In this document: piece by piece, positions 1 through 64,000 of the stretch
Layout of the letters: every line of letters starts with the position of its first letter
How positions within the stretch are numbered: the first letter of the stretch is position 1
Virus record (IMG/VR): IMGVR_UViG_3300037153_000606
Length of the DNA: 64,000 nt
Strand: one strand, 5' to 3'
Source: a virus
The notes under the pieces: model-generated
Database searches by the model: none
Told to the model about the DNA's origin: nothing
What the model saw: only the letters and a program-made list of their open reading frames with translations
Program-made: the position numbers and the translations under genes

Positions 1-10400: not shown

Positions 10401-11406
10401 CCGGACCTTCTTCAGCCGCGACCACGGCGAGGCGTTGCACTTCGCCCAGTCGCACCACGGTGATGACGCCGACGTGGTCACCGCCTACCTGCACCCGGAC
10501 CACATCGAGACCGACTCCGGCGGCGGGTGGTACCCCTCGGTGCAGGTCCGCGATGTGGCACACGCGATGGCGATCCGAGAGCCGAAGACCGCCGCGATGG
10601 TCGCCAAGGAATACGAGGGCGAGGTCGGCAACCGCAGCCACATCACCCGGGGCGAACGCGGTGAGCTGCCCATCGGCGCGGTGCAGCACATGCGCGGCGC
10701 ACGCGGGGAGCAGCCCGGCGAGCATCGCAACCGCATCGGCACGGACTGGGATGCGTTCAAGGACGACATCGCCCGCAACGGCATCAAGGAACCGATCTTC
10801 ATCACCGTCGACCACGGCCAGGAGCCGCAGCTGGCTGAGGGCAACCACCGCCGCGACGCCGCCGTCGAGCTGGGGATGACCCACATCCCGGCCGAGGTGC
10901 GTTACTTCGGCCACGCCGAGCACGAGGGCACCGTGGAGGAGCGTGCGGGACTGACCCGTCAGGCGGCCTCGTCCCGGCTGGAACGGGCCTGGGGATCGCA
11001 CGACCCGGGCACGCTGTTCGGGGATGCGCCGTCCACGTCGGCACCGTGGCCGCGTGCCGGGCGATTGAAGTCCCGACAGGACTACGACAAGGACCTGGTC
11101 CGTGAGGTGATCTCTGACCCGGAGCACCACCACATGGCCGAGATCGACCCGCGTGAGCTGCACGCCACCCAGCCGAGCATCACCCGGGCGGGCGTGGCAC
11201 ACTACCTGGGCGGCGACTACGAACGCACCGGTGAGACCTTCGCCGACAAACACAACCCCGGCAACCGCCGTCCCGTGGTGTACCGGCGCGAGGACGGGCA
11301 GAACCTGTTGTTGTCCGGGCACCACCGGGCTACGGCGGCACTGTTGCAGGGCCGCCCGCTGCGGGCGCTGGTGATCGATGGACCGTGGGGACCGGGGAGG
11401 GGATGA
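7453..11406 (+). CDS. polyvalent multi-domain protein: ART-like, RelE-like, nucleotidyltransferase, second ART-like, two ParB/Srx-like domains
   Basis: TLYHVTT..GLRS (ART); RMIHRY..LQIHTVGTH (RelE-like); FFGSEAS..ADFD (NTase); FFHGTS..GGF (ART); LAEGNHRRDAA and LLSGHHRATAA (ParB). Confidence 0.75.
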   Translation: MIRLAWADPGHRPEYEPLHEGASDDEASAHFDRQRAIKNDWQRGIRHGLSMGHLSEQEAKDRGYHPSGHETRGWQPLPHTLYHVTTNLPAVHEHGLRSRDELNQLQGKGLGGGESDTISYTEDPGTARDILHSMREFHDAVTGRTTPHQLMERARSGDMGSRPFEREMRESNAMNVDRVLRGKQHLDDSFTTQAEMDAKHGPGMTSPGPDSVAYDAPKGRVHNRWERDSTPDERQEDAAALYKHFSYWREHAGGHPDPLFFGTDVKGFAASDPAHHGIVKVHPKPGAQGYQMGSLGEWRSATGDNVEVDRSHDPHTAVQAALNEPGSREELIRHAEGTQDLYRPADGSSRPLCATHALHDEGWRRRMHEFARDVKLTDTELPEAPSMRGIGQGRCPACTEQQHELRRHAPQPQEFEKNRNRPGGAFHPEPNRYGDRGTSAPFTPLAPSLSTRENGSHERAAAGPPGLHTSDLGRGNIASRSGLRRSLDRDPAWFRLAQGEGSASGLPPIEDCDEHHPYILREHDSLDDDLEELPAWAERNYNDRAHLLLHGLEHSTTHLLTAGRMKNRGLYATSLTDNPKDNRFRMIHRYSGDRLQIHTVGTHRRTYQIGPGRADDFDRMSARVHPTQRIFGPTFGLDTRLWDGEKLRPEVRADLLHDFTRFCAAHGYRDWHRWAKVHFFGSEASEWTSPELFGNADFDTNVGIDFPAFRKANPTYAHLHNADIALMFTHQMQQELNDPADTFPGVPGVWDHTWFSNPDSWDIRKIRPYAAYDVTANEWVVKPPHLPEWSWASFPPAVRKALDAAASYAKDVLRLPEPQRTQQGAALFDAWHSDRTRAFSPHGEGWWDFANIREKFLDQLGIWKQLVDAKHHDMAGEAMSPADWSNLPFGMTAATDRWPPYLTERADEYGDVYPANESRHNPRGPVGTLEDAQQAGLVGPFFHGTSKRRGREIRAGGFRQPRLHNWEMANAGTAEEVDVGNTHRTFFSRDHGEALHFAQSHHGDDADVVTAYLHPDHIETDSGGGWYPSVQVRDVAHAMAIREPKTAAMVAKEYEGEVGNRSHITRGERGELPIGAVQHMRGARGEQPGEHRNRIGTDWDAFKDDIARNGIKEPIFITVDHGQEPQLAEGNHRRDAAVELGMTHIPAEVRYFGHAEHEGTVEERAGLTRQAASSRLERAWGSHDPGTLFGDAPSTSAPWPRAGRLKSRQDYDKDLVREVISDPEHHHMAEIDPRELHATQPSITRAGVAHYLGGDYERTGETFADKHNPGNRRPVVYRREDGQNLLLSGHHRATAALLQGRPLRALVIDGPWGPGRG
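8822..9013 (+). CDS. nested +1-frame ORF, candidate antitoxin 1
   Basis: MSELPPDHPDYIHP, paralogous to the 43296 ORF; ends at the start of a RelE-like domain. Confidence 0.6.
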   Translation: MSELPPDHPDYIHPTWEEEILRRDQDSDDHWIETPRGSDWRKAREARRASRRSKTATSTIPTS

Positions 11407-11654
11407 CGGTGGCCGAGACGCACTGGATCACGCCGTCGTTGCTCCTGGGCCGGGTTCCGGCCGGGATGCCGAGCGCGACCCGGGTGTCCTCACCGACCCA
11501 GGCGCTCGCCGCCATCTCGGCGGGGAAGATCGCGGTGTTGCCCGCCGGGGACTGGGACGGGGCGAAGAACGTGTTGCAGTGGCTCGGCCTGCCGCCGGAG
11601 ATGATCCACGATCGGCTCACCTTCGCCAGCACCGGCTACATTCCCGGGAGGTGA
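11403..11654 (+). CDS. hypothetical protein
   Basis: ATGA overlap with polyvalent gene. Confidence 0.55.
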   Translation: MTVAETHWITPSLLLGRVPAGMPSATRVSSPTQALAAISAGKIAVLPAGDWDGAKNVLQWLGLPPEMIHDRLTFASTGYIPGR

Positions 11655-11824
11655 AATGGCGGCCGGACGCGGCCCCGCAGCATCCGGCCACCCGACGCGA
11701 GAAGGCCCGCGCGCTGGCCGAGTGGTGCTGGATCGCGGTCTCTATCGTCATCGCGATCGGCGTCGGGCTGATCTTCCTGACGGTCTGCGCGTTGATCGTG
11801 TGGGTACTGGCGCACCGGCTCTAG
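11651..11824 (+). CDS. small membrane protein
   Basis: GTGA overlap; long hydrophobic C-terminal segment. Confidence 0.45.
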   Translation: MKWRPDAAPQHPATRREKARALAEWCWIAVSIVIAIGVGLIFLTVCALIVWVLAHRL

Positions 11825-12816
11825 CGGACCAGCGCGTTGACCTTGGGTCGGATGATCAGCGGGGCGTTCTCCGGCCCCCGGATGTACTCGTGGATGTAGA
11901 CCGAGCGTTGGTAGCGCTCCTCGCCCTGCTTGCCGCACCAGACCTTGCGCCAGTGCCCCCGGGTGAGGGTGCGGTAGCTCAGCGGCGTGCCGGTACCGGT
12001 GGCGTGCGACCTGCGCCGCCGCAGTGCGATCACGGTCACCCGGGTCGGTACCTGGTGTTTGAGCGCGCGGCGCTTGAACGGGCGCGGGTGGTCATCAACC
12101 TTCTCTACCTCGGCCAGGGTCTGCTGCATCAACCGCCAGATGGCCAGCAGCAGCCGCATGATCGGCATCGGCATCAGGATCGGGGCCACGCCCACCGCGT
12201 GGTCGGACATCATCGCCCGGGTGCCGTCCGGGCGAGTCACCCAGTTCACCTTCGCCGAAGACGGCAACACCCCGGAAGGGAACCGTACGGTCTGCGGGAT
12301 CGACTCGCCGAAATGGAACCCGCCGGTCAGGTTCACGTCCCAGCGGCCCACCTGGGACACCTGGATCATCTTTTCCGGATCCTCGCGGATCTCCCGGGAG
12401 ATCTCGTCTTCCGGGTCGAGCCGGTCGGTCAGGCACCAGAACCGCTCGTTCGTCCACAGCACCGCGTGCACGACCATCACCCGGCCGCGCAGCTCGATCT
12501 CGCGGAAGCGTTCCGGCAGGTAGATGAAGCCCACCTCGGCGGGCTGGTCCTCCTTGAGGATCACCTCGTCGGTCGGGAAGTCCTCGGCCGCCAGCATGGC
12601 CAGGTTCTGCATGTCCGGTGACACGTAGAACGTCTCGGCCATCCGCAGCGCCTGGTCGAAGGAGGCCGCGTTGAACTGCGTCTTCGCCAGCGGCCAGCGC
12701 TTCGGGTCCTCCTCGTACTGCGCCTCGGCGTAGAAGTCGAGCACTCCCCGGAACAGCGTGTTGTCCAACTGTTCGGTGACCTGTGTGCGCACGTTGAGCG
12801 CGTCGGCGGGGGGCAT
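11821..12816 (-). CDS. hypothetical phage protein
   Basis: C-terminal RGHWR...YIRGP motif typical of phage proteins. Confidence 0.7.
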   Translation of the reverse strand: MPPADALNVRTQVTEQLDNTLFRGVLDFYAEAQYEEDPKRWPLAKTQFNAASFDQALRMAETFYVSPDMQNLAMLAAEDFPTDEVILKEDQPAEVGFIYLPERFREIELRGRVMVVHAVLWTNERFWCLTDRLDPEDEISREIREDPEKMIQVSQVGRWDVNLTGGFHFGESIPQTVRFPSGVLPSSAKVNWVTRPDGTRAMMSDHAVGVAPILMPMPIMRLLLAIWRLMQQTLAEVEKVDDHPRPFKRRALKHQVPTRVTVIALRRRRSHATGTGTPLSYRTLTRGHWRKVWCGKQGEERYQRSVYIHEYIRGPENAPLIIRPKVNALVR

Positions 12817-13010
12817 CAGTGTGGCCCGTGTGCGTCAGGGTCGTTGACGTGGGCCTGGAAGTACTCCAGCGACGTGTTCACGTAGCCGCCGAGGACTTCG
12901 ACCATCTCGGCCAAGGTGGCGTTCTGCCGTGCGATCGTGCGCAGCCGTTCGTCCATCGCGGCGATCAATTGGTCGACCCGGGCGAAACGCTCTTCGATCT
13001 CGTCGGTCAT
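12816..13010 (-). CDS. small coiled-coil protein
   Basis: coupled to both neighbours. Confidence 0.55.
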   Translation of the reverse strand: MTDEIEERFARVDQLIAAMDERLRTIARQNATLAEMVEVLGGYVNTSLEYFQAHVNDPDAHGPH

Positions 13011-13657
13011 GAACGCACCTCGAATCCCTTGGCACGGGCCGCTTCCTCAGACCAGGGCAAGTGGAACTTCTTGGCACAAACCGGTCCATAGTTCATGGCG
13101 ACCGAGACCGCGTCCTCCAGGCCCCGGTAGCAGAACCCGCACATGCCGTACTGGTATTCGATCTTGTCCTGGTCGGACATCAGCCACGACTTCTGGACCT
13201 GTGGCTCGGCCCGGTAGGCGGAGAGCGCCTGGCGGGACTGGAACGCGTTGTACCGCTTCCAGGTGCCCTTCTCGATCTTGCCGTCGGTGGTTAGGCGACG
13301 CCGGGTGGCGGTCTTGGAGTACTTCGAGACGATCATGTCCCAGCCCTGTTGGCGCAGCCGGTACAGCTCGCCAGTCTCCGGGTTGCGGTACAGCCCCTCC
13401 TCGGTCGGGACGAGCGCCTTGCGCGCCTCGCGGGCGTCCTGCTCGGCGTTCCGGTCGTCCTCGGAGCGGCGCTTGGCCAGTGTCGGGGTGGCCTTGAGCG
13501 AGGTGAGCACGCGGTCGAAGTCCTCGCGCGAGGCGATGGTGAACCAGGCCTTGCGGTACGGCGCGCGACCGGCGTCGTCATCGGCGGCGAAGCGCTCTTC
13601 GACCATCGCGGTGAACAAGTTGATCTGGTTCTCGGTCAGGAAGCGGTGGGTGGTCAT
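13007..13657 (-). CDS. DUF6011-like protein
   Basis: C-terminal CGFCYRGLEDAVSVAMNYGPVC; conserved leader cassette upstream. Confidence 0.7.
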   Translation of the reverse strand: MTTHRFLTENQINLFTAMVEERFAADDDAGRAPYRKAWFTIASREDFDRVLTSLKATPTLAKRRSEDDRNAEQDAREARKALVPTEEGLYRNPETGELYRLRQQGWDMIVSKYSKTATRRRLTTDGKIEKGTWKRYNAFQSRQALSAYRAEPQVQKSWLMSDQDKIEYQYGMCGFCYRGLEDAVSVAMNYGPVCAKKFHLPWSEEAARAKGFEVRS

Positions 13658-13725
13658 GAGGTGGCTCCTCGTAGTAGGTGGTTCGTTGGTAGTAACGATA
13701 CACCCTGAAATGCCAACTCGCAAAA
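13658..13725 (-). promoter_or_regulatory. promoter/leader cassette (GAGTTG box, -10 TATCGT, AACGAACCACC..TACGAGGAGCCAC)
   Basis: near-identical leader found at 16758, 17761, 31608 and 32098. Confidence 0.65.
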
Positions 13726-13744
13726 TGAGGACTCAGAGATGGAA

Positions 13745-13787
13745 GGCGGCGACCCGTCCGGGAGGTCACCACGGACGGGTCGCCGCC
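13745..13787. terminator. 16-bp GC hairpin, probable terminator
   Basis: perfect inverted repeat GGCGGCGACCCGTCCG / CGGACGGGTCGCCGCC. Confidence 0.6.
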
Positions 13788-13801
13788 GGTCTGGGATCAG
13801 A

Positions 13802-14473
13802 TCAGGACAGCTCGTTCAGCCGCGCCGTCGCCGCCTCGATGTGCGGCCTCGCCAGGTTCACGTTGCGGGTGCTGGCCCTGATCGCCGCGACGTTGTCCAG
13901 AGAGATGTGTTGGCACTGCACCGCAGAGCGACGCAGGTAGGTGTCCATCAGCCGCGCCTCCCGGTTCAGCACCGTGTCCGGCGCGGGGAGCACGTCGTCG
14001 ATGGTCGCCACGTCCGACTGCAACGAGGCACAGTCCGCGTGCATCTGCTCGATGTCCACGTTCGTCGCGTCGGTCTGGATGGAACCCAGGTCCGAGGCGA
14101 CGTTGCGCATGAGCGTCACCATGTCGTTGTCGGTGATCCATTGCCGTACGGCTTCGGCCGGGTCGGTGGTGGGATCCGGCTCGGGAGTCTCCGTGGTCGG
14201 GTCCGGGGCCGGAGCGTTGTCGGTCGCGGCGGTCGAGAAGTCGGACGAGGACGGTTCCTTGCCGACCACGACTCCCTTCTGTCCGGTCACGGCCACCGCG
14301 ATGCCGATCGCCGTGGCGACCAGCAAGACCGCTGCCACCACGATCAGTGCGATCAGCTTGCCCCGGGAGTGCGAGGGTGGTGTCGGTGGGGCGCTGTACG
14401 CCAGGGGTGACGGCGGGACGGCGACGTACTCGGGCTCGTGCTGCTCGGGCTGGTTGTCGATCGTGTTGGTCAT
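13802..14473 (-). CDS. membrane-anchored exported protein
   Basis: TM helix LIALIVVAAVLLVATAIGIAVAV followed by a P/T/D linker. Confidence 0.65.
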   Translation of the reverse strand: MTNTIDNQPEQHEPEYVAVPPSPLAYSAPPTPPSHSRGKLIALIVVAAVLLVATAIGIAVAVTGQKGVVVGKEPSSSDFSTAATDNAPAPDPTTETPEPDPTTDPAEAVRQWITDNDMVTLMRNVASDLGSIQTDATNVDIEQMHADCASLQSDVATIDDVLPAPDTVLNREARLMDTYLRRSAVQCQHISLDNVAAIRASTRNVNLARPHIEAATARLNELS

Positions 14474-14475
14474 GA

Positions 14476-15162
14476 CTACTTCCAACCCGAGTAAGTGATC
14501 TTGACGGCCCATCGGCAGTCGTCCTGAGTGCCGATGTCGAGGTAACCCGTTCGAGCACCATAGTGGCCATACATCGCACCGTTGCCATTGCGCGTGGCGA
14601 AGAGATATTCCTGCTGATATCCGCCCGACATCCATTCGACGCTGAGGAAGGGTGAGTAGTCATCCGGTGCGCAAGAAAGACTGTAGGACATCGTGTAGTC
14701 CTGGACTGGGATGTAGAACGATGGGCTCTGCCATTCTGAGCTGGAGGAAGAGTAGGACCGGAGCGTGATCGACTGTGGGATCTGTACCGTCACGTTCAAA
14801 GTGCGCGAGACGGCACGTGTATGACCCCTCATTGCCGGGTCGTAGACCCGGTAGTGGACGATGCCGTGACCGCCGGGCTTGGTGGTGAACGAGTACCGCG
14901 AGGAGTAGTTGAGCACGCGGGAACCGATGTTGCGCCAGCCGGTGGAGCTGGCCCACTGCAGGTAGACCCGGTGGCCGTAGGCCTTGGGAGACACCTTGCC
15001 GGAGATGGTGACGCTCGACTTGGCGTGGATCACCGAATGCGAGACGGTGGCCGAGACGTGCGGGTGGATCTTGTGAGTGGCGGCCGAGGCAGCCGTCGGG
15101 GCGGCCAGGGCGATCGCCCCTGCGGCGAGAGATGCCGCCGAGACGATGAGGATGCGTTTCAT
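14476..15162 (-). CDS. secreted Ig-like protein
   Basis: signal peptide MKRILIVSAASLAAGAIALAAPTAASA; AAGGAG RBS. Confidence 0.7.
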   Translation of the reverse strand: MKRILIVSAASLAAGAIALAAPTAASAATHKIHPHVSATVSHSVIHAKSSVTISGKVSPKAYGHRVYLQWASSTGWRNIGSRVLNYSSRYSFTTKPGGHGIVHYRVYDPAMRGHTRAVSRTLNVTVQIPQSITLRSYSSSSSEWQSPSFYIPVQDYTMSYSLSCAPDDYSPFLSVEWMSGGYQQEYLFATRNGNGAMYGHYGARTGYLDIGTQDDCRWAVKITYSGWK

Positions 15163-15218
15163 GGTGAGTTGCTCCTTGGTACGTAGATGGGTGGTACGTG
15201 ATGGGTAATGCCGGTTGA

Positions 15219-17640
15219 TCAGTGTGCACCACCGGCCCAGATCGACCAACCCGGGATGGCGGCGACCGGAGACTCGCCGGACTCCAGCGCGGTGGCCAGG
15301 TCCTGTGCGGCCCGGTGGTCGGCCCCGAAGATGAGCTGGTGACCGCTTTCGTCGGTCCCGCTGAAGAGCACCACGCTGCCCTCGTCCTGGACCAGCTCGG
15401 TGACGGTGACCACGATGTATTCCTCGCTCACTCTTCCTCCTCGTAACCGTCGAAGAATGGACCATGCGCTTCGGCGTGGGCCAGCAGCTTCGGATCAGTG
15501 GCGGTCGAGCTAGAGGTCTCCGGATCCTGACAGTGTGCCTGGGCCTCGTCCAGGGTCAGGCCCTCGTCGATCACGGTGCGGTTCAGTTCGTCGTCGTCGC
15601 GGTAGAACCGGACGATGCGGTAGGTGCTCATGTCAGTAATCCCATCCTTCGTAAGTGCGGGCGATGTCTTGCAGGATCCCGGAGGCGGCCTTCGCGGCCT
15701 CCTCGACGGTGTCGAATGCACCGCCTTCGTCCTCGCGGGAGAGTCCGTGATCGGGGGCCCAGGCCCGGACCCAGATCTGGAACGGGTGGGCCTCGGTCGG
15801 CCAGTGCTCGATCTCGACGGCCTCTTGGTAACCCCCGGTGGGGACGGAGAACCAGGTCTCGTCCCGATCGGTGACGATCTCGCCCGCGCCATCGAGCAGT
15901 CCGGGCAGCGGGGCGAGTGCGTTAGCGGCGGTCATGACTGCATCGCCTTGCGGACGTAGTCGTAGGCACACGGGCAGATACGCGCGTACGGGTCGCCCGG
16001 TTGGGTGAGCAGGACGACCAGCTGAGGGCGGTCGACCTGGACCGGGTGGGTGTTCTTCGGCTGGCCGTTGCCCGAGCACCTGCGCCGCAGGTGCAGGCGG
16101 CCGGACGGTGACTGCCAGAGCACCAGCGGGAGCTGGGGGAGTCGCGGAGCGTTCATCAGTCACACCACCAACAGGCGTGCTGGCCCTGGGGGACCAGCAT
16201 CGTTTTGCAGATGCGGCACGCTTGCACGCGCTTGGCGGCCTTGAGCGCGGCGGCCTGCTCGTGCAAGCCGTCGGCTTCCAGCGTCTCGATGGCTTCGGCG
16301 CGGGTCATCGGACACCCGCGATGTCCAGCGCCGATTCGCCCGAGTCCAGGCGACCAGCGATATTGGCGTCGTGCGAAGCCCAGTTCTCGACCATGGCCTC
16401 CAGGCGCTCTTCGGCCTGCTGGCGGGCCGAGCCGTAGGTCAGGTGCTGGTGGCCGCCGTCGCGGCAGAACCAGCCCTCAGCCAGATCGCCGTCCACGGCG
16501 AAGATGGGTGAACCGCACTCGACGACGGTGTAGACGTCGGCCGGGCTGTCCGGGTACCAGTCCGCCTCCGGCGGGTACAGCGAGGCGGTGGGCACCTGGA
16601 CCAGCCAGTGGCAGGTGCCGATGGACTGGCCGTATTTGCGCTCGAAGTCGAACTTGCGCGCGTAGCAGGCACGGACCTCGGCGACGGTGCCGTGCTTGGC
16701 CTCGCAGCCCATCGCGCGGCCCAGGGACTGGGTGCAGTTTCCGCAGGTGATGCTCATGAGTGTGGCTCCTCAGTAAGGGGTGGTTCGTTAGGTACGACAG
16801 TACAGGACAACTCCAGTAATGACAACTCGGGTTGTGTTCGTCACAGATTTCCTTACCGGTTCAGCCAGCTGAGTACGTACGCGGCGACGTCGGTGTCGCT
16901 TTGCACTAGCGCGCCGTGCCCGTTGTCCTTGCGGCCGGGACGGATCCCCTGGGCCACCACGACCGCGTTCAGCGTCTGGTACGGGTCCGTGTCCGGGTGC
17001 TCGGTGAGCGCCTGGTCCATCTCGACGGCCTTGTCCAACCGCGTCCGGGAGCCGAGCGCGCTCAACGCCATGGCGATGGTCTGGGCACGCGGAGTCAGTT
17101 CGAAGAAGGTCAGTTCGGTCATGACGACAGCCCTGCCTTCCTGGCCGCCTTCTCCGAGGCAGCCGTCCAGCCCAGCTGGCGCAGGTCGAGCATGGTGGGC
17201 TCACCGCCGACGACCTCGAAGACCACCACGTGGGGGCGGCCGTCGGCCTCCTTGTGGGCGGTGAGCGCCGAGTCGGTGCGCTTGTCCACGTGCGCGAATT
17301 GCTGCGGCGTGTCGAAGCGGTCGTACTCGCGGGTGGCGTGGTTGTACTTCGTCTTGGTCGCGCCGTAGTGCACCACGAAGTACCGCTTGGAGTTGACGGT
17401 GCGGACGGTGGCCCCGTTCGGGGCGGTCAGCTTGACGGTTCTGCGGGACATGGCTCCTCAGTTCTCGGTGGCGAAGGTGAACGTGCCGACGGTGTTGCCG
17501 TTGACGTCGTGCACACCGCCCTGGGTGATCCCGCCGTCGAGCCGGTCGGCCAGCTCGCGCAGGATGCGGGCGATCTCCGGGCGGGGGTCGTCGTCGAATG
17601 CGGCGTTGGTGCAGTTGATGGTCAGTGCGAAACGATCCAT
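15219..17640 (-). other. cluster of about 9 small accessory genes (15219-15431, 15428-15631, 15633-15935, 15932-16156, ~16156-16308, 16305-16757, 16853-17122, 17119-17451, 17458-17640)
   Basis: tightly coupled short ORFs with ATGA overlaps and GGAG RBSs. Confidence 0.65.
16758..16834 (-). promoter_or_regulatory. promoter cassette GAGTTGTCATTAC..GAGTTGT..TACTGT plus conserved leader
   Basis: reverse complement nearly matches 32056-32127. Confidence 0.7.
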
Positions 17641-17794
17641 GGTGGCTCCTTGTCGAGGTGGTGCGGGAGACCACTGTAGCATGACAGCTCGTGAATCACG
17701 CAACCCGAAATTGATAGCTCTCGATTAGATGCCTCGCGAAGCGACGTGCTATAGTAGAGCTACAACGAACCACCGCCTACGAGGAGCCACACTC
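17641..17794. promoter_or_regulatory. divergent sigma-A-like promoters
   Basis: -10 TATAGT (plus strand) and TACAGT (minus strand) between divergent genes; conserved leader at 17761. Confidence 0.55.
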
Positions 17795-18640
17795 ATGGAC
17801 ATCACCACCGCCACTCCGGCCGAGATCGACGCCGTCATCTTCGCCAACCTGCAGACCGTCTGGGCCGCCCGGGACTTCATCGTCCGGCTCACCGAGCAGG
17901 CGCACCGTGAGGCCGGGGACCGTAAGCAGTGGATCGGCCGCCAGGCCCGTTGGACCATGTCCGACGAGCAGGCCTGGGTCGCCGTCGACAGTGCCAAGCT
18001 CATCGCCGAGCGCGACGGCGCGCAGGCCGAGTATGAAGAGGCCTACAAGGTCATTCGCAGCCTGGACGCCGAGTACCTGCGCCGGGGTGGCTGGACCCGC
18101 GCCTATCTGGTGGACAACGCCGACGGGCACGTGCACAACACCGAGCGGTGCAGCTCGTTCCGGATGAACACCCGCTACCACTGGCTGACCGAGCAGTCCG
18201 GCAAGCCCGAGGCCGAGATCGTCGAGCTGGCGGGCGAGCGGGCCTGCACCATCTGCTACCCGTCCGCACCGGTCGACGTGCTCAGCCGCCCCTCGAAGCT
18301 TGAGGGCCCGGCCCAGGCCGCCGCCCGTGAGGCCGCCGAGGTGCGCAAGACCGAGAAGGCCGCCCGGGACGCGAAGAAGGCCGAGAAGGCGATCGCCAAC
18401 CCGGACGGTTCGCCGCTCAAGGGCAAGTACGGCCCGCTCAACACCGTGGTCAGCGCGTGGAGCGAGCTGGTCACCAACGTCTTCGACGCCCGCTACTACG
18501 GCTACCACTTCGACGCGCCGCTGCAGGACCGGATCCTGTCCGCGCTGGTGGCCAAGACCGGCCAGCCGGTCGAGGAGATCGTGGCCACGATGGAGTCCAA
18601 GGTCGCCGCCAAGGCCCGTCGGGAGAAGGTGAGCCGCTGA
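17795..18640 (+). CDS. hypothetical actinophage protein
   Basis: GGWTRAYLV..GHVH..CS..ACTIC motif; strong RBS. Confidence 0.7.
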   Translation: MDITTATPAEIDAVIFANLQTVWAARDFIVRLTEQAHREAGDRKQWIGRQARWTMSDEQAWVAVDSAKLIAERDGAQAEYEEAYKVIRSLDAEYLRRGGWTRAYLVDNADGHVHNTERCSSFRMNTRYHWLTEQSGKPEAEIVELAGERACTICYPSAPVDVLSRPSKLEGPAQAAAREAAEVRKTEKAARDAKKAEKAIANPDGSPLKGKYGPLNTVVSAWSELVTNVFDARYYGYHFDAPLQDRILSALVAKTGQPVEEIVATMESKVAAKARREKVSR

Positions 18641-18821
18641 CCCCCGGCCTCCGGTCGCTGGGCGATCCAGTGTCCGGAGGTCCGGACGCCACCGGAACTT
18701 GTCGGAGGAGGCGGGTAGCGTCTGCCATATGCCACCGACGACAACTCAGCTTGAGACAACTCAGGAGCCCGTGATAGGGTTCCGAACATCACGTAGTACC
18801 ACTCACGTCAGGAGCCACGAC

Positions 18822-19022
18822 ATGCCCAACCGGCACAATGAGTACGGCGAGACCTACGAGCAGCTCCGCGCCCGGGTGAACGACCAGGCCGACCGGATCG
18901 CCAGCCTGCTCGACATCGACCCGGAGCGGGTGGCGACCGTCATCTCGGCTGACTCCTCCGGCGTCGTGCTACTGCCCTCGGTGGCCGATCTGGTCATCGC
19001 CAAGCTTGCTCAGGCCGACTGA
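18822..19022 (+). CDS. hypothetical protein
   Basis: AGGAGCCAC RBS. Confidence 0.55.
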   Translation: MPNRHNEYGETYEQLRARVNDQADRIASLLDIDPERVATVISADSSGVVLLPSVADLVIAKLAQAD

Positions 19023-19059
19023 GCGCCCTACGAACCATTCTTACGAAGGAGCCACACCA

Positions 19060-21147
19060 ATGATCACCAGCACCACCAACCTCGCGGAGATCGTCTCCAC
19101 CCTGCCCGAGGGCGAATCCCGCCTCATGCAGATCAAGCTGGACGCCCTCGCAGCGATCACCGACTCCATGGTCAACCTGTACAAGGACCCCTACCTCGCG
19201 GTGGTCCGGGAGTACTCCACGAACGCCCGCGACGCGATGATCGCGGCGGGCCGGGCCGACGAGCCGATCACCGTCATGCTGCCGTCCTCGCTGGACCCGA
19301 CGCTCACCGTCGCCGACACCGGCATCGGGATGAGCAAGGACCAGGTGCTCGACTTCTACTCGCAGTACGGCGCGAGCGACAAACGCGACTCGAACCAGCA
19401 GGCCGGGACCTACGGCTACGGCTGCAAGTCCGGCTTCGCGATCGCCGGTCAGTTCGTGGTCATTGCCACCCAGGTGGGCATGCAGACCGTCGCGATTTTC
19501 TATCGCGACGAGCACGGTGTGGGCATCGCCCGATTGGTCAGCCACACCGAGACCGACGCGCCGGACGGGGTCACCGTCAAGGTGCCGGTCGAGGACGCGA
19601 CCCGGATGGCGCAGACCGCCGAGCGGTTCTTCTTCTCCTGGCCGGAAGGCACGGTACTGGTGGACGAGGAGTTTCCGCGTTCGTTGCGCGCGGACGCACT
19701 GGTGCTCGGACCGGTCAGCTACCGCAAGCTGGACAAGGGCCTGGAATGGCGCGAGCGCGATGCGCAGAAGGGCATCAAGGTCGTGATGGGGCACACCGCC
19801 TACCCGGTGGACCACCACCTCATCCGGCGCTGGTCCCGCTTCGCCGATGCGGGCACGCTCTACATCGACGCCGAGATCGGCGACATCGATATCATCCCGT
19901 CGCGGGAGTCGGTCCGGGACTCGGAGAAGACCCGTGCGTTCATCGACGCGAAGATGGCCGAGTTCACCACCGCCCTCGCCCTGCACGTGCAGGGGCTGGT
20001 GGCCGAGCAGGACTCGCTCTACCAGGCCGCGCTGACGCTCAAGACCTGGACGCCGATCCTGCACGCGCTGCCCAAGTTCCCTGACTTCTCCTGGCTCGGC
20101 ACGCCGGTGCAGACCTGGGTCGACCTGACCCTCAAGGACCACCCGATGCGGGTGTTCACCCGCCACTCTCCGCGCCGAGCAGCGAAAGCCCGACTGAAGG
20201 AGGACAAGCACGGCCTGCGGGTCGATGCAGGCCAGTCCGAGAAAATTCTGGTAGTCACCGGGGTGAATCTCGCCGGGACCACTCCGGCCAAGCTGTCCGA
20301 CTACGCGATGGAGCAGGGCTTCACTCACGTGCTGCTGGTCGAGAAGGCCTCGGTGCTGCGCACCGGCTGGTTCAAGCCGTCGCTGCCGTTCGTCACTGTG
20401 CTCAGCCTGGTCGACTATGAGGCGGCACGCCGTACCGCCGCCAAGGCACGGCGGCTGGCCAATCCGCCGGAGCCGAAGGACAACACGGTCCGCTACGACG
20501 TGCTCCGCCAGGACGGCCAGGTGTCCTACGGGGTGACTCTGGCCGAGCTGAAGGGGTCCTTGAAGCTGTACTGGACCCGGATGCGTCAGTATCAGGTCAG
20601 CACGCTGCTGACCGAGGTCGGTGCCGCCGAGGACGAGTCGGTCGCCGTGCTCCTGCTCAATGCGCAACAGCGCGAGGAGACGGCGGTCAAGCGGTTCCCG
20701 GGCATCCAGCCGGTCACCGCGTTGGCCGAGGACGTAGCGCGCGTCAAGGTCGCCGCGTACACCCCGGAGCAGCGTGCCGAGATCACGGTGGGGATCGCCC
20801 GCCGGGAGGCCGACACCCATCTGGCCAGAAAGCTCACCGCACACCTGGACAAGATCACCGATCCGATCCTCGCCGACGTGGTGCAGAAGCTCTCAGGCAC
20901 CGAGATGAGCGAGGCGTACCAGAGCTACCGCGAGGTCAACGGTGCAGCGTTCATCAGCAACGCCCCGGCCTGGACCGCCTTCAACGCCGAGATTTACGAG
21001 GACGTGCCGTTCTACGTCAACGCCTTCAACGCCTACCCGCTGCTCAGTGCGCTGAGCCGGTGGAGCGCCAGTGAGGAAGAGATCAAGCACGCCGTGATCT
21101 ACATCAACGCCATCGCCACCGAACGGCTCTCCGCTGAGCTAGCCTGA
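19060..21147 (+). CDS. rIIA: rIIA-like protein (GHKL/HSP90-type ATPase N-terminus)
   Basis: VREYSTNARDA, VADTGIGMS, GTYGYGCKS; directly followed by an rIIB-like gene. Confidence 0.8.
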   Translation: MITSTTNLAEIVSTLPEGESRLMQIKLDALAAITDSMVNLYKDPYLAVVREYSTNARDAMIAAGRADEPITVMLPSSLDPTLTVADTGIGMSKDQVLDFYSQYGASDKRDSNQQAGTYGYGCKSGFAIAGQFVVIATQVGMQTVAIFYRDEHGVGIARLVSHTETDAPDGVTVKVPVEDATRMAQTAERFFFSWPEGTVLVDEEFPRSLRADALVLGPVSYRKLDKGLEWRERDAQKGIKVVMGHTAYPVDHHLIRRWSRFADAGTLYIDAEIGDIDIIPSRESVRDSEKTRAFIDAKMAEFTTALALHVQGLVAEQDSLYQAALTLKTWTPILHALPKFPDFSWLGTPVQTWVDLTLKDHPMRVFTRHSPRRAAKARLKEDKHGLRVDAGQSEKILVVTGVNLAGTTPAKLSDYAMEQGFTHVLLVEKASVLRTGWFKPSLPFVTVLSLVDYEAARRTAAKARRLANPPEPKDNTVRYDVLRQDGQVSYGVTLAELKGSLKLYWTRMRQYQVSTLLTEVGAAEDESVAVLLLNAQQREETAVKRFPGIQPVTALAEDVARVKVAAYTPEQRAEITVGIARREADTHLARKLTAHLDKITDPILADVVQKLSGTEMSEAYQSYREVNGAAFISNAPAWTAFNAEIYEDVPFYVNAFNAYPLLSALSRWSASEEEIKHAVIYINAIATERLSAELA

Positions 21148-21187
21148 GCCGCTACGTTTCAACCGTTACCGACAAGGAGAACCTGTC

Positions 21188-22030
21188 ATGCAGTACAACC
21201 TGGTGGAGTCCTCGCAGCAGGGCACCTCGCTGATCGTCATCGACGAGCCCACCCTCGAAGTGCTCACCATCCCGGCCAGCCACCCGAACTTCGCCCGCAT
21301 CCTGGAGCTGGCCCAGGGCGAGGGCGAGTTCGCCGTGGTGAAGCGGCTGTCCAACGCCGACGACGTGCTGCGCGACTACGTCGGGCTGTCCGAGCGGGTC
21401 TCGATGCGCGGGCGCAAGCTGTACTTCGATGGCGACCGGGTCAAGGGTCAGCTGGTCAAGCACATCGTGCGGATGCAGCGCGAAGGCCAGGCCGACCAGG
21501 CCCAGGCCTTGGTCAACTTCCTGGAGAAGCTGTCCACCAACCCGTCCGAGGTGTCCCGCGAGTCGCTGTACCGCTGGCTGCGGGACCGCGACTTCACCAT
21601 CACCGAGGATGGCGACTTCATCGCCTACAAAGGCACCACGCACGGGGGCCTCTCGGTCTCGCACGGCACCGCCTGGGTGGACGGAGTGCAGCACACCGGC
21701 GGGATCCCGAACGAGGTGGGCACCACGGTCACTATGCCGCGTTCTTCGGTGGACGACGACACTGCGTTGGGCTGCTCGATCGGGCTGCACGCGGGCACGT
21801 TCGACTACGCCCGTCACTTCTCTCCCGCGCGGGTGGTCAGCGTCAAGGTCAACCCGCGCGACGTGGTCAGCGTGCCCGCCGACTCCGAGCACCAGAAGCT
21901 GCGGGTGTGCCGCTACACCGTGCTGGAGGTAGTCGCCACGTTCTACCGGGAGCCGATCTACGTCGGCGGTCACCGCGACGACGAGGACGACTACGACGCC
22001 GAGGACGACGACAACGATTCCATCTGGTAG
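21188..22030 (+). CDS. rIIB: rIIB-like protein
   Basis: NPS..LYRWL..ITEDGDFIAYK, CSIGLHAG, VKVNPRDVVSVP..KLRVCRY. Confidence 0.85.
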   Translation: MQYNLVESSQQGTSLIVIDEPTLEVLTIPASHPNFARILELAQGEGEFAVVKRLSNADDVLRDYVGLSERVSMRGRKLYFDGDRVKGQLVKHIVRMQREGQADQAQALVNFLEKLSTNPSEVSRESLYRWLRDRDFTITEDGDFIAYKGTTHGGLSVSHGTAWVDGVQHTGGIPNEVGTTVTMPRSSVDDDTALGCSIGLHAGTFDYARHFSPARVVSVKVNPRDVVSVPADSEHQKLRVCRYTVLEVVATFYREPIYVGGHRDDEDDYDAEDDDNDSIW

Positions 22031-22036
22031 ATCGCG

Positions 22037-23633
22037 ATGCCAGCCAAGCTGCGGTTCCACCGCGCATTGACCCGGGAGCTGAAGCGGGTGCTGCGCAGCC
22101 AGGGCCTGTCGGTCGATGAGGAGGCCGCCCAGTTCGCGCTGGGCGGCCTTCCGCTGTCCTTGGGGTATTCCGCTGAGCTGCTGGAGACCGCCCAGCTCTC
22201 TGCATTGGACCCGAAGCGCCGCCAGGAGCTGATGGCCGCCTGGATCCGCGAGTTCCCGGACAACGACGGGTATCCGCCGCCGTTCGCCAAGGAGATCCTG
22301 CGAGTCGTCCACCGCGCCCAGCGGGCGCTCGATGAGGACCCGGATACCTTGATGTCCGCGCTGGAAGAGATCGTGTTCCGCTGCCAGATCGAACTGCTCT
22401 ACGAACCGCCGCTCAAGTCCCGTAAGTCCTGAAGGAGTTGCCCGTGGCCGCGCAATCGGTGAACGTCTACCTGCCCAAGGACCTGTCCGACCGGCTCGAC
22501 GCGGCCAAGGCCGCCGGGACGATCGACGTCAAGACCGTCGTCAAGGAAGCCCTCACGGCGGCCCTGAGCGGCTCGCTGCCCGATCCGGTGCCCGGTACCC
22601 GGGGAGCCGCCGCGATGGGCCAGCTGCGCGTCCTGAGCGAGTTCCTGGGCGGGGAGAAGATCCTGCCGTTGTGGACCGGCGAGGAGGGCTCGCCGGTGGA
22701 GGTCGCCTGCCGGATCATCGAACGGTCCTCGCACCCGGTGGTGACCGGCCCGGGTGAGGATGTCGCCTACGAACTGGTGTGGTCGGAGAACCTGCAGGAG
22801 TTCCAGGCCCGTCTGGATGCCGTCACCGACGCCGGGGGTCGTCCCCTCTCGGTGGCCATCACCGCCAAGGACCGGGTCTGCCTGTTGGTGGCGTGGTCGT
22901 CGTGAGTCAGTGTCCGTACACCGATTTCGAGGGCAAGCGGTGTGATCTGGACTGGCCGCATTCCGATGATCATCATCGGTTCGACCACCTCAGGAAGGTG
23001 CATATGCTCTGGGCCAACCTCGAATATCTCCCGCCGCAGAAGCCACCGCCGCCGCCGACGAAGGACGATCTCGCCAGTGCACGCAAGATCGCTCGCCGTG
23101 GTGCCCGACAGACGCGAAGCGTCGATCTGGATACTGTTACTCCGTATGACTGGGGATTGGTACCAGACAAGCTCTACGCCATCGCCAAGGTGGCTCCGAA
23201 CGTCGATCACCCTTACGACAAACGAGGACTCTCGACCGAGGTCTACGACCATATGGACCTGGACGACCTGGAGAACTCAACTATCGCTACAGTGCTCTGG
23301 GCGTGGACCGAGCATATGAGTCGTGGTCATACCGTCACTACGAAGATGTTCCGAGATGCCTTTCCGAAGTTGCAGGATCCCGATCGGCGTTTCCGGGCGA
23401 CCCGGACTTATCTCGACCGGCATCCGGAGGCCGGGTTCGTCGCGTTGCGCTACCGTGAGGCCCGCAACATCGTGCATAACATGTTCGTACCAGTGAACGC
23501 GAGCGGGCAGATCATTGTTACCGGTCTCCCCGCTGAGGTAGCCCAAAATTGGGCACAATGTCAGGCACTCCATGTCGAGGCGTTGGAGCGCAAGCTCAAA
23601 AGAGAAGCGCAACAAGCTGCAGCCCCGGTCTGA
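22037..23633 (+). other. three hypothetical genes (22037-22432, ~22444-22905 with RHH-like N-terminus, 22902-23633)
   Basis: contiguous coding-like ORFs; VNVYLPKDLSDRLD resembles a ribbon-helix-helix. Confidence 0.5.
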
Positions 23634-23674
23634 AGTAGGCGCGGGATTTTCTACGAAAGGATCATTACGTTCTC

Positions 23675-24097
23675 ATGGTCGTCGAAATCATCATCACCGA
23701 GCAGGCGTGGTGCGACCTGCACCTGCGCATCGAAGAGGTCAAGGTGGCGGCCACCGCCAGCCACATCATCGCCTTCGACGGCGGCAAACCGCGCCAGTTG
23801 GATGTCTGTGCCGAGCATGACCGGACTGTCACGCTGGCTGACCTGCCGGAGTACCTGGCCAGCTACGGCACTGTGATCAAGTCCGGCAAGCGGACCAAGC
23901 CGAAGTCGTCGACCACCGCCCAGACACAGCCGAAGCCGCCGACCCGCAAGCGGGCCCAGGAGGCGGAGCAGAAGTGCCCGGTGCCGGGATGCACCAAGGT
24001 GCTCAGGTCCGGCGGAGGGCTCGCTTCGCACCTGCGCGTGCACACCGAGGCCGAGCAGAAGCGGGCTCGCCGCACCAAAGGTGAGGCCGCCGCCTGA
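23675..24097 (+). CDS. Lsr2-dimerisation-like domain plus C2H2 zinc finger
   Basis: WCDLH..IAFDG..QLDVCAEH; CPVPGC..LASHLRVH. Confidence 0.55.
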   Translation: MVVEIIITEQAWCDLHLRIEEVKVAATASHIIAFDGGKPRQLDVCAEHDRTVTLADLPEYLASYGTVIKSGKRTKPKSSTTAQTQPKPPTRKRAQEAEQKCPVPGCTKVLRSGGGLASHLRVHTEAEQKRARRTKGEAAA

Positions 24098-24176
24098 GCG
24101 GGTAGATAGGACTCAGGAAATGCGGTAGCATGTTTCTCCGTACGTGTAAAGCAGACAGTTCAAGGAGGAACAAGCC

Positions 24177-26408
24177 GTGGGCTTGATCAAGGTTGGCACC
24201 CTGCCACCGACTCAGCGCGGTACCGGCCGGAAGCCCGGCACCTGGCGTGGGCATGCCGAAGAGGCCAACCAGTTGCGTGAGTTGGCGAAGAAGAATCCGG
24301 AGCAGTGGGGCATGGTGCTCGAACGCGTCCAGGCCTCGCGCGCCCAGCAGATCGTCTCAGCGATCAAGAACGGAACCGCCGCCGACTTCCGGCACGAGGA
24401 GTCCGGCGCGAAGTTCACCGCACACGCCCGCAAGAGCGCCGACCAGTCCGGTGCGCCGATGCGCAAGGACGTGCCGGTCACGCTCTACGACGTGTGGGCG
24501 CGGTACCTGCCTGACGGGACCGACGACGCCCAGGAGGACGCCAAGGAACTGGCGGGAGTCGGCTGAGGTAACCTCGGCGCTCGTTACGTTCCACAGCTAC
24601 GAAGGAGAGTTCAATCCATGCCCCAGTTCGATGCCTTCCTGGAAGGCCTGACCGACGAGTACCTGGCCTGTCGGGACCGTTCCATCGGGCATGACTGGGA
24701 TGTCGATCTCCCCTTCCAGCTGTCCCGCAGGCTGCGCAAGGGCTATGAGCTGATCCGGGCCTCCCGGTGCACCCGGTGCCACGCCCGCCGGTACGAGGTC
24801 TTCGAGCACAAGGGCGCGCAGGGCTACATCGTCAAGACCAAGGCCCGCTACGAGTACCCGGAGGGCTACACCGACACCGGCATCGGCCGGATCACCAACA
24901 CCGACGTGTGGACCGAGCAGCTGCGCCGGGTCGCGCCGTTGCCGATGCCGAAGAAGACTCCGGCCAAGCGCGGTCGGGCCCAGCTGCGCGCCGTACCGGA
25001 CGCGTCATGAGCGAGATTCCGCAGGTCCACGAGTTGCGGGTTGCCACTGTCAACCCGGGCTTGTTGGATGAGACGTTGCTCCAGCTTCCCGGCCCTCAGG
25101 CGCGGGTGGTAGACGGCACTTTCGACGGCATCGCCTGCACGGTGCGCGTGTTCGGCAATCCCGGTTTCCTGAAGTTCGCCCTTCACAATCAAGGCTATGG
25201 CCAGGTCCTGAGTGAGGAGCAGGTGCAATGAGGCACGGACGCTACGGCCATTGCGCCAAGGGCGGGCATCCCAAGCCTGCCGACGACAACTTCGTGTGCG
25301 GCGAGCATGCGGGCAGAGGCCTGTACACGCACTGCGCGGTGTGCGGGGTCGAGCTGGACGGGGAGTCGCGCAACTACGTGTGCGAGCCGCATCTGGCCGT
25401 CCGGGTGATGGCGACCTTCCCGCAGCAGACCAACCGGTTCGTCGCCCGGTTGAACGAGGACTACCAGAACGCCTACATGCTCGACGCGGAGTTCCACGCC
25501 CGGGTCGACTTGCTGCACAACATGTTGGCATTGGTCGAGACTGTGCTGGCCGAGGAGGGTTCGTTGTCGCACGAGCAGGTGGCCCGCATCCTCGACAAGA
25601 TCATCTATCTGGGGATCCCGGATCCTCGCGAGGCCATGATGCGCAGGAAGCTGCAGGATCCCGGGTTCGTGCTGACCGCCGAGTGGTTCCCGCTGTGACC
25701 ACCTACAGCTGCGCGATGTGCGCACGCACCGAGCAGGCGCGGTTGACCGACACCACTACTGGCAAGTACGAGATCCCGTCCGGCTGGGCCGGGGTGACGG
25801 TGGCCCGCAGTGGTGGCCTCACGTCCAATGCGGTGGTGTGCGGGCAGTGCCTACATCGGGTGCTGGCCCTGCTCGGGCTACCGTGAGGACATGAGAGAAG
25901 CGACAGACTGTCTCGAAGCGATCATCTTGCCGGGCAAGGACGAGCTGTGGGGCTGGCGGCGAGTGAGCACACAGGGCACCGTGATCGCCGAGTCGCCGAT
26001 CGGGTTTCCCTCTGAGGGGGATGCGCTGCGCGCCGCCCAGCGGCACAACCAGGACCTGGTCACTCACGAGGAACCTGCTGGGGCAGACACCTTGGGCTGA
26101 CCTCTGGTGCGAACCGCATCGGACGGTGGAGACTGCCTGGCATGACCACTCCCCCCGCGCCTGCCGACGACTGGCCGATCGAGGAACCGGACGAAGAGCT
26201 TCCGGAACGCCCTGACGATGACGGTGTGGATGATGTGGTCGCCGAGGACGGGTCGTCCACCCAGGAAGTGGTCTATACGCCGCCCGACGATCCGAGCCTG
26301 GAACCGGCCGAGAAGGCCGCCGTCATGGCGCAGGTTGCCGAGGAGTACCGGGACACCGGGGTGGTGACCACCGGCGACGAGCCGCAGACCGACCGCGATC
26401 TGCAATAG
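24177..26408 (+). other. run of small hypothetical genes (24177-24566, 24618-25010, 25007-25231, 25228-25698, 25695-25886, 25891-26100 second DUF1508-like, 26142-26408)
   Basis: RBSs and start/stop overlaps; several Cys-pair proteins. Confidence 0.6.
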
Positions 26409-27313
26409 TGGCCGAGTACGCGGGCAAGGGGCCGCAGGCCTGTTGGGCCGCGATTCATGCCGCGATGCCCCAGGCGGTCCTATCGGGCATTATCGGCGAT
26501 AGGGCACATACCTACGGGTATCACCGTGGGCGTAACTACGTGTCCGGCGGCGACTACTCGGCCACCCAGGCCGACGACCGGGCCGGTCCCGGTGAGGCCG
26601 CCTCCGCACTGGACGTGTCGCTCAACCCGAACGACATGAAGATCGTCACGCAGCGGCTGATCGACGCGGTCAACAAGAATGATCCCCGGTTGCATTGCGT
26701 GCGGGAGTTCTACGGCACCACGACCGGCACTACCGTCACGGGCCGCGACGTCCGGACGAAGAGTGTGGTCACGAGCGACCCGAGTCACCTGACCCACGAG
26801 CATGTCAGCTTCTACCGCCGCTGGGCAGACAACCCGACCGAATGCGCCAAGATGGCCGAGGTGTTCCTCGGCAAGGGCACCAGCGGCGGAACAGGAGATG
26901 ACCCCGTGCCCAAGGAGATGCGCCTCTACACCTCGGCGGCCAAGAAGACCTCGTACAAGAAGGGGACCTGGGTCACCCTCGGCTTCGACAAGTACGTCAA
27001 AGGCACCTCGGGCGGTTTCTCGGCCTGTCTTCCCGCCAACGCGAGCCGGTTCATCTGCACGGTCGACTTGACCTACACCAACCTGCCGCCGGACCAGAAC
27101 GCGTGGATCCGTATCCAGAACTGGGACGCCGCGACCAACAAGCAAACCGGGTTGTTCCCGATGGCCGAACTGCGCGGCACCACCGGCAAGACCACGCTCA
27201 GCTACACCCGGGTCGGTTCGCTCCCGGCCAAGCGCACCTACCTGCGGGTACTGGTCACCGGCACGAACGACGGCGTGATCGAGGCCGCCGACTGGCGCAT
27301 CCAGTACTGGTGA
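26408..27313 (+). CDS. putative endolysin (Zn peptidase, M15-like)
   Basis: GIIGDRAH..YH, ASALDV and HLTHEHVS motifs seen in actinophage lysins. Confidence 0.55.
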   Translation: MAEYAGKGPQACWAAIHAAMPQAVLSGIIGDRAHTYGYHRGRNYVSGGDYSATQADDRAGPGEAASALDVSLNPNDMKIVTQRLIDAVNKNDPRLHCVREFYGTTTGTTVTGRDVRTKSVVTSDPSHLTHEHVSFYRRWADNPTECAKMAEVFLGKGTSGGTGDDPVPKEMRLYTSAAKKTSYKKGTWVTLGFDKYVKGTSGGFSACLPANASRFICTVDLTYTNLPPDQNAWIRIQNWDAATNKQTGLFPMAELRGTTGKTTLSYTRVGSLPAKRTYLRVLVTGTNDGVIEAADWRIQYW

Positions 27314-27346
27314 GGGCCTTCCCGGGCGTGTCGCCTCTGAAGAAGA

Positions 27347-27913
27347 GTGGGCGGCTACTCCGGAGGATACGGCGACAACCTCACCGCCGAGGAGCTGATC
27401 GGGCGGCTGGAAGCCCTCAACACGCTGCGTAGCCGTGAGTGCGCCCATCCCGGGGCCGAGGCCGAGGATCTGGCCCAGGAGGGCCGTATCGCGCTCTGGC
27501 GGGCCGTACAGAGCCATCCCGGCCACTCCCGGGAGTACTACTCGGCGGCCAGCGGGCGGCGCATCCGGGAAGCGGCGATCCGCCAGACCTGGACCGGGCA
27601 CACCCGACACCACGGCCAGCCCACCGACCCGTTGCGCCAGCCCGGCAAGCGCTCCCTGGATGACCCAGACTTCGCGGTGCCCGAGGCGGTGGATGGCACC
27701 GACTGGGTGAACGCCGCCGAGTGGGGCTATCACCGGGGCGAGATCCTGGCCGCGCTGAACACACTCTCGCCGCAGGCCCGTGAGTATGTGTGGCGGCGGT
27801 TCTGGTGCGGCTGGTCGGCTGGTGAGCTGGACCAGGTCTACGGTGGCAACTCGTGGCGGGTATGGGATGCCGCCCGGTCCGAGCTGCGGGAGATGCTGGC
27901 ATTGCTCGGATAG
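27347..27913 (+). CDS. ECF-like RNA polymerase sigma factor
   Basis: AEDLAQEGRIALW (region 2); LNTLSPQAREYVWRRF (region 4). Confidence 0.7.
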   Translation: MGGYSGGYGDNLTAEELIGRLEALNTLRSRECAHPGAEAEDLAQEGRIALWRAVQSHPGHSREYYSAASGRRIREAAIRQTWTGHTRHHGQPTDPLRQPGKRSLDDPDFAVPEAVDGTDWVNAAEWGYHRGEILAALNTLSPQAREYVWRRFWCGWSAGELDQVYGGNSWRVWDAARSELREMLALLG

Positions 27914-28010
27914 GAATTTGAGGTCTCGGGGCGGCCGTGCAAGACTGTCAGTCTTGAGCATGAAGCGATGGATCGTGGAATGCTACCTTTGACAATTGCA
28001 TATAAGTTGT

Positions 28011-28154
28011 GGGTCGTGGTGTGCAGGACCGGGTTACTTCATGCTAAACCTCGTGTCGTGGGTTCGAATCCCACCCGAGGAGCTTGCTCTTCGGTAGCTC
28101 AGCGGTAGAGCAGAGGACAAGAGAGTCCTTGTCCGACCTCGGTATCACGATCCC
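28011..28154 (+). ncRNA. YrlA-like Y RNA with circularly permuted tRNA domain
   Basis: 12-bp terminal stem; T-arm GTGGGTTCGAATCCCAC 28058-28074, loop-closed acceptor hairpin 28075-28094, D-arm 28095-28112; 1.2 kb upstream of Ro60. Confidence 0.8.
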
Positions 28155-28282
28155 AGACTTCCCAGGTTGCGAGCCTGGGTACGAGGAGTCTCAGGCCGGT
28201 CGTAACTGTCCCGCCGTCCCTGCCGGTTGTCCCCGGCACACGGTGGCCACCCCGGACACGGTGGCAGCGATCGCGGACTTTC

Positions 28283-28318
28283 GATGCCGTCCCGGCCTGA
28301 GCGGGGCGGCATCCTTTA
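28283..28318 (+). terminator. hairpin followed by T run
   Basis: GATGCCGTCCCG..CGGGGCGGCATC-CTTT. Confidence 0.45.
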
Positions 28319-28333
28319 CGTCAGGAGATCACC

Positions 28334-28555
28334 ATGGAGAAACTGGACATCCGCTGCATCGGGTGTGGCAAGACGCCGGACGAGCTGGACGAGTACGCCC
28401 GTGAGTTCCTGGGTTATCCGGAGAGCTGGACCCGGACCGACTTCGTGCGCCGCGAGGAAGGTACCTACAACCCGGCCAACGGCCATTTCGCATGTACCAG
28501 GTGCTATATCGCCATGGGACAACCTTCCACTCCGAGTGGTTGGAAGGCTCCTTGA
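28334..28555 (+). CDS. small zinc-finger protein
   Basis: AGGAG RBS; CIGC and CTRC. Confidence 0.6.
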   Translation: MEKLDIRCIGCGKTPDELDEYAREFLGYPESWTRTDFVRREEGTYNPANGHFACTRCYIAMGQPSTPSGWKAP

Positions 28556-28867
28556 TTTACCCGGTGAACCTTTCCGCTACTCTCTCCGGGTGGTGAACGG
28601 CCTCGGGGAGCTTGGGGATGACACCCCGGGGCACGAGCCGCGCGGCGTGGTGGGCCGCAGCAATCGGAGGCGACTCTGACCGGCCTGCCGAATCCCCGCC
28701 GCGTGGTGCGTATTGCGCCGGTGCTGGGAACGATCGCAGGAGCATCGCTCCCAGCCCGGTGCAGGCATTGTGAGCTGGAGAGGATGTTGCGTGACTTGGT
28801 GTTCGGCGTGGTGATGCGGGTATTGCGGCCCCGGCGCGGCCGGAGCCACGAGACGGTGGGGACGGGC

Positions 28868-29089
28868 ATGGATCTGCGGCAGCTGAGCTGGACCTGCATG
28901 GTATGCGGCGACGAACGCCCGGACGCGGCGATCTCGGTGGCGCACCGGCCGTTGCGGCAGATGCCGGAACGCTTTCCGGAGGTGCAGGTCAACGTGCGGT
29001 ACTGCAATGACCGGGCCGCATGTGTCAGCTTCGCGCATGCCGACGGACCATGGCAGGGAATGTCCCGGGACGAGGCGCAACAGCGTTGA
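28868..29089 (+). CDS. small Cys-containing protein
   Basis: WTCMVC..YCNDR..C. Confidence 0.5.
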   Translation: MDLRQLSWTCMVCGDERPDAAISVAHRPLRQMPERFPEVQVNVRYCNDRAACVSFAHADGPWQGMSRDEAQQR

Positions 29090-29094
29090 GGCCT

Positions 29095-29168
29095 GTGGTC
29101 GCGGTGTGTAGGACCGGGTTACTTCTATCATTCTGAAAACACCTGGTCTGACTTGGTATCGCGATCGC
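29095..29168 (+). ncRNA. Y-RNA-like element 2 (no tRNA domain)
   Basis: shares GTCGYGGTGTGYAGGACCGGGTTACTTC and GGTATCRCGA ends with the 28011 RNA. Confidence 0.65.
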
Positions 29169-29216
29169 CATAAACCGAGTTGTCCCATCCTGCATTCTGT
29201 GATTCGCTGTAGCGCT

Positions 29217-29288
29217 GTCGCGGTGTGAAGGGCCCCGGTACTTCTTCTGGAAAAGAATCCACCCGGTGCTCATATCTGGTATCGCGGC
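29217..29288 (+). ncRNA. Y-RNA-like element 3
   Basis: GTCGCGGTGTGAAGG..GGTACTTC..GGTATCGCGGC terminal stem, immediately upstream of Ro60. Confidence 0.55.
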
Positions 29289-29308
29289 TTTACGTACTGG
29301 AGGACCCC

Positions 29309-30919
29309 ATGAGCAAGCTGGCCAAGACCAGCGCCGCCGTCACCGCAGGCGGTATCGCGGCGCTGCGTACCACCTCTACCCCGGACATCACCACCTACGA
29401 GGGCGCGCCCGGCTACTCCCGGGACGCCAAGACCGAGCTGTTCACCCTCGCGGTGGCCAACTTCGTGTCCGAGCAGACCTCCTACGAGTCGGCCCAGGAC
29501 CGCGACACCCGGTTCCGCGAGCTGATTGCACGGGTCACCGTCGAGGACCCGGAGTGGGTCGCCGACTTCCTGTCCTGGCTACGGCAGTCGGCCAACATGC
29601 GCTCGGCGGCCATCGTCGGCGCGGTCGAGTACGGGCGCGCCGTGCAGCCGCCGTACCCGATCGCCAAGCGCAAGCCGGGCACGCTGCAGGTCACCCTGAC
29701 CCCGCGCGCAGTGCTCAACTCGGTCATTTCCCGCGCCGACGAGCCCGGTGAGGCGCTGGGCTACTGGCTGGGCCGGTACGGCCGCCCGCTGCCCAAGTGG
29801 CTCAAGAAGTCGTTGGGCGACTCCGCGCTGCGGCTGTACACGCCGTTCAACTCGTTCAAGTACGACGGCCAGAGCCAGCGGGTGCGTTTCGCCGACGTGA
29901 TCGAGTTCAGCCAGATCGAGGGCGACAACCCGGTCTGGAAGTGGTTGCTCGACCGCCGTCACGGCCACGCCGAAGGTGATTACGGCATCGAGATGCTGCG
30001 CGCCCGCCAGGACCTGGAGGCACTGCCGGTGCCTGAGCGGCTGGCGCTGATCACCAGCACCGCAGTGACCGGGAGGCTGCGTGCGGCCGGGATGACCTGG
30101 GAGTCGGTGTCCGGCTGGTTGCAGGGCCCGATGGACGCCGCCGTCTGGGAGGCGCTGGTCCCGCTGATGGGCTACATGGCGTTGCTGCGCAACCTGCGCA
30201 ACTTCGACGAGGCGGGCGTGTCCGACGAGGTGGCCCAGAAGGTGTTGGAGCGGCTGACCGATCCGGAGCAGGTGGCCACGTCCCGGCAGCTGCCGTTCCG
30301 GTTCTACTCGGCCTACCAGGCCGCGCCGAGCGACCGGTGGAAGCACGGGCTGGGCAAGGCCCTGGATCTGTCGCTGCATAACGTGCCGAACCTGGACGGC
30401 CGCACCCTGGTGCTCATCGACGTATCCGGTTCGATGTCCTACTCGCCGTTGACGGCCCGTTCCTCGGTCTACCCGTGGGCCCAGGCCGCACTGTTCGGGC
30501 TGGCACTCGCGCGCTCGCAGGCCAAGGCGGCCGACGTGGTCGCGTTCGACACCTCGGTGCGCAGCTTCAAGCTGAACAAGGGTGCGAACACGCTGGCCGA
30601 GCTGGCGCGGTTCCGGGGGCTGGTCACCGGCGGCGGAACCTACACCGCGCAGGCGGTCCGGCAGACCTTCGACCCGAACCGGCACGACCGGGTCGTGGTG
30701 CTCTCCGACCAGCAGGCGCACTACGACGGGGTCGGCGTGTTCGACTCGGTGTCACACCACGTGCCGTGCTACACGTTCGACGTGGTCGGCTACCACGCCG
30801 CGCACGCGCCGACGTCGAGCACCCGGCATCTGGTCGCGGGTTTGACCGACAGTGCGTTCCAGATGATGAAGTCGCTGGAGAGCGCGGCCACCGGTCGGTG
30901 GCCGTGGCAGACTGAATGA
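29309..30919 (+). CDS. rsr: Ro60/TROVE-domain RNA-binding protein with C-terminal vWA
   Basis: TTYEG, TWE..SGW, MGYMALLRNLRN, SRQLPFRFYSAY, vWA DVSGSM and GGGT. Confidence 0.92.
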   Translation: MSKLAKTSAAVTAGGIAALRTTSTPDITTYEGAPGYSRDAKTELFTLAVANFVSEQTSYESAQDRDTRFRELIARVTVEDPEWVADFLSWLRQSANMRSAAIVGAVEYGRAVQPPYPIAKRKPGTLQVTLTPRAVLNSVISRADEPGEALGYWLGRYGRPLPKWLKKSLGDSALRLYTPFNSFKYDGQSQRVRFADVIEFSQIEGDNPVWKWLLDRRHGHAEGDYGIEMLRARQDLEALPVPERLALITSTAVTGRLRAAGMTWESVSGWLQGPMDAAVWEALVPLMGYMALLRNLRNFDEAGVSDEVAQKVLERLTDPEQVATSRQLPFRFYSAYQAAPSDRWKHGLGKALDLSLHNVPNLDGRTLVLIDVSGSMSYSPLTARSSVYPWAQAALFGLALARSQAKAADVVAFDTSVRSFKLNKGANTLAELARFRGLVTGGGTYTAQAVRQTFDPNRHDRVVVLSDQQAHYDGVGVFDSVSHHVPCYTFDVVGYHAAHAPTSSTRHLVAGLTDSAFQMMKSLESAATGRWPWQTE

Positions 30920-30923
30920 GCGG

Positions 30924-30955
30924 GACGCCCGCCCTTCTCAGGAGGGGCGGGCGTT
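30924..30955. terminator. hairpin between convergent genes
   Basis: GACGCCCGCCCTTC / GAGGGGCGGGCGTT. Confidence 0.6.
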
Positions 30956-31537
30956 CTCGTCCAGCCAGGTCTGCACCGCACTCAGCGGCACCGGCGTGTA
31001 GTCGTTGACGTCCACCCCGACGTTGAGCATCCGGCCGTGCTCGCGCCAGGTGTCGTGCACGTGCCCGCAGAGCAGCGCCATCCCCCGGTCGGCCGGGCGC
31101 ACTTGCTGGTAGCGGTCCTGTTCGGTGTGATCGCCCCGGTAGGGCAGGTGGCAGGCGTAGACCTCGCGGCCGTCCGGCAGGCCCAGTGTCACCTCGTCGG
31201 CGAGCACGGTGAACCCGGCGTCCTCGTAGACCGTGATGTCGCGCGGGCGGCGCTTGCGGTGGTGTCCCCAGCACCGGTCGTGGTTGCCCGGGATCAGGTA
31301 CTTGCGGCCGTGCATCTTGGCCGCCTCGTCCAGCCAGCGGGGGCTGAGCGACAGGTCGCCGAGCAGCACCACGGTGTCGTCCTTGCCGACCACAGCGTTG
31401 TGCCGGGCGATCAGACCCTCGTTCATCGCGGTGACATCCGGCCACGGCCGGTGGCAGTAGCTGATGATGTTGATATGGCCGAAGTGATGGTCGGCCGAGA
31501 ACCAGGTACGTGAGTCGATACGTAGTGTGTTGTCCAT
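30938..31537 (-). CDS. calcineurin-like metallophosphoesterase
   Basis: ADHHFGH, LGD, GNHD, GHVH, NVGVD. Confidence 0.9.
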   Translation of the reverse strand: MDNTLRIDSRTWFSADHHFGHINIISYCHRPWPDVTAMNEGLIARHNAVVGKDDTVVLLGDLSLSPRWLDEAAKMHGRKYLIPGNHDRCWGHHRKRRPRDITVYEDAGFTVLADEVTLGLPDGREVYACHLPYRGDHTEQDRYQQVRPADRGMALLCGHVHDTWREHGRMLNVGVDVNDYTPVPLSAVQTWLDENARPS

Positions 31538-31564
31538 AACACCAGAGATCGTACAACAGGACGC

Positions 31565-31641
31565 AACCTGAGTTATCGCTTCCTGAGTTGTTGTGTTACG
31601 ATCTATGCAACGAACGAACTACCCGCTACGAGGAGCCACTC
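31565..31641 (+). promoter_or_regulatory. promoter/leader cassette
   Basis: GAGTT..GAGTTG, -10 TACGAT, TACGAGGAGCCACTC-ATG. Confidence 0.65.
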
Positions 31642-33533
31642 ATGAGCATCACGTACAAGGACAAGAAGTCCTACGACCGCAAGTACGCCGAGGCCGTCGC
31701 CGCCGCCCAGGATGCGGCCGGGGGCGAACGCGCGTTCTGGATCATCGGGTCCACGCTGCGCACCGCCCTGGTTGCTCAGGCGATCCTGCAGATCGTCTAC
31801 TCACAGGATGACTCCATCTCGGCCTTCGCGGTGCGCGAGCTGGCCAATGTGCTCTGCGAGCGGATGAACGACGACGCGAGTCTGGCGTCATGAACCGCAC
31901 CGCCGCACTGGCCCGTCCGGTTTGTGCTGCCTGCGAGCGACCGGTGCATCACTACGCCAAGTCGCACCGGCACTACACTCACCTCGTCAGCGCGGGCTGC
32001 CCGATCCGCAAGGTCGAGGCGATCCGGATGCAGGTCCTCAAGTACCGCGACGAAGCCTGAGTTGTCATTACCCGAGTTGTTCTGCTACGATCAGAGCTAA
32101 CGAACCACCACTTACGAGGAGCCACTCATGAACGACCTGCACATCGTCATCGCCGCCGTCGGCGGTCGGCACAACAAGGCGCTGCTCGGCCACGCCGCCG
32201 TCAGCGCGCCGCTCAGCTTCGCTGCGGCGCAGGACAAGTACGCCAAGCTGGCGGCCTTCCGTTCGCCCTACAGCCACGTGCTGCACTACGCGGTGCGCAG
32301 CATCGACGACCCGCGTTGGGCCGGACTGGTCAGCGAGGGGTTCACCAACAAGCGCAACGCCACCAAGGCGTGGGCCAAGGAGCACGGCTACGTCGGCAAG
32401 CCCGGCGGGTGGATCTACCGCCCGAACGGCGAGTCGGTCTGCCAGGGCTGGGACAGCCTGGCCGACACGCTTGTCCGGCAGCTCAAGCTCGCCAAGGGCA
32501 GTGACGAGCGCTGGTATGTGCTGGACCGGGAACTGGTGGCCTGATGAGCACCGTTGACACCCAGGAGCTGGTGCTCCCTGTCACCGCCCAGGACCTGCGC
32601 GCGCTGCGGCACGCCGATTCGGTGGTGTTCCGGCACCATCAGGGCCAGTCCACCATCGAGGCCAACAAAGACGGTAGCCACACCAAGGACGGTTTCGACG
32701 TCAAGCACACGGTCTACGTGGCCGGGGAGGTGCGCGACCACGACCGGGCCAGGATGTACGGGCGGGAGCAGCACGCCGCGTTCTACATGGTGTCTGGCGC
32801 GCAGTACAGCGACACGCTGCTCACCCTGTTGCGCAAGATTCGGCCCGGCGACCAGCTCACGCTGCGCTGGACGGCGGCCAACGACAACCAGAACGACGAG
32901 GCAGTTGGTTGGCACCGCGACGAGCTGCGCCTGATCGTGCAACGCGACCAGCAGAAGCGGGCCGACGTGTACCTGGTCGCTGCCCAGCACGGGCCGGACA
33001 ACACGGCCCGGATGGTCCGGCGGGTGTGGTCATGATGGCCAAACCCCGGCCCAAGCATTGGTTGATCCGCGAAATGCTCGATCACATGGACCAGCCCTAC
33101 CTGGCGCAGTGTGATTGCCTGCTTGATGTCGACCATAACCAGGACGGGGCCCCGATGCTGCCCCGTCCCTACGGGGTAATCGGCTCGACACGAATCCCTA
33201 CGAGAGGAACAGCATGACCTTCGAAGATCGCCTGATCGAACTGGACGAGGCCTGCCACGCACTGCTCGACGAGATCGAGCGTCGGCTGGTCGAGCTGGAC
33301 CGTGACATCACCGAGGCTGCTCAGTCGCCGCAGGCCGTACAGACCCGCAACGACGCCGCGTTGGCTGCACTGTAGTGATGGCCGCGTTGATCCTCGCTCT
33401 TGCGGTGCTGGTCACCACACTGTGGCTGACCGCCATCGTGCAGCGGCACGCCCGCTGGAAGCGCGAGGAACCGGCCGACGACGCGTGGATCGCCGAGTTG
33501 CAGAAGGCCAAGGAAGCCAGGCGGCGGCGTTAG
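31642..33533 (+). other. accessory small genes (31642-31893, 32128-32544, 32544-33035 and several shorter ORFs)
   Basis: follow the conserved leader cassettes; coupled starts and stops. Confidence 0.6.
32056..32127 (+). promoter_or_regulatory. promoter cassette: -35 TTGTCA, -10 TACGAT, paired GAGTTG boxes, conserved leader
   Basis: direct sequence inspection; repeated elsewhere in the window. Confidence 0.7.
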
Positions 33534-33685
33534 TACCAGTAACGCCTGCCGCCGACCGTGCGGTTCGCTCCTCCGGCGGCGAGCAGGCACAACCCGATGG
33601 CGGCCACGATCAACCCGATGATCCACAGGATCTGGATGCCGAGCACGAATCCCACGATCAGCAGGATGACGCCGAGGATCAACAT
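33530..33685 (-). CDS. DUF6131-like small membrane protein
   Basis: MLILGVILLIVGFVLGI...VGGRRYWY. Confidence 0.65.
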   Translation of the reverse strand: MLILGVILLIVGFVLGIQILWIIGLIVAAIGLCLLAAGGANRTVGGRRYWY

Positions 33686-33731
33686 GTCCTGAGGATTCCC
33701 AGACTGGGGCGTTTGCAACCGCCCCGCACAG

Positions 33732-33780
33732 AACGAGGCCCGACCCCGAGGTGGCTCCCGGGGCCGGGCCTCGTTTCTTT
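33732..33780. terminator. intrinsic terminator hairpin
   Basis: AACGAGGCCCG..CGGGCCTCGTT followed by TCTTT. Confidence 0.65.
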
Positions 33781-34580
33781 CAGAGCTGATCGGTCGGGTT
33801 CACCACTGGCTGGTCGGGTGACGGGGTGGGCTGTACCGGGGCGTCGGCCTGTTCCCCTGCATCCGGAGTGGTCACCGACGGAGTATTCGGGTCGGCCGGT
33901 GTGTCTGTTGAGGCGTTCGGATCTGCCGGTGCGGTGTTGCCGCCGTCTGCAGCGCCAGCGTCCGGGTCGGGCTGGACCACATTGCCGGTCGCTGGGTCGA
34001 TACCTCCGCCGGTCGCCGGGTCACCTCCTGCGGCCGGGTCAGCGCCCTGTGAGTCGTCACCGGTATCTGGTGCGGCTGCGTCAGCGGCACCCGAGTCGGT
34101 CGTCTCACCGTCACCTGCGTCGGGTGTCTCGGGAGCCGTGGAGGCTCCGCCCGCGTCCTCGGTGGCCTGGTCCTGGTCCGCACTCGCATGGGCGGAGAGC
34201 TGGTCGACGGCCGACTGGAGCGCGGACAGGTCGATGTCGCCGCCCTGCTGGGCCGAGTCGATCTGGGCCTGCAGCGTCTGCACCGCCTGTTGGATGGTCT
34301 GGTCGGCGGCCTGCACCTGCTGGGTGAGGGCGTCAACATCGGCTTGGGTGGCGCGGGCTTGGGTCATGAGCTGGTCGACCTTCCTGTCGAGATGGTGGAG
34401 AAGGAGGTGAGTGCCCGATTCAATCTTTAGGAGCCGAGTCATGGCCCGCACCAGTAGCCCGAGCAGCACATCGTTCGAGGGGACGCCGTAGAGCTGGTCG
34501 TCGGCGATGTCGGTGAAGTCATCCGGGGCATCGGGAGTGCTCACGTCTGGCGATCCTGGCACGATCTCGGCCCATGACAC
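33780..34580 (-). CDS. coiled-coil protein with acidic low-complexity tail (start uncertain)
   Basis: Q/A-rich heptads, then a D/P/A/G-rich tail. Confidence 0.55.
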   Translation of the reverse strand: MSWAEIVPGSPDVSTPDAPDDFTDIADDQLYGVPSNDVLLGLLVRAMTRLLKIESGTHLLLHHLDRKVDQLMTQARATQADVDALTQQVQAADQTIQQAVQTLQAQIDSAQQGGDIDLSALQSAVDQLSAHASADQDQATEDAGGASTAPETPDAGDGETTDSGAADAAAPDTGDDSQGADPAAGGDPATGGGIDPATGNVVQPDPDAGAADGGNTAPADPNASTDTPADPNTPSVTTPDAGEQADAPVQPTPSPDQPVVNPTDQL

Positions 34581-34819
34581 AGCCCTCGCGCGCAGGCCGT
34601 CTTGGAGACTCCCAGCAGATGCCGGTGCCCAACGGTTCCCCAGACATCCAGAGCATGGTGATCGCGGACATCGAGAAGCGGCGCGAGCTGGGGATCAGCA
34701 GGTACGGGACCGCGCTGCAGGCACACAACGGGAGGGATGCACTGCTCGATCTCTACGAGGAGCTGATGGACGCGTTGGTCTACCTCAAGCAACTGCTGGT
34801 GGAACGCGAGACGAACTGA
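34574..34819 (+). CDS. small all-alpha protein, MazG/dNTP-pyrophosphatase-like
   Basis: RYGTAL..EELMDALVY acidic helix motif. Confidence 0.45.
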   Translation: MTQPSRAGRLGDSQQMPVPNGSPDIQSMVIADIEKRRELGISRYGTALQAHNGRDALLDLYEELMDALVYLKQLLVERETN

Positions 34820-34889
34820 CCCCTGTCCCTATCTGAGTCCCACGCGCGGAAGTAGTGCACGCGTCCAGCGCACAGTGGGGATCTCAGTC

Positions 34890-36731
34890 ATGGGCAACGA
34901 CGTCGACCGGATGCTGGCCGAGTACGAGAACGCCTCGGACCGGGAGCCGATGCATGGCAAGACCGGCGAGATCCGGCGCAATCCGAGCACCGATCAGAAG
35001 AAGGCTCGACGCCGTCAGGAGGAGACCCGGTTGCTGCGCACCGCCGCGACCGCGTCCACCCTGGACGAGCAGCGCCAGGCCATGGTCGAGCTGGAGACGC
35101 TCCGCACCGAGGCAATGCGCGAGGACGACGAGGAGCGCGCACTCGACATCACCGCCGCCCGGATCGACGACACGTTGATCCCCGGGCACGTGCACGAGCT
35201 GCACACCGCCGCCACCGACTGGCTGCTGGAGATCCCCGAGCACACCGCATCACGCCAGGATGCCGAGCACGCCCTGATCGCCGAGGCGGTGCTGTGGTAC
35301 GGCCGGGTGGATTCCGTCATCAAGGCCGATGGCGAGGAGTTCGCCGAGCAGGCCCGCAACAAGGCCCGGCACGTGGCCAGCCAGTACGGCGAGCACGCCG
35401 AGTCCGCCGCCCAGGCGTTCCTGACCGAGGCGTCCCGGCTGTTGGAGCAGGAGGTCCGCACCGGCACGTTGAGTCACACCGCCGCGCTGATGGACGTGCA
35501 CGACCTGGGGGATCCCGAAGGCGGCATGGTGTCCCATGACGTGCCCGAGACGCCCGCCGAGACGGCCGAGCCGCAGGCCAGGCCGGTGCACGCCCCGGAG
35601 CTGGAATCGCCCAAGGTGGACCGCCCAGCGTGGGCGCACCACCTGCAGGGCGACACCTCCGGGCTGGAGGAGATGAGCCACAACTTCGCCCAGCACGTGC
35701 TGGGCAAGGCCTCTGCGCTCTCCCGCGAGCCGGAGCGCTTCCCCGAGCACGTGGGCGTCGGTGGGCCGCCCATCTCCGCCCAGGACGCTTCGGCGTCCCC
35801 GGGTGTCTACCCGCCTGAGCCGGATACCAGCTCCAACCGCGCCCCGGCACTGCAGGAGATGCAGAACTACGAAGGCTTCGAAGGCACCTCCGTGGTGCCC
35901 GACCCGTCCGGCCAGTCCGAGCAGATGAATGGCGACCAGCGCGCCAGCGAGGACTACGCCCGTCCCCAGGCCGGATTCCCGGTCAGCGGCAGCCACACCC
36001 AGAAGGAGTCATCCGTGACTGATCACGCCCAGTGCCCGACCTGCGGTGGTCTGGGCAGAGTCGCCGTGCGCAAGCAGGCCTATTCCGGCCTGCCCCAGGT
36101 CGACCAGATCGTGAACGCCGACGAGTCGCCGGGCGCGACCCCGTTGCCCACCGACGTGGCATGGCCGATCGTCTGGGACCCGAACGAGATCAACCGGGCC
36201 ATCCAGGAGACCGAGGGCCAGATCGCCCGCCGTCCGGAGGGGTTGCCCGGCCCGCCCGGGGCACCCGGGCACAAGGGTGCGTCCCGCCACGAGGCGCAGG
36301 GTCGAGACAACTCCGGCTGGATCGGCGACATGGGCGCGAAGGGGCCGGACTATCCGGGCTACTCCTACCCGGCCGGTTACGACGGCTCGAACAACCTGGG
36401 CCAGCCGGACCCGGTGTACGGCTACGGCGGGGACGAGCCGCAAGGCCCGAAGCTGCCCTACGGCAACGCCGAGGCGGACGATTTCACCAACAACCCGGGC
36501 GAGCCCTACAACCCGAGCGTGCCGCACAACAACGACCAGGGCTTCCAGGAGGTTGCGCCGGGCTTCGCCACCGCGCCGCCCGGTGGGTCCACCAGTGCCC
36601 CCGGTTCGGTCGGTTCGTCCCGGCAGTCCGCATTGGCCGACCCGTTCATCGCCGCCGCGCAGGAGGAGATCGCCCGTCAGCAGCAGTTGATCCAGACCCG
36701 TTCTTCGATGCTGGCCAGGCAAGGTTCGTGA
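34890..36731 (+). CDS. putative head-associated protein
   Basis: first gene of a long + operon leading to portal; many HTA/RTA motifs. Confidence 0.6.
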   Translation: MGNDVDRMLAEYENASDREPMHGKTGEIRRNPSTDQKKARRRQEETRLLRTAATASTLDEQRQAMVELETLRTEAMREDDEERALDITAARIDDTLIPGHVHELHTAATDWLLEIPEHTASRQDAEHALIAEAVLWYGRVDSVIKADGEEFAEQARNKARHVASQYGEHAESAAQAFLTEASRLLEQEVRTGTLSHTAALMDVHDLGDPEGGMVSHDVPETPAETAEPQARPVHAPELESPKVDRPAWAHHLQGDTSGLEEMSHNFAQHVLGKASALSREPERFPEHVGVGGPPISAQDASASPGVYPPEPDTSSNRAPALQEMQNYEGFEGTSVVPDPSGQSEQMNGDQRASEDYARPQAGFPVSGSHTQKESSVTDHAQCPTCGGLGRVAVRKQAYSGLPQVDQIVNADESPGATPLPTDVAWPIVWDPNEINRAIQETEGQIARRPEGLPGPPGAPGHKGASRHEAQGRDNSGWIGDMGAKGPDYPGYSYPAGYDGSNNLGQPDPVYGYGGDEPQGPKLPYGNAEADDFTNNPGEPYNPSVPHNNDQGFQEVAPGFATAPPGGSTSAPGSVGSSRQSALADPFIAAAQEEIARQQQLIQTRSSMLARQGS

Positions 36732-37036
36732 ACTTCACGGCCGCGCTCGCCAAGCTGCAGCGTGAGGCGGGTTACGACGACGCGTTGGGCATCGGCCCGC
36801 AACAGCCGACGCCCATCTCGCCGCACACCCTGAACCGGCCGGTCAAGCACCAGCCGCCGGTGCAGACGGACGGCTTGGACCCGGCGGCCGAAAGCGGCCC
36901 GAGCCCGTTCAACTCCGGGCAGGGGCCGTACGGGCGGCCGGTGGTCACCGACCCATTGGTCGACCAGCCGATCCGCCCTGGCGCACCGGTGCCGTATCTG
37001 CCCGGTCCTGATCTTGACACCACGACGCTGAACTGA
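36728..37036 (+). CDS. Pro-rich hypothetical protein
   Basis: GTGA overlap. Confidence 0.5.
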   Translation: MNFTAALAKLQREAGYDDALGIGPQQPTPISPHTLNRPVKHQPPVQTDGLDPAAESGPSPFNSGQGPYGRPVVTDPLVDQPIRPGAPVPYLPGPDLDTTTLN

Positions 37037-37050
37037 TGTAGGAGCGGGCC

Positions 37051-40000
37051 ATGCCCAACGAGATCGCGGCGACTGCCTTGTGGACGGATGCGGTGAGCGA
37101 CCACGACGCCGATGCGCACCGGCGCACCGTGGTGGCCGCCAAGGTCGCCCTGTCCGGCACCTGGCCGTTCTTGGCTGCGGCCAGTTCCGAGGAGGAGTTC
37201 GAGCACCGCCTCGCACTCGTCACCGCCCAGGTGGAGGAACACACCCCGGCCGAGGCGCTCGATGACGTGGTGGCCTCGTTGCGCCAGGACTTCGCCACCC
37301 TCGCCTCGGCCCGTGCCGCCGAAGCTGCCGCCGCCGCCGAGGTGACCGCCGAGGAGGGCATCGGCCTCGCCGAGCGGTACGCGCACGTGCGGCACCGTGG
37401 CGGGGACGAGGACGGGTACTTCCAGGTGGACCTGATCGGCCCGCAGACGGTGCAGACGCTGGCCCGGGCCGCCTCCCGGGACGAGGCGTTCACTGCCGCG
37501 CGGGCGCACCGGGTGCCGATCTACGAGAACGGCCGCCATGCCGAGCTGCCGCCGGTGGAGAGCGGTCAAGAGTTCTTCCACGCCGCATCCGGGCGGTGGG
37601 TCAACGCCCGCGAGTTCGCCGAGCGCGCGCAGCACCTGGGCGCGGCCGAGGACGACGACGACGAGGGGGAGGCGGGCCTGTCCCACCAGCAGCGGGTGGC
37701 CCAGGAGTACGCCCAGTTCCACCGGTCCCCGGACTGGGAGCTGAAGAACATCCACAAGGCCCTGAACATGCTGCCGTTCCTCAACGGCCCGCAGGAGAAC
37801 GCCCGGCTGGACGCGATCAAGCAGATCCGTTCCGAACGCCGCCGCCGCCAGGGTGTGTTCACCCCGGACCCCACCGACGCGATGCGCTACAACCGGTACC
37901 CGACGATCCCCTCGCCGGACTTCGGCGGTTCGCCTGCAGGGCCGGGTGACCACCCCACCGGGCCGGACGGCTTCCCGCCCGATGTGGCCCAGGGCGAACA
38001 ACGCTCCGAAGAGGCCTACGCCCGGCAGACCACGCCCGGTCCTTGGGTGGTGCCCCCGGACGCCGCGTGGCGCGACTCGATGCTGCCCAATGCAGCCACC
38101 GGCCTGCCGCAGGGCCAGTACCCGGCACCGGGCAACCCGGCGGTGAATGCATCTCGGTACATGGCCAGCGGCACCTCCGACGACTTCCACGGCGGCCGGG
38201 AGCGGGACGCCAAGTGCAGTGATTGCGGGGAGAACTACTCCTCCTCGCTGAGCAAATGCCCGAACTGCGGCAAGAAGACCTCCTCCCGGCACACCGCGCA
38301 GGAAGGGGTCGCGCCGTCCACGCACGCGCCCAACCCGAACTATTTCTGGCAGGGAGCCCAGATCGCCGGGCCGCCGACGTTCCCGCCTGACCCCGGCCCG
38401 GAACCCAAGACCAACAACAACGTCGACGACCTCTACGGCGCGGTGCCCCCGGAACAGTCCTCCGGCTCCCAGATGGGCCAGGTCGACGGTGCGGGATACT
38501 CCCGGCAGGGCACGCTGTCCCGTGAGGCGGTCCGCGAGGCCGCTTGGTGGTGGGGCATCACCCGCACCGGCGGCATGTACTACCACGGCCGCGAGTTCGA
38601 CCAGGCTGCGCGCGACAAGGCGGCCAAGTCCGGGCACGCCCTCTCCGACGGGTCGTTCCCGATCTACAACGCCAAGGACGTGCAGAACGCGAAGAACCGG
38701 ATCGGCACCTCCGACCACGACCGGGCCACGATCGTCAAGCACATCAACCACTGGGCCAAGGAGTACGGCGAGCCGCCGGTCGGCGAGGAGAAGGACGCTT
38801 CCCGGCACACCGCCGCCTCCCTGGAGGGGTTCCTGCACGGCCTGCAGTCCGGGCAGGAGGCCACCGTCGGCGAGCACTCGGTGCGTTACGACGCGCAACA
38901 GGCCCTGGACGACTACGGCCGACCGGCACGCGGGTTCACCGTCGGCACCTACTCGGTGACCGCCCCGGGCGGGGGCATCAAGTACTTCTCGCACTCGCCG
39001 TACAAGCCCGACTCCTGGGCGGGTCAGGCCAAGCGCGCCGCCGCCGAGGACGCCGCCCGGCACATCTGGGACACCCAACGGCAACGCCAGTCCTCGGTCC
39101 GGCACACCGCACCGGGCGGCGGGGAGCACGCGCCGTACCGGATCAAGAAGGTGGACGGCGGGTACGCGGTCTTCAACGACAAGGGCGAACGCAAGAACGA
39201 CGAGGCGAAGTCCTACCCCGAGGCCCGCCGCTTCCAGAAGGCGCTGTACCGCAACGTGCCCGGCGCGCGGCAGTCTGCCGAGGAGGACGAGGCGCACAAG
39301 GCCGCGTCCCGGGGCCGCCTCCCTTTCGCCCAGGCTGACCGGAGCACCGAACAACTGCGCGAGGAGGAGTACCGGGAGGGCCGTGAACACGCCGAACGCG
39401 GCCTGCCGCCGGAGACGTCCATCCCCGGCATCGACGACGTCTACGACGCTGGGTACGCCGACCGCCGTCACGACCTGGGCCGGATGGCCGCCCACCAGGC
39501 CACCTGTCCGGAGTGCGAGGGGACCGGCAAGGACTGGAACGACTACGACCCGTGCCCGCGTTGCCAGGGTTCGGGGCAGGCCTCTGCCAATACGCTGAGC
39601 CCTCCGGAGCTGGACAAGGACCACCGGCCGGTCAGCGTGGCCGGATGGCGGTGTGACGTCTGCGGGCACGAGGTCAACGGCCAGACCGACGAGGAGGGCA
39701 TCCCGACCCAGCGCGGAGACAGCGTGCGGCACACCGGATCCCGCCGGATGGCCAACACCTCCGGGCAGATCGTGGGGCATTGCGATCACTGTCACGCCCC
39801 GGTGCGCTGGCACGACGGCGACGATTCGGACGCCGGTCACCTGGAGCATCTGCACAACGCGTCCAACCGGTGCAGCGACGGGTCCCGCAACGTGGCCAAG
39901 ACCTCCGGGTTGACCCACCTCCCGCAGTTCTTCGACCCGTTCTGCGTCCCTCCGTCCCGGACCGCCTCCGGCCCGTTGGCCATGCAACCGGCGGCCCCTT

Positions 40001-40434
40001 CCGCCCCGGTCGCGCCCATTGCACCCGGACCCCCGGGCACGGCCACTCCGGCCGTGCCGAGCCCGGGTGGGCCGGGAGGTGCCGGAGGTACCGCCGTACC
40101 GGGCGGAGATTCCAACGTGCCGCAGGCATCCAGTGCAGACCTATCGCGCATTTCATCCGATTTGAAGGCATATGCCCTGCAGACGTTGACTGCACCCACC
40201 CCGGAGAACCCCACCGGGCGGGACCCCGACGAGTACCGGTCCAACACCTGGGAGGGGCTGGTCCGGCAACGGCCCATGCAGTCCGCCGAGGAGCGCAACG
40301 TGAACACCCCGACGCTGGCCCCGGAACCGATCCGGACCAGGAACGTGAACACGCCGACACCGGGCCTCGGGGACTGGGACGGGTCCACCCGCGACGAGGA
40401 CGACCTGGAAGGCGAAGAGGAGCGCGAGGACTGA
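37051..40434 (+). CDS. large multi-module protein (zinc ribbons, DUF6582-like GSFPI module), putative head/ejected protein
   Basis: AGGAG RBS; ALSDGSFPIYNAKDVQNA; CxxC pairs; four RHT(A/G) motifs. Confidence 0.65.
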   Translation: MPNEIAATALWTDAVSDHDADAHRRTVVAAKVALSGTWPFLAAASSEEEFEHRLALVTAQVEEHTPAEALDDVVASLRQDFATLASARAAEAAAAAEVTAEEGIGLAERYAHVRHRGGDEDGYFQVDLIGPQTVQTLARAASRDEAFTAARAHRVPIYENGRHAELPPVESGQEFFHAASGRWVNAREFAERAQHLGAAEDDDDEGEAGLSHQQRVAQEYAQFHRSPDWELKNIHKALNMLPFLNGPQENARLDAIKQIRSERRRRQGVFTPDPTDAMRYNRYPTIPSPDFGGSPAGPGDHPTGPDGFPPDVAQGEQRSEEAYARQTTPGPWVVPPDAAWRDSMLPNAATGLPQGQYPAPGNPAVNASRYMASGTSDDFHGGRERDAKCSDCGENYSSSLSKCPNCGKKTSSRHTAQEGVAPSTHAPNPNYFWQGAQIAGPPTFPPDPGPEPKTNNNVDDLYGAVPPEQSSGSQMGQVDGAGYSRQGTLSREAVREAAWWWGITRTGGMYYHGREFDQAARDKAAKSGHALSDGSFPIYNAKDVQNAKNRIGTSDHDRATIVKHINHWAKEYGEPPVGEEKDASRHTAASLEGFLHGLQSGQEATVGEHSVRYDAQQALDDYGRPARGFTVGTYSVTAPGGGIKYFSHSPYKPDSWAGQAKRAAAEDAARHIWDTQRQRQSSVRHTAPGGGEHAPYRIKKVDGGYAVFNDKGERKNDEAKSYPEARRFQKALYRNVPGARQSAEEDEAHKAASRGRLPFAQADRSTEQLREEEYREGREHAERGLPPETSIPGIDDVYDAGYADRRHDLGRMAAHQATCPECEGTGKDWNDYDPCPRCQGSGQASANTLSPPELDKDHRPVSVAGWRCDVCGHEVNGQTDEEGIPTQRGDSVRHTGSRRMANTSGQIVGHCDHCHAPVRWHDGDDSDAGHLEHLHNASNRCSDGSRNVAKTSGLTHLPQFFDPFCVPPSRTASGPLAMQPAAPSAPVAPIAPGPPGTATPAVPSPGGPGGAGGTAVPGGDSNVPQASSADLSRISSDLKAYALQTLTAPTPENPTGRDPDEYRSNTWEGLVRQRPMQSAEERNVNTPTLAPEPIRTRNVNTPTPGLGDWDGSTRDEDDLEGEEERED

Positions 40435-40438
40435 GGCC

Positions 40439-41389
40439 ATGAGCATCGCCATCTTCTGTGCCGACTGCCACGCCACCGGCGAGGTCGAGCGGGTCACCCC
40501 TGGCCTGATGTGCCGGTGCGGGTCGGCCAACCTGGGCCTGGACGGGGTGGACCCGAAGCCCTCCATCCACACCGCCGCACCCACCGGTCCCGGCACCGGG
40601 TGGGGACGGCCGCGACCGGACCCCACCGCCGGGTGGGACCAGTACCAGGGCCCGCCGCCCACCCCGAACCCGTACGGGCCACGGGACGGCAACCATCCCG
40701 AGGACAGCTGCCCGGAGTGCCTGGGGTCCGGCTACGACCTGATCGACAAGTGCCCGTGCCGGGCCTGTTTCGGCACCGGTCGGCGCAACCCGACCACGTC
40801 CGCACCGGCCGACGCCACGCACCCGCTCACCTGGGATTCGCACCAGGGCCCACCGGCGGGCGGGGCACGCTGGCAGGGCACCGCCACACGGCAGATCACC
40901 TACCCGGCGGGCAGCCCCACCCCTGAGTCCACTCAAACCGGACATGGCCCGGGAACGCGCGTGAGCAGGGCACAGAGCCACGCGACCCCCCATCCCAGTG
41001 TCTCTGCCCAACCAACCCCTGTTCGTGCGCCTGGCGACACCTCCGCACCCCGCACGGCGGCCCATTTCCCGTTGGTCACCGCGTCGTGTCCCAAGTGCGG
41101 GCAACGCAACGCGACCCAGCTCACCGCCGACCTGGCCAACCACGCGTGGTGGGACTGCCGCCGGTGCGGCGGGCTCGCCGACCTGGACCGGCACCCGGAG
41201 ATCGACCCGTTCGACCCGCCGCCCGCACTGCCGTCCGAACGACGCCGCAAGGCCTCCAGGCTGCGCCGTGCGCCCAAGCCGGACGGCCGCCTGTTCCCGA
41301 TGTTGGACGCGATCACGGCGGCCAACGACATCTCGCCGCGCGAGGCCCTTACCCTGGCCCGCCGGGCGCTGACGGCGCACCCGGAGTAG
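40439..41389 (+). CDS. multi zinc-ribbon protein
   Basis: CADC, CPECLGSG..CRACFGTG, CPKC..CRRC. Confidence 0.6.
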   Translation: MSIAIFCADCHATGEVERVTPGLMCRCGSANLGLDGVDPKPSIHTAAPTGPGTGWGRPRPDPTAGWDQYQGPPPTPNPYGPRDGNHPEDSCPECLGSGYDLIDKCPCRACFGTGRRNPTTSAPADATHPLTWDSHQGPPAGGARWQGTATRQITYPAGSPTPESTQTGHGPGTRVSRAQSHATPHPSVSAQPTPVRAPGDTSAPRTAAHFPLVTASCPKCGQRNATQLTADLANHAWWDCRRCGGLADLDRHPEIDPFDPPPALPSERRRKASRLRRAPKPDGRLFPMLDAITAANDISPREALTLARRALTAHPE

Positions 41390-41601
41390 ACGACCATGGG
41401 GCTTGCCAAACTTGACGGACCATCGGTACCCTCAACGGGTACCGATCGCCCAGAGCGCAAAAAGCTCCGGCGGTCGGTTTTTTGGTACCTCTCCCCCCGG
41501 TCGGCACCGGAACACTCCGGAAGCGTTATCGGCCCCGCATTTCCTGCCTCAGGGGCATTTGCGATCATGTCGTGTTACTCGCCGGTAGAAGGATCATCGT
41601 C

Positions 41602-42072
41602 GTGAGTGGGACGACGAGCTTCTACGAAGGCGACACGGTCGCCTACGTCGGGGACGCTTTGGATGGGATTGCCCCGGCTTCGGGCACGCTTCTGGCGTTC
41701 GCGTCCTCCTCCGCCGCGCACGTGAAGTGGACCTCCGGCCCGCATCTCGGCCAGATCGAGATCGTTGATCTCTACGACCTGATGCCGACCGCCTCGGTGG
41801 CGGCCCTGGAGTCGCCGCAGATCACTGCGCACTCGGTGCGCCGGGTGATGAACGCCGAGGGCGAGACCGGGGTGTTGAACTTCCTGTCCAGCGCCCGCCA
41901 ACTCGACACGTGGCCCACCATCGCCGCCGACGCGTTGGACTACGTCACCGGCCGCCTCAAGGCCGACACGTCCATGGAACTGGTCTGGGAACAACTGCGC
42001 CCGGACGAGGTCGAGAAGGTGGCCGCACTGGCCGCCGTGGTGTTGTTGCGCGACTCGTTGCCGGAGGAGTGA
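41602..42072 (+). CDS. hypothetical protein
   Basis: GAAGGA upstream; coding-like. Confidence 0.6.
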   Translation: MSGTTSFYEGDTVAYVGDALDGIAPASGTLLAFASSSAAHVKWTSGPHLGQIEIVDLYDLMPTASVAALESPQITAHSVRRVMNAEGETGVLNFLSSARQLDTWPTIAADALDYVTGRLKADTSMELVWEQLRPDEVEKVAALAAVVLLRDSLPEE

Positions 42073-42471
42073 TGGACACCCTCGTGCACTACCTGCGCAC
42101 CATGGATGCGGCACACCCGGAACCGATCGCGAACCCGTTGATCACTATCCAGAAAAGCCAGACGACCTGCCCCGAGTGTGTGACCGTCCGACGACGGCGC
42201 AGACGGACGACGGTCTGTTTGCACAAGCACGAGCATCTGCCCGCCGGGCAGTACATCTGCCGGTGCGGTGGCCGGTTCGAGGTCTGAGGAGGCCGTCATG
42301 TTCGCACTCGTCGCCTGCGTGTTGTTCATCATCGCCGCCGTGAAGCAGGGCCATCCGTCCACGGCCCTGTTCTGGGTCTACCTGGCCCTGGCCGCGTGGT
42401 CGTTGCACTTCTTCCTCGACCCGTGGTTGAGCCCGTACTACCCGCGCCGCCGTACCCGCACCGCGCCCTAG
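42072..42471 (+). other. two small genes (42072-42287 Cys/His-rich; 42298-42471 membrane protein)
   Basis: RBSs GGAGG and GAGGAGG; two hydrophobic segments in the second. Confidence 0.5.
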
Positions 42472-42481
42472 GATCCTCACC

Positions 42482-45400
42482 GTGCTGCTCACCGAGGCCG
42501 AGCTGGCCCGGAAGGCCGCGCACCAGAGCGACAACGAGCTGAACTACGCGCGGTTCGGGTGTTACCACACCGCGTTGGGCCGGGTGTTGAAGGGCCACCG
42601 CCGTGCCCTGCTCGAAGACGCCGCGATGGACCGCCCGCCGCCGGGCATCGAACCGGTCCGCCACGTCATCGAGGGTGCCCGCGCGTTCAACGCCCACCAC
42701 GGCCTGGGCGACCCGCACGGCGACGTCGACTACCACCGGGTGCGCACCCACCGGGGGTTGTTGACCGACCTGGCCAAGGCCTACGACCGGATGCCCGAGG
42801 ACGACCCCGAGGCGCACCGGCACTTCGCCGCCATGGGCCGCGAGGTGGACCGCCAGTACGAGCACATGACCAACCGGATGGGCATCCACGTCCAGGTCAC
42901 CGACCACGACCCGTACCGCGACGTGCACGAACTGCGCGAGGATGTGGCCAACAACCACCGCATCAAGGTCCTTGGCACGCACGCGACCGGCGGGCACCCG
43001 TTCTTCTCCAACGAACAGAACGACCGGTTCCGTGCGGTGCACGACCTGTTCGGGCACCTGGGCACTGGGCGCGACTTCGACCGGCACGGCGAGGAGGCCG
43101 CCTTCCAGGCGCACGCCCGGATGTTCACCCCGCAGGCTCGTGGTGCGCTCGCCTCCGAGACCCGCGCGCAGAACGCCCACCTGATCACCACCGGGCGTTT
43201 CGGTGCCCAGAAGATCGCGTTGATGCCGAAGCGGTTGTGGCACCCCGGCCTGGCGCACATGGCGGCTTCGGACCCGTCATGGGAGAATGATTTTCATGCG
43301 ATCCAGCGAGCTGCCTCCGGATCATCGGGACTACATGCATCCCGAGGTCGAGGCCGAGTTGGAACGGCGGATGAACGACGGGTACCGCTGGGACGATCCG
43401 AGTCGAGTGGCACATACCGAACGCGAGTTGCGCGAGCAGATGGACCGCGATCTGGCAGTGGCCGAAGAACACGAACGGCGACGCAGGACAGCCAGTTCGA
43501 CTTCCGCGTCCGTAGGCATCCGGGACTCGAATCCGACATCCTGAACCTGCCGTCTGAACTTCGGCCCAAGCTGCATAACCGCATTATCGAGATGGCGCGC
43601 GGCCATGAGCCGCCTGATACGCACGACCTTGACGAAGAACCATTGTCACGAGGCAGATGGCGTGCCGGGACGATCATGGACGAAACCGATCCCCAGCACG
43701 AGCAAGATCGTTGGAGGTGGATCCACCGCTACCACGGCGGCGACCTGCAGATCTTCGCCGCCGGGGCACACCATAAGCCGGGAGAGCCGGTCGATCCCGA
43801 TGCTCCTCCCGACATTTATCGACATGCCCGGGAGCGATGGGAAGACCCCGATCGGCGGTATTTCGCCGCCATCGAGTACGTCGCCATGGGCCACGCCGGA
43901 CCGGACTACACCGGGTTGAGTTTTACCGACACACAGCACCACCAGTACCGCGAGATCTCTTACCGGCGCTTACAGGCATACCATCCCGACCACGATACGC
44001 CGGTCGGCGAGATCTCCTTCTCGGTGTCCCCGCCGCACGCCAAGCGCCCGTTACCGTTGATCCAGATCGACAACGTCGGGGTGCCCGCCGAACACCGCCG
44101 CCGGGGCGTGGCCACCGCCTTGATGAACGAGCTGGAGCGGCAGTATCCGGACCACGTCATCGACCACGGGGAACGCACCAAGCCGGGGGCGGACTGGGCG
44201 AAGTCGAAGTACGGGCCGGGCCAGACCCGGGGTTGGTCCAAGGCCCGGGAACGGTTCACCACCACCGACCTCACCCTCAACGGTCGGCCCTACACCGCCA
44301 TGGGCCAAGCAGGACCGGACTACGAGGGCCTGACCTTCAAAGACATGTCCGGGTTCGAGTACGGCGCGCACCCGGACCTGCACCACCATCGATTGTTGTT
44401 CGCCAGACACCCGGACGAACCCGGGTACCTGGGCCACGTCCAGTACGAACAACACCCGCACGAGATCGAGATCCACAACCTGACCGTGCACCCGGAGTAC
44501 CAACGCCGGGGGGTGGCCAGTGCGTTGATGGGCGAACTGGAACGGCGCAATCCCGGCGTCGTGATCAACCACGGGATGCGGTCCTCGTCCGGCACGCAGT
44601 GGGCCAAGGACTTCTACGGCCACGAGGGCCCACCATTGAACAACGGCCAGCAAGGGTGGACGGTCGCCCCGCGCACCCGCGACCGGGAGAGGGTCGCCAA
44701 GCACGTCGCCGCCGAGGGATTACCGCCCGGTTACACCATGGCGGTGCGCGAGGACCCGAGCACCGAGCGGTGGGGCCTGCCCGCGCTGCACGTCAAGGTT
44801 CGCCACGGCGGTCGAGAAGTCGGCGCGTTGAGCGTGCACCAACGCGACATCGACGACGAGCGGGTCGGGCACCCGAACATCTACGTGGACCCCGAGCACC
44901 AACGCCAGGGTCTGGCCAGTGCCATGTACGCCGAGGTGCACCGGCGGTGGCCGAAGGTACCGGTGGTGCATTCCGAACACGCCAGCGATGCCGCCAAGGC
45001 GTTGAACCAGCGCCTGCTGGAGCACTTGCCGCAGTTGCACCGGCAGGCCGCCGCCGAGCGCTACTACCACGCGACGCCTTATGACTTGGATCGAGAGACG
45101 CATGTCCGGTCACCGATGGAGACAGGTCGGGAGCCGCATTGGGGTGGAATGGGCGACCAAGAGGACGCTCAGGTCTTCGGCACCCACTCCATCGAGAACG
45201 CGCACGAGTGGGGCGGCGAGATTGCCGACTCGTCCCACTACCGCATTTACGAGGTGCAGTCCGAAGGAAATGTGGAAGACCACTCTCACACCTGGGCCGC
45301 ACCCCGGGCTCGGATCCTGCGTCGGGTGCACCCTCCGGTTGCCAAGCAGGCCGCCGCCAGGCACACCATGTCATTAGCCGAACTGCGCACGTTGCCTACC

Positions 45401-47224
45401 GAGGACTACCGGGTGCGGGTGGACAAGGTGCGGGCCAAGATGGAGCACGAGTGGCGGCACGGCACGGACACCCAACGCACCTCCTGGCGCGTACACGGCG
45501 GCCCGTCGGGGTACCTGGATCAGCTCGGTGCCGACATCACCGCGCACGGCATCACCGAACCGATCGTCATCGGGCACCGGCCCAATGGGCGCACCACGAT
45601 CTACGACGGCACGCACCGGGCCCTGGTCGCGCACGAACAGGGCATCGACCCGGTGCCGGTCACCCATCTGGATCTGGTGCCGGGTCAGCACATTGCGTGG
45701 GACAATGGGAACCATGGCCGAGGACAAGCCCCGCCGGTACCCGTTGGACGAGAACGGGCGACCGGATCTGGCCGACGAGTGGGATCTGCCCGAGGACTGG
45801 CCCAAACCGGAGGACAATCCGTACGCGGTACGACCGGGCGAGGATCATCGCGAAGTGTTCAACCGGATGCGTACCGACGGTCGTCGCGAGAGAGAAGCTC
45901 GGGAAGCCGCCGAGAGGGAGCGCGCGGTCAAGAGCTGATTGTCCATCTCCCAGATCCGCATCCTCATCTGAAGAACGATCTCGATCGCCTCAGTGATGAC
46001 GATCATGAGCATTACCTAGATCGTATTGACGTCCTCAGGACTCATGATCTCGGTGGCAATACTCATTTACTGACTCACGGTCGACTTGCTGGGTGGTCTG
46101 GTACGTACCTGCACGATGACGCCCAGACACACGTAATCGTGCATCGCCGTCGTCGATACACAAGAGTGCCTCGATTACAGGTGTTGGCGGTTGGCCCCCA
46201 TGACGAGGCATACGCGAATGCCGAGCGGCGATTGTCCAATCCCTCACGACGGTTCGCCGCCGCCGACTGGGACGAGTTCCGGCGCATCCAGGACACTCAA
46301 CGCCGCCGGTACGAGCGGCCCGGCGTCGGTGGCGACCAGGAAGACCGGGACCGGTACTTCGGCACCGGTGAGATGCGCGGGGTCGGCGAGGAACGCCTGA
46401 TCACGCCCAAGGACTGGATCACGCACTCGCGCAACCAGCGCTTCGAGGACACCGACCCGCACTTCCAGGAGCACTGGCGCGGGTACGAGCTTGGACACGC
46501 GCACGGTGCGAGCGGCAGGGTGGACGCCGAAGAGTTGGAACGCGAACACGCCCGCAGCCCGCACCAGGACCATTTCCGGGCCGGGTACGGGGAAGGACTG
46601 GAGGCCGCGATGGACCGGGTGGCGGTGTTGGTTGGACCGGGTACGCCCACGGCGGTGACCATCCCGAAGACCGCGCACGTGTCCGGCAACACCGTGGACG
46701 CCCTGCACTGCCCGTTCTGCGGTAGCGGTTCGGTCACGGCACGTTCGGACGGGTCGATCGAATGCAGCTTCTGCACCGCCGCCTACACGGTGCAGGTGCA
46801 GCCGCAGTACTCGGCGTTCCCGCAGACCGTCAACGACATGCCCTACCCGTGGCCGGGCCGCGACGACCTGGGTGCGGGCGGCCTACCGGGTGGCGTAGTA
46901 GACGAACAGGACGGCGAGCAGGACGAAGCCGACGGCGAGCAGGATGGCGACGGGTCGGTCCCGCCCTGGTTGGGTGGCGGTGAAGGAGATGACCAGGACG
47001 CCGAAGACGAGGCAGACGAGGGCGAGGATGAGGACGAGCCCGAGGATGACGAGGCGTCCGTCCATGGCAGCAAGGCTCCTCCGTTCGGCAAGAAGAAGTC
47101 CTACCTGAACACACGTGGGCAGGAATTGTCCGAAGAGGACTACTTGCGGCACTTGGCGATCCTGGTCAGCCCGGACCCGGCGGCCATGGCGGCGAAGGTC
47201 AGGAAGCAGCGGGTGGGTGCGTGA
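42482..47224 (+). CDS. polyvalent protein: unknown N-domain, RelE-like, three GNAT, Arr/ART-like, ParB-like, second RelE-like, C-terminal zinc ribbon
   Basis: HRRRGVATALM, YQRRGVASALM and HQRQGLASAM (GNAT motif A); RYYHAT..IYEV; IYDGTHRALVA; CPFCGSG..CSFC. Confidence 0.78.
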   Translation: MLLTEAELARKAAHQSDNELNYARFGCYHTALGRVLKGHRRALLEDAAMDRPPPGIEPVRHVIEGARAFNAHHGLGDPHGDVDYHRVRTHRGLLTDLAKAYDRMPEDDPEAHRHFAAMGREVDRQYEHMTNRMGIHVQVTDHDPYRDVHELREDVANNHRIKVLGTHATGGHPFFSNEQNDRFRAVHDLFGHLGTGRDFDRHGEEAAFQAHARMFTPQARGALASETRAQNAHLITTGRFGAQKIALMPKRLWHPGLAHMAASDPSWENDFHAIQRAASGSSGLHASRGRGRVGTADERRVPLGRSESSGTYRTRVARADGPRSGSGRRTRTATQDSQFDFRVRRHPGLESDILNLPSELRPKLHNRIIEMARGHEPPDTHDLDEEPLSRGRWRAGTIMDETDPQHEQDRWRWIHRYHGGDLQIFAAGAHHKPGEPVDPDAPPDIYRHARERWEDPDRRYFAAIEYVAMGHAGPDYTGLSFTDTQHHQYREISYRRLQAYHPDHDTPVGEISFSVSPPHAKRPLPLIQIDNVGVPAEHRRRGVATALMNELERQYPDHVIDHGERTKPGADWAKSKYGPGQTRGWSKARERFTTTDLTLNGRPYTAMGQAGPDYEGLTFKDMSGFEYGAHPDLHHHRLLFARHPDEPGYLGHVQYEQHPHEIEIHNLTVHPEYQRRGVASALMGELERRNPGVVINHGMRSSSGTQWAKDFYGHEGPPLNNGQQGWTVAPRTRDRERVAKHVAAEGLPPGYTMAVREDPSTERWGLPALHVKVRHGGREVGALSVHQRDIDDERVGHPNIYVDPEHQRQGLASAMYAEVHRRWPKVPVVHSEHASDAAKALNQRLLEHLPQLHRQAAAERYYHATPYDLDRETHVRSPMETGREPHWGGMGDQEDAQVFGTHSIENAHEWGGEIADSSHYRIYEVQSEGNVEDHSHTWAAPRARILRRVHPPVAKQAAARHTMSLAELRTLPTEDYRVRVDKVRAKMEHEWRHGTDTQRTSWRVHGGPSGYLDQLGADITAHGITEPIVIGHRPNGRTTIYDGTHRALVAHEQGIDPVPVTHLDLVPGQHIAWDNGNHGRGQAPPVPVGRERATGSGRRVGSARGLAQTGGQSVRGTTGRGSSRSVQPDAYRRSSRERSSGSRREGARGQELIVHLPDPHPHLKNDLDRLSDDDHEHYLDRIDVLRTHDLGGNTHLLTHGRLAGWSGTYLHDDAQTHVIVHRRRRYTRVPRLQVLAVGPHDEAYANAERRLSNPSRRFAAADWDEFRRIQDTQRRRYERPGVGGDQEDRDRYFGTGEMRGVGEERLITPKDWITHSRNQRFEDTDPHFQEHWRGYELGHAHGASGRVDAEELEREHARSPHQDHFRAGYGEGLEAAMDRVAVLVGPGTPTAVTIPKTAHVSGNTVDALHCPFCGSGSVTARSDGSIECSFCTAAYTVQVQPQYSAFPQTVNDMPYPWPGRDDLGAGGLPGGVVDEQDGEQDEADGEQDGDGSVPPWLGGGEGDDQDAEDEADEGEDEDEPEDDEASVHGSKAPPFGKKKSYLNTRGQELSEEDYLRHLAILVSPDPAAMAAKVRKQRVGA
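43296..43544 (+). CDS. nested +1-frame ORF, candidate antitoxin 2
   Basis: MRSSELPPDHRDYMHP, paralogous to the 8822 ORF; ends just inside the start of a RelE-like domain. Confidence 0.6.
   Translation: MRSSELPPDHRDYMHPEVEAELERRMNDGYRWDDPSRVAHTERELREQMDRDLAVAEEHERRRRTASSTSASVGIRDSNPTS
45714..45938 (+). CDS. nested +1-frame ORF, candidate antitoxin 3
   Basis: acidic MAEDKPRRYPLDENGRPDLADEWDLPEDW; same start signal; stops just before a RelE-like domain. Confidence 0.5.
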   Translation: MAEDKPRRYPLDENGRPDLADEWDLPEDWPKPEDNPYAVRPGEDHREVFNRMRTDGRREREAREAAERERAVKS

Positions 47225-47535
47225 CCTCCTCGGCCACCGTCACCGCGTTGCTCGCCGACTACGACCTCGGCGAGTTCGCCCGCGCCTCCGAGCATCCGTG
47301 CCAGGCGTCCCGGTTCCACTCACCGCGCCCGTTGTTGACCCGCCATTACGACTTCGGCACCCATTACGTCTCGTACTGGTTGTGCGGCACCTGCGCGGGC
47401 AACATCCAGATGTTCCTGTTGGTACACGAGAACGAGGGCGAGCTGCCCTGGTCCACGCTGCGCGAGTTCGGCAACGAAGTACGCCGTATCGGCAACACCA
47501 TTATCCTGCGCCGCCAGCAGGCCAGCCGTGGCTAG
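47221..47535 (+). CDS. hypothetical protein
   Basis: overlaps neighbours; Cys/His motif. Confidence 0.55.
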   Translation: MTSSATVTALLADYDLGEFARASEHPCQASRFHSPRPLLTRHYDFGTHYVSYWLCGTCAGNIQMFLLVHENEGELPWSTLREFGNEVRRIGNTIILRRQQASRG

Positions 47536-50323
47536 TTTCGTCGTCACCGACAACCGGGGCCGCCGGGTGCCGTTGCCCAACGGCACGGCAGGCCCGCCAA
47601 ACGGGTTCTCGCGGATCTCCACCCGGCGGGTCACCGAGGCCGACCAGCAGGGTTTCTCCTCGCGCGGGTTGCCCTTCGGCACGCCGGACGTCAACGCCGC
47701 CGTGACGCACGCCCGGGCGCAGAAGCTGACCCACGCCTCACGGATGCGCCGCACCGGGGCGTACGGCGGCGGCACCGCGTCGATGCAGTTGGCCACCTCC
47801 CGGCCGCGCGACCCGATGTGGTACTGGAAGCAGAACAACATCCCCTTCGACTTCACCGAGCCGGAGGAGCTGGCCAAGATCCGGGAGTTCTGCACCACGC
47901 CGGACACCCCGGTCACCATGGCCGACAACTCCAGCAAGCCGATCGGCACCGTGGCGGTCGGCGAATCGGTGTACGGGTGGACCTACCGGTTGCACGTCAA
48001 CGGCGGTTTGGAACGCAACTGGGTCGCCTCGAAGGTGATCGCGGTCGGGGTGAAGCAGGCCCCGGTGGTCACCGTGACGCTGGCCAGCGGGGCCACGGTC
48101 ACCTGTACCGCCGACCACCGGTGGGCGAACCCGAACTTCACCAAGTTGCAGCGCACCGAGCGGATCGGGCCGTGGGTGCAGGCCGACTCGGCCACCGAGT
48201 ACCAGAGCGCGCAGGTCGGCACCGCGTTGTTGGCCGCGTCCAACTGCCGGGTCGAGCACAACGCGCGTGGGTACGGCTACCCGGCCGCCGACACGTTCGA
48301 GGACAAGGTGATCTCGGTCGAGCCGGTGCTCGACGAGGACGGCGTGTTGGTCTACACCGACGTGGTCTCGCTGCAGACGCTGACCGGCAACTACATCGCG
48401 GGCGGGTACTGCAGCAAGAACTGCCGCCTGCTCTACGTGACGCACCCGATCGTGAGTGCCTGCATCGACGTCTACTCCAAGCTGCCTATGCAGGGGATGG
48501 CATTCACTTGTAAGGACCCGCAGCTGGTCGACTTCTACACCGACCTGTTCTTCGACCAACTGAATTACGAGGACTTCCTGCTCGACCTGGGCACCGAGTA
48601 CTGGCTCTCCGGGGAGAGCTGGGGCCTGGGCGGTTGGAACGACACGCTGGGCGTGTGGGAGTCCGACGCGCTGATCAACCCCGACGACGTCGAGGTGGAG
48701 AACTCGCTGTTCCAGCCCGAGCCGCGCTACCTGATGCGGTTGCCCGAGTCGCTGCGCAAGATCCTCACCACCCGCACCCCGCACTGGCAGTACACCCAGC
48801 TGGTCACCAAGTGGCCGGAGCTGGCCAACTACGCGTCCGAGGACGCGCTGATGCCGGTCTCGAACTACATCCTCAAGCAGCTGCGGTTCAAGGCGGATCG
48901 GTTCTCCAACCGGGGCATCCCGATTTTGATGCGCGGGTTCCGCACCCTGATCCAGGAGGAGATGCTCAACTCCGCGCTGGATTCCATCGCGGACCGGCTC
49001 TACACCCCGCTGATCCTGACCAAGCTGGGCGCGACCGCGCAGGACCTGGGCACTAACGTGCCGTGGATCCCTACCCAGGACGAGATGGAGGACTTCAACG
49101 CGGTGCTGGACGCCGCGCTGGCCGCCGACTTCCGCGCCTTGACCTACCACTGGGCCGTCGACATGCAGCCGGTGTTCGGCCGGGAGAACGTGCCGGACCT
49201 GTCCAACGACTTCGACCGGATCGTGGAACGCATCCTGATGGTCTTCGGGCTGAGCCAGACCATGCTCACCGGAGCCGAGGCGGGCGAGACGTACGCCGCC
49301 GACGCACTGAACCGCGACGTGGTCACCCAGCTGCTCTCGCACTACCAGAAGATGATCTCGCGCTACGTGCACGACCGGGCCGCGATCGTCGCCGAGGCGC
49401 AGGAGCACTACGACTACGAGGTGCGCCAGGGCCGCCGGTACCTGGTCACCGAGGAGATCTACGAGGTGGACGAGGAGACCGGCGAGGAGCGCATCGTCGA
49501 GCAGCCCAAGCTGTTGGTGCCCGACCTCGAATTCAAGACGCTCAACATCTCCGACGAGGAGGACGAGCGGCAGTTCGTCGAGACGCTGGCCGCAGCGGGC
49601 GTGCCGGTGCCCTACCGAGCCCGGCTGACCACCACCGGCATCGACTTCGACGAGGCGATCGAGGAGCGCTCCCAGGAGGACGTGGCGCTCGCGGTGGCCG
49701 AGCAGGAGACCCGCAAGAAGACATTCCAGGCGTTGCAGCGGGCCGGTCTGCCCATCGCCGCCGACCTGGCCCAGGACTTCTCCCCGAAGGCGATCCAGCC
49801 CGGCAACGAGCCCGCGCTGGGCATGGACGGGCAGGACGCGCTGCTCAACCCGTTGGGTCTCGCCCCCACCGACCTGCCCGCGCTCGCGCCGACCCAGGAC
49901 GACCTGGACCAGGACACCGGCATCGAGGACACCAATGCGCCGCCGTCCGACCAGGGCGACGGGTACGGGCCCGGCGGTGAGGGTGACTACCCGGGCCGCC
50001 CGGAGGAGTCCGACGAGGAGCGTGACGGCATGCCGACCTCCAACCAGCGCGCGGCCAGCCTGGCATCCGGTTCTCCGGACACCAAACCGCCGATCACCAA
50101 GATCTCCGGCTACCAGATCGGGCAGCGCTTCGGGATCCGCCAGGCGGTTGCCGAGCACTACGTCGCGCCGGACAACTCCGAGGAGGAGAACGCCCGCGAC
50201 TTCCGGCCCACCGGCCGGTTCGGCGCGCCCCGGGTGCTCGGCATGCGCCAGTACCTGAACCTGGGCGGCGTGCCGACCCGGGTGGCCAAGCGGCCCCGTG
50301 GCGAGGAGGACGCAGATGGCTAA
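47528..50323 (+). CDS. portal protein, intein-containing
   Basis: HPIVSACIDVYSK, EYWLSGE, LINPDDVEV and GIPILMR pattern of large-actinophage portals; acidic tail. Confidence 0.72.
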   Translation: MASFVVTDNRGRRVPLPNGTAGPPNGFSRISTRRVTEADQQGFSSRGLPFGTPDVNAAVTHARAQKLTHASRMRRTGAYGGGTASMQLATSRPRDPMWYWKQNNIPFDFTEPEELAKIREFCTTPDTPVTMADNSSKPIGTVAVGESVYGWTYRLHVNGGLERNWVASKVIAVGVKQAPVVTVTLASGATVTCTADHRWANPNFTKLQRTERIGPWVQADSATEYQSAQVGTALLAASNCRVEHNARGYGYPAADTFEDKVISVEPVLDEDGVLVYTDVVSLQTLTGNYIAGGYCSKNCRLLYVTHPIVSACIDVYSKLPMQGMAFTCKDPQLVDFYTDLFFDQLNYEDFLLDLGTEYWLSGESWGLGGWNDTLGVWESDALINPDDVEVENSLFQPEPRYLMRLPESLRKILTTRTPHWQYTQLVTKWPELANYASEDALMPVSNYILKQLRFKADRFSNRGIPILMRGFRTLIQEEMLNSALDSIADRLYTPLILTKLGATAQDLGTNVPWIPTQDEMEDFNAVLDAALAADFRALTYHWAVDMQPVFGRENVPDLSNDFDRIVERILMVFGLSQTMLTGAEAGETYAADALNRDVVTQLLSHYQKMISRYVHDRAAIVAEAQEHYDYEVRQGRRYLVTEEIYEVDEETGEERIVEQPKLLVPDLEFKTLNISDEEDERQFVETLAAAGVPVPYRARLTTTGIDFDEAIEERSQEDVALAVAEQETRKKTFQALQRAGLPIAADLAQDFSPKAIQPGNEPALGMDGQDALLNPLGLAPTDLPALAPTQDDLDQDTGIEDTNAPPSDQGDGYGPGGEGDYPGRPEESDEERDGMPTSNQRAASLASGSPDTKPPITKISGYQIGQRFGIRQAVAEHYVAPDNSEEENARDFRPTGRFGAPRVLGMRQYLNLGGVPTRVAKRPRGEEDADG
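47891..48421 (+). mobile_element. mini-intein (177 aa, no homing endonuclease)
   Basis: block A CTTPDTPVTMAD, block B TCTADHRW, block F/G VVSLQTLTGNYIAGGYCSKN followed by Cys+1. Confidence 0.88.
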
Positions 50324-51344
50324 GTGGCGGGTCGGCCGCAAGGTCGGGCGGACGATCTATATCCAGTCCGGTGACACGCCTTCCGACGGTGACGAGTTGA
50401 TCGGCCTGATGGACTCCATCGAGCTGGCCCAGGAGGCCGTGGACGCGGTGAACGCCCTCGACGAGCCGGAGCCCGACGATGACGATTGAGGCGTTCGCGC
50501 CACCCGAGCCTGAGTCGCCGCGTTGCCCGGAGACCGGTGACATCTGTGTCCGGGATTGTCTGGTGGGATGTTTCGAGCGGTGGTCGCACCGGGAACGTCA
50601 TCAGGAACAGACCACCAGACTGATCGGAAAGACCGAGGAGTTGGTGCGCACCTCGGCGACACTTGGGCATCGGTGCAGTTTGCGGCGTTGGTACGACCCT
50701 GCGCGCCGTATGACCTACATCCAGTGCGACGATGTCCGGCAGCCTGTGACCGATCAAGCGCTGTTTGTCGCCGAAGACCCGGAGTACGTCGTAGCGCTCG
50801 CCACTTATCGAGTAGTGCGTGATGCGCATCCGGAACCTGAGCCCCGTGATGTGTGAGGTCGGCGCGCGCTGCCCGAACTGCGGCCAGCCCGAACTGGACG
50901 CCGACGAGGTGCACTGTTGCACCATCAACGGCCGGGCGCAGCGCATCTACATCTGCCACGACTGCGAGGCCGAGGTGGTCGTCAGCGTGCTCGTGCCGGA
51001 GTCGGTGCGGGCATGATCGTCGGGCCGGTGCCCACCTGGACCTACGGGCGGACCATCACCCGGTGCTTCAGGTTCGTCCCGGTCACCGTCAACGGTCGGC
51101 TGTGGTGGTTCATGTGGACCCCGTGAGCACCGCCGCGCCGGAATGGCTGCCCGAGCGTGCGCTGTACTGGGAGCAGCTGCCGTTCCTGGTGCACGACGGC
51201 GACACGGTCCAACCCGGCCAGCTGGAGTGGCAGCGCCCGGACGGGCAGGTGTTCACCTTCCGCGCGATGCGCTGGCATCTGGAGCGTCACGACTGGGTCG
51301 ACTACCTGGTCATCGACGCGTGGGAGAAGATCGCGCGGCCATGA
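50316..51344 (+). other. small hypothetical genes (50316-50489, 50479-50856, 50822-51016, 51013-51126, 51123-51344)
   Basis: overlapping short ORFs. Confidence 0.5.
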
Positions 51345-51622
51345 GGATCACCGAGGGCGAACTGCGCGAGCGGTTCGGGTACTCGCCCAACCCGGACCGC
51401 GCACACGCCGCCGCCCAGGCCGACGTGCACCGCCGCCTGTTGCAGGTGGCCGTAGTGATGTCCAACGTGCTCCCGCAGGGCCGGGAGGCCACTTTGGTCA
51501 TCACCAAGCTGGAGGAGGCACTGTTCTGGGCGGACGCCGCGATCGCGCGCACCGAGCACCTGCCGGTACGGCGCGGACGCCCGCCCCGCGAGATCATCGA
51601 TCAGCCGTTGCCGGAGAACTGA
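51341..51622 (+). CDS. Acb2/Tad1-like helical hairpin protein (candidate nucleotide-signal sponge)
   Basis: RFGY..LPQGREATLVITKLEEALFWADAAIAR. Confidence 0.6.
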   Translation: MRITEGELRERFGYSPNPDRAHAAAQADVHRRLLQVAVVMSNVLPQGREATLVITKLEEALFWADAAIARTEHLPVRRGRPPREIIDQPLPEN

Positions 51623-51783
51623 CCCGCTGATCCAGACCCAACATCTGCAAGACGAGCAGCACGTCCTTACGCGGTACCCGGTCGCAGACCACCAACTGCG
51701 CCTTGTGCGCGACCCAACCGGGCAGCTCGACCGCCCGCGTTGTGGCCCACTCGTCCTGGCCGTAGGCGCGGGTCATCCGTGCG

Positions 51784-52437
51784 TCACTTGCTGATGTCCT
51801 CGCGTTGCTCGTCGGTGAACGCCAGCGACTCCTCGGCGACGGACACCGACTGCCCACCGCCCCGCACGCCCCGATAGGCCGACACGTTCTGCGAGACGGT
51901 GGCGTAGGTGCCGATCATGTTGTTCTTGTCGAACACCGCCGAGGTGTTGGCGTTCATCCCGTAGGACTTGGCCGTCTCGATGGCGTTCTCGTCCGCGCCC
52001 AGGAAGATGAACTGCCAGCCGTAGTCGTTGCGCTGCTGGAGGATCAGCTTGCGGACCTGTTCGGCGGTCCACTCCTTCGAAGAGTTCTCCAGCCCGTCCG
52101 TGACGATCACCACGATGATGCTGGCGGGCCGCTTGTCCTCATCGAGCGCGGCCAGCCGCTCGCCCAGCTTGGTGCAGGTGAACCCGATCGCGTCCAGCAG
52201 CGCAGTCATGTTGCGCGGCACCAGCTGATAGGCCGGGGCCGACGACGCGGGCTTGTCGAGGTAGACCACGTCGTGCTTGTCATCGAACTGGCTCAACGAC
52301 ACCAGGCACTGTCCGGGCTGCTTGGCCTGCTCGGCGACGAAGCTGTTCCAGCCGCCTTCGGCGTCTTCGCGGATCGACTGCATCGACCCGGATCGGTCCA
52401 GGATGCCCTGGATGTAGGTGAGATTCTGGTCGGTCAT
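51784..52437 (-). CDS. vWA domain protein
   Basis: ILDRSGSM, TALLDAIG, VTDGLENSSKE, FIFLGA. Confidence 0.9.
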   Translation of the reverse strand: MTDQNLTYIQGILDRSGSMQSIREDAEGGWNSFVAEQAKQPGQCLVSLSQFDDKHDVVYLDKPASSAPAYQLVPRNMTALLDAIGFTCTKLGERLAALDEDKRPASIIVVIVTDGLENSSKEWTAEQVRKLILQQRNDYGWQFIFLGADENAIETAKSYGMNANTSAVFDKNNMIGTYATVSQNVSAYRGVRGGGQSVSVAEESLAFTDEQREDISK

Positions 52438-55400
52438 TTCTCGAACACCTCCGGGTGTTTGGTGTGCATGTGCCGTTCGACGTTGTCGAAATGCCTTCTA
52501 CAGTGCGGGCAGACGCCGTGCTCGGCGCGGGCGATCTGCTTCTTGGCCCGGGTCAGGTGACCACGGGTGGTGACGTGGCTGGCCCGTTCGGCACGCAGGT
52601 CCTCGTCCCGGTTGGCCACCCTGCGGTTGAGCCGTTCGATCTCGGCCCGGGCATCGCGCAGCTTCTCCTCATCCGACTTGGCGGTGTAGTGCTGCTGGTG
52701 CCCGGACGGGCAGTAGAACATCGCGTGCGACTTGCGCAATTCGCGCTGCATGTCTGCGGTGATCGCGAACAGCACCCCGCATTCGACGCAGCTCTCGGTG
52801 ACGAGGGTGACCTCCTCGATGATGGTGTGCCCGCGCATCATGACTCCTCCTTGTCCGTGGTGATCATTGGTTGCGCACGTTCCATCTGATGACGGACGTG
52901 AGCGGGAACGTGGTCACTTCGCTGCCCTGGATGATGCGCAGCAGCCCGTCGCGTATGTCGTAACGCCATTCGTTGCCCGAGTAGGTGTAGTTGCTGGCCA
53001 GCGTGAACTCCTCGGTGCTGCCGTCGTTGAGCGTCACGATCAGCTTCTTGGTCACTCGTCCCTCGCCAACCCTGGTATCGAGTGCAGGTTGGCATGGGAT
53101 GCGAGCACCTCGCGGATGGTCGGTTCGTGACCTTCGGCGAAGTGGGTCTGGCACCCGTCCGGATACCGCACGTGGATGCGCTTCTCGTCCAGCCGACCCG
53201 GTTTGCCGGGCAGCAACAACACGATGTCGAGCGGGTCCTCGGTCATGGGTTCTGTCCCAGCATCTCGGCAGTCACCTGCACGGGGTTCATCCGTGTGACC
53301 TCCAGCGACTCGTCGGTCTCGGTGATCGCGATCGGCTTGGTGTTTTGGTAACGCTCGATCGCGTCACCGAAACCCTCGGCCTTGACCACCCACGAGGTGC
53401 GGACCGTGATGGTTTTCGTGACCTGGAACTTGTCGGTCATGACTGCACGCCTTGGCAATCCGGGCAGGTGTATCCGCCGTGCGGTCCACCGTGACAATCG
53501 CAGGAGGCAGGAGCTGCCGTTACCTTCAGTGCTTCGGCGACGGCCAGCAACTCACGCACGTCCGAATCGGTGGACCAGTCGTAATGCTTTCCCGCCGATG
53601 CGCGCTTGTGCCGTGCGATCACGCCGTCGATGTGCTTGGCCTGCGCTGCGTGATAGTTAGAGATCGCCCGGTTCGAGCCCTTCCACTCACGCACCATCTG
53701 CCGCTCCCACGCCGCGAGCGCGGTCAGCGTCGCCACCGGATCATCGGTCATTACGTTGCCTCTGCTTCCGTCGCAACCGGCGCATCAGTTCGTCACCCTT
53801 CTTCTCTCCGGCCAACGTCCCGCGACGCAGTTCCACGCCGTCTTCATCCAGATAGACCTCTGGCGGTAGTTTGGCGACAGCCTCAGCTGCTGCGGGGAGA
53901 CTGTCGGCTGCGACGTAGAACACGCGCCTGCCGTACCAGTCGGCATCTTCAGAAATCCAGCTATCGACGGTGATCCGCCAGGTCGCCACCGGATCGTCAG
54001 TCATTGGCCCCGGTCCTTCCGAACCAGTTCGCGTTGCTTGAAATCTTCGAGCGCTCTCTTTCCCCGTGTGCGGGACTTGATCCGATCGGCAACACGCCAC
54101 TGCGCGCGGGCCAGCGTCATGAGGTAGAACGCCAGCGCTTCGTGGTACTCCGGTGTGCCGTAACCGAGGTCGTTGATGGCCTGTTCGATCTGGGCGACAG
54201 TCGGTGCCGCCACCGGGTCGGCAGTCATTGCTTGCTCCCCGGTCGAGGGATCAGCTCAAGGTCGATGAACGTGCCATCCCGGGCAACCCGGTACGACCGG
54301 AGCGTCATCGCCGGACCCAGGCCGTTGATGTCCGCACCGATTTGACGGTCGAGGCAACCAGGCGCGAACACCTCACCGTCGGCGGCCTGCCAACGTATCT
54401 GAACACTGTGCGTGAACGTCACCGGGTCGCTCATGTCCACACCATCCCGGGTCCGTAGTACCCGAGCTGTTCATCCAGGTCGGCACGGTGCTGCTCGCGG
54501 ATCGGATGTGCATCCCAGTCCCGGTCGACGCAGTCTTCGGGTGCCGATACGAGGTAGTAGCTCAGGTGCGCGTTGTCATACCAGTGCATGAACCGGTTCT
54601 TGTCCCGGAACGGCCCGGCTCCGCAGTCCTCCTCGGCGCAGACGAACCACTCCTCGTCAGGCATGGTTGATCCGGCCCTCCGGGTTGAGCAACCGCAACG
54701 CCTCGGCCACGGCCAGTGCCTTCCGCACGTCCGGGCAAGGCATATCGACATCGCCACACCAGGAGCAACGCCATTGGTCGAGCGGTCGGTGCCGTTCGGC
54801 GATGCTCTCGACCAACTCGCTCAGCGCCTTCAGCCCGCGCCGGTCGTTCTGCAGGTGCACCCCTTTGGACCACCGGCGCAGATAGGTGGCGAGGTGGGTC
54901 AGCGTGGCGGTGATGTCGACGTCGTCAGTCATTGGCCCAGATCACCGGTTCACCGAAGTCATCGAAACGCACCCGGCCGCCCGCCTCGATATAGCGCTTC
55001 GCGCCACGCTGCTCGCCGTGGACCAGCACCAGCGCCTGTGCGAGCGCCAACTCCTCCATGGCGGTCGCCAACAGCTCGACACGCTCCGGCCGGGAGGAGA
55101 GGTTGGCGATGCGTACCCAGCTCATCGCGGATCCGGGTCACGCGGAGGGCGGTCGCCGAACATGATGCGCCACGACGCACGATGGTTCTCGTAGACGTGC
55201 CAGGACGCCTCGCGCCCGGCCTGGTCACGGGTCGGCCACTCGTAGGAGCGCCATCCGCAGATCTGGCAGGTGCTGTGTGCCACCGGTCAGTTCTCCGGGT
55301 CCACGAGTTCGGCCGTCACGTCCGGGGTGAAGTCCGGTACCTCGATCTTCTGGGTGCTCATGCTCACCCCGCGTTGAGGTCGTCGGCGAACTGGTACCAG

Positions 55401-56110
55401 CAGCGTTGTGAGCAGACCGTGCCGTCGGACCAGGCCTCGGTGAGCTGGTAGGGCTCTCCGCAGTTGGCACACTTCGCCCACCGCTCACCACGGTCCCGGA
55501 TGCCTATGTTGATGTACGCGTATCTCTTGTGGATGGGGTGTGCGGTCGGGTCAGCCAGGATCGCGTCCGGGTCATAACCGGCGTCGTTTGCCACGAGGTA
55601 AGCCTTCCGACGTAATGGGTTGTGCGTTGTCCCGTGAGACTATCCCCAACCCGGGCTCTGCGGCACCCGGAACATCTTCGCCCGCGCCACCAGCAGGTGC
55701 AGCTTGGCCAGTTCCAGCTTCGGCACCACCCCGGGCACCTCGTCGTCCTGGTTGCGGGCGTACCAGTTGCCGTTCTCCACCTGTGCGATCAGCTCACAGG
55801 CGTGCCGGATGTGCTCGTTGGGCCGCCAGGCGGCGATGTCCACGTCAGACTTGGTCATATCGGTGGTTCTTCCCGCCTGCCGGTGATCATCTGGCCGACT
55901 TGAGAATCCCACCACCCGCACCGGTAGGCCAGCACCGTACGGCGGTGCATCAGCATCACCGCGCTCCCCAGCAGCACCAGGAGCACAGTTGCCAGCCATT
56001 GCCTGTTGACGGCGTTGATCACGGCCGCGACCAGGCACGTCGCCAGCACCACGCACGAGCCGATCAGGCTGAACCGGAACGGGAAAGAGGGCTTGACCGG
56101 ATCTCCCATC
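52434..56110 (-). other. long run of about 17 small minus-strand accessory genes
   Basis: tightly coupled short ORFs, many with CxxC; several share an MTDDPVAT-like start. Confidence 0.6.
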
Positions 56111-56212
56111 CGGTCAGTCTGACCGAATCCTGCCGGGTGACCTCGTGAGCGGGCGGAAGCAGGGGACGGTCCAGTGCGACACTCGCTGGTCGCCGGGTGA
56201 GGGAGGTACGCG

Positions 56213-56560
56213 GTGGCCGAGCCCAAGGTGGCCGCGTTGTTGGAGCGCCGGTGCCGGGCCCGGGTGGAGCGTTTCCGGATCCGGGGACGCGGCCGGTGTA
56301 TCTACCCACAGCTGCATTCGGGTGATCACGGCGTGGTGCGACGCAAGCAGACCTTCCGGTGGTCCACCAGGTGGGTCGTGCCGGTCGACAACCGGCATGT
56401 CGACGATCTGGCCAGGACCTTTCACGCCGCCTACGGCGAGGCGTCCCGCAACACCGGCTGGGGCGGTCCCGGGTGGCAGGCCTGGGATGTGCTGCCCGAG
56501 GCCGGGCGGGAAGCGACCCGGACCGGCGTGTTGGCACTGTTGCGTGAACTGGACCCGTAA
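56213..56560 (+). CDS. hypothetical protein
   Basis: GGGAGG RBS. Confidence 0.5.
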   Translation: MAEPKVAALLERRCRARVERFRIRGRGRCIYPQLHSGDHGVVRRKQTFRWSTRWVVPVDNRHVDDLARTFHAAYGEASRNTGWGGPGWQAWDVLPEAGREATRTGVLALLRELDP

Positions 56561-57045
56561 TGCTCACCGTACTGGCCGCCGATCCGGCCACCGCGACATC
56601 GGTCACCGCCACCATCGTCGCCATTGCCACCGGTGCGGGCGCGATCGTGACGGCGATCGGCGGTGTCCTGCTGGCCATCCGCACCGTGCGGTCCCGGGAA
56701 CGGATGGCCGCACAGAAGGAGACCGATCAGATCATCGGCGAGATGGCCTACGTGGAGGACCTACTCGCCTGGGAACGCTCCGAACGGGTCGACGTGGAAA
56801 CCTGGGCGCACCAGATGAGCCTGGACATGGCACGGGCGAACATGCCCATCCCACCGCCGCCGATGTCCCGGCCACGCCCGAAACGCTCGATGCACAAGAA
56901 GGACGACGACGGCGGCAAGCAAGGAGGCGATGATGAGCCCGACGAACCTGGCACTGGCGGTGCTGAAGACTCCGGTGATCGCGTTCCTGATGGCGGGGAT
57001 ACTGGGGGCAACGTGCATCGGTTCCGTCGTCGTAGCAGCGGCTAA
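56560..57045 (+). CDS. membrane protein (holin-like position and shape)
   Basis: N-terminal TM segment followed by a charged coil. Confidence 0.45.
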
Positions 57046-57709
57046 CGCCACCCCGGAGACCAAGATCGGTCCCACCGGCCCTGCCGGACCCACCGGGCCA
57101 TCGGGTTCCCGGGGACCGACCGGGCCTGCCGGTCCCACCGGTTCGCCGGGACCGACGGGTCCCACCGGAGCGAAAGGCTCGCGAGGACCGACCGGAGTGA
57201 CCGGCCTGCAGGGTCTGCCCGGCGGTCAGGGAGTTCCGGGAGTCCAAGGTATCGCGGGTGCGCAGGGGCAACAGGGACCGGCCGGTCCGCGCGGAGCCAC
57301 CGGCCCTCGCGGCAGTCGCGGGCCGCGCGGTGCGACCGGCAGTACGGGGCCACGCGGCCCGGCGGGCCCGAAAGGCTCTCCCGGCCCTACTGGTCCTGCC
57401 GGAATCACCGTGGTGGAGGGCATCGTCAACGCTGACGGGTCGGTGAACACCGGCACCGGGTACACCGTCACCGTGCTCGGGCCCGGCCGGTACCAGCTGA
57501 ACTTCACCACCCCGTTCAAGGGCGTGCCGACCGTGCTGGTGACCAACGTGTACGGCTCGATCGGCGTGGATGCCGGGGCCGGGGTGCAGCCCGCGCAGAA
57601 CGCCGTGGTCGACCAGGCCACCGCCGGTTTCGCGCTGGTCGCCACCGGCGACGCGAACGGTGTCCCGTCCGCCGAGAGCTTCGGCTTCATGGCGCTCACC
57701 AAGCCGTGA
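56930..57709 (+). CDS. collagen-like (Gly-X-Y) protein with signal/TM N-terminus
   Basis: uninterrupted G-X-Y run. Confidence 0.8.
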
Positions 57710-57886
57710 CGACCTTGGCGTGGCAGCAGCCCGCAGTCGCGATCCTGTTCATCTCGTTGGCGATCATCGTCGGGGTCGGCATCGTCTTCCTCATCGCAGT
57801 GGTCGTGATAACCCGAAGGCAGAGGCGTTTCGAGCGGCGCATCGAACGCCGCACTCGGGAATGGCGTCTGCCACCGCCGAAGTAAC

Positions 57887-58630
57887 GTGACCACGCCGCC
57901 GGTGCATGCCCCCAGCTACTCGCTGGTGAGCCAGCCGCTGGAGCTGACCGTCCAGTCCGGTGCCGACTGGACCACCACGATGGCGGTGTACTCCTACGAC
58001 GGCATCACCCCGCTGGCGGTGGACGACCCGGTGCTGGAGATGCGCCGGGACCGCACCCCGAACTCGCAGCTGCTGGCCCACCTGGACTCCTCCGGCCAGG
58101 CCGACGGCACCATCGTCATCGGCACCGACTTGGTCTGGCACCTGTCGATGAGCGCGGCGACGACCGCCCAGATCCCCACCGGGCGCGGCTTCTGGGACGC
58201 GTTCGGCACGGTGTCCGGGCAGCAGCTGCTGATCGCCTCCGGCGTGGTGCTGGTGCAGCCCCGGGTCACCGGCACCACCACCAGCTACGTCCCGCCGACC
58301 CCGCCTCCGCCGCCGATCGTGGTGGACACCCAGCCGACCGAGGTCGACCTGGTCTTCCCGGCCGGGGACGACCTGTACCTGGACCTGGCGCTCACCGAGG
58401 ACGACGGCTCACCGGCCGACCTGTCCTCCTCCTCCGCGACCGCCGTGGTCACCACATCGACCGGCCAGGTGCTGGCCAGCTTCGACACCTCGATCACCGA
58501 CAACATCGTGCATCTGCACCTGGCCGCCGCCGACACGCAAGATCTCCCCGCCTCGGCGAGGTGGAAGTGCACGGTCACCGCGCCGGACGAGGTCGAGACG
58601 GTGGCGGCCGGAAGCGTGCGGGCGACCTGA
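57887..58630 (+). CDS. virion structural/fibre adaptor-like protein with two similar beta domains
   Basis: [10 protein letters not shown] and [10 protein letters not shown] repeats; upstream of fibre genes. Confidence 0.55.
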
Positions 58631-59775
58631 TGGCCCGCCACGTTGTCGTCACCACCCCGGAGGACAAGACCGCCTTCCCGTACACCCCGGGACCGCAGGG
58701 TCCACCCGGTCCGCCCGGGCCACAGGGCGATCCGGGCCCTACCGGTGATCCGGGCCCGACCGGACCCCAGGGTGCCACCGGCCCGGCAGGCCCGGCCGGT
58801 CCGAAGGGCGCGGACTCGACCGTTCCGGGCCCGCAGGGTGTCATGGGCCCGCAAGGCCCGGTGGGGCCACAGGGCCCGAAAGGTGCCGACTCCACCGTCC
58901 CGGGGCCGCAAGGCATTCAGGGCCCTGCCGGTGCGACAGGCCCTACAGGGCCGACCGGGGCCGACTCGACGGTGCCCGGCCCGACCGGCCCGGTAGGTGC
59001 CACGGGGTCCACTGGGCCGCAGGGACCGAAAGGGGACACAGGTTCCCCCGGTGCCCAGGGCCCGCAAGGTGCCACCGGCAGCCAGGGACCGACTGGTGCG
59101 ACCGGGCCCCAGGGTCTGCAGGGGCCGAAAGGAGACACCGGCGACACCGGTCCGCAAGGACCGTCCGGGTCGTCCTCGAACCTGTTCTTCTACCAGTTCT
59201 CCACGTCCACATCCGAACCGCCGACCGGCAGCCAGATCAGGCTGAACGCCTCCGACCAACTGGCTGCCACCAAGATGTGGGTGGTCAACACCACCACGGA
59301 CGGGCTGGACGCCTCGGTCCTTTTCAGCCAGGCGGACGCGACATCACGGCTGTACCTGCAGGACGCGGACGACCACACCAAGTACCAGGTCTACAACCTG
59401 ACCGACGTCGGCATTGCCAAGAGCGGCTACTTCGAGTTCCCGATCAACTGGAACCGTGGTGGCAGTGCACTCACCGCGCAGAAGGTCGTGTTGGGTGTCG
59501 TCAACACCGGGGCACAGGGTCCACAGGGACCACAAGGACCGAAAGGCGACACGGGGGCCACCGGGTCGACCGGTGCGACGGGACCTGCTGGTGCCACCGG
59601 TCCGGCCGGTCAGAGTGCGGGGATGTACGCGATCCGCTACACCGGCACCCAGCCGCTACGCAACACGGTCACCTCCGACACCACCGCGCCGGTGTTCTGG
59701 TACGCCGCCACCGCGCCGACCATCGGTTCCGGGTACGCCATCTCCGGGCTCGACTACTGGGTGCCCACAGCCTGA
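58630..59775 (+). CDS. collagen-like fibre protein
   Basis: long G-X-Y runs with repeated GADSTVPGP. Confidence 0.8.
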
Positions 59776-61097
59776 TGGTCGTTTACACGGTCTTCAACCA
59801 GGCCAGTGTCGGTATCACGTCCAGCGCCGGGGATACCTCCGGCTACACCATGGCGATGACCTTCAAGGTCATCCAGGCCGCCGCGCTCACCGGTATCTGG
59901 TTCTTCTCGCCGCCGGGTGCGGCGCACCTGCCGGTCACCTGCGGGGTGATGCGCGACTCGGACCAGGCCACCGTCGCGGTGAACAGCGCCCCGTCCTGGT
60001 CCGGCGCGGCAGGCTCCGGCTGGGTGAAATGCAGTTTCGACGGCTCGGTCACGCTGTCCCCGGCGCAGAGCTACAAGGCGTGCATCGTCGCCCATTCCGG
60101 GTTCGACACCTACGGCGCGTCGGCGTTCTACTGGTCCGGTGCCGGGGCGGGCGCGAACGGGATCGTCAACGGGCCGCTGTACGCACCGGGCGCGGCGTAT
60201 GCCAGCCCCGGCCAGGACTCGTTCGTCGGGCAGTCGACCGACACGCTGAGCTTCCCGACCGGCTCGTTCCACGACGGCAACTACGGCATCGACGTCGAGA
60301 TCAGTGCCACCGTCGTGCCGTCCACGACGACACTGCTGGCCGCGTACTCCTTCGACGCCTCCAACGGTGCCGACGACTCCGGCAACGGGCACACCCTGAC
60401 CGACACGACCGGCGGGCACGTCAGCTTCGTCACCGGTAAGGACGGCACCGGCAAGGCGATGCATGGTGATGGTGCCGGTGGGTTGGGTGCGGTGTCGTTC
60501 GGGCAGGCTGACTCGACCTCCTGGCTGAATTCGTCGGTCGGTGACCAGATCACGATCATGGCCTGGGCGAGCGTCAGTCCCGACGAGCACCCGGTCATCT
60601 CCTGCGGCAATACGGCGGACTGGGTCGACAACCTCGCATTGTGGATCATCGGCGGCAACATGTACGTGCTGGTGCCTGACTCCACTGCGTCACAGGCCAC
60701 CCACGGAAGCTTCACCGCGAACACCTGGACCCACTTCGCCGTGGTCTACAACTCGGTGACCGGGGTGGTGCTGCTCTACATCAACGCCATCCTCGCGGCG
60801 GACACCGTGATCTCCGGCGTACTGAACTTCCCCAGCGCGAAATTCACCGTCGGCACCACCGCCGTCTACACCAGCGACAGTGTGGTCAACGGTTCGGTCG
60901 ACGATGTCCGGGTCTACCACGGTGCCTTGACTGCGGCCCAGATCGCGACCTGCATGAACACCTCGGTCGGTACCAAGGCCGACCCGCTGGTGACGGTGGA
61001 TCTCAAGCGCGCCACCGGTTCGGGATGGGCAGACACCGGGATGCAACTGGCCGGGTCGAGCGGCTGGGCGTCGGTGAAGGCACCCAAGCCGCTCTGA
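59775..61097 (+). CDS. fibre/receptor-binding protein, DUF4082-like plus LamG domains
   Basis: MTFKV..TGIWFF..NYGIDV; WTHFAVVYN..LLYIN..VDDVRVY. Confidence 0.75.
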   Translation: MVVYTVFNQASVGITSSAGDTSGYTMAMTFKVIQAAALTGIWFFSPPGAAHLPVTCGVMRDSDQATVAVNSAPSWSGAAGSGWVKCSFDGSVTLSPAQSYKACIVAHSGFDTYGASAFYWSGAGAGANGIVNGPLYAPGAAYASPGQDSFVGQSTDTLSFPTGSFHDGNYGIDVEISATVVPSTTTLLAAYSFDASNGADDSGNGHTLTDTTGGHVSFVTGKDGTGKAMHGDGAGGLGAVSFGQADSTSWLNSSVGDQITIMAWASVSPDEHPVISCGNTADWVDNLALWIIGGNMYVLVPDSTASQATHGSFTANTWTHFAVVYNSVTGVVLLYINAILAADTVISGVLNFPSAKFTVGTTAVYTSDSVVNGSVDDVRVYHGALTAAQIATCMNTSVGTKADPLVTVDLKRATGSGWADTGMQLAGSSGWASVKAPKPL

Positions 61098-61098
61098 C

Positions 61099-61236
61099 TC
61101 ACGAGTGGATGCGGATCTTCTTCGGCAACGGGTGTTTCTTGTCCTCGTCGGGGAGGTATTTCTCGATCAGCCTGGCGAGGATGATGAAGAAGAAACTCGA
61201 ACCGGTCATGACGATCGAGGTGAGGGCGTCACTCAT
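61099..61236 (-). CDS. 45-aa single-TM peptide, type I toxin-like shape
   Basis: MSDALTSIVMTGSSFFFIILARLIEKYLPDEDKK..; GGAG RBS inside an inverted repeat. Confidence 0.45.
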   Translation of the reverse strand: MSDALTSIVMTGSSFFFIILARLIEKYLPDEDKKHPLPKKIRIHS

Positions 61237-61516
61237 TGCACTTGCTCCACAGCATTTGGGGGATTCCACGGAACCCGGCAGTGCACATGGAGTCCAGGTT
61301 GATCCGGGCAGGGCTGCAGCATATGTCGTCCCAGCCGCTCGATTGAACAAAGATTTTACAAGTGGAGCAAGATCCTCTAAAGACAGCCCGGGACGGCAGT
61401 CCTCTAGACCAATTCACAGGCGTCTGCGGCCTGGTTGGTCGATCAACGAAACCGCAAGTGTGACCTCCGCCACAATGAGATCACTGCGGCAACGGGCCCG
61501 GATTCGTCGAACCGTT

Positions 61517-61522
61517 TAGAAT
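61517..61522 (+). promoter_or_regulatory. -10 box TAGAAT upstream of the pentamer array
   Basis: matches TANNNT, 12 nt before the first GGC. Confidence 0.5.
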
Positions 61523-61534
61523 GATGCCGCCCAT

Positions 61535-62086
61535 GGCACGGCTTGGCCGGGCATGCCTTGGCGCGGTTTGGTTCGGCAGTCAGGGCGCGGCCTGGCCCGG
61601 CGCGGCTGGTCAAGGCTTGGCCTGGCATGGCAGGCGCGGCAACGGCTAGGCAGGGCTTGGCCGGGTTTGGTCAGGCTTGGCATGGCAGGCAAGGCGGGGC
61701 CCGGTTAGGTACGGCGAGTTAGGGCGGGGCAGGGCACGGCAGTCGCGGCAAGGCTAGTTAGGGTTCGGCCGGGCTTGGCCGGGTTTGTCAGGGCAGTCGT
61801 GGTTCGGCCCGGTTCGGCTAGTCGGGGCCTGGTTGGGCACGGCAGGCATGGTACGGCTTGGCGAGGCATGGCAACGCAAGGCGAGGCGCGGCAGTCGGGG
61901 TTTGGCTTGTCGCGGCCAGGCACGGTCCGTCCCGGCTCGGTAGTCGTGGTGCGGCTGGGTCCGGCAGGGCTAGGTGCGGCGCGGTGCGGCAGCCGTGGTT
62001 GGGCATGGTTCGGCAAGTCCAGGCTAGGCAGGTCGCGGCAGGCAAGGGCAGGGTCTGGCGGGTTAGGGCGCGGTTGGGCGTGGCAG
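61535..62086 (+). repeat. GGY-NN pentamer array organised in about 11 units mostly of 49 or 54 nt; putative guide-like ncRNA array
   Basis: 5-nt periodic GG(C/T)NN with GG(C/T)AG delimiters at 61575, 61629, 61684, 61738, 61792, 61841, 61890, 61939, 61988, 62037 and 62082. Confidence 0.85.
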
Positions 62087-62087
62087 G

Positions 62088-62118
62088 GCCCCGGTTCTTC
62101 ACTAAGTGGAACCGGGGC
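62088..62118 (+). terminator. hairpin closing the pentamer array
   Basis: GCCCCGGTTC..GAACCGGGGC perfect 10-bp stem. Confidence 0.65.
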
Positions 62119-62525
62119 TCGTGTCATCATGTGCCGGTGATGCACGAGCCCTGCCCGTCCTGCGGACACGCGATCATCGACCACCTTCCGGGCGGGTGTA
62201 GCAGATGGGACTCGGTGTGGGAACCATTCCTGAAGTACTACCGAAGGGTGTGGTGCAGGTGCCGACAGAATCTCGCTGTTACCCCACCGGCATCGCCCCG
62301 CAGTCCGGAGATGTACTCGGCATCTACTGCGACAAGTGTGATCACACCAACGTGATCCACCGGCGCGAGGACGGCCAGTGCGCCGCCTGCCGCACCGAGG
62401 CGATGACCGACGAGTTCATCGCCGACGCGGCCAGGGAACTGCGGGATGCCTGGAACGCCCTGTTGGCCAGCGCGGAGAAGCGCCAGGGCAATGTCCTGAA
62501 CTGAGGCACGCGCCCGAAGTAGGGG

Positions 62526-64000
62526 ATGGCTTCGGGAGGTCGCGTGCTGCGCCACGAAACGCGGGGATGGCAGAAGCACTCTGCCACCGACCCGGCCGAC
62601 TACTCCGACTTCAAGGTCGGCGACCGGGTGATGACCTGTGACGGGTTCGCGGGTCAGGTCGTCGCGGTGGCCGACGGCCTGTACCAACAGACCGAGGCGT
62701 ACACCGTAAGGCTCGACAACGGGATGGGCGGCGGCGATTACCAGGAGGGCCAGCTCTGGAAGGCCCCGGCCCGCTCGGCTGCGCGCGAGAATGGCGAGCC
62801 TGATCTGGAGCCGGTGGAGGCCGGGGAACACGTCTCGGCCGCGTACTACTACCCTGAGCTGGGCACCGTCTTGGACGACCGGCCGCCGATCGAACGGATA
62901 CGGGTGTTCGCCGCGTTCGTCGCCGCCGACACCACCGACGAGGACGACCCGCAACCGGAGGACGAAGAACCGGTCGAGGATGTCGACGAGGCCGAACAGG
63001 GTGCGGAGGGTGCCGACCAACCCGACACCTGCTCGTACTGCGGCAACGACTCCTTCAAGGACTTCCAGGACACCGGGCGCGGTACCCGGGCCCGGTGCGC
63101 GCAGTGCGGCGGCACCATGGTCAAGCCGCACGACGGCGTGCAGTGGTCACCGGAGTTCCCCAACTCGCCGGAGAACGCCGCCTCCCGCCAGTCCGATTTC
63201 CGCTCGGTGATCAACGACCCGCGCGCGGTGCACTCCTCGTTGGGGGTGGCCACCGGCGCGTTGTCTGCCCCGTGTGAGACTCCAGGTGCGCAGTACTCCA
63301 CTTCGGTTGGACCCGACTCGGTAGGAGTGGAGGTGCACCTGCCGTTTGAGCTGCCGGTGGAGACCAAGACCGAAGCGCAGGACTTGGAAGCCCGTATGCA
63401 CAACGGTATGGAGGCCATCTTGGCTCCCTACTTCGTAGGCCACACCGGTGCGCTCACGGTCGGCGCACTGAACGTTGCCGCCTCCGCCGAGGCCGGGTAC
63501 CCGATCTTCACCGGCCTCGCCGTCCCGGACCTGCCCGAACCTCACTTCGAGTTCATCGCCACCTGGGCCGATGTGCGGGCCAAGGCGGTGCGGATCCGCA
63601 AGGAGGGCGGGGTTCGGATCCTGGCTGCGAATGGCACCGGCGCGGTCGGTGAGGTGGACGGCGACAACTCGATCTATGAGACCGAGTTCAACTACGTGCC
63701 CGGCACCAAGCGGGTGGCCTACTGGCACTGCGGTTGCCCGTGGAGCGCCTGGGCCAACAAGGAGCGTTTCGATGGTTTCAAGAAGTTCCAGAACCGACCG
63801 TGTTCGCACAATCTCGCACTTCGGTTCGAGGTAAACGCACGCGGCATGTTCGGCCGTGAGGTCACTCCCGACGAGGACCGGCTCCCTGGCCAGTACCAGC
63901 GTTCCCCGGTGCAGGTGCAGTATCAACGGCCGGACGAGAAGTACCCGGAGGGTCGCGACCTGCGGCGGCGGACCGTGCCGCCGGGCAATGTGCGTACCGA
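62526..64000 (+). CDS. large multi-module protein with SWIM-type zinc finger (truncated by window end)
   Basis: open from ATG 62526 to the end of the window; FKVGDRVMT, CSYC..CAQC, WHCGCPW..PCSH. Confidence 0.65.
   Translation, partial: MASGGRVLRHETRGWQKHSATDPADYSDFKVGDRVMTCDGFAGQVVAVADGLYQQTEAYTVRLDNGMGGGDYQEGQLWKAPARSAARENGEPDLEPVEAGEHVSAAYYYPELGTVLDDRPPIERIRVFAAFVAADTTDEDDPQPEDEEPVEDVDEAEQGAEGADQPDTCSYCGNDSFKDFQDTGRGTRARCAQCGGTMVKPHDGVQWSPEFPNSPENAASRQSDFRSVINDPRAVHSSLGVATGALSAPCETPGAQYSTSVGPDSVGVEVHLPFELPVETKTEAQDLEARMHNGMEAILAPYFVGHTGALTVGALNVAASAEAGYPIFTGLAVPDLPEPHFEFIATWADVRAKAVRIRKEGGVRILAANGTGAVGEVDGDNSIYETEFNYVPGTKRVAYWHCGCPWSAWANKERFDGFKKFQNRPCSHNLALRFEVNARGMFGREVTPDEDRLPGQYQRSPVQVQYQRPDEKYPEGRDLRRRTVPPGNVRT

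Follow-up and report, generated by a model that had tools for sequence, protein, structure and literature searches.

Type II toxin-antitoxin modules such as relBE, dinJ-yafQ, yefM-yoeB, and paaA2-parE2 encode a small acidic partner upstream of a toxin of the RelE fold, and the partner gene overlaps the start of the toxin gene. RelE toxins are mostly basic. A DNA-binding domain is not universal among antitoxins, and those of the PaaA2 type are short and helical and lack such a domain. EzeT is a fused antitoxin-toxin module encoded by a single gene. In the YefM-YoeB and RHH-YoeB fusions, a single gene encodes an antitoxin-like part and, directly C-terminal of it, a domain of the RelE/ParE superfamily (mBio 2025, PMC11980606).

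Small genes inside other genes are known from several organisms. Rz1 of phage lambda lies in the +1 frame of Rz (spanin), and comS, which encodes a competence regulator of Bacillus subtilis, lies inside srfA. In Synechocystis, slr0489, slr1079, and slr1082 are genes-in-genes in which both frames are translated and the products interact, and the internal out-of-frame protein of slr0489 neutralizes the toxic protein of the host frame (bioRxiv 10.64898/2025.12.20.695498). A further related group is described in the paper that defined polyvalent proteins (Iyer, Burroughs, Anand, de Souza & Aravind 2017, PMC5512222). According to this paper, polyvalent proteins of phages often carry RNase domains of the BECR fold (PBECR domains), one clade of which occurs in up to 26% of them, and the proteins are proposed to be injected to attack host RNA. 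A search of its text for 'overlapping' and 'frameshift' found neither, and the passages returned for 'antitoxin' and 'immunity' concern no partner of PBECR domains.

The DNA analyzed here, hereafter the window, is a stretch of 64,000 nucleotides from IMG/VR virus record IMGVR_UViG_3300037153_000606. Its source is an uncultured high-GC phage of ~150 kb, a distant relative of the Mycobacterium cluster C (Bixzunavirus) phages. Three cassettes of ~0.5 kb each are inserted in frame in two of its long ORFs, one in 7444-11406 and two in 42482-47224. As in type II modules, each cassette has a small acidic partner upstream that overlaps the start of a RelE-fold domain, and this partner is predicted to be short, helical, and without a DNA-binding domain, as in PaaA2-type antitoxins. 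In contrast to type II modules, the toxin-fold unit is a start-less domain inside a polyprotein of 1320 or 1580 aa, its partner is overprinted on the polyprotein frame, neither side matches a sequence family, and neutralization is presumed. The fused modules resemble the cassettes in that the antitoxin-like part immediately precedes a RelE/ParE-superfamily domain (PMC11980606), whereas that part is covalently attached in the same frame and the phage partner, in the +1 frame, would be a separate polypeptide.

The likeness to Rz1 and comS is that of a small gene wholly inside another, in a shifted frame and with a start of its own, and comS alone shares the position within a giant multi-domain ORF. 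However, these two serve as a spanin and a competence regulator, and no toxin-fold domain or cassette duplication goes with either of them. The Synechocystis genes-in-genes likewise yield an acidic nested product from an internal out-of-frame ORF (bioRxiv 10.64898/2025.12.20.695498). They have no sequence relation to the phage cassettes, and their host is a 151-aa membrane protein mostly covered by the nested ORF, whereas the phage ORF occupies an inter-domain spacer of a giant polyprotein before a RelE-fold domain and the cassette recurs three times. The PBECR polyvalent proteins (PMC5512222) are also multi-domain proteins of the virion or head module combining GNAT, ParB-like, and BECR-fold domains. 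In contrast, no Pfam family matches the domains described here, which therefore match no PBECR model if Pfam includes any, and their topology is of the classical RelE type.

Host ORFs and cassette layout

The first host ORF (7444..11406, + strand) encodes a 1320-aa multi-domain phage protein with a ParB-like domain and one RelE-fold domain, and holds cassette 1. The gene for the terminase large subunit lies ~1.2 kb upstream of it. The second host ORF (42482..47224, +) encodes a 1580-aa multi-domain ('polyvalent') phage protein and holds cassettes 2 and 3. Its domains are three GNAT domains, a ParB-like segment, two RelE-fold domains, and a Lar-like zinc ribbon; the N-terminal domain is kin to the head-region protein gp99 of Mycobacterium phage Alice, and the portal gene lies ~300 nt downstream. 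Both products are polyvalent proteins, in which several unrelated effector-type domains are encoded together with head genes. The cassette is absent from gp99 of Alice and from an IMG/VR relative of the N-terminal domain (L001).

Each cassette consists of a junction, a +1-frame ORF of 66-85 codons, and a RelE-fold domain back in the main frame, which starts at the stop codon of the nested ORF or up to about 45 nt before it. In cassette 2, the junction GGGAGAATG-N5-CATG (43281..43298, +) carries GGGAG, which resembles an SD (or GAGAAT, which resembles a -10 element), together with two in-frame +1 ATGs, one at 43287 and one at 43296. The nested ORF (43287..43544, +) encodes 85 aa, or 82 aa from the second in-frame ATG at 43296. 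Its peptide is acidic (pI 5.3) and is predicted, in a weak model with a pLDDT of 65, to have an extended N-terminus and two helices. Over the same DNA, the main frame encodes a read-through linker (43295..43489, +) of 65 aa, which is 72% R/G/S/A/T with a pI of 12; it has off-frame codon statistics, yet is free of stops. The RelE/ParE-superfamily-fold domain follows in the main frame (43490..43798, +) and has no start codon of its own; ATG, GTG, and TTG are all absent from the main frame between 43296 and 43592. Because no suitably placed start codon exists, the RelE-fold domains depend on main-frame read-through.

Cassette 1 begins with the same motif, GGGAGAATG-N5-CATG (8807-8824, +), which is followed by a nested +1 ORF of 66 aa (8813..9013, +; second ATG at 8822) and a main-frame RelE-fold domain (8968..9273, +). 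Cassette 3 (45705-46243), inside ORF 42482-47224, has the same architecture. Its junction is GGGACAATG-N5-CATG (45699-45716, +), its nested +1 ORF (45705..45938, +) encodes 77 aa, or 74 aa from the second ATG at 45714, and its main-frame RelE-fold domain (45923..46243, +) begins at the nested ORF stop codon. The nested peptides have pI values of 4.9-5.9. The N-termini of the first two are paralogous, with 16 of 26 residues identical (BLASTP E 2e-9), and similarity of the cassette 3 peptide to either of them was not detectable. The initial annotation had proposed that the ORF at 43296-43544 is a paralogue of the peptide starting at 8822, that both have the same start signal, and that the arrangement recurs in a different polyprotein. 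All three proposals were borne out, and the third cassette extends the last of them.

The motif GGGA[GC]AATG occurs three times in the window, each time at the start of a cassette (8807, 43281, and 45699), where a rough estimate from base composition gives ~0.8 matches by chance. The SD-like element of cassette 3 is weak, being GGGAC only. GGAG and the second ATG are spaced 10 nt apart, towards the upper limit of the range among other genes here. A promoter scan found a full -35/-10 match at cassette 1 (TTGGCA-18-GAGAAT) and none at cassettes 2 and 3. On truncated contigs of the same phage, two of the nested ORFs were called as genes. A pipeline gene caller predicted the cassette 2 ORF, at 85 aa, on a contig of 1277 nt (P0001), and the cassette 3 ORF was called as a 74-aa gene on two truncated contigs (L002, 466-690; L003, 6-230).

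Frame switches and constraint on both frames

Coding frame was followed with GC by codon position and with a codon model whose training set was 34 other ORFs of the window. The codon-position signal moves from the main frame to the +1 frame for ~130-230 nt three times (8810-8900, 43270-43460, and 45670-45900) and returns at the RelE-fold domain each time. Scored over 32 codons, the +1 frame reaches ~+11 to +33 bits in these regions and the main frame ~-11 to -38 bits. The three cassettes are the sole mid-gene switches in the window with main-frame coding on both sides. Scores per codon are +0.28 to +0.66 for the nested ORFs and -0.37 to -0.87 for the main frame over the same DNA, and off-frame open runs score -0.83 on average (sd 0.35).

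Substitutions between copies 1 and 2 were compared over 26 aligned +1 codons. The differences fall 7/7/18 on the three positions of the +1 codon, with nine synonymous and ten non-synonymous codon changes in the +1 frame. The main frame has one synonymous and 18 non-synonymous changes over the same 26 codons, and on this sequence comparison the main-frame similarity of the two copies across these codons appears to be a by-product. All three cassettes, even the strongly diverged third, have retained two +1 ATGs, which fix AAT and CAT in the main frame. Both of these codons are rare, with shares of only 7.4% of Asn codons and 13% of His codons, respectively.

In a shuffle test, the nested peptide and its codon set were held fixed while +1 codons were permuted synonymously. 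The main frame was free of stops in 2.7%, 0.7%, and 1.0% of the shuffles for cassettes 1-3, respectively, and in the calibration on ordinary genes none of 19 control windows scoring below 3% was stop-free. Because the main frame so rarely stays open under +1 shuffles, constraint appears to act on both frames over the same DNA, and signs of selection are present in both, as in overlapping genes. The length of the nested ORFs alone is no evidence, since open +1 runs of 66-85 codons are not rare here: the +1 frame is open in ~25-30% of 60-70-codon windows in ordinary genes of this 67% GC genome. Under main-frame synonymous shuffles, +1 openness was not significant (0.39, 0.16, and 0.28).

Together with the codon model, which favors the +1 frame over 43270-43460 and scores the main frame there as off-frame, the avoidance of main-frame stops supports the claim of the initial annotation that the overlapped ORFs are genes. 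That annotation had also read the patchy main-frame similarity as a sign of selection on the hidden frame, a view that would have failed if the substitutions had not favored third positions of the +1 frame; they do favor them. Judged from its sequence, the +1 ORF at 43287/43296-43544 looks like a real gene.

RelE-fold domains and the search for relatives

The cassette 2 domain (43490-43798) is 30% identical to the corresponding segment of copy 1 (E 3e-9), in agreement with the resemblance first reported for the two sites. Its AF2 model reached a pLDDT of 81 and shows a RelE-type order of elements, beta-alpha-alpha-beta-beta-beta (E-H-H-E-E-E); the model rests on a three-sequence alignment, and the five models span a pLDDT of 49 to 81. 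In Foldseek, the best matches of the model were YafQ, RelK, YoeB, and RelE, with TM scores of 0.63-0.78. VIA gave Z scores of 9-11.5 (78-88 residues at 1.8-3 A). Its best PDB matches, YafQ, RelE, RelK, and YoeB, scored 10-11.5 with ~80 of the 103 residues of the domain at ~2 A, and the top match, with a Z of 11.5, had an rmsd of 2.0 A over 82 residues. Language-model neighbours of the domain include RelE/ParE clusters at 0.92. By the criterion of fold, as modeled, the domain is a member of the RelE/ParE superfamily (BECR). Three residues do not vary between the three domains: two Arg within strands 3-4 and a His that follows directly on the final strand. The domains have an atypical, near-neutral pI of 5.9-6.7.

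None of the three domains matched the toxin models of Pfam or NCBIfam (ParE_toxin, YafQ, YoeB, HigB, PBECR, and others) with E values considered up to 1-10, and a profile search against PDB sequences matched no RelE-type chain. The original RelE-like call therefore stands at the level of fold (Foldseek, VIA) and fails at the level of sequence family (Pfam, NCBIfam). A RelE-domain profile match in another ORF of the window (17729-18637; E 4e-4 within the window) covered 37 positions only and was judged spurious. The nested peptides matched no antitoxin family in family-model searches, which also found no RHH, Phd/YefM, or HTH DNA-binding domain in them.

Searches for the nested peptide by tblastn against 50,697 phage records and by pattern scans of IMG/VR and metagenomes returned nothing, and the ESM Atlas gave no usable match. 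In an index of 5.8 billion proteins, the sole match was its own 85-aa product, and HMMER against 1.84 billion representatives found no homologue beyond self; a second HMMER match was an unrelated repetitive protein. For the RelE-fold domains, the protein index returned self only at both domain and polyprotein length, and scans of IMG/VR and metagenomes returned nothing. Tblastn against phages and plasmids gave one match, weak and irrelevant, and a scan of genome contigs matched RecC, which has an 8-residue word in common with a RelE-fold domain by chance. All members of the 90% cluster of the polyprotein come from the same phage and therefore give no divergence to analyze. Because no homologues were found, the tBLASTn comparison suggested in the initial annotation could contribute nothing, and the evidence base is three paralogous cassettes in one genome.

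A proposed role for the nested protein and its alternatives

The layout fits that of toxin-antitoxin pairs, with a small acidic protein of two predicted helices upstream of, and overlapping, a coding region of toxin fold. In the proposed mechanism, ribosomes on the main frame would traverse the nested gene and produce a polyprotein with a basic R/G/S-rich spacer, in which no constraint is visible other than the lack of stops. Separate ribosomes would initiate at the internal ATG and produce the small acidic, largely helical protein, which would bind and silence the RelE-fold domain encoded directly downstream on the same mRNA. The small protein would then serve as an antitoxin or immunity protein, encoded in cis by overprinting. 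It would shield the producer cell during synthesis and perhaps packaging of the polyprotein, and a RelE-fold domain delivered without it would be free to act, possibly as a toxin. The antitoxin role is one that the nested protein may have. For the whole model, an internally initiated, overprinted small protein that acts on the downstream RelE-fold domain and is likely an antitoxin, we estimate a probability of roughly 55%.

A rather unlikely alternative is that the nested gene yields a real protein, with both frames in use, whose function is not that of an antitoxin. It could be an assembly or packaging chaperone, a removed scaffold, a protein that regulates translation of the polyprotein, or an effector in its own right that shares the mRNA. 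The evidence for +1 selection is silent on function, and the peptide has no antitoxin family match. The motif common to the first two nested peptides is N-terminal, far from the toxin-fold domain, and is more conserved than the domain (62% against 30%), and the RelE-fold domains are neither basic nor matched by a toxin model. However, the nested ORF precedes a RelE-fold domain in three of three cases and no other domain boundary in the two polyproteins, and nested ORF and domain group alike, with cassettes 1 and 2 nearest to each other in both, as expected if the two parts were duplicated as one unit. Its upstream position, small size, and acidity also suit type II modules in which the antitoxin comes first. 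An improbable reading is that a free-standing antitoxin-toxin operon was captured and that its +1 signature is a relic, with the small ORF untranslated and only the main-frame spacer of importance. The cassettes have a GC content of 56-62%, below the 66.7% of the window, which fits a foreign origin; this reading needs main-frame stop avoidance alone, and +1 openness is itself not significant. A related caveat applies to the proposed mechanism: with separate capture of cassettes 1 and 2 from free-standing operons, the signal of purifying selection could predate the nesting. In contrast, the junction and frame relation common to all three cassettes argue for one capture followed by duplication, so that the synonymous-biased divergence of copies 1 and 2 would have accrued while nested. 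Moreover, in the third cassette both ATGs persist against the main-frame codon bias and a strong +1 codon signal is retained, although the peptide has diverged beyond recognition.

The remaining two explanations do away with internal initiation or with the frame switch itself. A programmed +1 frameshift at the junction would link the upstream domains to the +1-encoded segment and yield truncated polyprotein isoforms that end just before the RelE-fold domain, and would also account for selection in the +1 frame. The prfB gene uses an SD-stimulated +1 shift, which the SD-like GGGAG just upstream of the switch recalls, and in cassette 2 the sequence TTT-C could allow tRNA-Phe to re-pair in +1. 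Yet no shift-prone codon is common to the junctions (GAT TTT CAT, GGA TCA CAT, and GGG AAC CAT), no X XXY YYZ heptamer is common to the three cassettes (CCCAAAC occurs in cassette 3 only), and no homopolymer of at least 5 is found at the three junctions or the three return points. The conserved element is the pair of +1 ATGs, which a frameshift does not need, and this explanation is very improbable. Two sequencing or assembly indels would produce paired +1 and -1 switches and could mimic a frame switch in an ordinary in-frame domain. An artefact of this kind would require six independent indels in a constant order as well as the conserved ATGs, and the same DNA and protein of ORF 42482..47224 recur in JGI contigs of different metagenome samples and in Logan contigs of three SRA runs. 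Identity to the window is 100% over 7,976 bp in one contig (L002) and 99.97% over 3,088 bp in another (L003), and the sole difference in the 1580-aa product across assemblies is the reading of the start codon. Such an artefact is extremely unlikely.

If the antitoxin model is extended, the cassette could be a portable, self-contained, in-frame module that can be inserted between any domains of a virion-delivered polyprotein and would allow safe carriage of toxins in general, which we put forward as a tentative and somewhat doubtful possibility. Should the nested genes encode antidotes as proposed, standard gene callers would miss such genes systematically, because they are located within long ORFs. 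The shuffle test of stop avoidance and the codon-model scan of frames are applicable to phage polyproteins generally, and could reveal analogous cassettes that have no sequence similarity to those described here. The paper that defined polyvalent proteins leaves unexplained how the phage avoids poisoning itself (PMC5512222). Made in cis in the producer cell and not covalently coupled, an antidote would leave the toxin domain unprotected in the next host, and its gene, overprinted on the spacer before each toxin domain, would explain how a phage spares its own late gene expression from the RNase-type toxin domains that polyvalent proteins often carry. It would also represent a new toxin-antitoxin layout, in which the toxin is a domain and the antitoxin is a frame.

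The three cassettes and their start signals

The long ORF at 42482-47224 is open throughout its 1580 aa, and the main-frame translation of approximately 43290-43490 is a string rich in R, G, S, A and T (72% of residues, pI 12). A nested ORF runs here in the +1 frame from ATG 43287 (second ATG 43296) to TGA 43544. The initial annotation described it as a gene paralogous to a peptide near 8822, and the comparison bears this out: its N-terminus shares 16 of 26 residues (E 2e-9) with the +1 ORF at 8813-9013, inside the separate long ORF 7444-11406. The proposed common start signal is also present, with GGGAGAATG-N5-CATG directly ahead of both nested ORFs. Recurrence of such a gene before a RelE-like domain, which was the third part of that description, is in fact threefold. 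All-frame translation further along ORF 42482-47224 revealed another cassette at 45699-46243 (cassette 3, the 8813 and 43287 cassettes being 1 and 2), which consists of a junction GGGACAATG-N5-CATG, a +1 ORF at 45705-45938, and a main-frame RelE-fold domain beginning at the nested stop codon. Its acidic product of 74 or 77 aa is unrelated in sequence to the peptides of cassettes 1 and 2. These two are the closest pair by nested peptide and also by RelE-fold domain, a pattern that duplication of whole cassettes would produce.

The nested proteins are 63-85 aa long and acidic (pI 4.9-5.9), and are predicted with modest confidence (pLDDT 65) to have an extended N-terminus followed by two helices; a family search matched them to no known family. 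Pipeline gene callers picked the nested ORFs whenever a contig end removed the upstream polyprotein (records P0001, L002 at 466-690, and L003 at 6-230).

The window has three matches to GGGA[GC]AATG, one at each cassette junction and none elsewhere. The main-frame codons at all three junctions encode [W/R]-[E/D]-N-x-x-H. The Asn is written AAT and the His CAT, which account for 7.4% of Asn and 13% of His codons in this genome. The T's of AAT and CAT generate two +1 ATGs, both of which are retained even in cassette 3, whose peptide has diverged too far to align with the other two (E 11). GGGAG, 10 nt before the second ATG, is a plausible candidate Shine-Dalgarno element for an SD-led start; other genes of the window carry GGAG(G) 4-9 nt upstream of the start, and cassette 3 has only GGGAC. 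Alternatively, GA[GC]AAT may be a candidate -10 element for a leaderless transcript beginning at the second ATG, and a simple promoter scan found a -35 element matching it only for cassette 1.

Coding signals in both frames

GC content by codon position shifts from the main-frame pattern to the +1 pattern and back at all three sites. A triplet model trained on 34 other ORFs of the window scored the +1 frame of these stretches at about +11 to +33 and the main frame at about -11 to -38 bits per 32 codons. Across every long ORF in the window, the cassettes are the only mid-gene frame switches flanked on both sides by main-frame coding. The nested ORFs score +0.28 to +0.66 per codon, and off-frame open runs of at least 60 codons in ordinary genes have a mean of -0.83 per codon (sd 0.35). 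The initial annotation had staked its reading on a third-position bias of the +1 frame between the copies, and this bias was found: over the 26 alignable +1 codons of cassettes 1 and 2, differences at positions 1, 2 and 3 number 7, 7 and 18, and the codon changes are 9 synonymous and 10 non-synonymous in +1 versus 1 and 18 in the main frame. An open +1 frame is by itself little evidence here: of windows of 60-70 codons in ordinary genes, 25-30% have no +1 stop, and the +1 frame stays open in 16-39% of trials when main-frame synonymous codons are shuffled.

No start codon (ATG, GTG or TTG) is suitably placed to begin the RelE-fold domain in any of the three cassettes; candidate main-frame starts number none in cassette 1, one within the second helix in cassette 2, and one GTG, 144 nt upstream, in cassette 3. 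Production of the domains would therefore depend on main-frame read-through of the nested gene. When the nested peptide and codon set were held fixed and synonymous codons were shuffled 20,000 times, the main frame was stop-free in 2.7%, 0.7% and 1.0% of shuffles for cassettes 1, 2 and 3, respectively, with 2.6-3.4 stops expected on average. The same procedure is close to calibrated on ordinary genes (76 stops observed, 96 expected), where stop-free control windows numbered 0 of 19 at shuffle values below 3% and 1 of 13 at 3-10%. Selection thus holds the main frame open, and the amino-acid sequence that this frame encodes looks free of constraint. The signal seen in both frames matches the prediction of a genuine overlapping gene pair.

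RelE-fold domains and genomic setting

The three RelE-fold segments (8968-9273, 43490-43800 and 45923-46243) share 24-33% pairwise identity, have 53-62% GC, and give weak codon-model scores in every frame. An AF2 model built by aligning the three sequences (pLDDT 81, the highest of five) has the order strand-helix-helix-strand-strand-strand. Every one of its best PDB matches is a RelE/ParE-superfamily toxin (V. cholerae YafQ, an H. pylori toxin chain (4lsy), M. tuberculosis RelK, YoeB and RelE; Z 9-11.5 over ~80 residues at ~2 A), and language-model neighbours include RelE/ParE clusters at 0.92. The RelE-like label of the initial annotation is thus supported by modelling at the level of superfamily fold and is not supported as family membership by sequence, as Pfam, NCBIfam and PDB sequence models gave no match. 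Across the three copies, one His following the last strand and two Arg do not vary. With pI values of 5.9-6.7 the domains are near-neutral, a property unusual among ribosome-dependent RNases. A 303-aa ORF at 17729-18637 matches the profile of the three RelE-fold domains weakly and in part (37 positions of the profile, E 4e-4 within the window), and this match was judged spurious.

The cassettes have 56-62% GC versus 66.7% for the window, which suggests a foreign, lower-GC source. In ORF 42482-47224, the first 270 residues share 48% identity with gp99 of phage Alice, a stand-alone 433-aa head-region protein without any cassette; the rest contains three GNAT domains, a Lar-like ribbon and two RelE-fold domains. 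ORF 7444-11406 contains a ParB-like segment and one RelE-fold domain. Both have the architecture named polyvalent proteins by Iyer et al. 2017; such proteins often carry BECR-fold RNase domains (PMC5512222). A lower-GC phage (L001, IMG/VR UViG 3300032236_001244) encodes at 3618-11458 two adjacent giant proteins (1280 aa and >1330 aa) in which copies of a KGD-x-x-GH-x-FHGNQ[YW] motif stand between the domains; one of these domains is a homologue of the N-terminal domain of ORF 42482-47224, and the RelE-fold cassette is absent from these proteins.

The portal protein (47528-50320, PHROG E 1e-137) is ~40% identical to portals of Mycobacterium cluster C (Bixzunavirus) phages. A few genes downstream, a 93-aa gene of the Acb2/Tad1 hairpin family (PF24729; 51341-51622, L002 6093-6374) likely encodes a sponge for cyclic-nucleotide defence signals. 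The terminase large subunit (3688-6207) lies in the stop-to-stop ORF 3664-6207, whose 5' part has a strong +1 coding signal at 3760-4190 (40-55 bits per 32 codons), and PHROG matches of the 840-aa terminase ORF start only at residue ~257. Most likely, the terminase has a later start and is preceded by a separate gene of ~140 aa; alternatively, the terminase may be split or frameshifted. At 29225-30919, a 564-aa phage protein carries a TROVE (Ro60-like) domain (E 2e-17) and, after it, a vWA domain; small Y-like RNAs are the usual partners of Ro60 homologues.

Probable overprinting and its alternatives

An overprinted gene is the best-supported picture. Some ribosomes would read through the main frame and make the basic spacer and RelE-fold domain within the polyprotein, while others would start at the internal ATG and make a small acidic protein ending where the RelE-fold domain begins. 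Given its position, its size and charge, and its occurrence only with RelE-fold domains, we infer that this protein would neutralise the domain in the producer cell. That it is real and has some other role is unlikely, but is the strongest of the rivals; a fossil frame left as a relic of a captured operon is about half as credible. Frameshifting into +1 to yield truncated isoforms is slightly less probable still. Junctions and return points of the three cassettes have no common slippery codon or heptamer and no homopolymer runs, so programmed frameshifting and transcriptional slippage are poorly supported.

An assembly artefact, by far the least probable reading, is ruled out because identical DNA or protein occurs in JGI contigs as long as 150 kb from separate metagenome samples and in Logan contigs of three SRA runs. 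Contig L002 is 100% identical to the window over 7,976 bp, and a Logan protein differs from the polyprotein solely in start codon reading. Since these records are the same as the window, they offer no divergence to analyse. Homologues of the nested peptide or RelE-fold domain were found in none of the collections searched, and the main weakness is that everything rests on one genome.

Phages are known to embed genes in the +1 frame (Rz/Rz1). Also known are BECR-fold domains in phage polyvalent proteins (PMC5512222), in-frame antitoxin-toxin fusions (PMC11980606), and a cyanobacterial gene-in-gene in which the toxic host-frame protein is neutralised by the nested one (2026 preprint, bioRxiv 10.64898/2025.12.20.695498). 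A literature search gave no account of an antidote-like gene overprinted on the inter-domain spacer of a polyvalent protein and repeated ahead of every toxin-fold domain.

Follow-up and report, generated by a model that had tools for sequence, protein, structure and literature searches.

A small gene overprinted ahead of a RelE-fold domain in a phage polyvalent protein gene: a possible toxin and antidote cassette

Inside a giant multi-enzyme gene of an actinobacterial phage (genome of ~150 kb), ∼225 bases of a cassette that also carries a RelE-like domain are open in two reading frames, which raises the question of whether the second frame is a gene and what its product would do. We analysed a window of 64,000 nucleotides of this genome, in which two further cassettes are found; all features described here lie on the + strand. 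The host ORF P0001 (42482..47224) encodes a polyvalent-type multidomain protein of 1580 aa with an N-terminal phrog_3170 domain, RelE-like copy 2, three GNAT domains, a ParB-like segment, RelE-like copy 3 and an acidic C-terminal part, and because several unrelated enzymatic domains are thus joined in one polypeptide, it can be counted among the phage polyvalent proteins. As for the embedded processing peptidase that characterises such packaged proteins, Pfam found none in P0001 or in P0002 (ORF 7444-11406), and the ORF two genes upstream of P0001 (40439-41389) has a weak SprT-type zinc-ribbon match. Megablast of the host ORF against GenBank phages and tblastn of the RelE-like domains against known phages returned no match; in a search of known phage proteins, cluster C-type mycobacteriophage proteins matched the N-terminal domain of P0001 only (47% identity).

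The 5′ end of cassette 3 is an edge motif, GGGACAATG-N6-ATG (45699..45716), with an SD-like GGGA and two in-frame ATGs at 45705 and 45714. As the first-pass annotation had described, GGGACAAT (45699-45706) is followed after N7 by the ATG at 45714, which opens a +1-frame ORF of 74 codons (45714..45938, TGA stop at 45936-38). Its 74-aa product, the antitoxin-like candidate partner of copy 3, had been called acidic and is mildly so (pI 4.9, net charge −5). In the main frame the same bases (45717..45937) encode a basic, stop-free linker of which 70% is R, G, S, A or P. At the CTGA junction (45935..45938) the nested TGA overlaps a main-frame Leu codon in the first strand of the toxin domain, copy 3 of the RelE/YafQ/YoeB-fold domain (45938..46240, P0001 residues 1153-1253). 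The same architecture is seen in cassette 2 (43282..43825, also inside P0001), with its motif at 43282-43298, a nested ORF of 82 aa at 43296-43544 and a RelE-like domain at 43496-43825, and in cassette 1 (8808..9312, inside P0002), with its motif at 8808-8824, a nested ORF of 63 aa at 8822-9013 and a RelE-like domain at 8977-9306. The spacing said to be common to all three was confirmed, as the window contains three matches to GGASAATG-N6-ATG, all of them at these cassettes, against an expectation of 0.01; moreover, the second in-frame ATG lies 9 nt upstream of the nested ATG in each. All three nested stops read CTGA, with CTG as a main-frame codon, and the stop falls a few codons deeper into the toxin domain in cassettes 1 and 2 than in cassette 3. 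The description of the cassette 3 peptide as unrelated to the other two also holds (BLASTP E of 4 and 11 against cassettes 1 and 2), and searches for its relatives recovered only its own protein.

What the downstream domain is can be read mainly from its predicted fold. The three copies align over roughly 100 aa with 15 invariant columns. Pfam gave no match, its PBECR models included, and profile matches were weak and full-length (YafQ, RelE_StbE, a RelE-like phrog, and PDB YafQ and RelK), with scores below the curated cut-offs (17.6 bits vs 87 for TIGR00053 YafQ, 17.3 vs 27.9 for TIGR02385 RelE_StbE). A three-sequence profile run against the PDB gave p6 matches only, which we rejected as spurious. 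The AF2 model of an 11-sequence alignment (L005 copy as first row, cassette 3 included) reached pLDDT 91.2 and pTM 0.82, and its best Foldseek matches were RelE1, YafQ, YoeB, RelK and HigB (E as low as 1e-5, target-normalised TM 0.73-0.82); nearly all of the top 50 were RelE, YafQ, YoeB, HigB or ParE-type toxins. A three-sequence AF2 model that includes copy 3 had a pLDDT of only 36, and the membership of copy 3 is given by the alignment and by profile matches at E 1e-12 to 1e-15. The invariant His of 'STH.L' and the C-terminal 'G.H..Y' align with the His of YafQ 'DHPL' and the terminal His of RelK, and the Arg of 'R..HR', nearly invariant in the family, is His in copy 3. The GC3 of the copy 3 domain is 0.50, low against 0.85-0.95 in neighbouring genes. 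By its predicted structure the family has the RelE/YafQ/YoeB fold, which bears out the label RelE-like for the third copy; the domain would be an RNase, and copy 3 is probably a ribosome-dependent mRNA endonuclease.

The pairing of domain and nested ORF extends well beyond the window. When 11 external cassettes from metagenomic phages were read as DNA, all had a +1 ORF that ends at the toxin's N-terminal Leu/Val codon, and the proteins of all 21 library clusters with the domain are 381-1995 aa long. When a profile made only of the nested peptides of L002-L008 was run over the 1182 six-frame segments of the window, it placed cassette 1 (E 1e-10) and cassette 2 (E 1e-4) first and second; it also found L010 and L011, which are absent from the profile, at E 1e-15. 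The resulting HPTW family comprises 10 of the 11 related peptides plus those of cassettes 1 and 2; L009 is marginal, and the cassette 3 peptide has no match (E 57). Between cassettes 1 and 2, 18 of the 32 differences fall at nested codon position 3, and the changed codons are synonymous or nonsynonymous in a ratio of 9:10 in the nested frame and 1:18 in the main frame. Over the length of the nested ORF the main frame lacks stops at 11/11 loci scored, and also in L010 and L011; since an open main frame has a chance of ~0.55 per locus, a single cassette is not significant and only the consistency across the 14 cassettes carries weight. Both frames are coding frames, and both would be translated. 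In the L002-L004 clade conservation is as high in the main-frame linker as in the nested peptide, and the linker may therefore serve a function itself. At least five different domains are found upstream of the cassette, and the relatives carry ART-PolyVal, PARP and ParB_N domains. In P0020, which lacks the insert, the two flanks of cassette 1 are joined directly, and P0020's own cassette lies elsewhere. The layout is conserved and the cassette moves as a unit. An IMG/VR scan with the three window copies found nothing and one with the closer-sequence profile A4 found three loci; the GTDB genomes scanned held no relative and thus give no evidence of prophage copies in cultured genomes.

We give a probability of about 0.6 to the reading that this is a two-part cassette in a phage polyvalent protein gene, made of an overprinted small gene and a RelE-fold toxin domain. 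From its position, the nested peptide would be the antitoxin. The nested ORF could instead be real and conserved and yet encode something else, either a helper in folding or packaging or a translation event that tunes the flow of ribosomes to the toxin domain. Searches of the nested peptides against Pfam, PHROGs, NCBIfam and the ESM Atlas gave no antitoxin, DNA-binding or other family match, and this fits such a role, as does the basic character of the peptides in most relatives (pI 10-11), whereas antitoxins are typically acidic; because of this basicity we also dropped acidity as a family trait. Moreover, in the N-terminal-type relatives L005 and L007 the main-frame and nested starts are 7-17 nt apart, thus the choice of start would set the ratio of the two products. 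We nevertheless consider this alternative unlikely, because the nested ORF is strictly paired with a RelE-fold domain, it stops at the toxin's first strand, and the canonical relative L006 has GTGATG in place of the CTGA junction, all of them hallmarks of antitoxin-toxin pairs. In addition, the HPTW motif is conserved at the amino-acid level, which points to a need for the product and not for mere translation.

The start of the nested ORF raises a second question, because the first-pass annotation had read the edge as a leaderless promoter, with GA(G/C)AAT in the place of a −10 hexamer, 7 nt ahead of the ATG, and possibly read by a phage sigma factor; host SigA would be another candidate. The exact GANAAT-N7-ATG geometry is present in 5 of the 14 cassettes (1, 2, 3, L004 and L009), and L004 and L009 have different peptides; the hexamer also contains A-11 and T-7 of TANNNT, the actinobacterial consensus. 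However, the other 9 cassettes are without this geometry, and a GGAG/GAGG SD-like site 4-10 nt upstream of the nested ATG is kept in nearly all 14, at a spacing of ~10 nt in cassettes 1, 2 and 3, the long end of the usual range. The hexamer begins with G, neither a −35 element nor a sigma-70-type site was found, and the conservation of the edge motif is confounded because the motif also encodes the conserved main-frame E/D-N junction. As for the phage sigma factor, the suggested ORF 27347-27913 is weakly sigma-like and nothing ties the motif to it. A leaderless transcript is hence distinctly unlikely, and initiation at the SD-like site fits better. The toxin domain has no comparable start: from the cassette edge up to the toxin core, cassettes 1 and 2 offer no canonical main-frame start, and cassette 3 offers a single GTG without an SD. 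The toxin domains therefore depend on read-through.

For copy 3 there is the further doubt that its 74-codon ORF may be a chance or decayed frame, the relic of a former antitoxin gene, with only the polyprotein now made. Its peptide has neither homologue nor family match, its Atlas model has low confidence, and a +1 frame of such length is not very rare in this GC-rich DNA, with ~2% stops per codon. Because the members of its 90% cluster are identical, cassette 3 allows no substitution test, and since the peptide is without a homologue, the coding evidence is compositional and positional only. This evidence is nonetheless that of a gene. GC by codon position changes register at ~45700 and returns at 45938, and by codon-usage LLR the nested frame (+0.76/+0.52) falls among the scores of 201 true-frame windows, whereas the main frame over the same bases (−0.19/−0.62) falls outside their range. 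The main frame across the nested ORF looks like an off-frame, an R/G/S-rich linker without a coding signature that would explain why the sequence is retained. Moreover, the edge motif, the double ATG and the position of the stop are as in the conserved cassettes, so that decay or chance seems very unlikely. Finally, the coding look in this stretch is limited to the nested frame, as it would be if that frame were part of the polyprotein through a +1 shift near 45710 and a −1 shift at 45936, programmed or from assembly errors, but we rejected this as highly improbable because slippery sites are absent and the junction sequences differ between cassettes, errors would have had to arise in pairs in the three cassettes here as well as in eleven that come from independent assemblies, and in the operon-like forms L005-L007 the nested ORF stands at the gene start with its own SD and ATG, with a clean stop/start overlap in L006.

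We therefore return to the two-part cassette. Of the earlier suggestion of an in-frame toxin with an overprinted immunity gene, the in-frame toxin domain and the small overprinted gene are supported by codon usage, nested-frame selection, peptide profiles and the lack of a usable toxin start, while the immunity function is suggested by position. Ribosomes coming from the upstream ParB-like domain would read 45717-45937 as a disordered linker and continue into the RelE/YafQ/YoeB-fold domain. The internal RBS (GGGA...ATG) would start the 74-aa +1-frame protein, which would end exactly at the first strand of the toxin domain; the layout would match that of a type II antitoxin-toxin operon whose genes overlap by 4 nt. 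The small protein may bind the toxin domain and keep it silent during synthesis of the polyprotein in the producing cell, and the cargo would stay inactive until it had been packaged, injected and, in the next host, set free by proteolysis. Cassette 3 combines the most divergent toxin with an unrelated peptide, as expected if cognate pairs diversify together.

Comparison with known systems shows which parts of this arrangement are familiar. In type II operons of the RelE superfamily (RelBE, DinJ-YafQ, YefM-YoeB, RelJK) a small upstream gene stops on the first toxin codons and the pair is inherited as a unit, and here the small gene lies upstream with its stop on the toxin start in cassette 3 and in the 11 external cassettes, in L006 with a GTGA/ATG overlap. 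In contrast to these operons, the toxin is not a separately initiated small protein; it is an internal domain of a 1580-aa phage polyprotein without its own start, and the partner is wholly overprinted on the polyprotein linker and has no recognizable antitoxin or DNA-binding domain, the latter being usual in type II antitoxins, where it serves autoregulation. Small +1-frame genes with their own start within a larger gene exist in lambda Rz/Rz1 and in comS inside srfA of Bacillus subtilis, and these involve no toxin. The nested gene here differs from both in that it belongs to one particular domain, together with which it moves as a cassette. The PBECR1-6 BECR-fold RNases of polyvalent proteins are similar in that an RNase-fold effector is found among GNAT, ParB-like and ART domains, and the large phage proteins that carry them are thought to be packaged and injected, according to the passages on PBECR domains in Iyer et al. 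2017 (PMC5512222), in which a term search met no mention of an immunity protein or antitoxin partner; the present domain, however, is of the RelE/YafQ/YoeB type. Fused or multidomain RelE/ParE toxins likewise have a RelE-fold domain in a larger protein and an antitoxin function encoded at the same locus, as an in-frame fusion or an adjacent gene (Gerdes 2025, PMC11980606). That study excluded multidomain proteins without an identifiable antitoxin, a situation that would result from an out-of-frame nested partner. Polymorphic systems exchange their toxin domains as modules, each accompanied by a small cognate partner, and copy 3 likewise has a divergent toxin and a different partner; in those systems the toxin is C-terminal and the immunity gene is separate and comes after it (Zhang et al. 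2012, PMC3482391), whereas in our cassettes the partner gene comes first, with an out-of-frame overlap, and the toxin may be internal. Full-text literature searches returned no account of an out-of-frame nested antitoxin.

More tentatively, and at what we judge to be less than even odds, these loci may be polymorphic toxin/antidote cassettes of polyvalent proteins in which each RelE-type cargo has a cognate out-of-frame inhibitor gene on the preceding linker, so that the producer is protected while the virion is armed against the next host with a cargo that blocks translation; copy 3 would then be a second specificity type, and the conserved GGAGAATG edge would be both an RBS and a recombination boundary. 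Among 5.8 billion protein clusters only 4 such nested peptides had been called, and gene callers merge or miss such genes; a conserved family of never-annotated overlapping genes is added. Multidomain RelE-type toxins of phages and plasmids seemingly have no antitoxin (cf. PMC11980606), and a partner in the second frame would fill this gap. If the reading is true, a phage could make ribosome-targeting cargo without poisoning its own late protein synthesis.

Copy 3 opens with the edge motif GGGACAAT on the plus strand (45699-45706), followed after seven bases by an ATG at 45714 that starts a +1-frame ORF of 74 codons (45714-45938) ending in a TGA at 45936-45938, as the first-pass annotation had described. 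The geometry it had claimed for three cassettes of the window is indeed shared, and GGASAATG-N6-ATG has three matches in 64 kb (0.01 expected), at 8808, 43282 and 45700, all three being the starts of cassettes (copies 1, 2 and 3). In all three, another in-frame ATG precedes the nested one by 9 nt, and each nested ORF stops at CTGA, CTG being a codon of the main frame, i.e. that of the polyprotein.

GC by codon position showed a register shift at ∼45700 that was restored at 45938. Using a codon-usage model trained on nine other window genes, the nested frame of copy 3 scored +0.76/+0.52 per codon, within the range (minimum 0.46/0.34) of 201 true-frame windows drawn from the remainder of the two polyvalent genes, whereas these bases read in the main frame scored −0.19/−0.62, a typical off-frame value below all 201, and its product there is stop-free and 70% R/G/S/A/P. 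Gene-like codon usage in the nested frame and not in the main frame is what the earlier reading of an overprinted small gene predicts. In copies 1 and 2, selection on the nested frame is seen directly: over 26 conserved codons, 18 of 32 nucleotide differences fall at nested position 3, and the synonymous:nonsynonymous counts of changed codons are 9:10 in that frame vs 1:18 in the main one. For copy 3, the evidence for coding is compositional and positional only.

The same two-frame layout was found in all 11 external cassettes from metagenomic phages for which DNA was recovered (L001-L011), with a small +1 ORF of 45-73 codons where the whole ORF was readable, terminating in each case on the Leu or Val codon where the toxin domain's first strand lies. 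A profile of seven of the external peptides ranked copies 1 (E 1e-10) and 2 (E 1e-4) as the top two of 1182 six-frame window segments and matched the peptides of L010 and L011, which are absent from it, at E 1e-15; common to these peptides is H-P-T-W..E-L..R, with W..P.G after it. Amino-acid identity between distant loci is two to three times as great in the nested frame as in the main frame (e.g. 0.35 vs 0.12). One locus, L006, has the canonical operon form, in which GTGATG joins the stop of a called 48-aa gene to the start of the toxin-bearing protein.

Every locus examined has a main frame free of stops over the length of the nested ORF, with a chance of ∼0.55 per locus. Searches between cassette edge and toxin core found no canonical main-frame start in copies 1 and 2, and a single GTG without a Shine-Dalgarno (SD) site in copy 3; because the window cassettes thus have no usable main-frame start, the intact toxin domain can be obtained only by read-through of the overlap. 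In the clade of L002, L003, L004, L010 and L011, the linker motif ‘AGKGKPR.DAPDVARRA’ is conserved as strongly as the overlapping nested peptide, which points either to constraint on both frames or to a role of the motif itself, e.g. as a cleavage site or in nucleic-acid binding, and the main-frame linker may itself be functional.

The first-pass annotation had placed a leaderless promoter at the nested start, and the GANAAT-7 nt-ATG geometry is real in copies 1-3, L004 and L009. It is absent from the other nine cassettes, which carry GGAGGAG, GAGGAG or GGAG, mostly at 4-6 nt (10 nt in L006; only GGGG in L008), and no sigma-70-type promoter was found. GGAG or GAGG lies 4-10 nt before the nested start in nearly all external cassettes, and an SD-like site is the sole feature common to nearly all cassettes. 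Moreover, conservation of the edge motif is confounded because it also codes for the E/D-N junction of the main frame. On these grounds we favour internal translation initiation on a polycistronic message, and a leaderless transcript of the nested gene's own is improbable.

The domain following the nested ORF had been called RelE-like, and structure comparison agrees. An AlphaFold model from an 11-sequence alignment including copy 3 (pLDDT 91.2, pTM 0.82) gave as best Foldseek matches M. tuberculosis RelE1, V. cholerae YafQ, E. coli YoeB, RelK, H. pylori YafQ-like toxins and HigB, with E-values down to 1e-5 and target-normalised TM of 0.73-0.82. Sequence-profile matches were weak but full-length (YafQ and RelE_StbE, E 0.005; a RelE-like phrog; PDB YafQ and RelK) and none reached curated family cut-offs, which makes the domain a new, divergent family within the RelE superfamily. 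Across the three window copies, 15 alignment columns are invariant, and a predicted RNase activity would be in keeping with the conserved His, Arg, His and Tyr. Searching 1.84 billion representative proteins with a profile of the three copies gave 21 clusters, all of proteins of 381-1995 aa, in which the position of the domain varies.

Copy 3 stands apart, and its peptide is unrelated to the others as originally claimed, with E 4 and 11 against the other two window peptides and E 57 against the family profile. Its toxin domain is the most divergent (24-34% identity), and the databases searched yielded no relative of copy 3. The L009 peptide matches the profile marginally (E 0.012), its edge being identical (GGAGAATG-N6-ATG). 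A distinct partner with a distinct toxin in the same architecture is the pattern that cognate pairs would show.

The cassette is mobile. P0020, a protein without the copy 1 insert, fuses the flanks directly (residues up to 455 and from 624 of P0002, the copy 1 host protein) and bears its own cassette near the N terminus; the 5′ edge of the insert falls at GGAGAATG, and the cassette occurs behind at least five different domains. GC3 is 0.50-0.66 in the toxin part (0.50 at 45900-46250, 0.56 at 9013-9306, 0.66 at 43544-43825) and 0.70-0.76 in the nested ORF, compared with 0.85-0.95 in surrounding genes, and overall GC falls to 0.52 at 45975-46124. These lower values fit an acquired rather than a local module and point to a source of lower GC.

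Copy 3 lies in a plus-strand ORF of 1580 codons (42482-47224) whose product, P0001, has three GNAT domains (Pfam) and, visible in translation, a ParB-like segment directly before the cassette; its N-terminal 260 residues correspond to phrog_3170, with 47% identity to a hypothetical protein of cluster C-type mycobacteriophages. In the C-terminal part (46870-47100), a weak Lar-like zinc-ribbon match (residues 1408-1433) precedes an extended acidic stretch rich in D/E/G. Nearby are a weak sigma-like ORF and a Ro60/TROVE plus vWA homologue (29225-30919; Pfam TROVE, E 2e-17), and Ro60/TROVE homologues are known from some large mycobacteriophages. Two genes 5′ of the polyvalent gene, the product of ORF 40439-41389 has a weak SprT-type zinc-ribbon match and could be a candidate processing metallopeptidase for the polyproteins. 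The P0001 protein cluster occurs on contigs of ∼150 kb, three related IMG/VR contigs measure 147-155 kb, and no close relative was found in GenBank phages or GTDB genomes. The window thus belongs to a large uncultured actinobacterial phage. On a second such contig (149,850 bp), the called start of P0027 (346 aa) lies inside the copy 3 RelE-like domain (‘LAVGPHDEAY...’), the sequence being otherwise identical; this shortened call may reflect a contig boundary or an ORF break. In L007, an HNH/NUMOD4 homing-endonuclease-like gene (5237-5722) lies directly 3′ of the polyvalent gene, whose end it overlaps.

To the demonstrated two coding frames, RelE fold, conserved pairing and cassette mobility we add a proposed mechanism, in which the small protein would neutralise the toxin domain as it is being made, the polyprotein would be packaged and injected (cf. 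the proposal for polyvalent proteins in PMC5512222), and proteolysis would have to free the toxin domain for it to reach the ribosomal A site. Two points speak against a classical antitoxin: most members of the nested-peptide family are basic, and no antitoxin or DNA-binding signature was found in the families searched. Iyer et al. 2017 (PMC5512222) described BECR-fold RNase domains within polyvalent proteins; partner genes for these domains did not come up in a term search of that paper. Gerdes 2025 (PMC11980606) set aside multidomain RelE/ParE proteins without identifiable antitoxin. A full-text literature search found no description of an out-of-frame nested antitoxin. In the N-terminal cassettes of L007 (2001-2010) and L005 (2001-2022), the toxin no longer has its own start and the main frame opens 7-17 nt 5′ of the nested ATG, with polyprotein and nested starts in different frames and one purine-rich site upstream; there, the choice of start codon would determine the ratio of toxin to partner.

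Follow-up and report, generated by a model that had tools for sequence, protein, structure and literature searches.

The DNA analysed here, referred to as the window, was a 64,000-nt stretch of a viral genome (IMG/VR record IMGVR_UViG_3300037153_000606). An array of GGY-NN pentamers was located at 61535-62085 on the + strand, and it comprised 11 head-to-tail units (U1-U11) with 101 NN dinucleotides. Each unit was composed of 8-10 GGY-NN pentamers followed by a terminal 4-nt GGCA, which was replaced once by GGTA. The array and its flanking elements were as follows:

61517-61522, + strand: TAGAAT, a -10-like hexamer 12 nt ahead of the point where clean GGY repeats begin; no more than a candidate promoter element
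61535-61578, + strand: U1, 8 pentamers and GGCA, with 3 degenerate pentamers ahead of it, from 61520
61579-61632, + strand: U2, 10 pentamers and GGCA
61633-61687, + strand: U3, 10 pentamers (an extra base in one) and GGCA; paralogue of U5
61688-61741, + strand: U4, 10 pentamers and GGCA
61742-61795, + strand: U5, 10 pentamers and GGCA
61796-61844, + strand: U6, 9 pentamers and GGCA
61845-61893, + strand: U7, 9 pentamers and GGCA; example unit of the earlier note
61894-61942, + strand: U8, 9 pentamers and GGTA
61943-61991, + strand: U9, 9 pentamers and GGCA
61992-62040, + strand: U10, 9 pentamers and GGCA
62041-62085, + strand: U11, 8 pentamers (an extra base in one) and GGCA
62086-62120, + strand: GC-rich terminal hairpin, 12 pairs with an 11-nt loop, directly 3' of the last GGCA; no U-tract

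The pentamers, the step coordinates and the spacings given in the earlier note all held on re-measurement. The 4-nt steps were found at 61575, 61629, 61684, 61738, 61792, 61841, 61890, 61939, 61988, 62037 and 62082, with spacings of 54, 55, 54, 54, 49, 49, 49, 49, 49 and 45. The unit lengths ranged from 44 to 55 nt and were mostly 49 or 54, which corresponds to 5n-1, and this rule held at nine of the 11 junction spacings. Successive GGY triplets within the array were exactly 5 nt apart in 70 of 99 cases. Furthermore, the autocorrelation of G was 0.48 at lag 5 and 0.49 at lag 10, and about zero in the neighbouring gene. GGC or GGT accounted for 94 of the 112 triplets, the remainder (16% non-GGY) being GTC, GTT, GCC or CGC, and all 16 dinucleotides were present at the NN positions. 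One-nucleotide insertions were found in two units, U3 and U11. The array was the sole long stretch with at least six of ten GGY in phase on either strand of the 64-kb window. One other run passed this threshold, a 50-nt segment at 59978-60027 (+) with six in-phase GGY/GCT pentamers at 59997-60026, which sits within a tail-fibre-like ORF (DUF4082 and Laminin_G_3). This run may have arisen by chance in Gly-rich coding sequence, or it may be a short solo guide embedded there.

The claim that each unit has a different NN string was borne out in general, the median best NN identity being 39%, but it failed for U3 and U5. The NN strings of these two units had 17 of 20 letters in common, which exceeded all 200 shuffles. 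If they were read in the orientation of U8 (see below), each of the three differences would alter the residue encoded by the target. U3 and U5 look like two alleles of one guide, as far as their NN strings can tell.

At the 5' side of the array, the hexamer proposed earlier as a -10 box is indeed present at 61517-61522, but a sigma-70 consensus scan called no + strand promoter there. Related arrays carried a different AT-rich element, TATAAACTT, in the equivalent relative place. This element was conserved at the end of the portal gene, spanning its stop codon, in three related phages (L143:2660-2700, L199:12075-12100 and L219:12935-12960), and the array began 30-50 nt after it in all three. 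It is a candidate shared array promoter, unlike the TAGAAT of the window. The array is separated from the tail-fibre-like gene by a gene-free spacer of 417 nt (61100-61516) with a GC content of 0.56, compared with 0.67 for the window. The only sigma-70-like promoter call in this spacer was on the minus strand (61381-61353), facing away from the array. At the 3' side, the closing hairpin described in the earlier note was verified, with 10 perfect pairs between 62088-62097 and 62109-62118, and the 62070-62135 segment folded at -36 kcal/mol (z = -4.0). Hairpins of equal strength followed the last junction in two other high-GC arrays, L136 and L143. The terminal hairpin was missed by the terminator scan, which demands a T-run; it is a candidate terminator or 3' protective structure. 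Further 3', a large ORF at 62526-63998 (+), which runs off the window, encodes several CxxC pairs, and one region of it matched phrog_30974 and phrog_2940 (PHROGs, unknown function).

Two other genes of the window may be mentioned. A 568-aa protein with TROVE (Ro60) and vWA domains is encoded at 29213-30919 (+), and a 755-aa protein with a GHKL (HATPase_c_3) ATPase domain at 18880-21147 (+). With regard to the TROVE protein, Rfam detected no Y RNA or other RNA family in the window. In addition, no RNA family was found by Rfam in or around the array, and a tRNA search found none in the window.

The possibility that the locus is not an RNA guide array was considered, the alternatives being coding sequence of low complexity, a microsatellite arisen by slippage or a structural DNA element rich in G. 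On both strands, the array is crossed by several ORFs (90-165 aa), and the GG tracts occurring every 5 nt might form two-tetrad G-quadruplexes. However, GC was flat across the codon phases of the array (0.72/0.72/0.71), compared with a GC3 of 0.84-0.88 in the flanking genes, which means that the array lacks a coding signal, and the ORFs running through it matched no Pfam family. A coding reading was rejected on these two results, which agree with the earlier remark that a period of 5 fits coding poorly. Moreover, the NN strings differ from each other and no guide is common to the window array and the related arrays, so no protein is conserved. A non-guide origin would also leave the match of U8 to capV, presented below, unexplained, and we consider it highly improbable. 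The array did not have the composition of a CRISPR array either: 23-50-nt direct repeats with unique spacers were absent, and Tandem Repeats Finder returned period 5/10 fragments only.

The earlier note had pointed to a resemblance to GGY/NN RNAs of phage VIPR systems with a RAMP-like partner. Such RNAs have been published, and their grammar and junctions agree with those of the window array. VIPR was described in 2026 preprints, in which the minimal RAMP protein Vipr polymerises on GGY/NN vrRNAs (bioRxiv 10.64898/2026.04.26.720920). According to the 2026 preprints, double-stranded DNA is read by the NN pairs two bases at a time, the third being skipped, and binding silences transcription. By definition, a vrRNA guide consists of some 9-16 GGY/NN (YNNGG) pentamers in tandem, in which the triplet is conserved and the dinucleotide hypervariable (bioRxiv 10.64898/2026.04.26.720920). 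The window array fits this grammar, with its 94 GGY triplets out of 112, all 16 NN and 8-10 repeats per unit. Among the published forms are staggered, tail-less arrays in which each vrRNA ends at the start of the next one (bioRxiv 10.64898/2026.04.26.720920, fig. S18), although these lacked sRNA-seq confirmation in the preprint. In a staggered array, adjacent vrRNAs have 1 nt in common and the period is 5n-1; the window spacings were 49 (five times), 54 (three times), 55 and 45. No unit carried the structured 3' tail of about 60 nt that type II guides have, the sole structured element being the hairpin after U11.

The link with Vipr genes was obtained from related arrays. When IMG/VR was searched with a pattern that described a single 49-nt unit and its GGCAGTC junction, 20 phage contigs matched, most of which carried arrays of the same grammar as the window array. 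In 13 of the 20 contigs, the array adjoined two conserved genes, and a profile of the first of them (alignment A1) matched PDB 36pp, 'SUSP1 Vipr protein', with an E-value of 1.4e-10. The unit-length modes of these Vipr-adjacent arrays were 54, 49, 59 and 44, and the two top modes, 54 and 49, were the same as in the window. The window array type can be assigned to Vipr genes because 13 of the 20 junction-matched loci carry a Vipr-like gene and the unit lengths agree. Judged on its sequence, 61535-62085 is a genuine staggered VIPR vrRNA array. This kind of array is already known, since publications of 2026 describe the class, its code and the staggered layout alike.

The idea that the NN pairs spell a gapped target was examined for the guides, and it was confirmed for U8 when its NN pairs were read with one skipped base. 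When every third base of the codons for D-G-G-V-W-A-N-N-P is left out, the reverse complement of the remainder is the NN string of U8. As nine NN pairs at codon positions 1-2, its reverse complement spells (D/E)GGV(C/W)A(K/N)(K/N)P. DGGVWANNP is the catalytic-Asp motif of the CBASS patatin-like phospholipase (CapV). In a collection of one genome per species, the gapped 18-base pattern had at least 120 exact matches (18/18), compared with about 17 expected by chance (arithmetic for 18 fixed bases and 1.2e12 positions). All of the matches listed lay in an open frame reading (D/E)GGV(W/C)A(N/K)(N/K)P. A GxSxG motif was present 122-164 residues upstream in 103 of the matches listed, which is the spacing of the patatin Ser-Asp dyad. 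Among the matches listed, 100 of the 101 complete ORFs matched PADLOC CBASS phospholipase-effector models (E<1e-10), and at least 40 of the 53 next-downstream ORFs were CD-NTase cyclases. For instance, the U8-matched loci of Herbiconiux and Kocuria were capV-cyclase-E1/E2 operons with capV in first place. The vrRNA U8 is complementary to the coding strand of capV. Because all nine residues have a unique two-base codon prefix, U8 would recognise the peptide independently of codon usage. The match spans the first to the last pentamer between two junctions, and the junctions are therefore the boundaries of the guide.

An exact target with the 1-nt skip was found for one guide of the 11 only, U8. 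The gapped target search proposed in the earlier note succeeded for U8 but gave no target for U2, U3, U4, U5 and U9. U2 had no exact 1-nt-skip match in IMG/VR and remained at control level in five CBASS-carrying actinobacterial genomes, in which the matches of U9 were likewise at control level. For U4, neither IMG/VR nor the JGI metagenome contigs contained an exact match, and the matches in the same five actinobacterial genomes were at control level. A merged U3/U5 pattern had no exact match in IMG/VR; with at most two mismatches in 401 Actinomycetota genomes it gave seven matches, compared with six for the reversed control, and these appeared noise-like on reading. For U1, U6, U7, U10 and U11, the check covered the window together with related phage and CBASS loci, and no target was found there. 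When all guides were compared with 1.3 Mb of related phage loci, none exceeded the shuffles. A 17/20 match of U3 in the phage locus L221 was rejected, as it lies in a junk ORF. In the 120 U8-matched CBASS loci, the guides had no match beyond that of U8, and the guides of 12 other arrays had none in CBASS loci. A PDB short-peptide search, with the U8 motif as positive control, returned no match, the method being insensitive. Within the 64-kb window, the best matches of all 11 guides were at the level of shuffled guides at any skip length. This result was in agreement with the published absence of self-targeting by VIPR guides (bioRxiv 10.64898/2026.04.26.720920).

These results also bear on the question of whether the array is a relic, decaying or silent, with transcription or loading lost. 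The 16% of triplets off GGY, the 1-nt insertion in two units, the ten guides for which no target was identified and the lack of a called promoter would fit such decay. However, published arrays are equally degenerate internally, the 5n-1 rule is kept at nine of the 11 spacings and the terminal hairpin is intact. Moreover, all 18 letters of U8 still match a conserved motif. A relic is thus very unlikely.

Published VIPR loci carry vipr, usually with vap, at the same locus as the array. HMMs built from the Vipr and partner clusters that accompany related arrays detected no homologue of either in the 64-kb window, which covers 61.5 kb upstream and 1.9 kb downstream of the array (best E-values of 0.17 and 0.89). 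The absence of a RAMP-like gene from the window, as stated in the earlier note, was thus upheld with the array-linked Vipr profile. Because the window encodes none, the gene for Vipr must lie in another part of the genome.

The relatives of the phage were examined in this respect. Its portal protein (window 47528-50323) placed it among uncultivated phages that form a large family with genomes of about 150-166 kb, and the nearest cultured relatives were 155-kb mycobacteriophages with 40% portal identity. Neither a 1.6-kb nor a 24-kb piece of the window gave a Megablast match in the phage collection. Most relatives had no array at the portal side. In two of them, G407 and G408, an array directly followed the portal gene as a second site besides a vipr-adjacent array. 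Both phages also encode, 16-20 kb from the portal-side array, a protein strongly homologous to Vipr (E-values of 5e-62 and 5e-63), and a further array adjoins its gene. In two further loci, L137 and L143, an array of about 1.4 kb was located between the portal gene and a homologue of the window gene 62526-63998, which indicates that the downstream neighbour of the array is conserved. In the comparison of arrays among related phages that the earlier note had suggested, the array site was kept in G407, G408, L137 and L143, and no guide was common to the window array and the related arrays. The predicted guide content turns over completely while the array site persists. In addition, two complete relatives with terminal repeats, L232 (G405) and L233 (G406), of 154 and 160 kb, showed only a weak match to the Vipr profile (E about 1e-6) in ORFs of 208 and 222 aa, which were adjoined by GGY-periodic stretches without GGCAG junctions. 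From these features, G405 and G406, members of the same family, may carry a VIPR type that has diverged further.

The proposal that the array is an orphan acting in trans was thus only partly sustained. The window contains no vipr, but the split layout of G407 and G408 favours a distal vipr of the phage's own. A true solo array would load its units onto the Vipr of another phage, either redirecting the VIPR of a rival as a decoy or borrowing its Vipr. The absence of vipr and vap from the window would be expected of such an array, solo vrRNAs are, according to published work, common in phages, and the published caller designates an array as solo when the nearest vipr is more than 20 kb away. 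Like the window array, which has no vipr within 61.5 kb upstream or 1.9 kb downstream, the solo vrRNAs of satellites and VIPR-null phages have no vipr nearby, and they act in trans (bioRxiv 10.64898/2026.10.15.759431). They differ in that the elements carrying them have no vipr at all and that it is a rival's Vipr they act on, and they are single type II guides with tails (bioRxiv 10.64898/2026.10.15.759431). Moreover, their targets are REP elements, vipr genes and satellites (bioRxiv 10.64898/2026.10.15.759431), whereas U8 of the window points to a CBASS motif, which is unexpected for a decoy or an anti-VIPR guide. G407 and G408, in turn, combine a portal-side array with a vipr of their own. 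A true solo array is therefore unlikely, and a distal second array is likelier because two relatives have the split layout. Very probably, the window array represents the second, distal vrRNA array of the phage's own VIPR system, and its carrier is a roughly 150-kb high-GC actinobacterial phage distantly related to the 155-kb cluster-C-like mycobacteriophages. On this reading, large soil actinophages would distribute their guides among several sites, and callers that are limited to the vipr neighbourhood, or that label all arrays beyond 20 kb as solo, would misread such phages.

For a distal array of this kind, a mechanism can be proposed from the published one. The array would be transcribed rightward as one RNA, and Vipr protomers would assemble into a polymer along the GGY triplets, which are spaced by 5 nt, exposing each NN pair. 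The 4-nt GGCA at the end of a unit would break the register, which would give one filament per unit of 8-10 NN pairs. The RNA would be cut at or near GGCA|G into guides of 45-55 nt without the long 3' tail of type II. Each guide would then bind double-stranded DNA following NN-x-NN-x and silence transcription there. Since the skipped base is the wobble position of the codon, such a guide would read a peptide motif regardless of codon usage. U8 is complementary to the capV motif and capV is first in its operon in the actinobacterial hits, so the likely use of U8 would be to block expression of the CBASS operon during infection. The operon blocked would be borne by the host or by a mobile element.

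The published natural targets of VIPR are satellites, prophages and rival VIPR systems, and viruses for the host-borne types. A phage guide against a host immune effector would thus be a new use of VIPR, and a literature search returned no paper connecting vrRNAs with CBASS. From the match of U8, it is quite possible, but short of probable, that a lytic actinobacterial phage uses U8-guided Vipr on capV codons to shut down the type II CBASS of its host or of resident mobile elements. If this is true, VIPR extends from conflicts among mobile elements to acting directly against bacterial immunity. As a rule, CBASS proteins are already in the cell when infection begins, and silencing of capV may for this reason come too late to disarm the system. 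The actual target of U8 may instead be the CBASS carried by rival prophages or mobile elements, which would match the inter-element conflicts of VIPR.

Compared with known systems, the window array has the same guide code as the type II VIPR of the Escherichia phage SUSP1 (Vipr, vap1 and four vrRNAs; PDB 36pp), with 9-16 repeats per guide there and 8-10 here, and the genes linked to arrays of its type belong to the same Vipr family. However, the SUSP1 guides are separate RNAs of about 100 nt, each ending at the 3' side in a conserved, structured tail of about 60 nt, whereas no tail lies between the window units. Furthermore, the SUSP1 guides target a satellite phage, and the one decoded guide of the window targets a bacterial CBASS effector motif. 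With the published staggered VIPR arrays, the window array has in common the GGY/NN grammar, the lack of spacers and tails, and a phage carrier; the 1-nt-skip reading of these systems works for U8. The staggered 1-nt overlap corresponds in the window array to the 4-nt GGCA step followed by G, and processing is presumed both here and in the published arrays. The difference lies in location, as the published staggered arrays are beside vipr and the window array sits in the virion-gene module.

CRISPR arrays, including those borne by phages, are similar to the mechanism proposed here in having tandem programmable guides, one precursor transcript and a protein partner with the RAMP fold. They have direct repeats of 23-50 nt and contiguous spacers, whereas in the window array conserved and variable positions alternate every 3 + 2 nt. 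Unlike CRISPR, no cas genes accompany the window array, and the published outcome of VIPR is binding rather than cleavage.

Phages also possess the anti-CBASS factors Acb1, Acb2 and Vs.4, which degrade or sponge the cyclic nucleotide signal. If the reading of U8 is right, these factors and the array would have the same aim, the disabling of CBASS. Acb1, Acb2 and Vs.4 act on the signal, whereas U8 would act by RNA-guided transcriptional silencing of the effector gene or operon. As a VIPR array, the locus is ordinary, and its noteworthy part is the exact, codon-usage-proof match of U8 to the catalytic motif of CapV.
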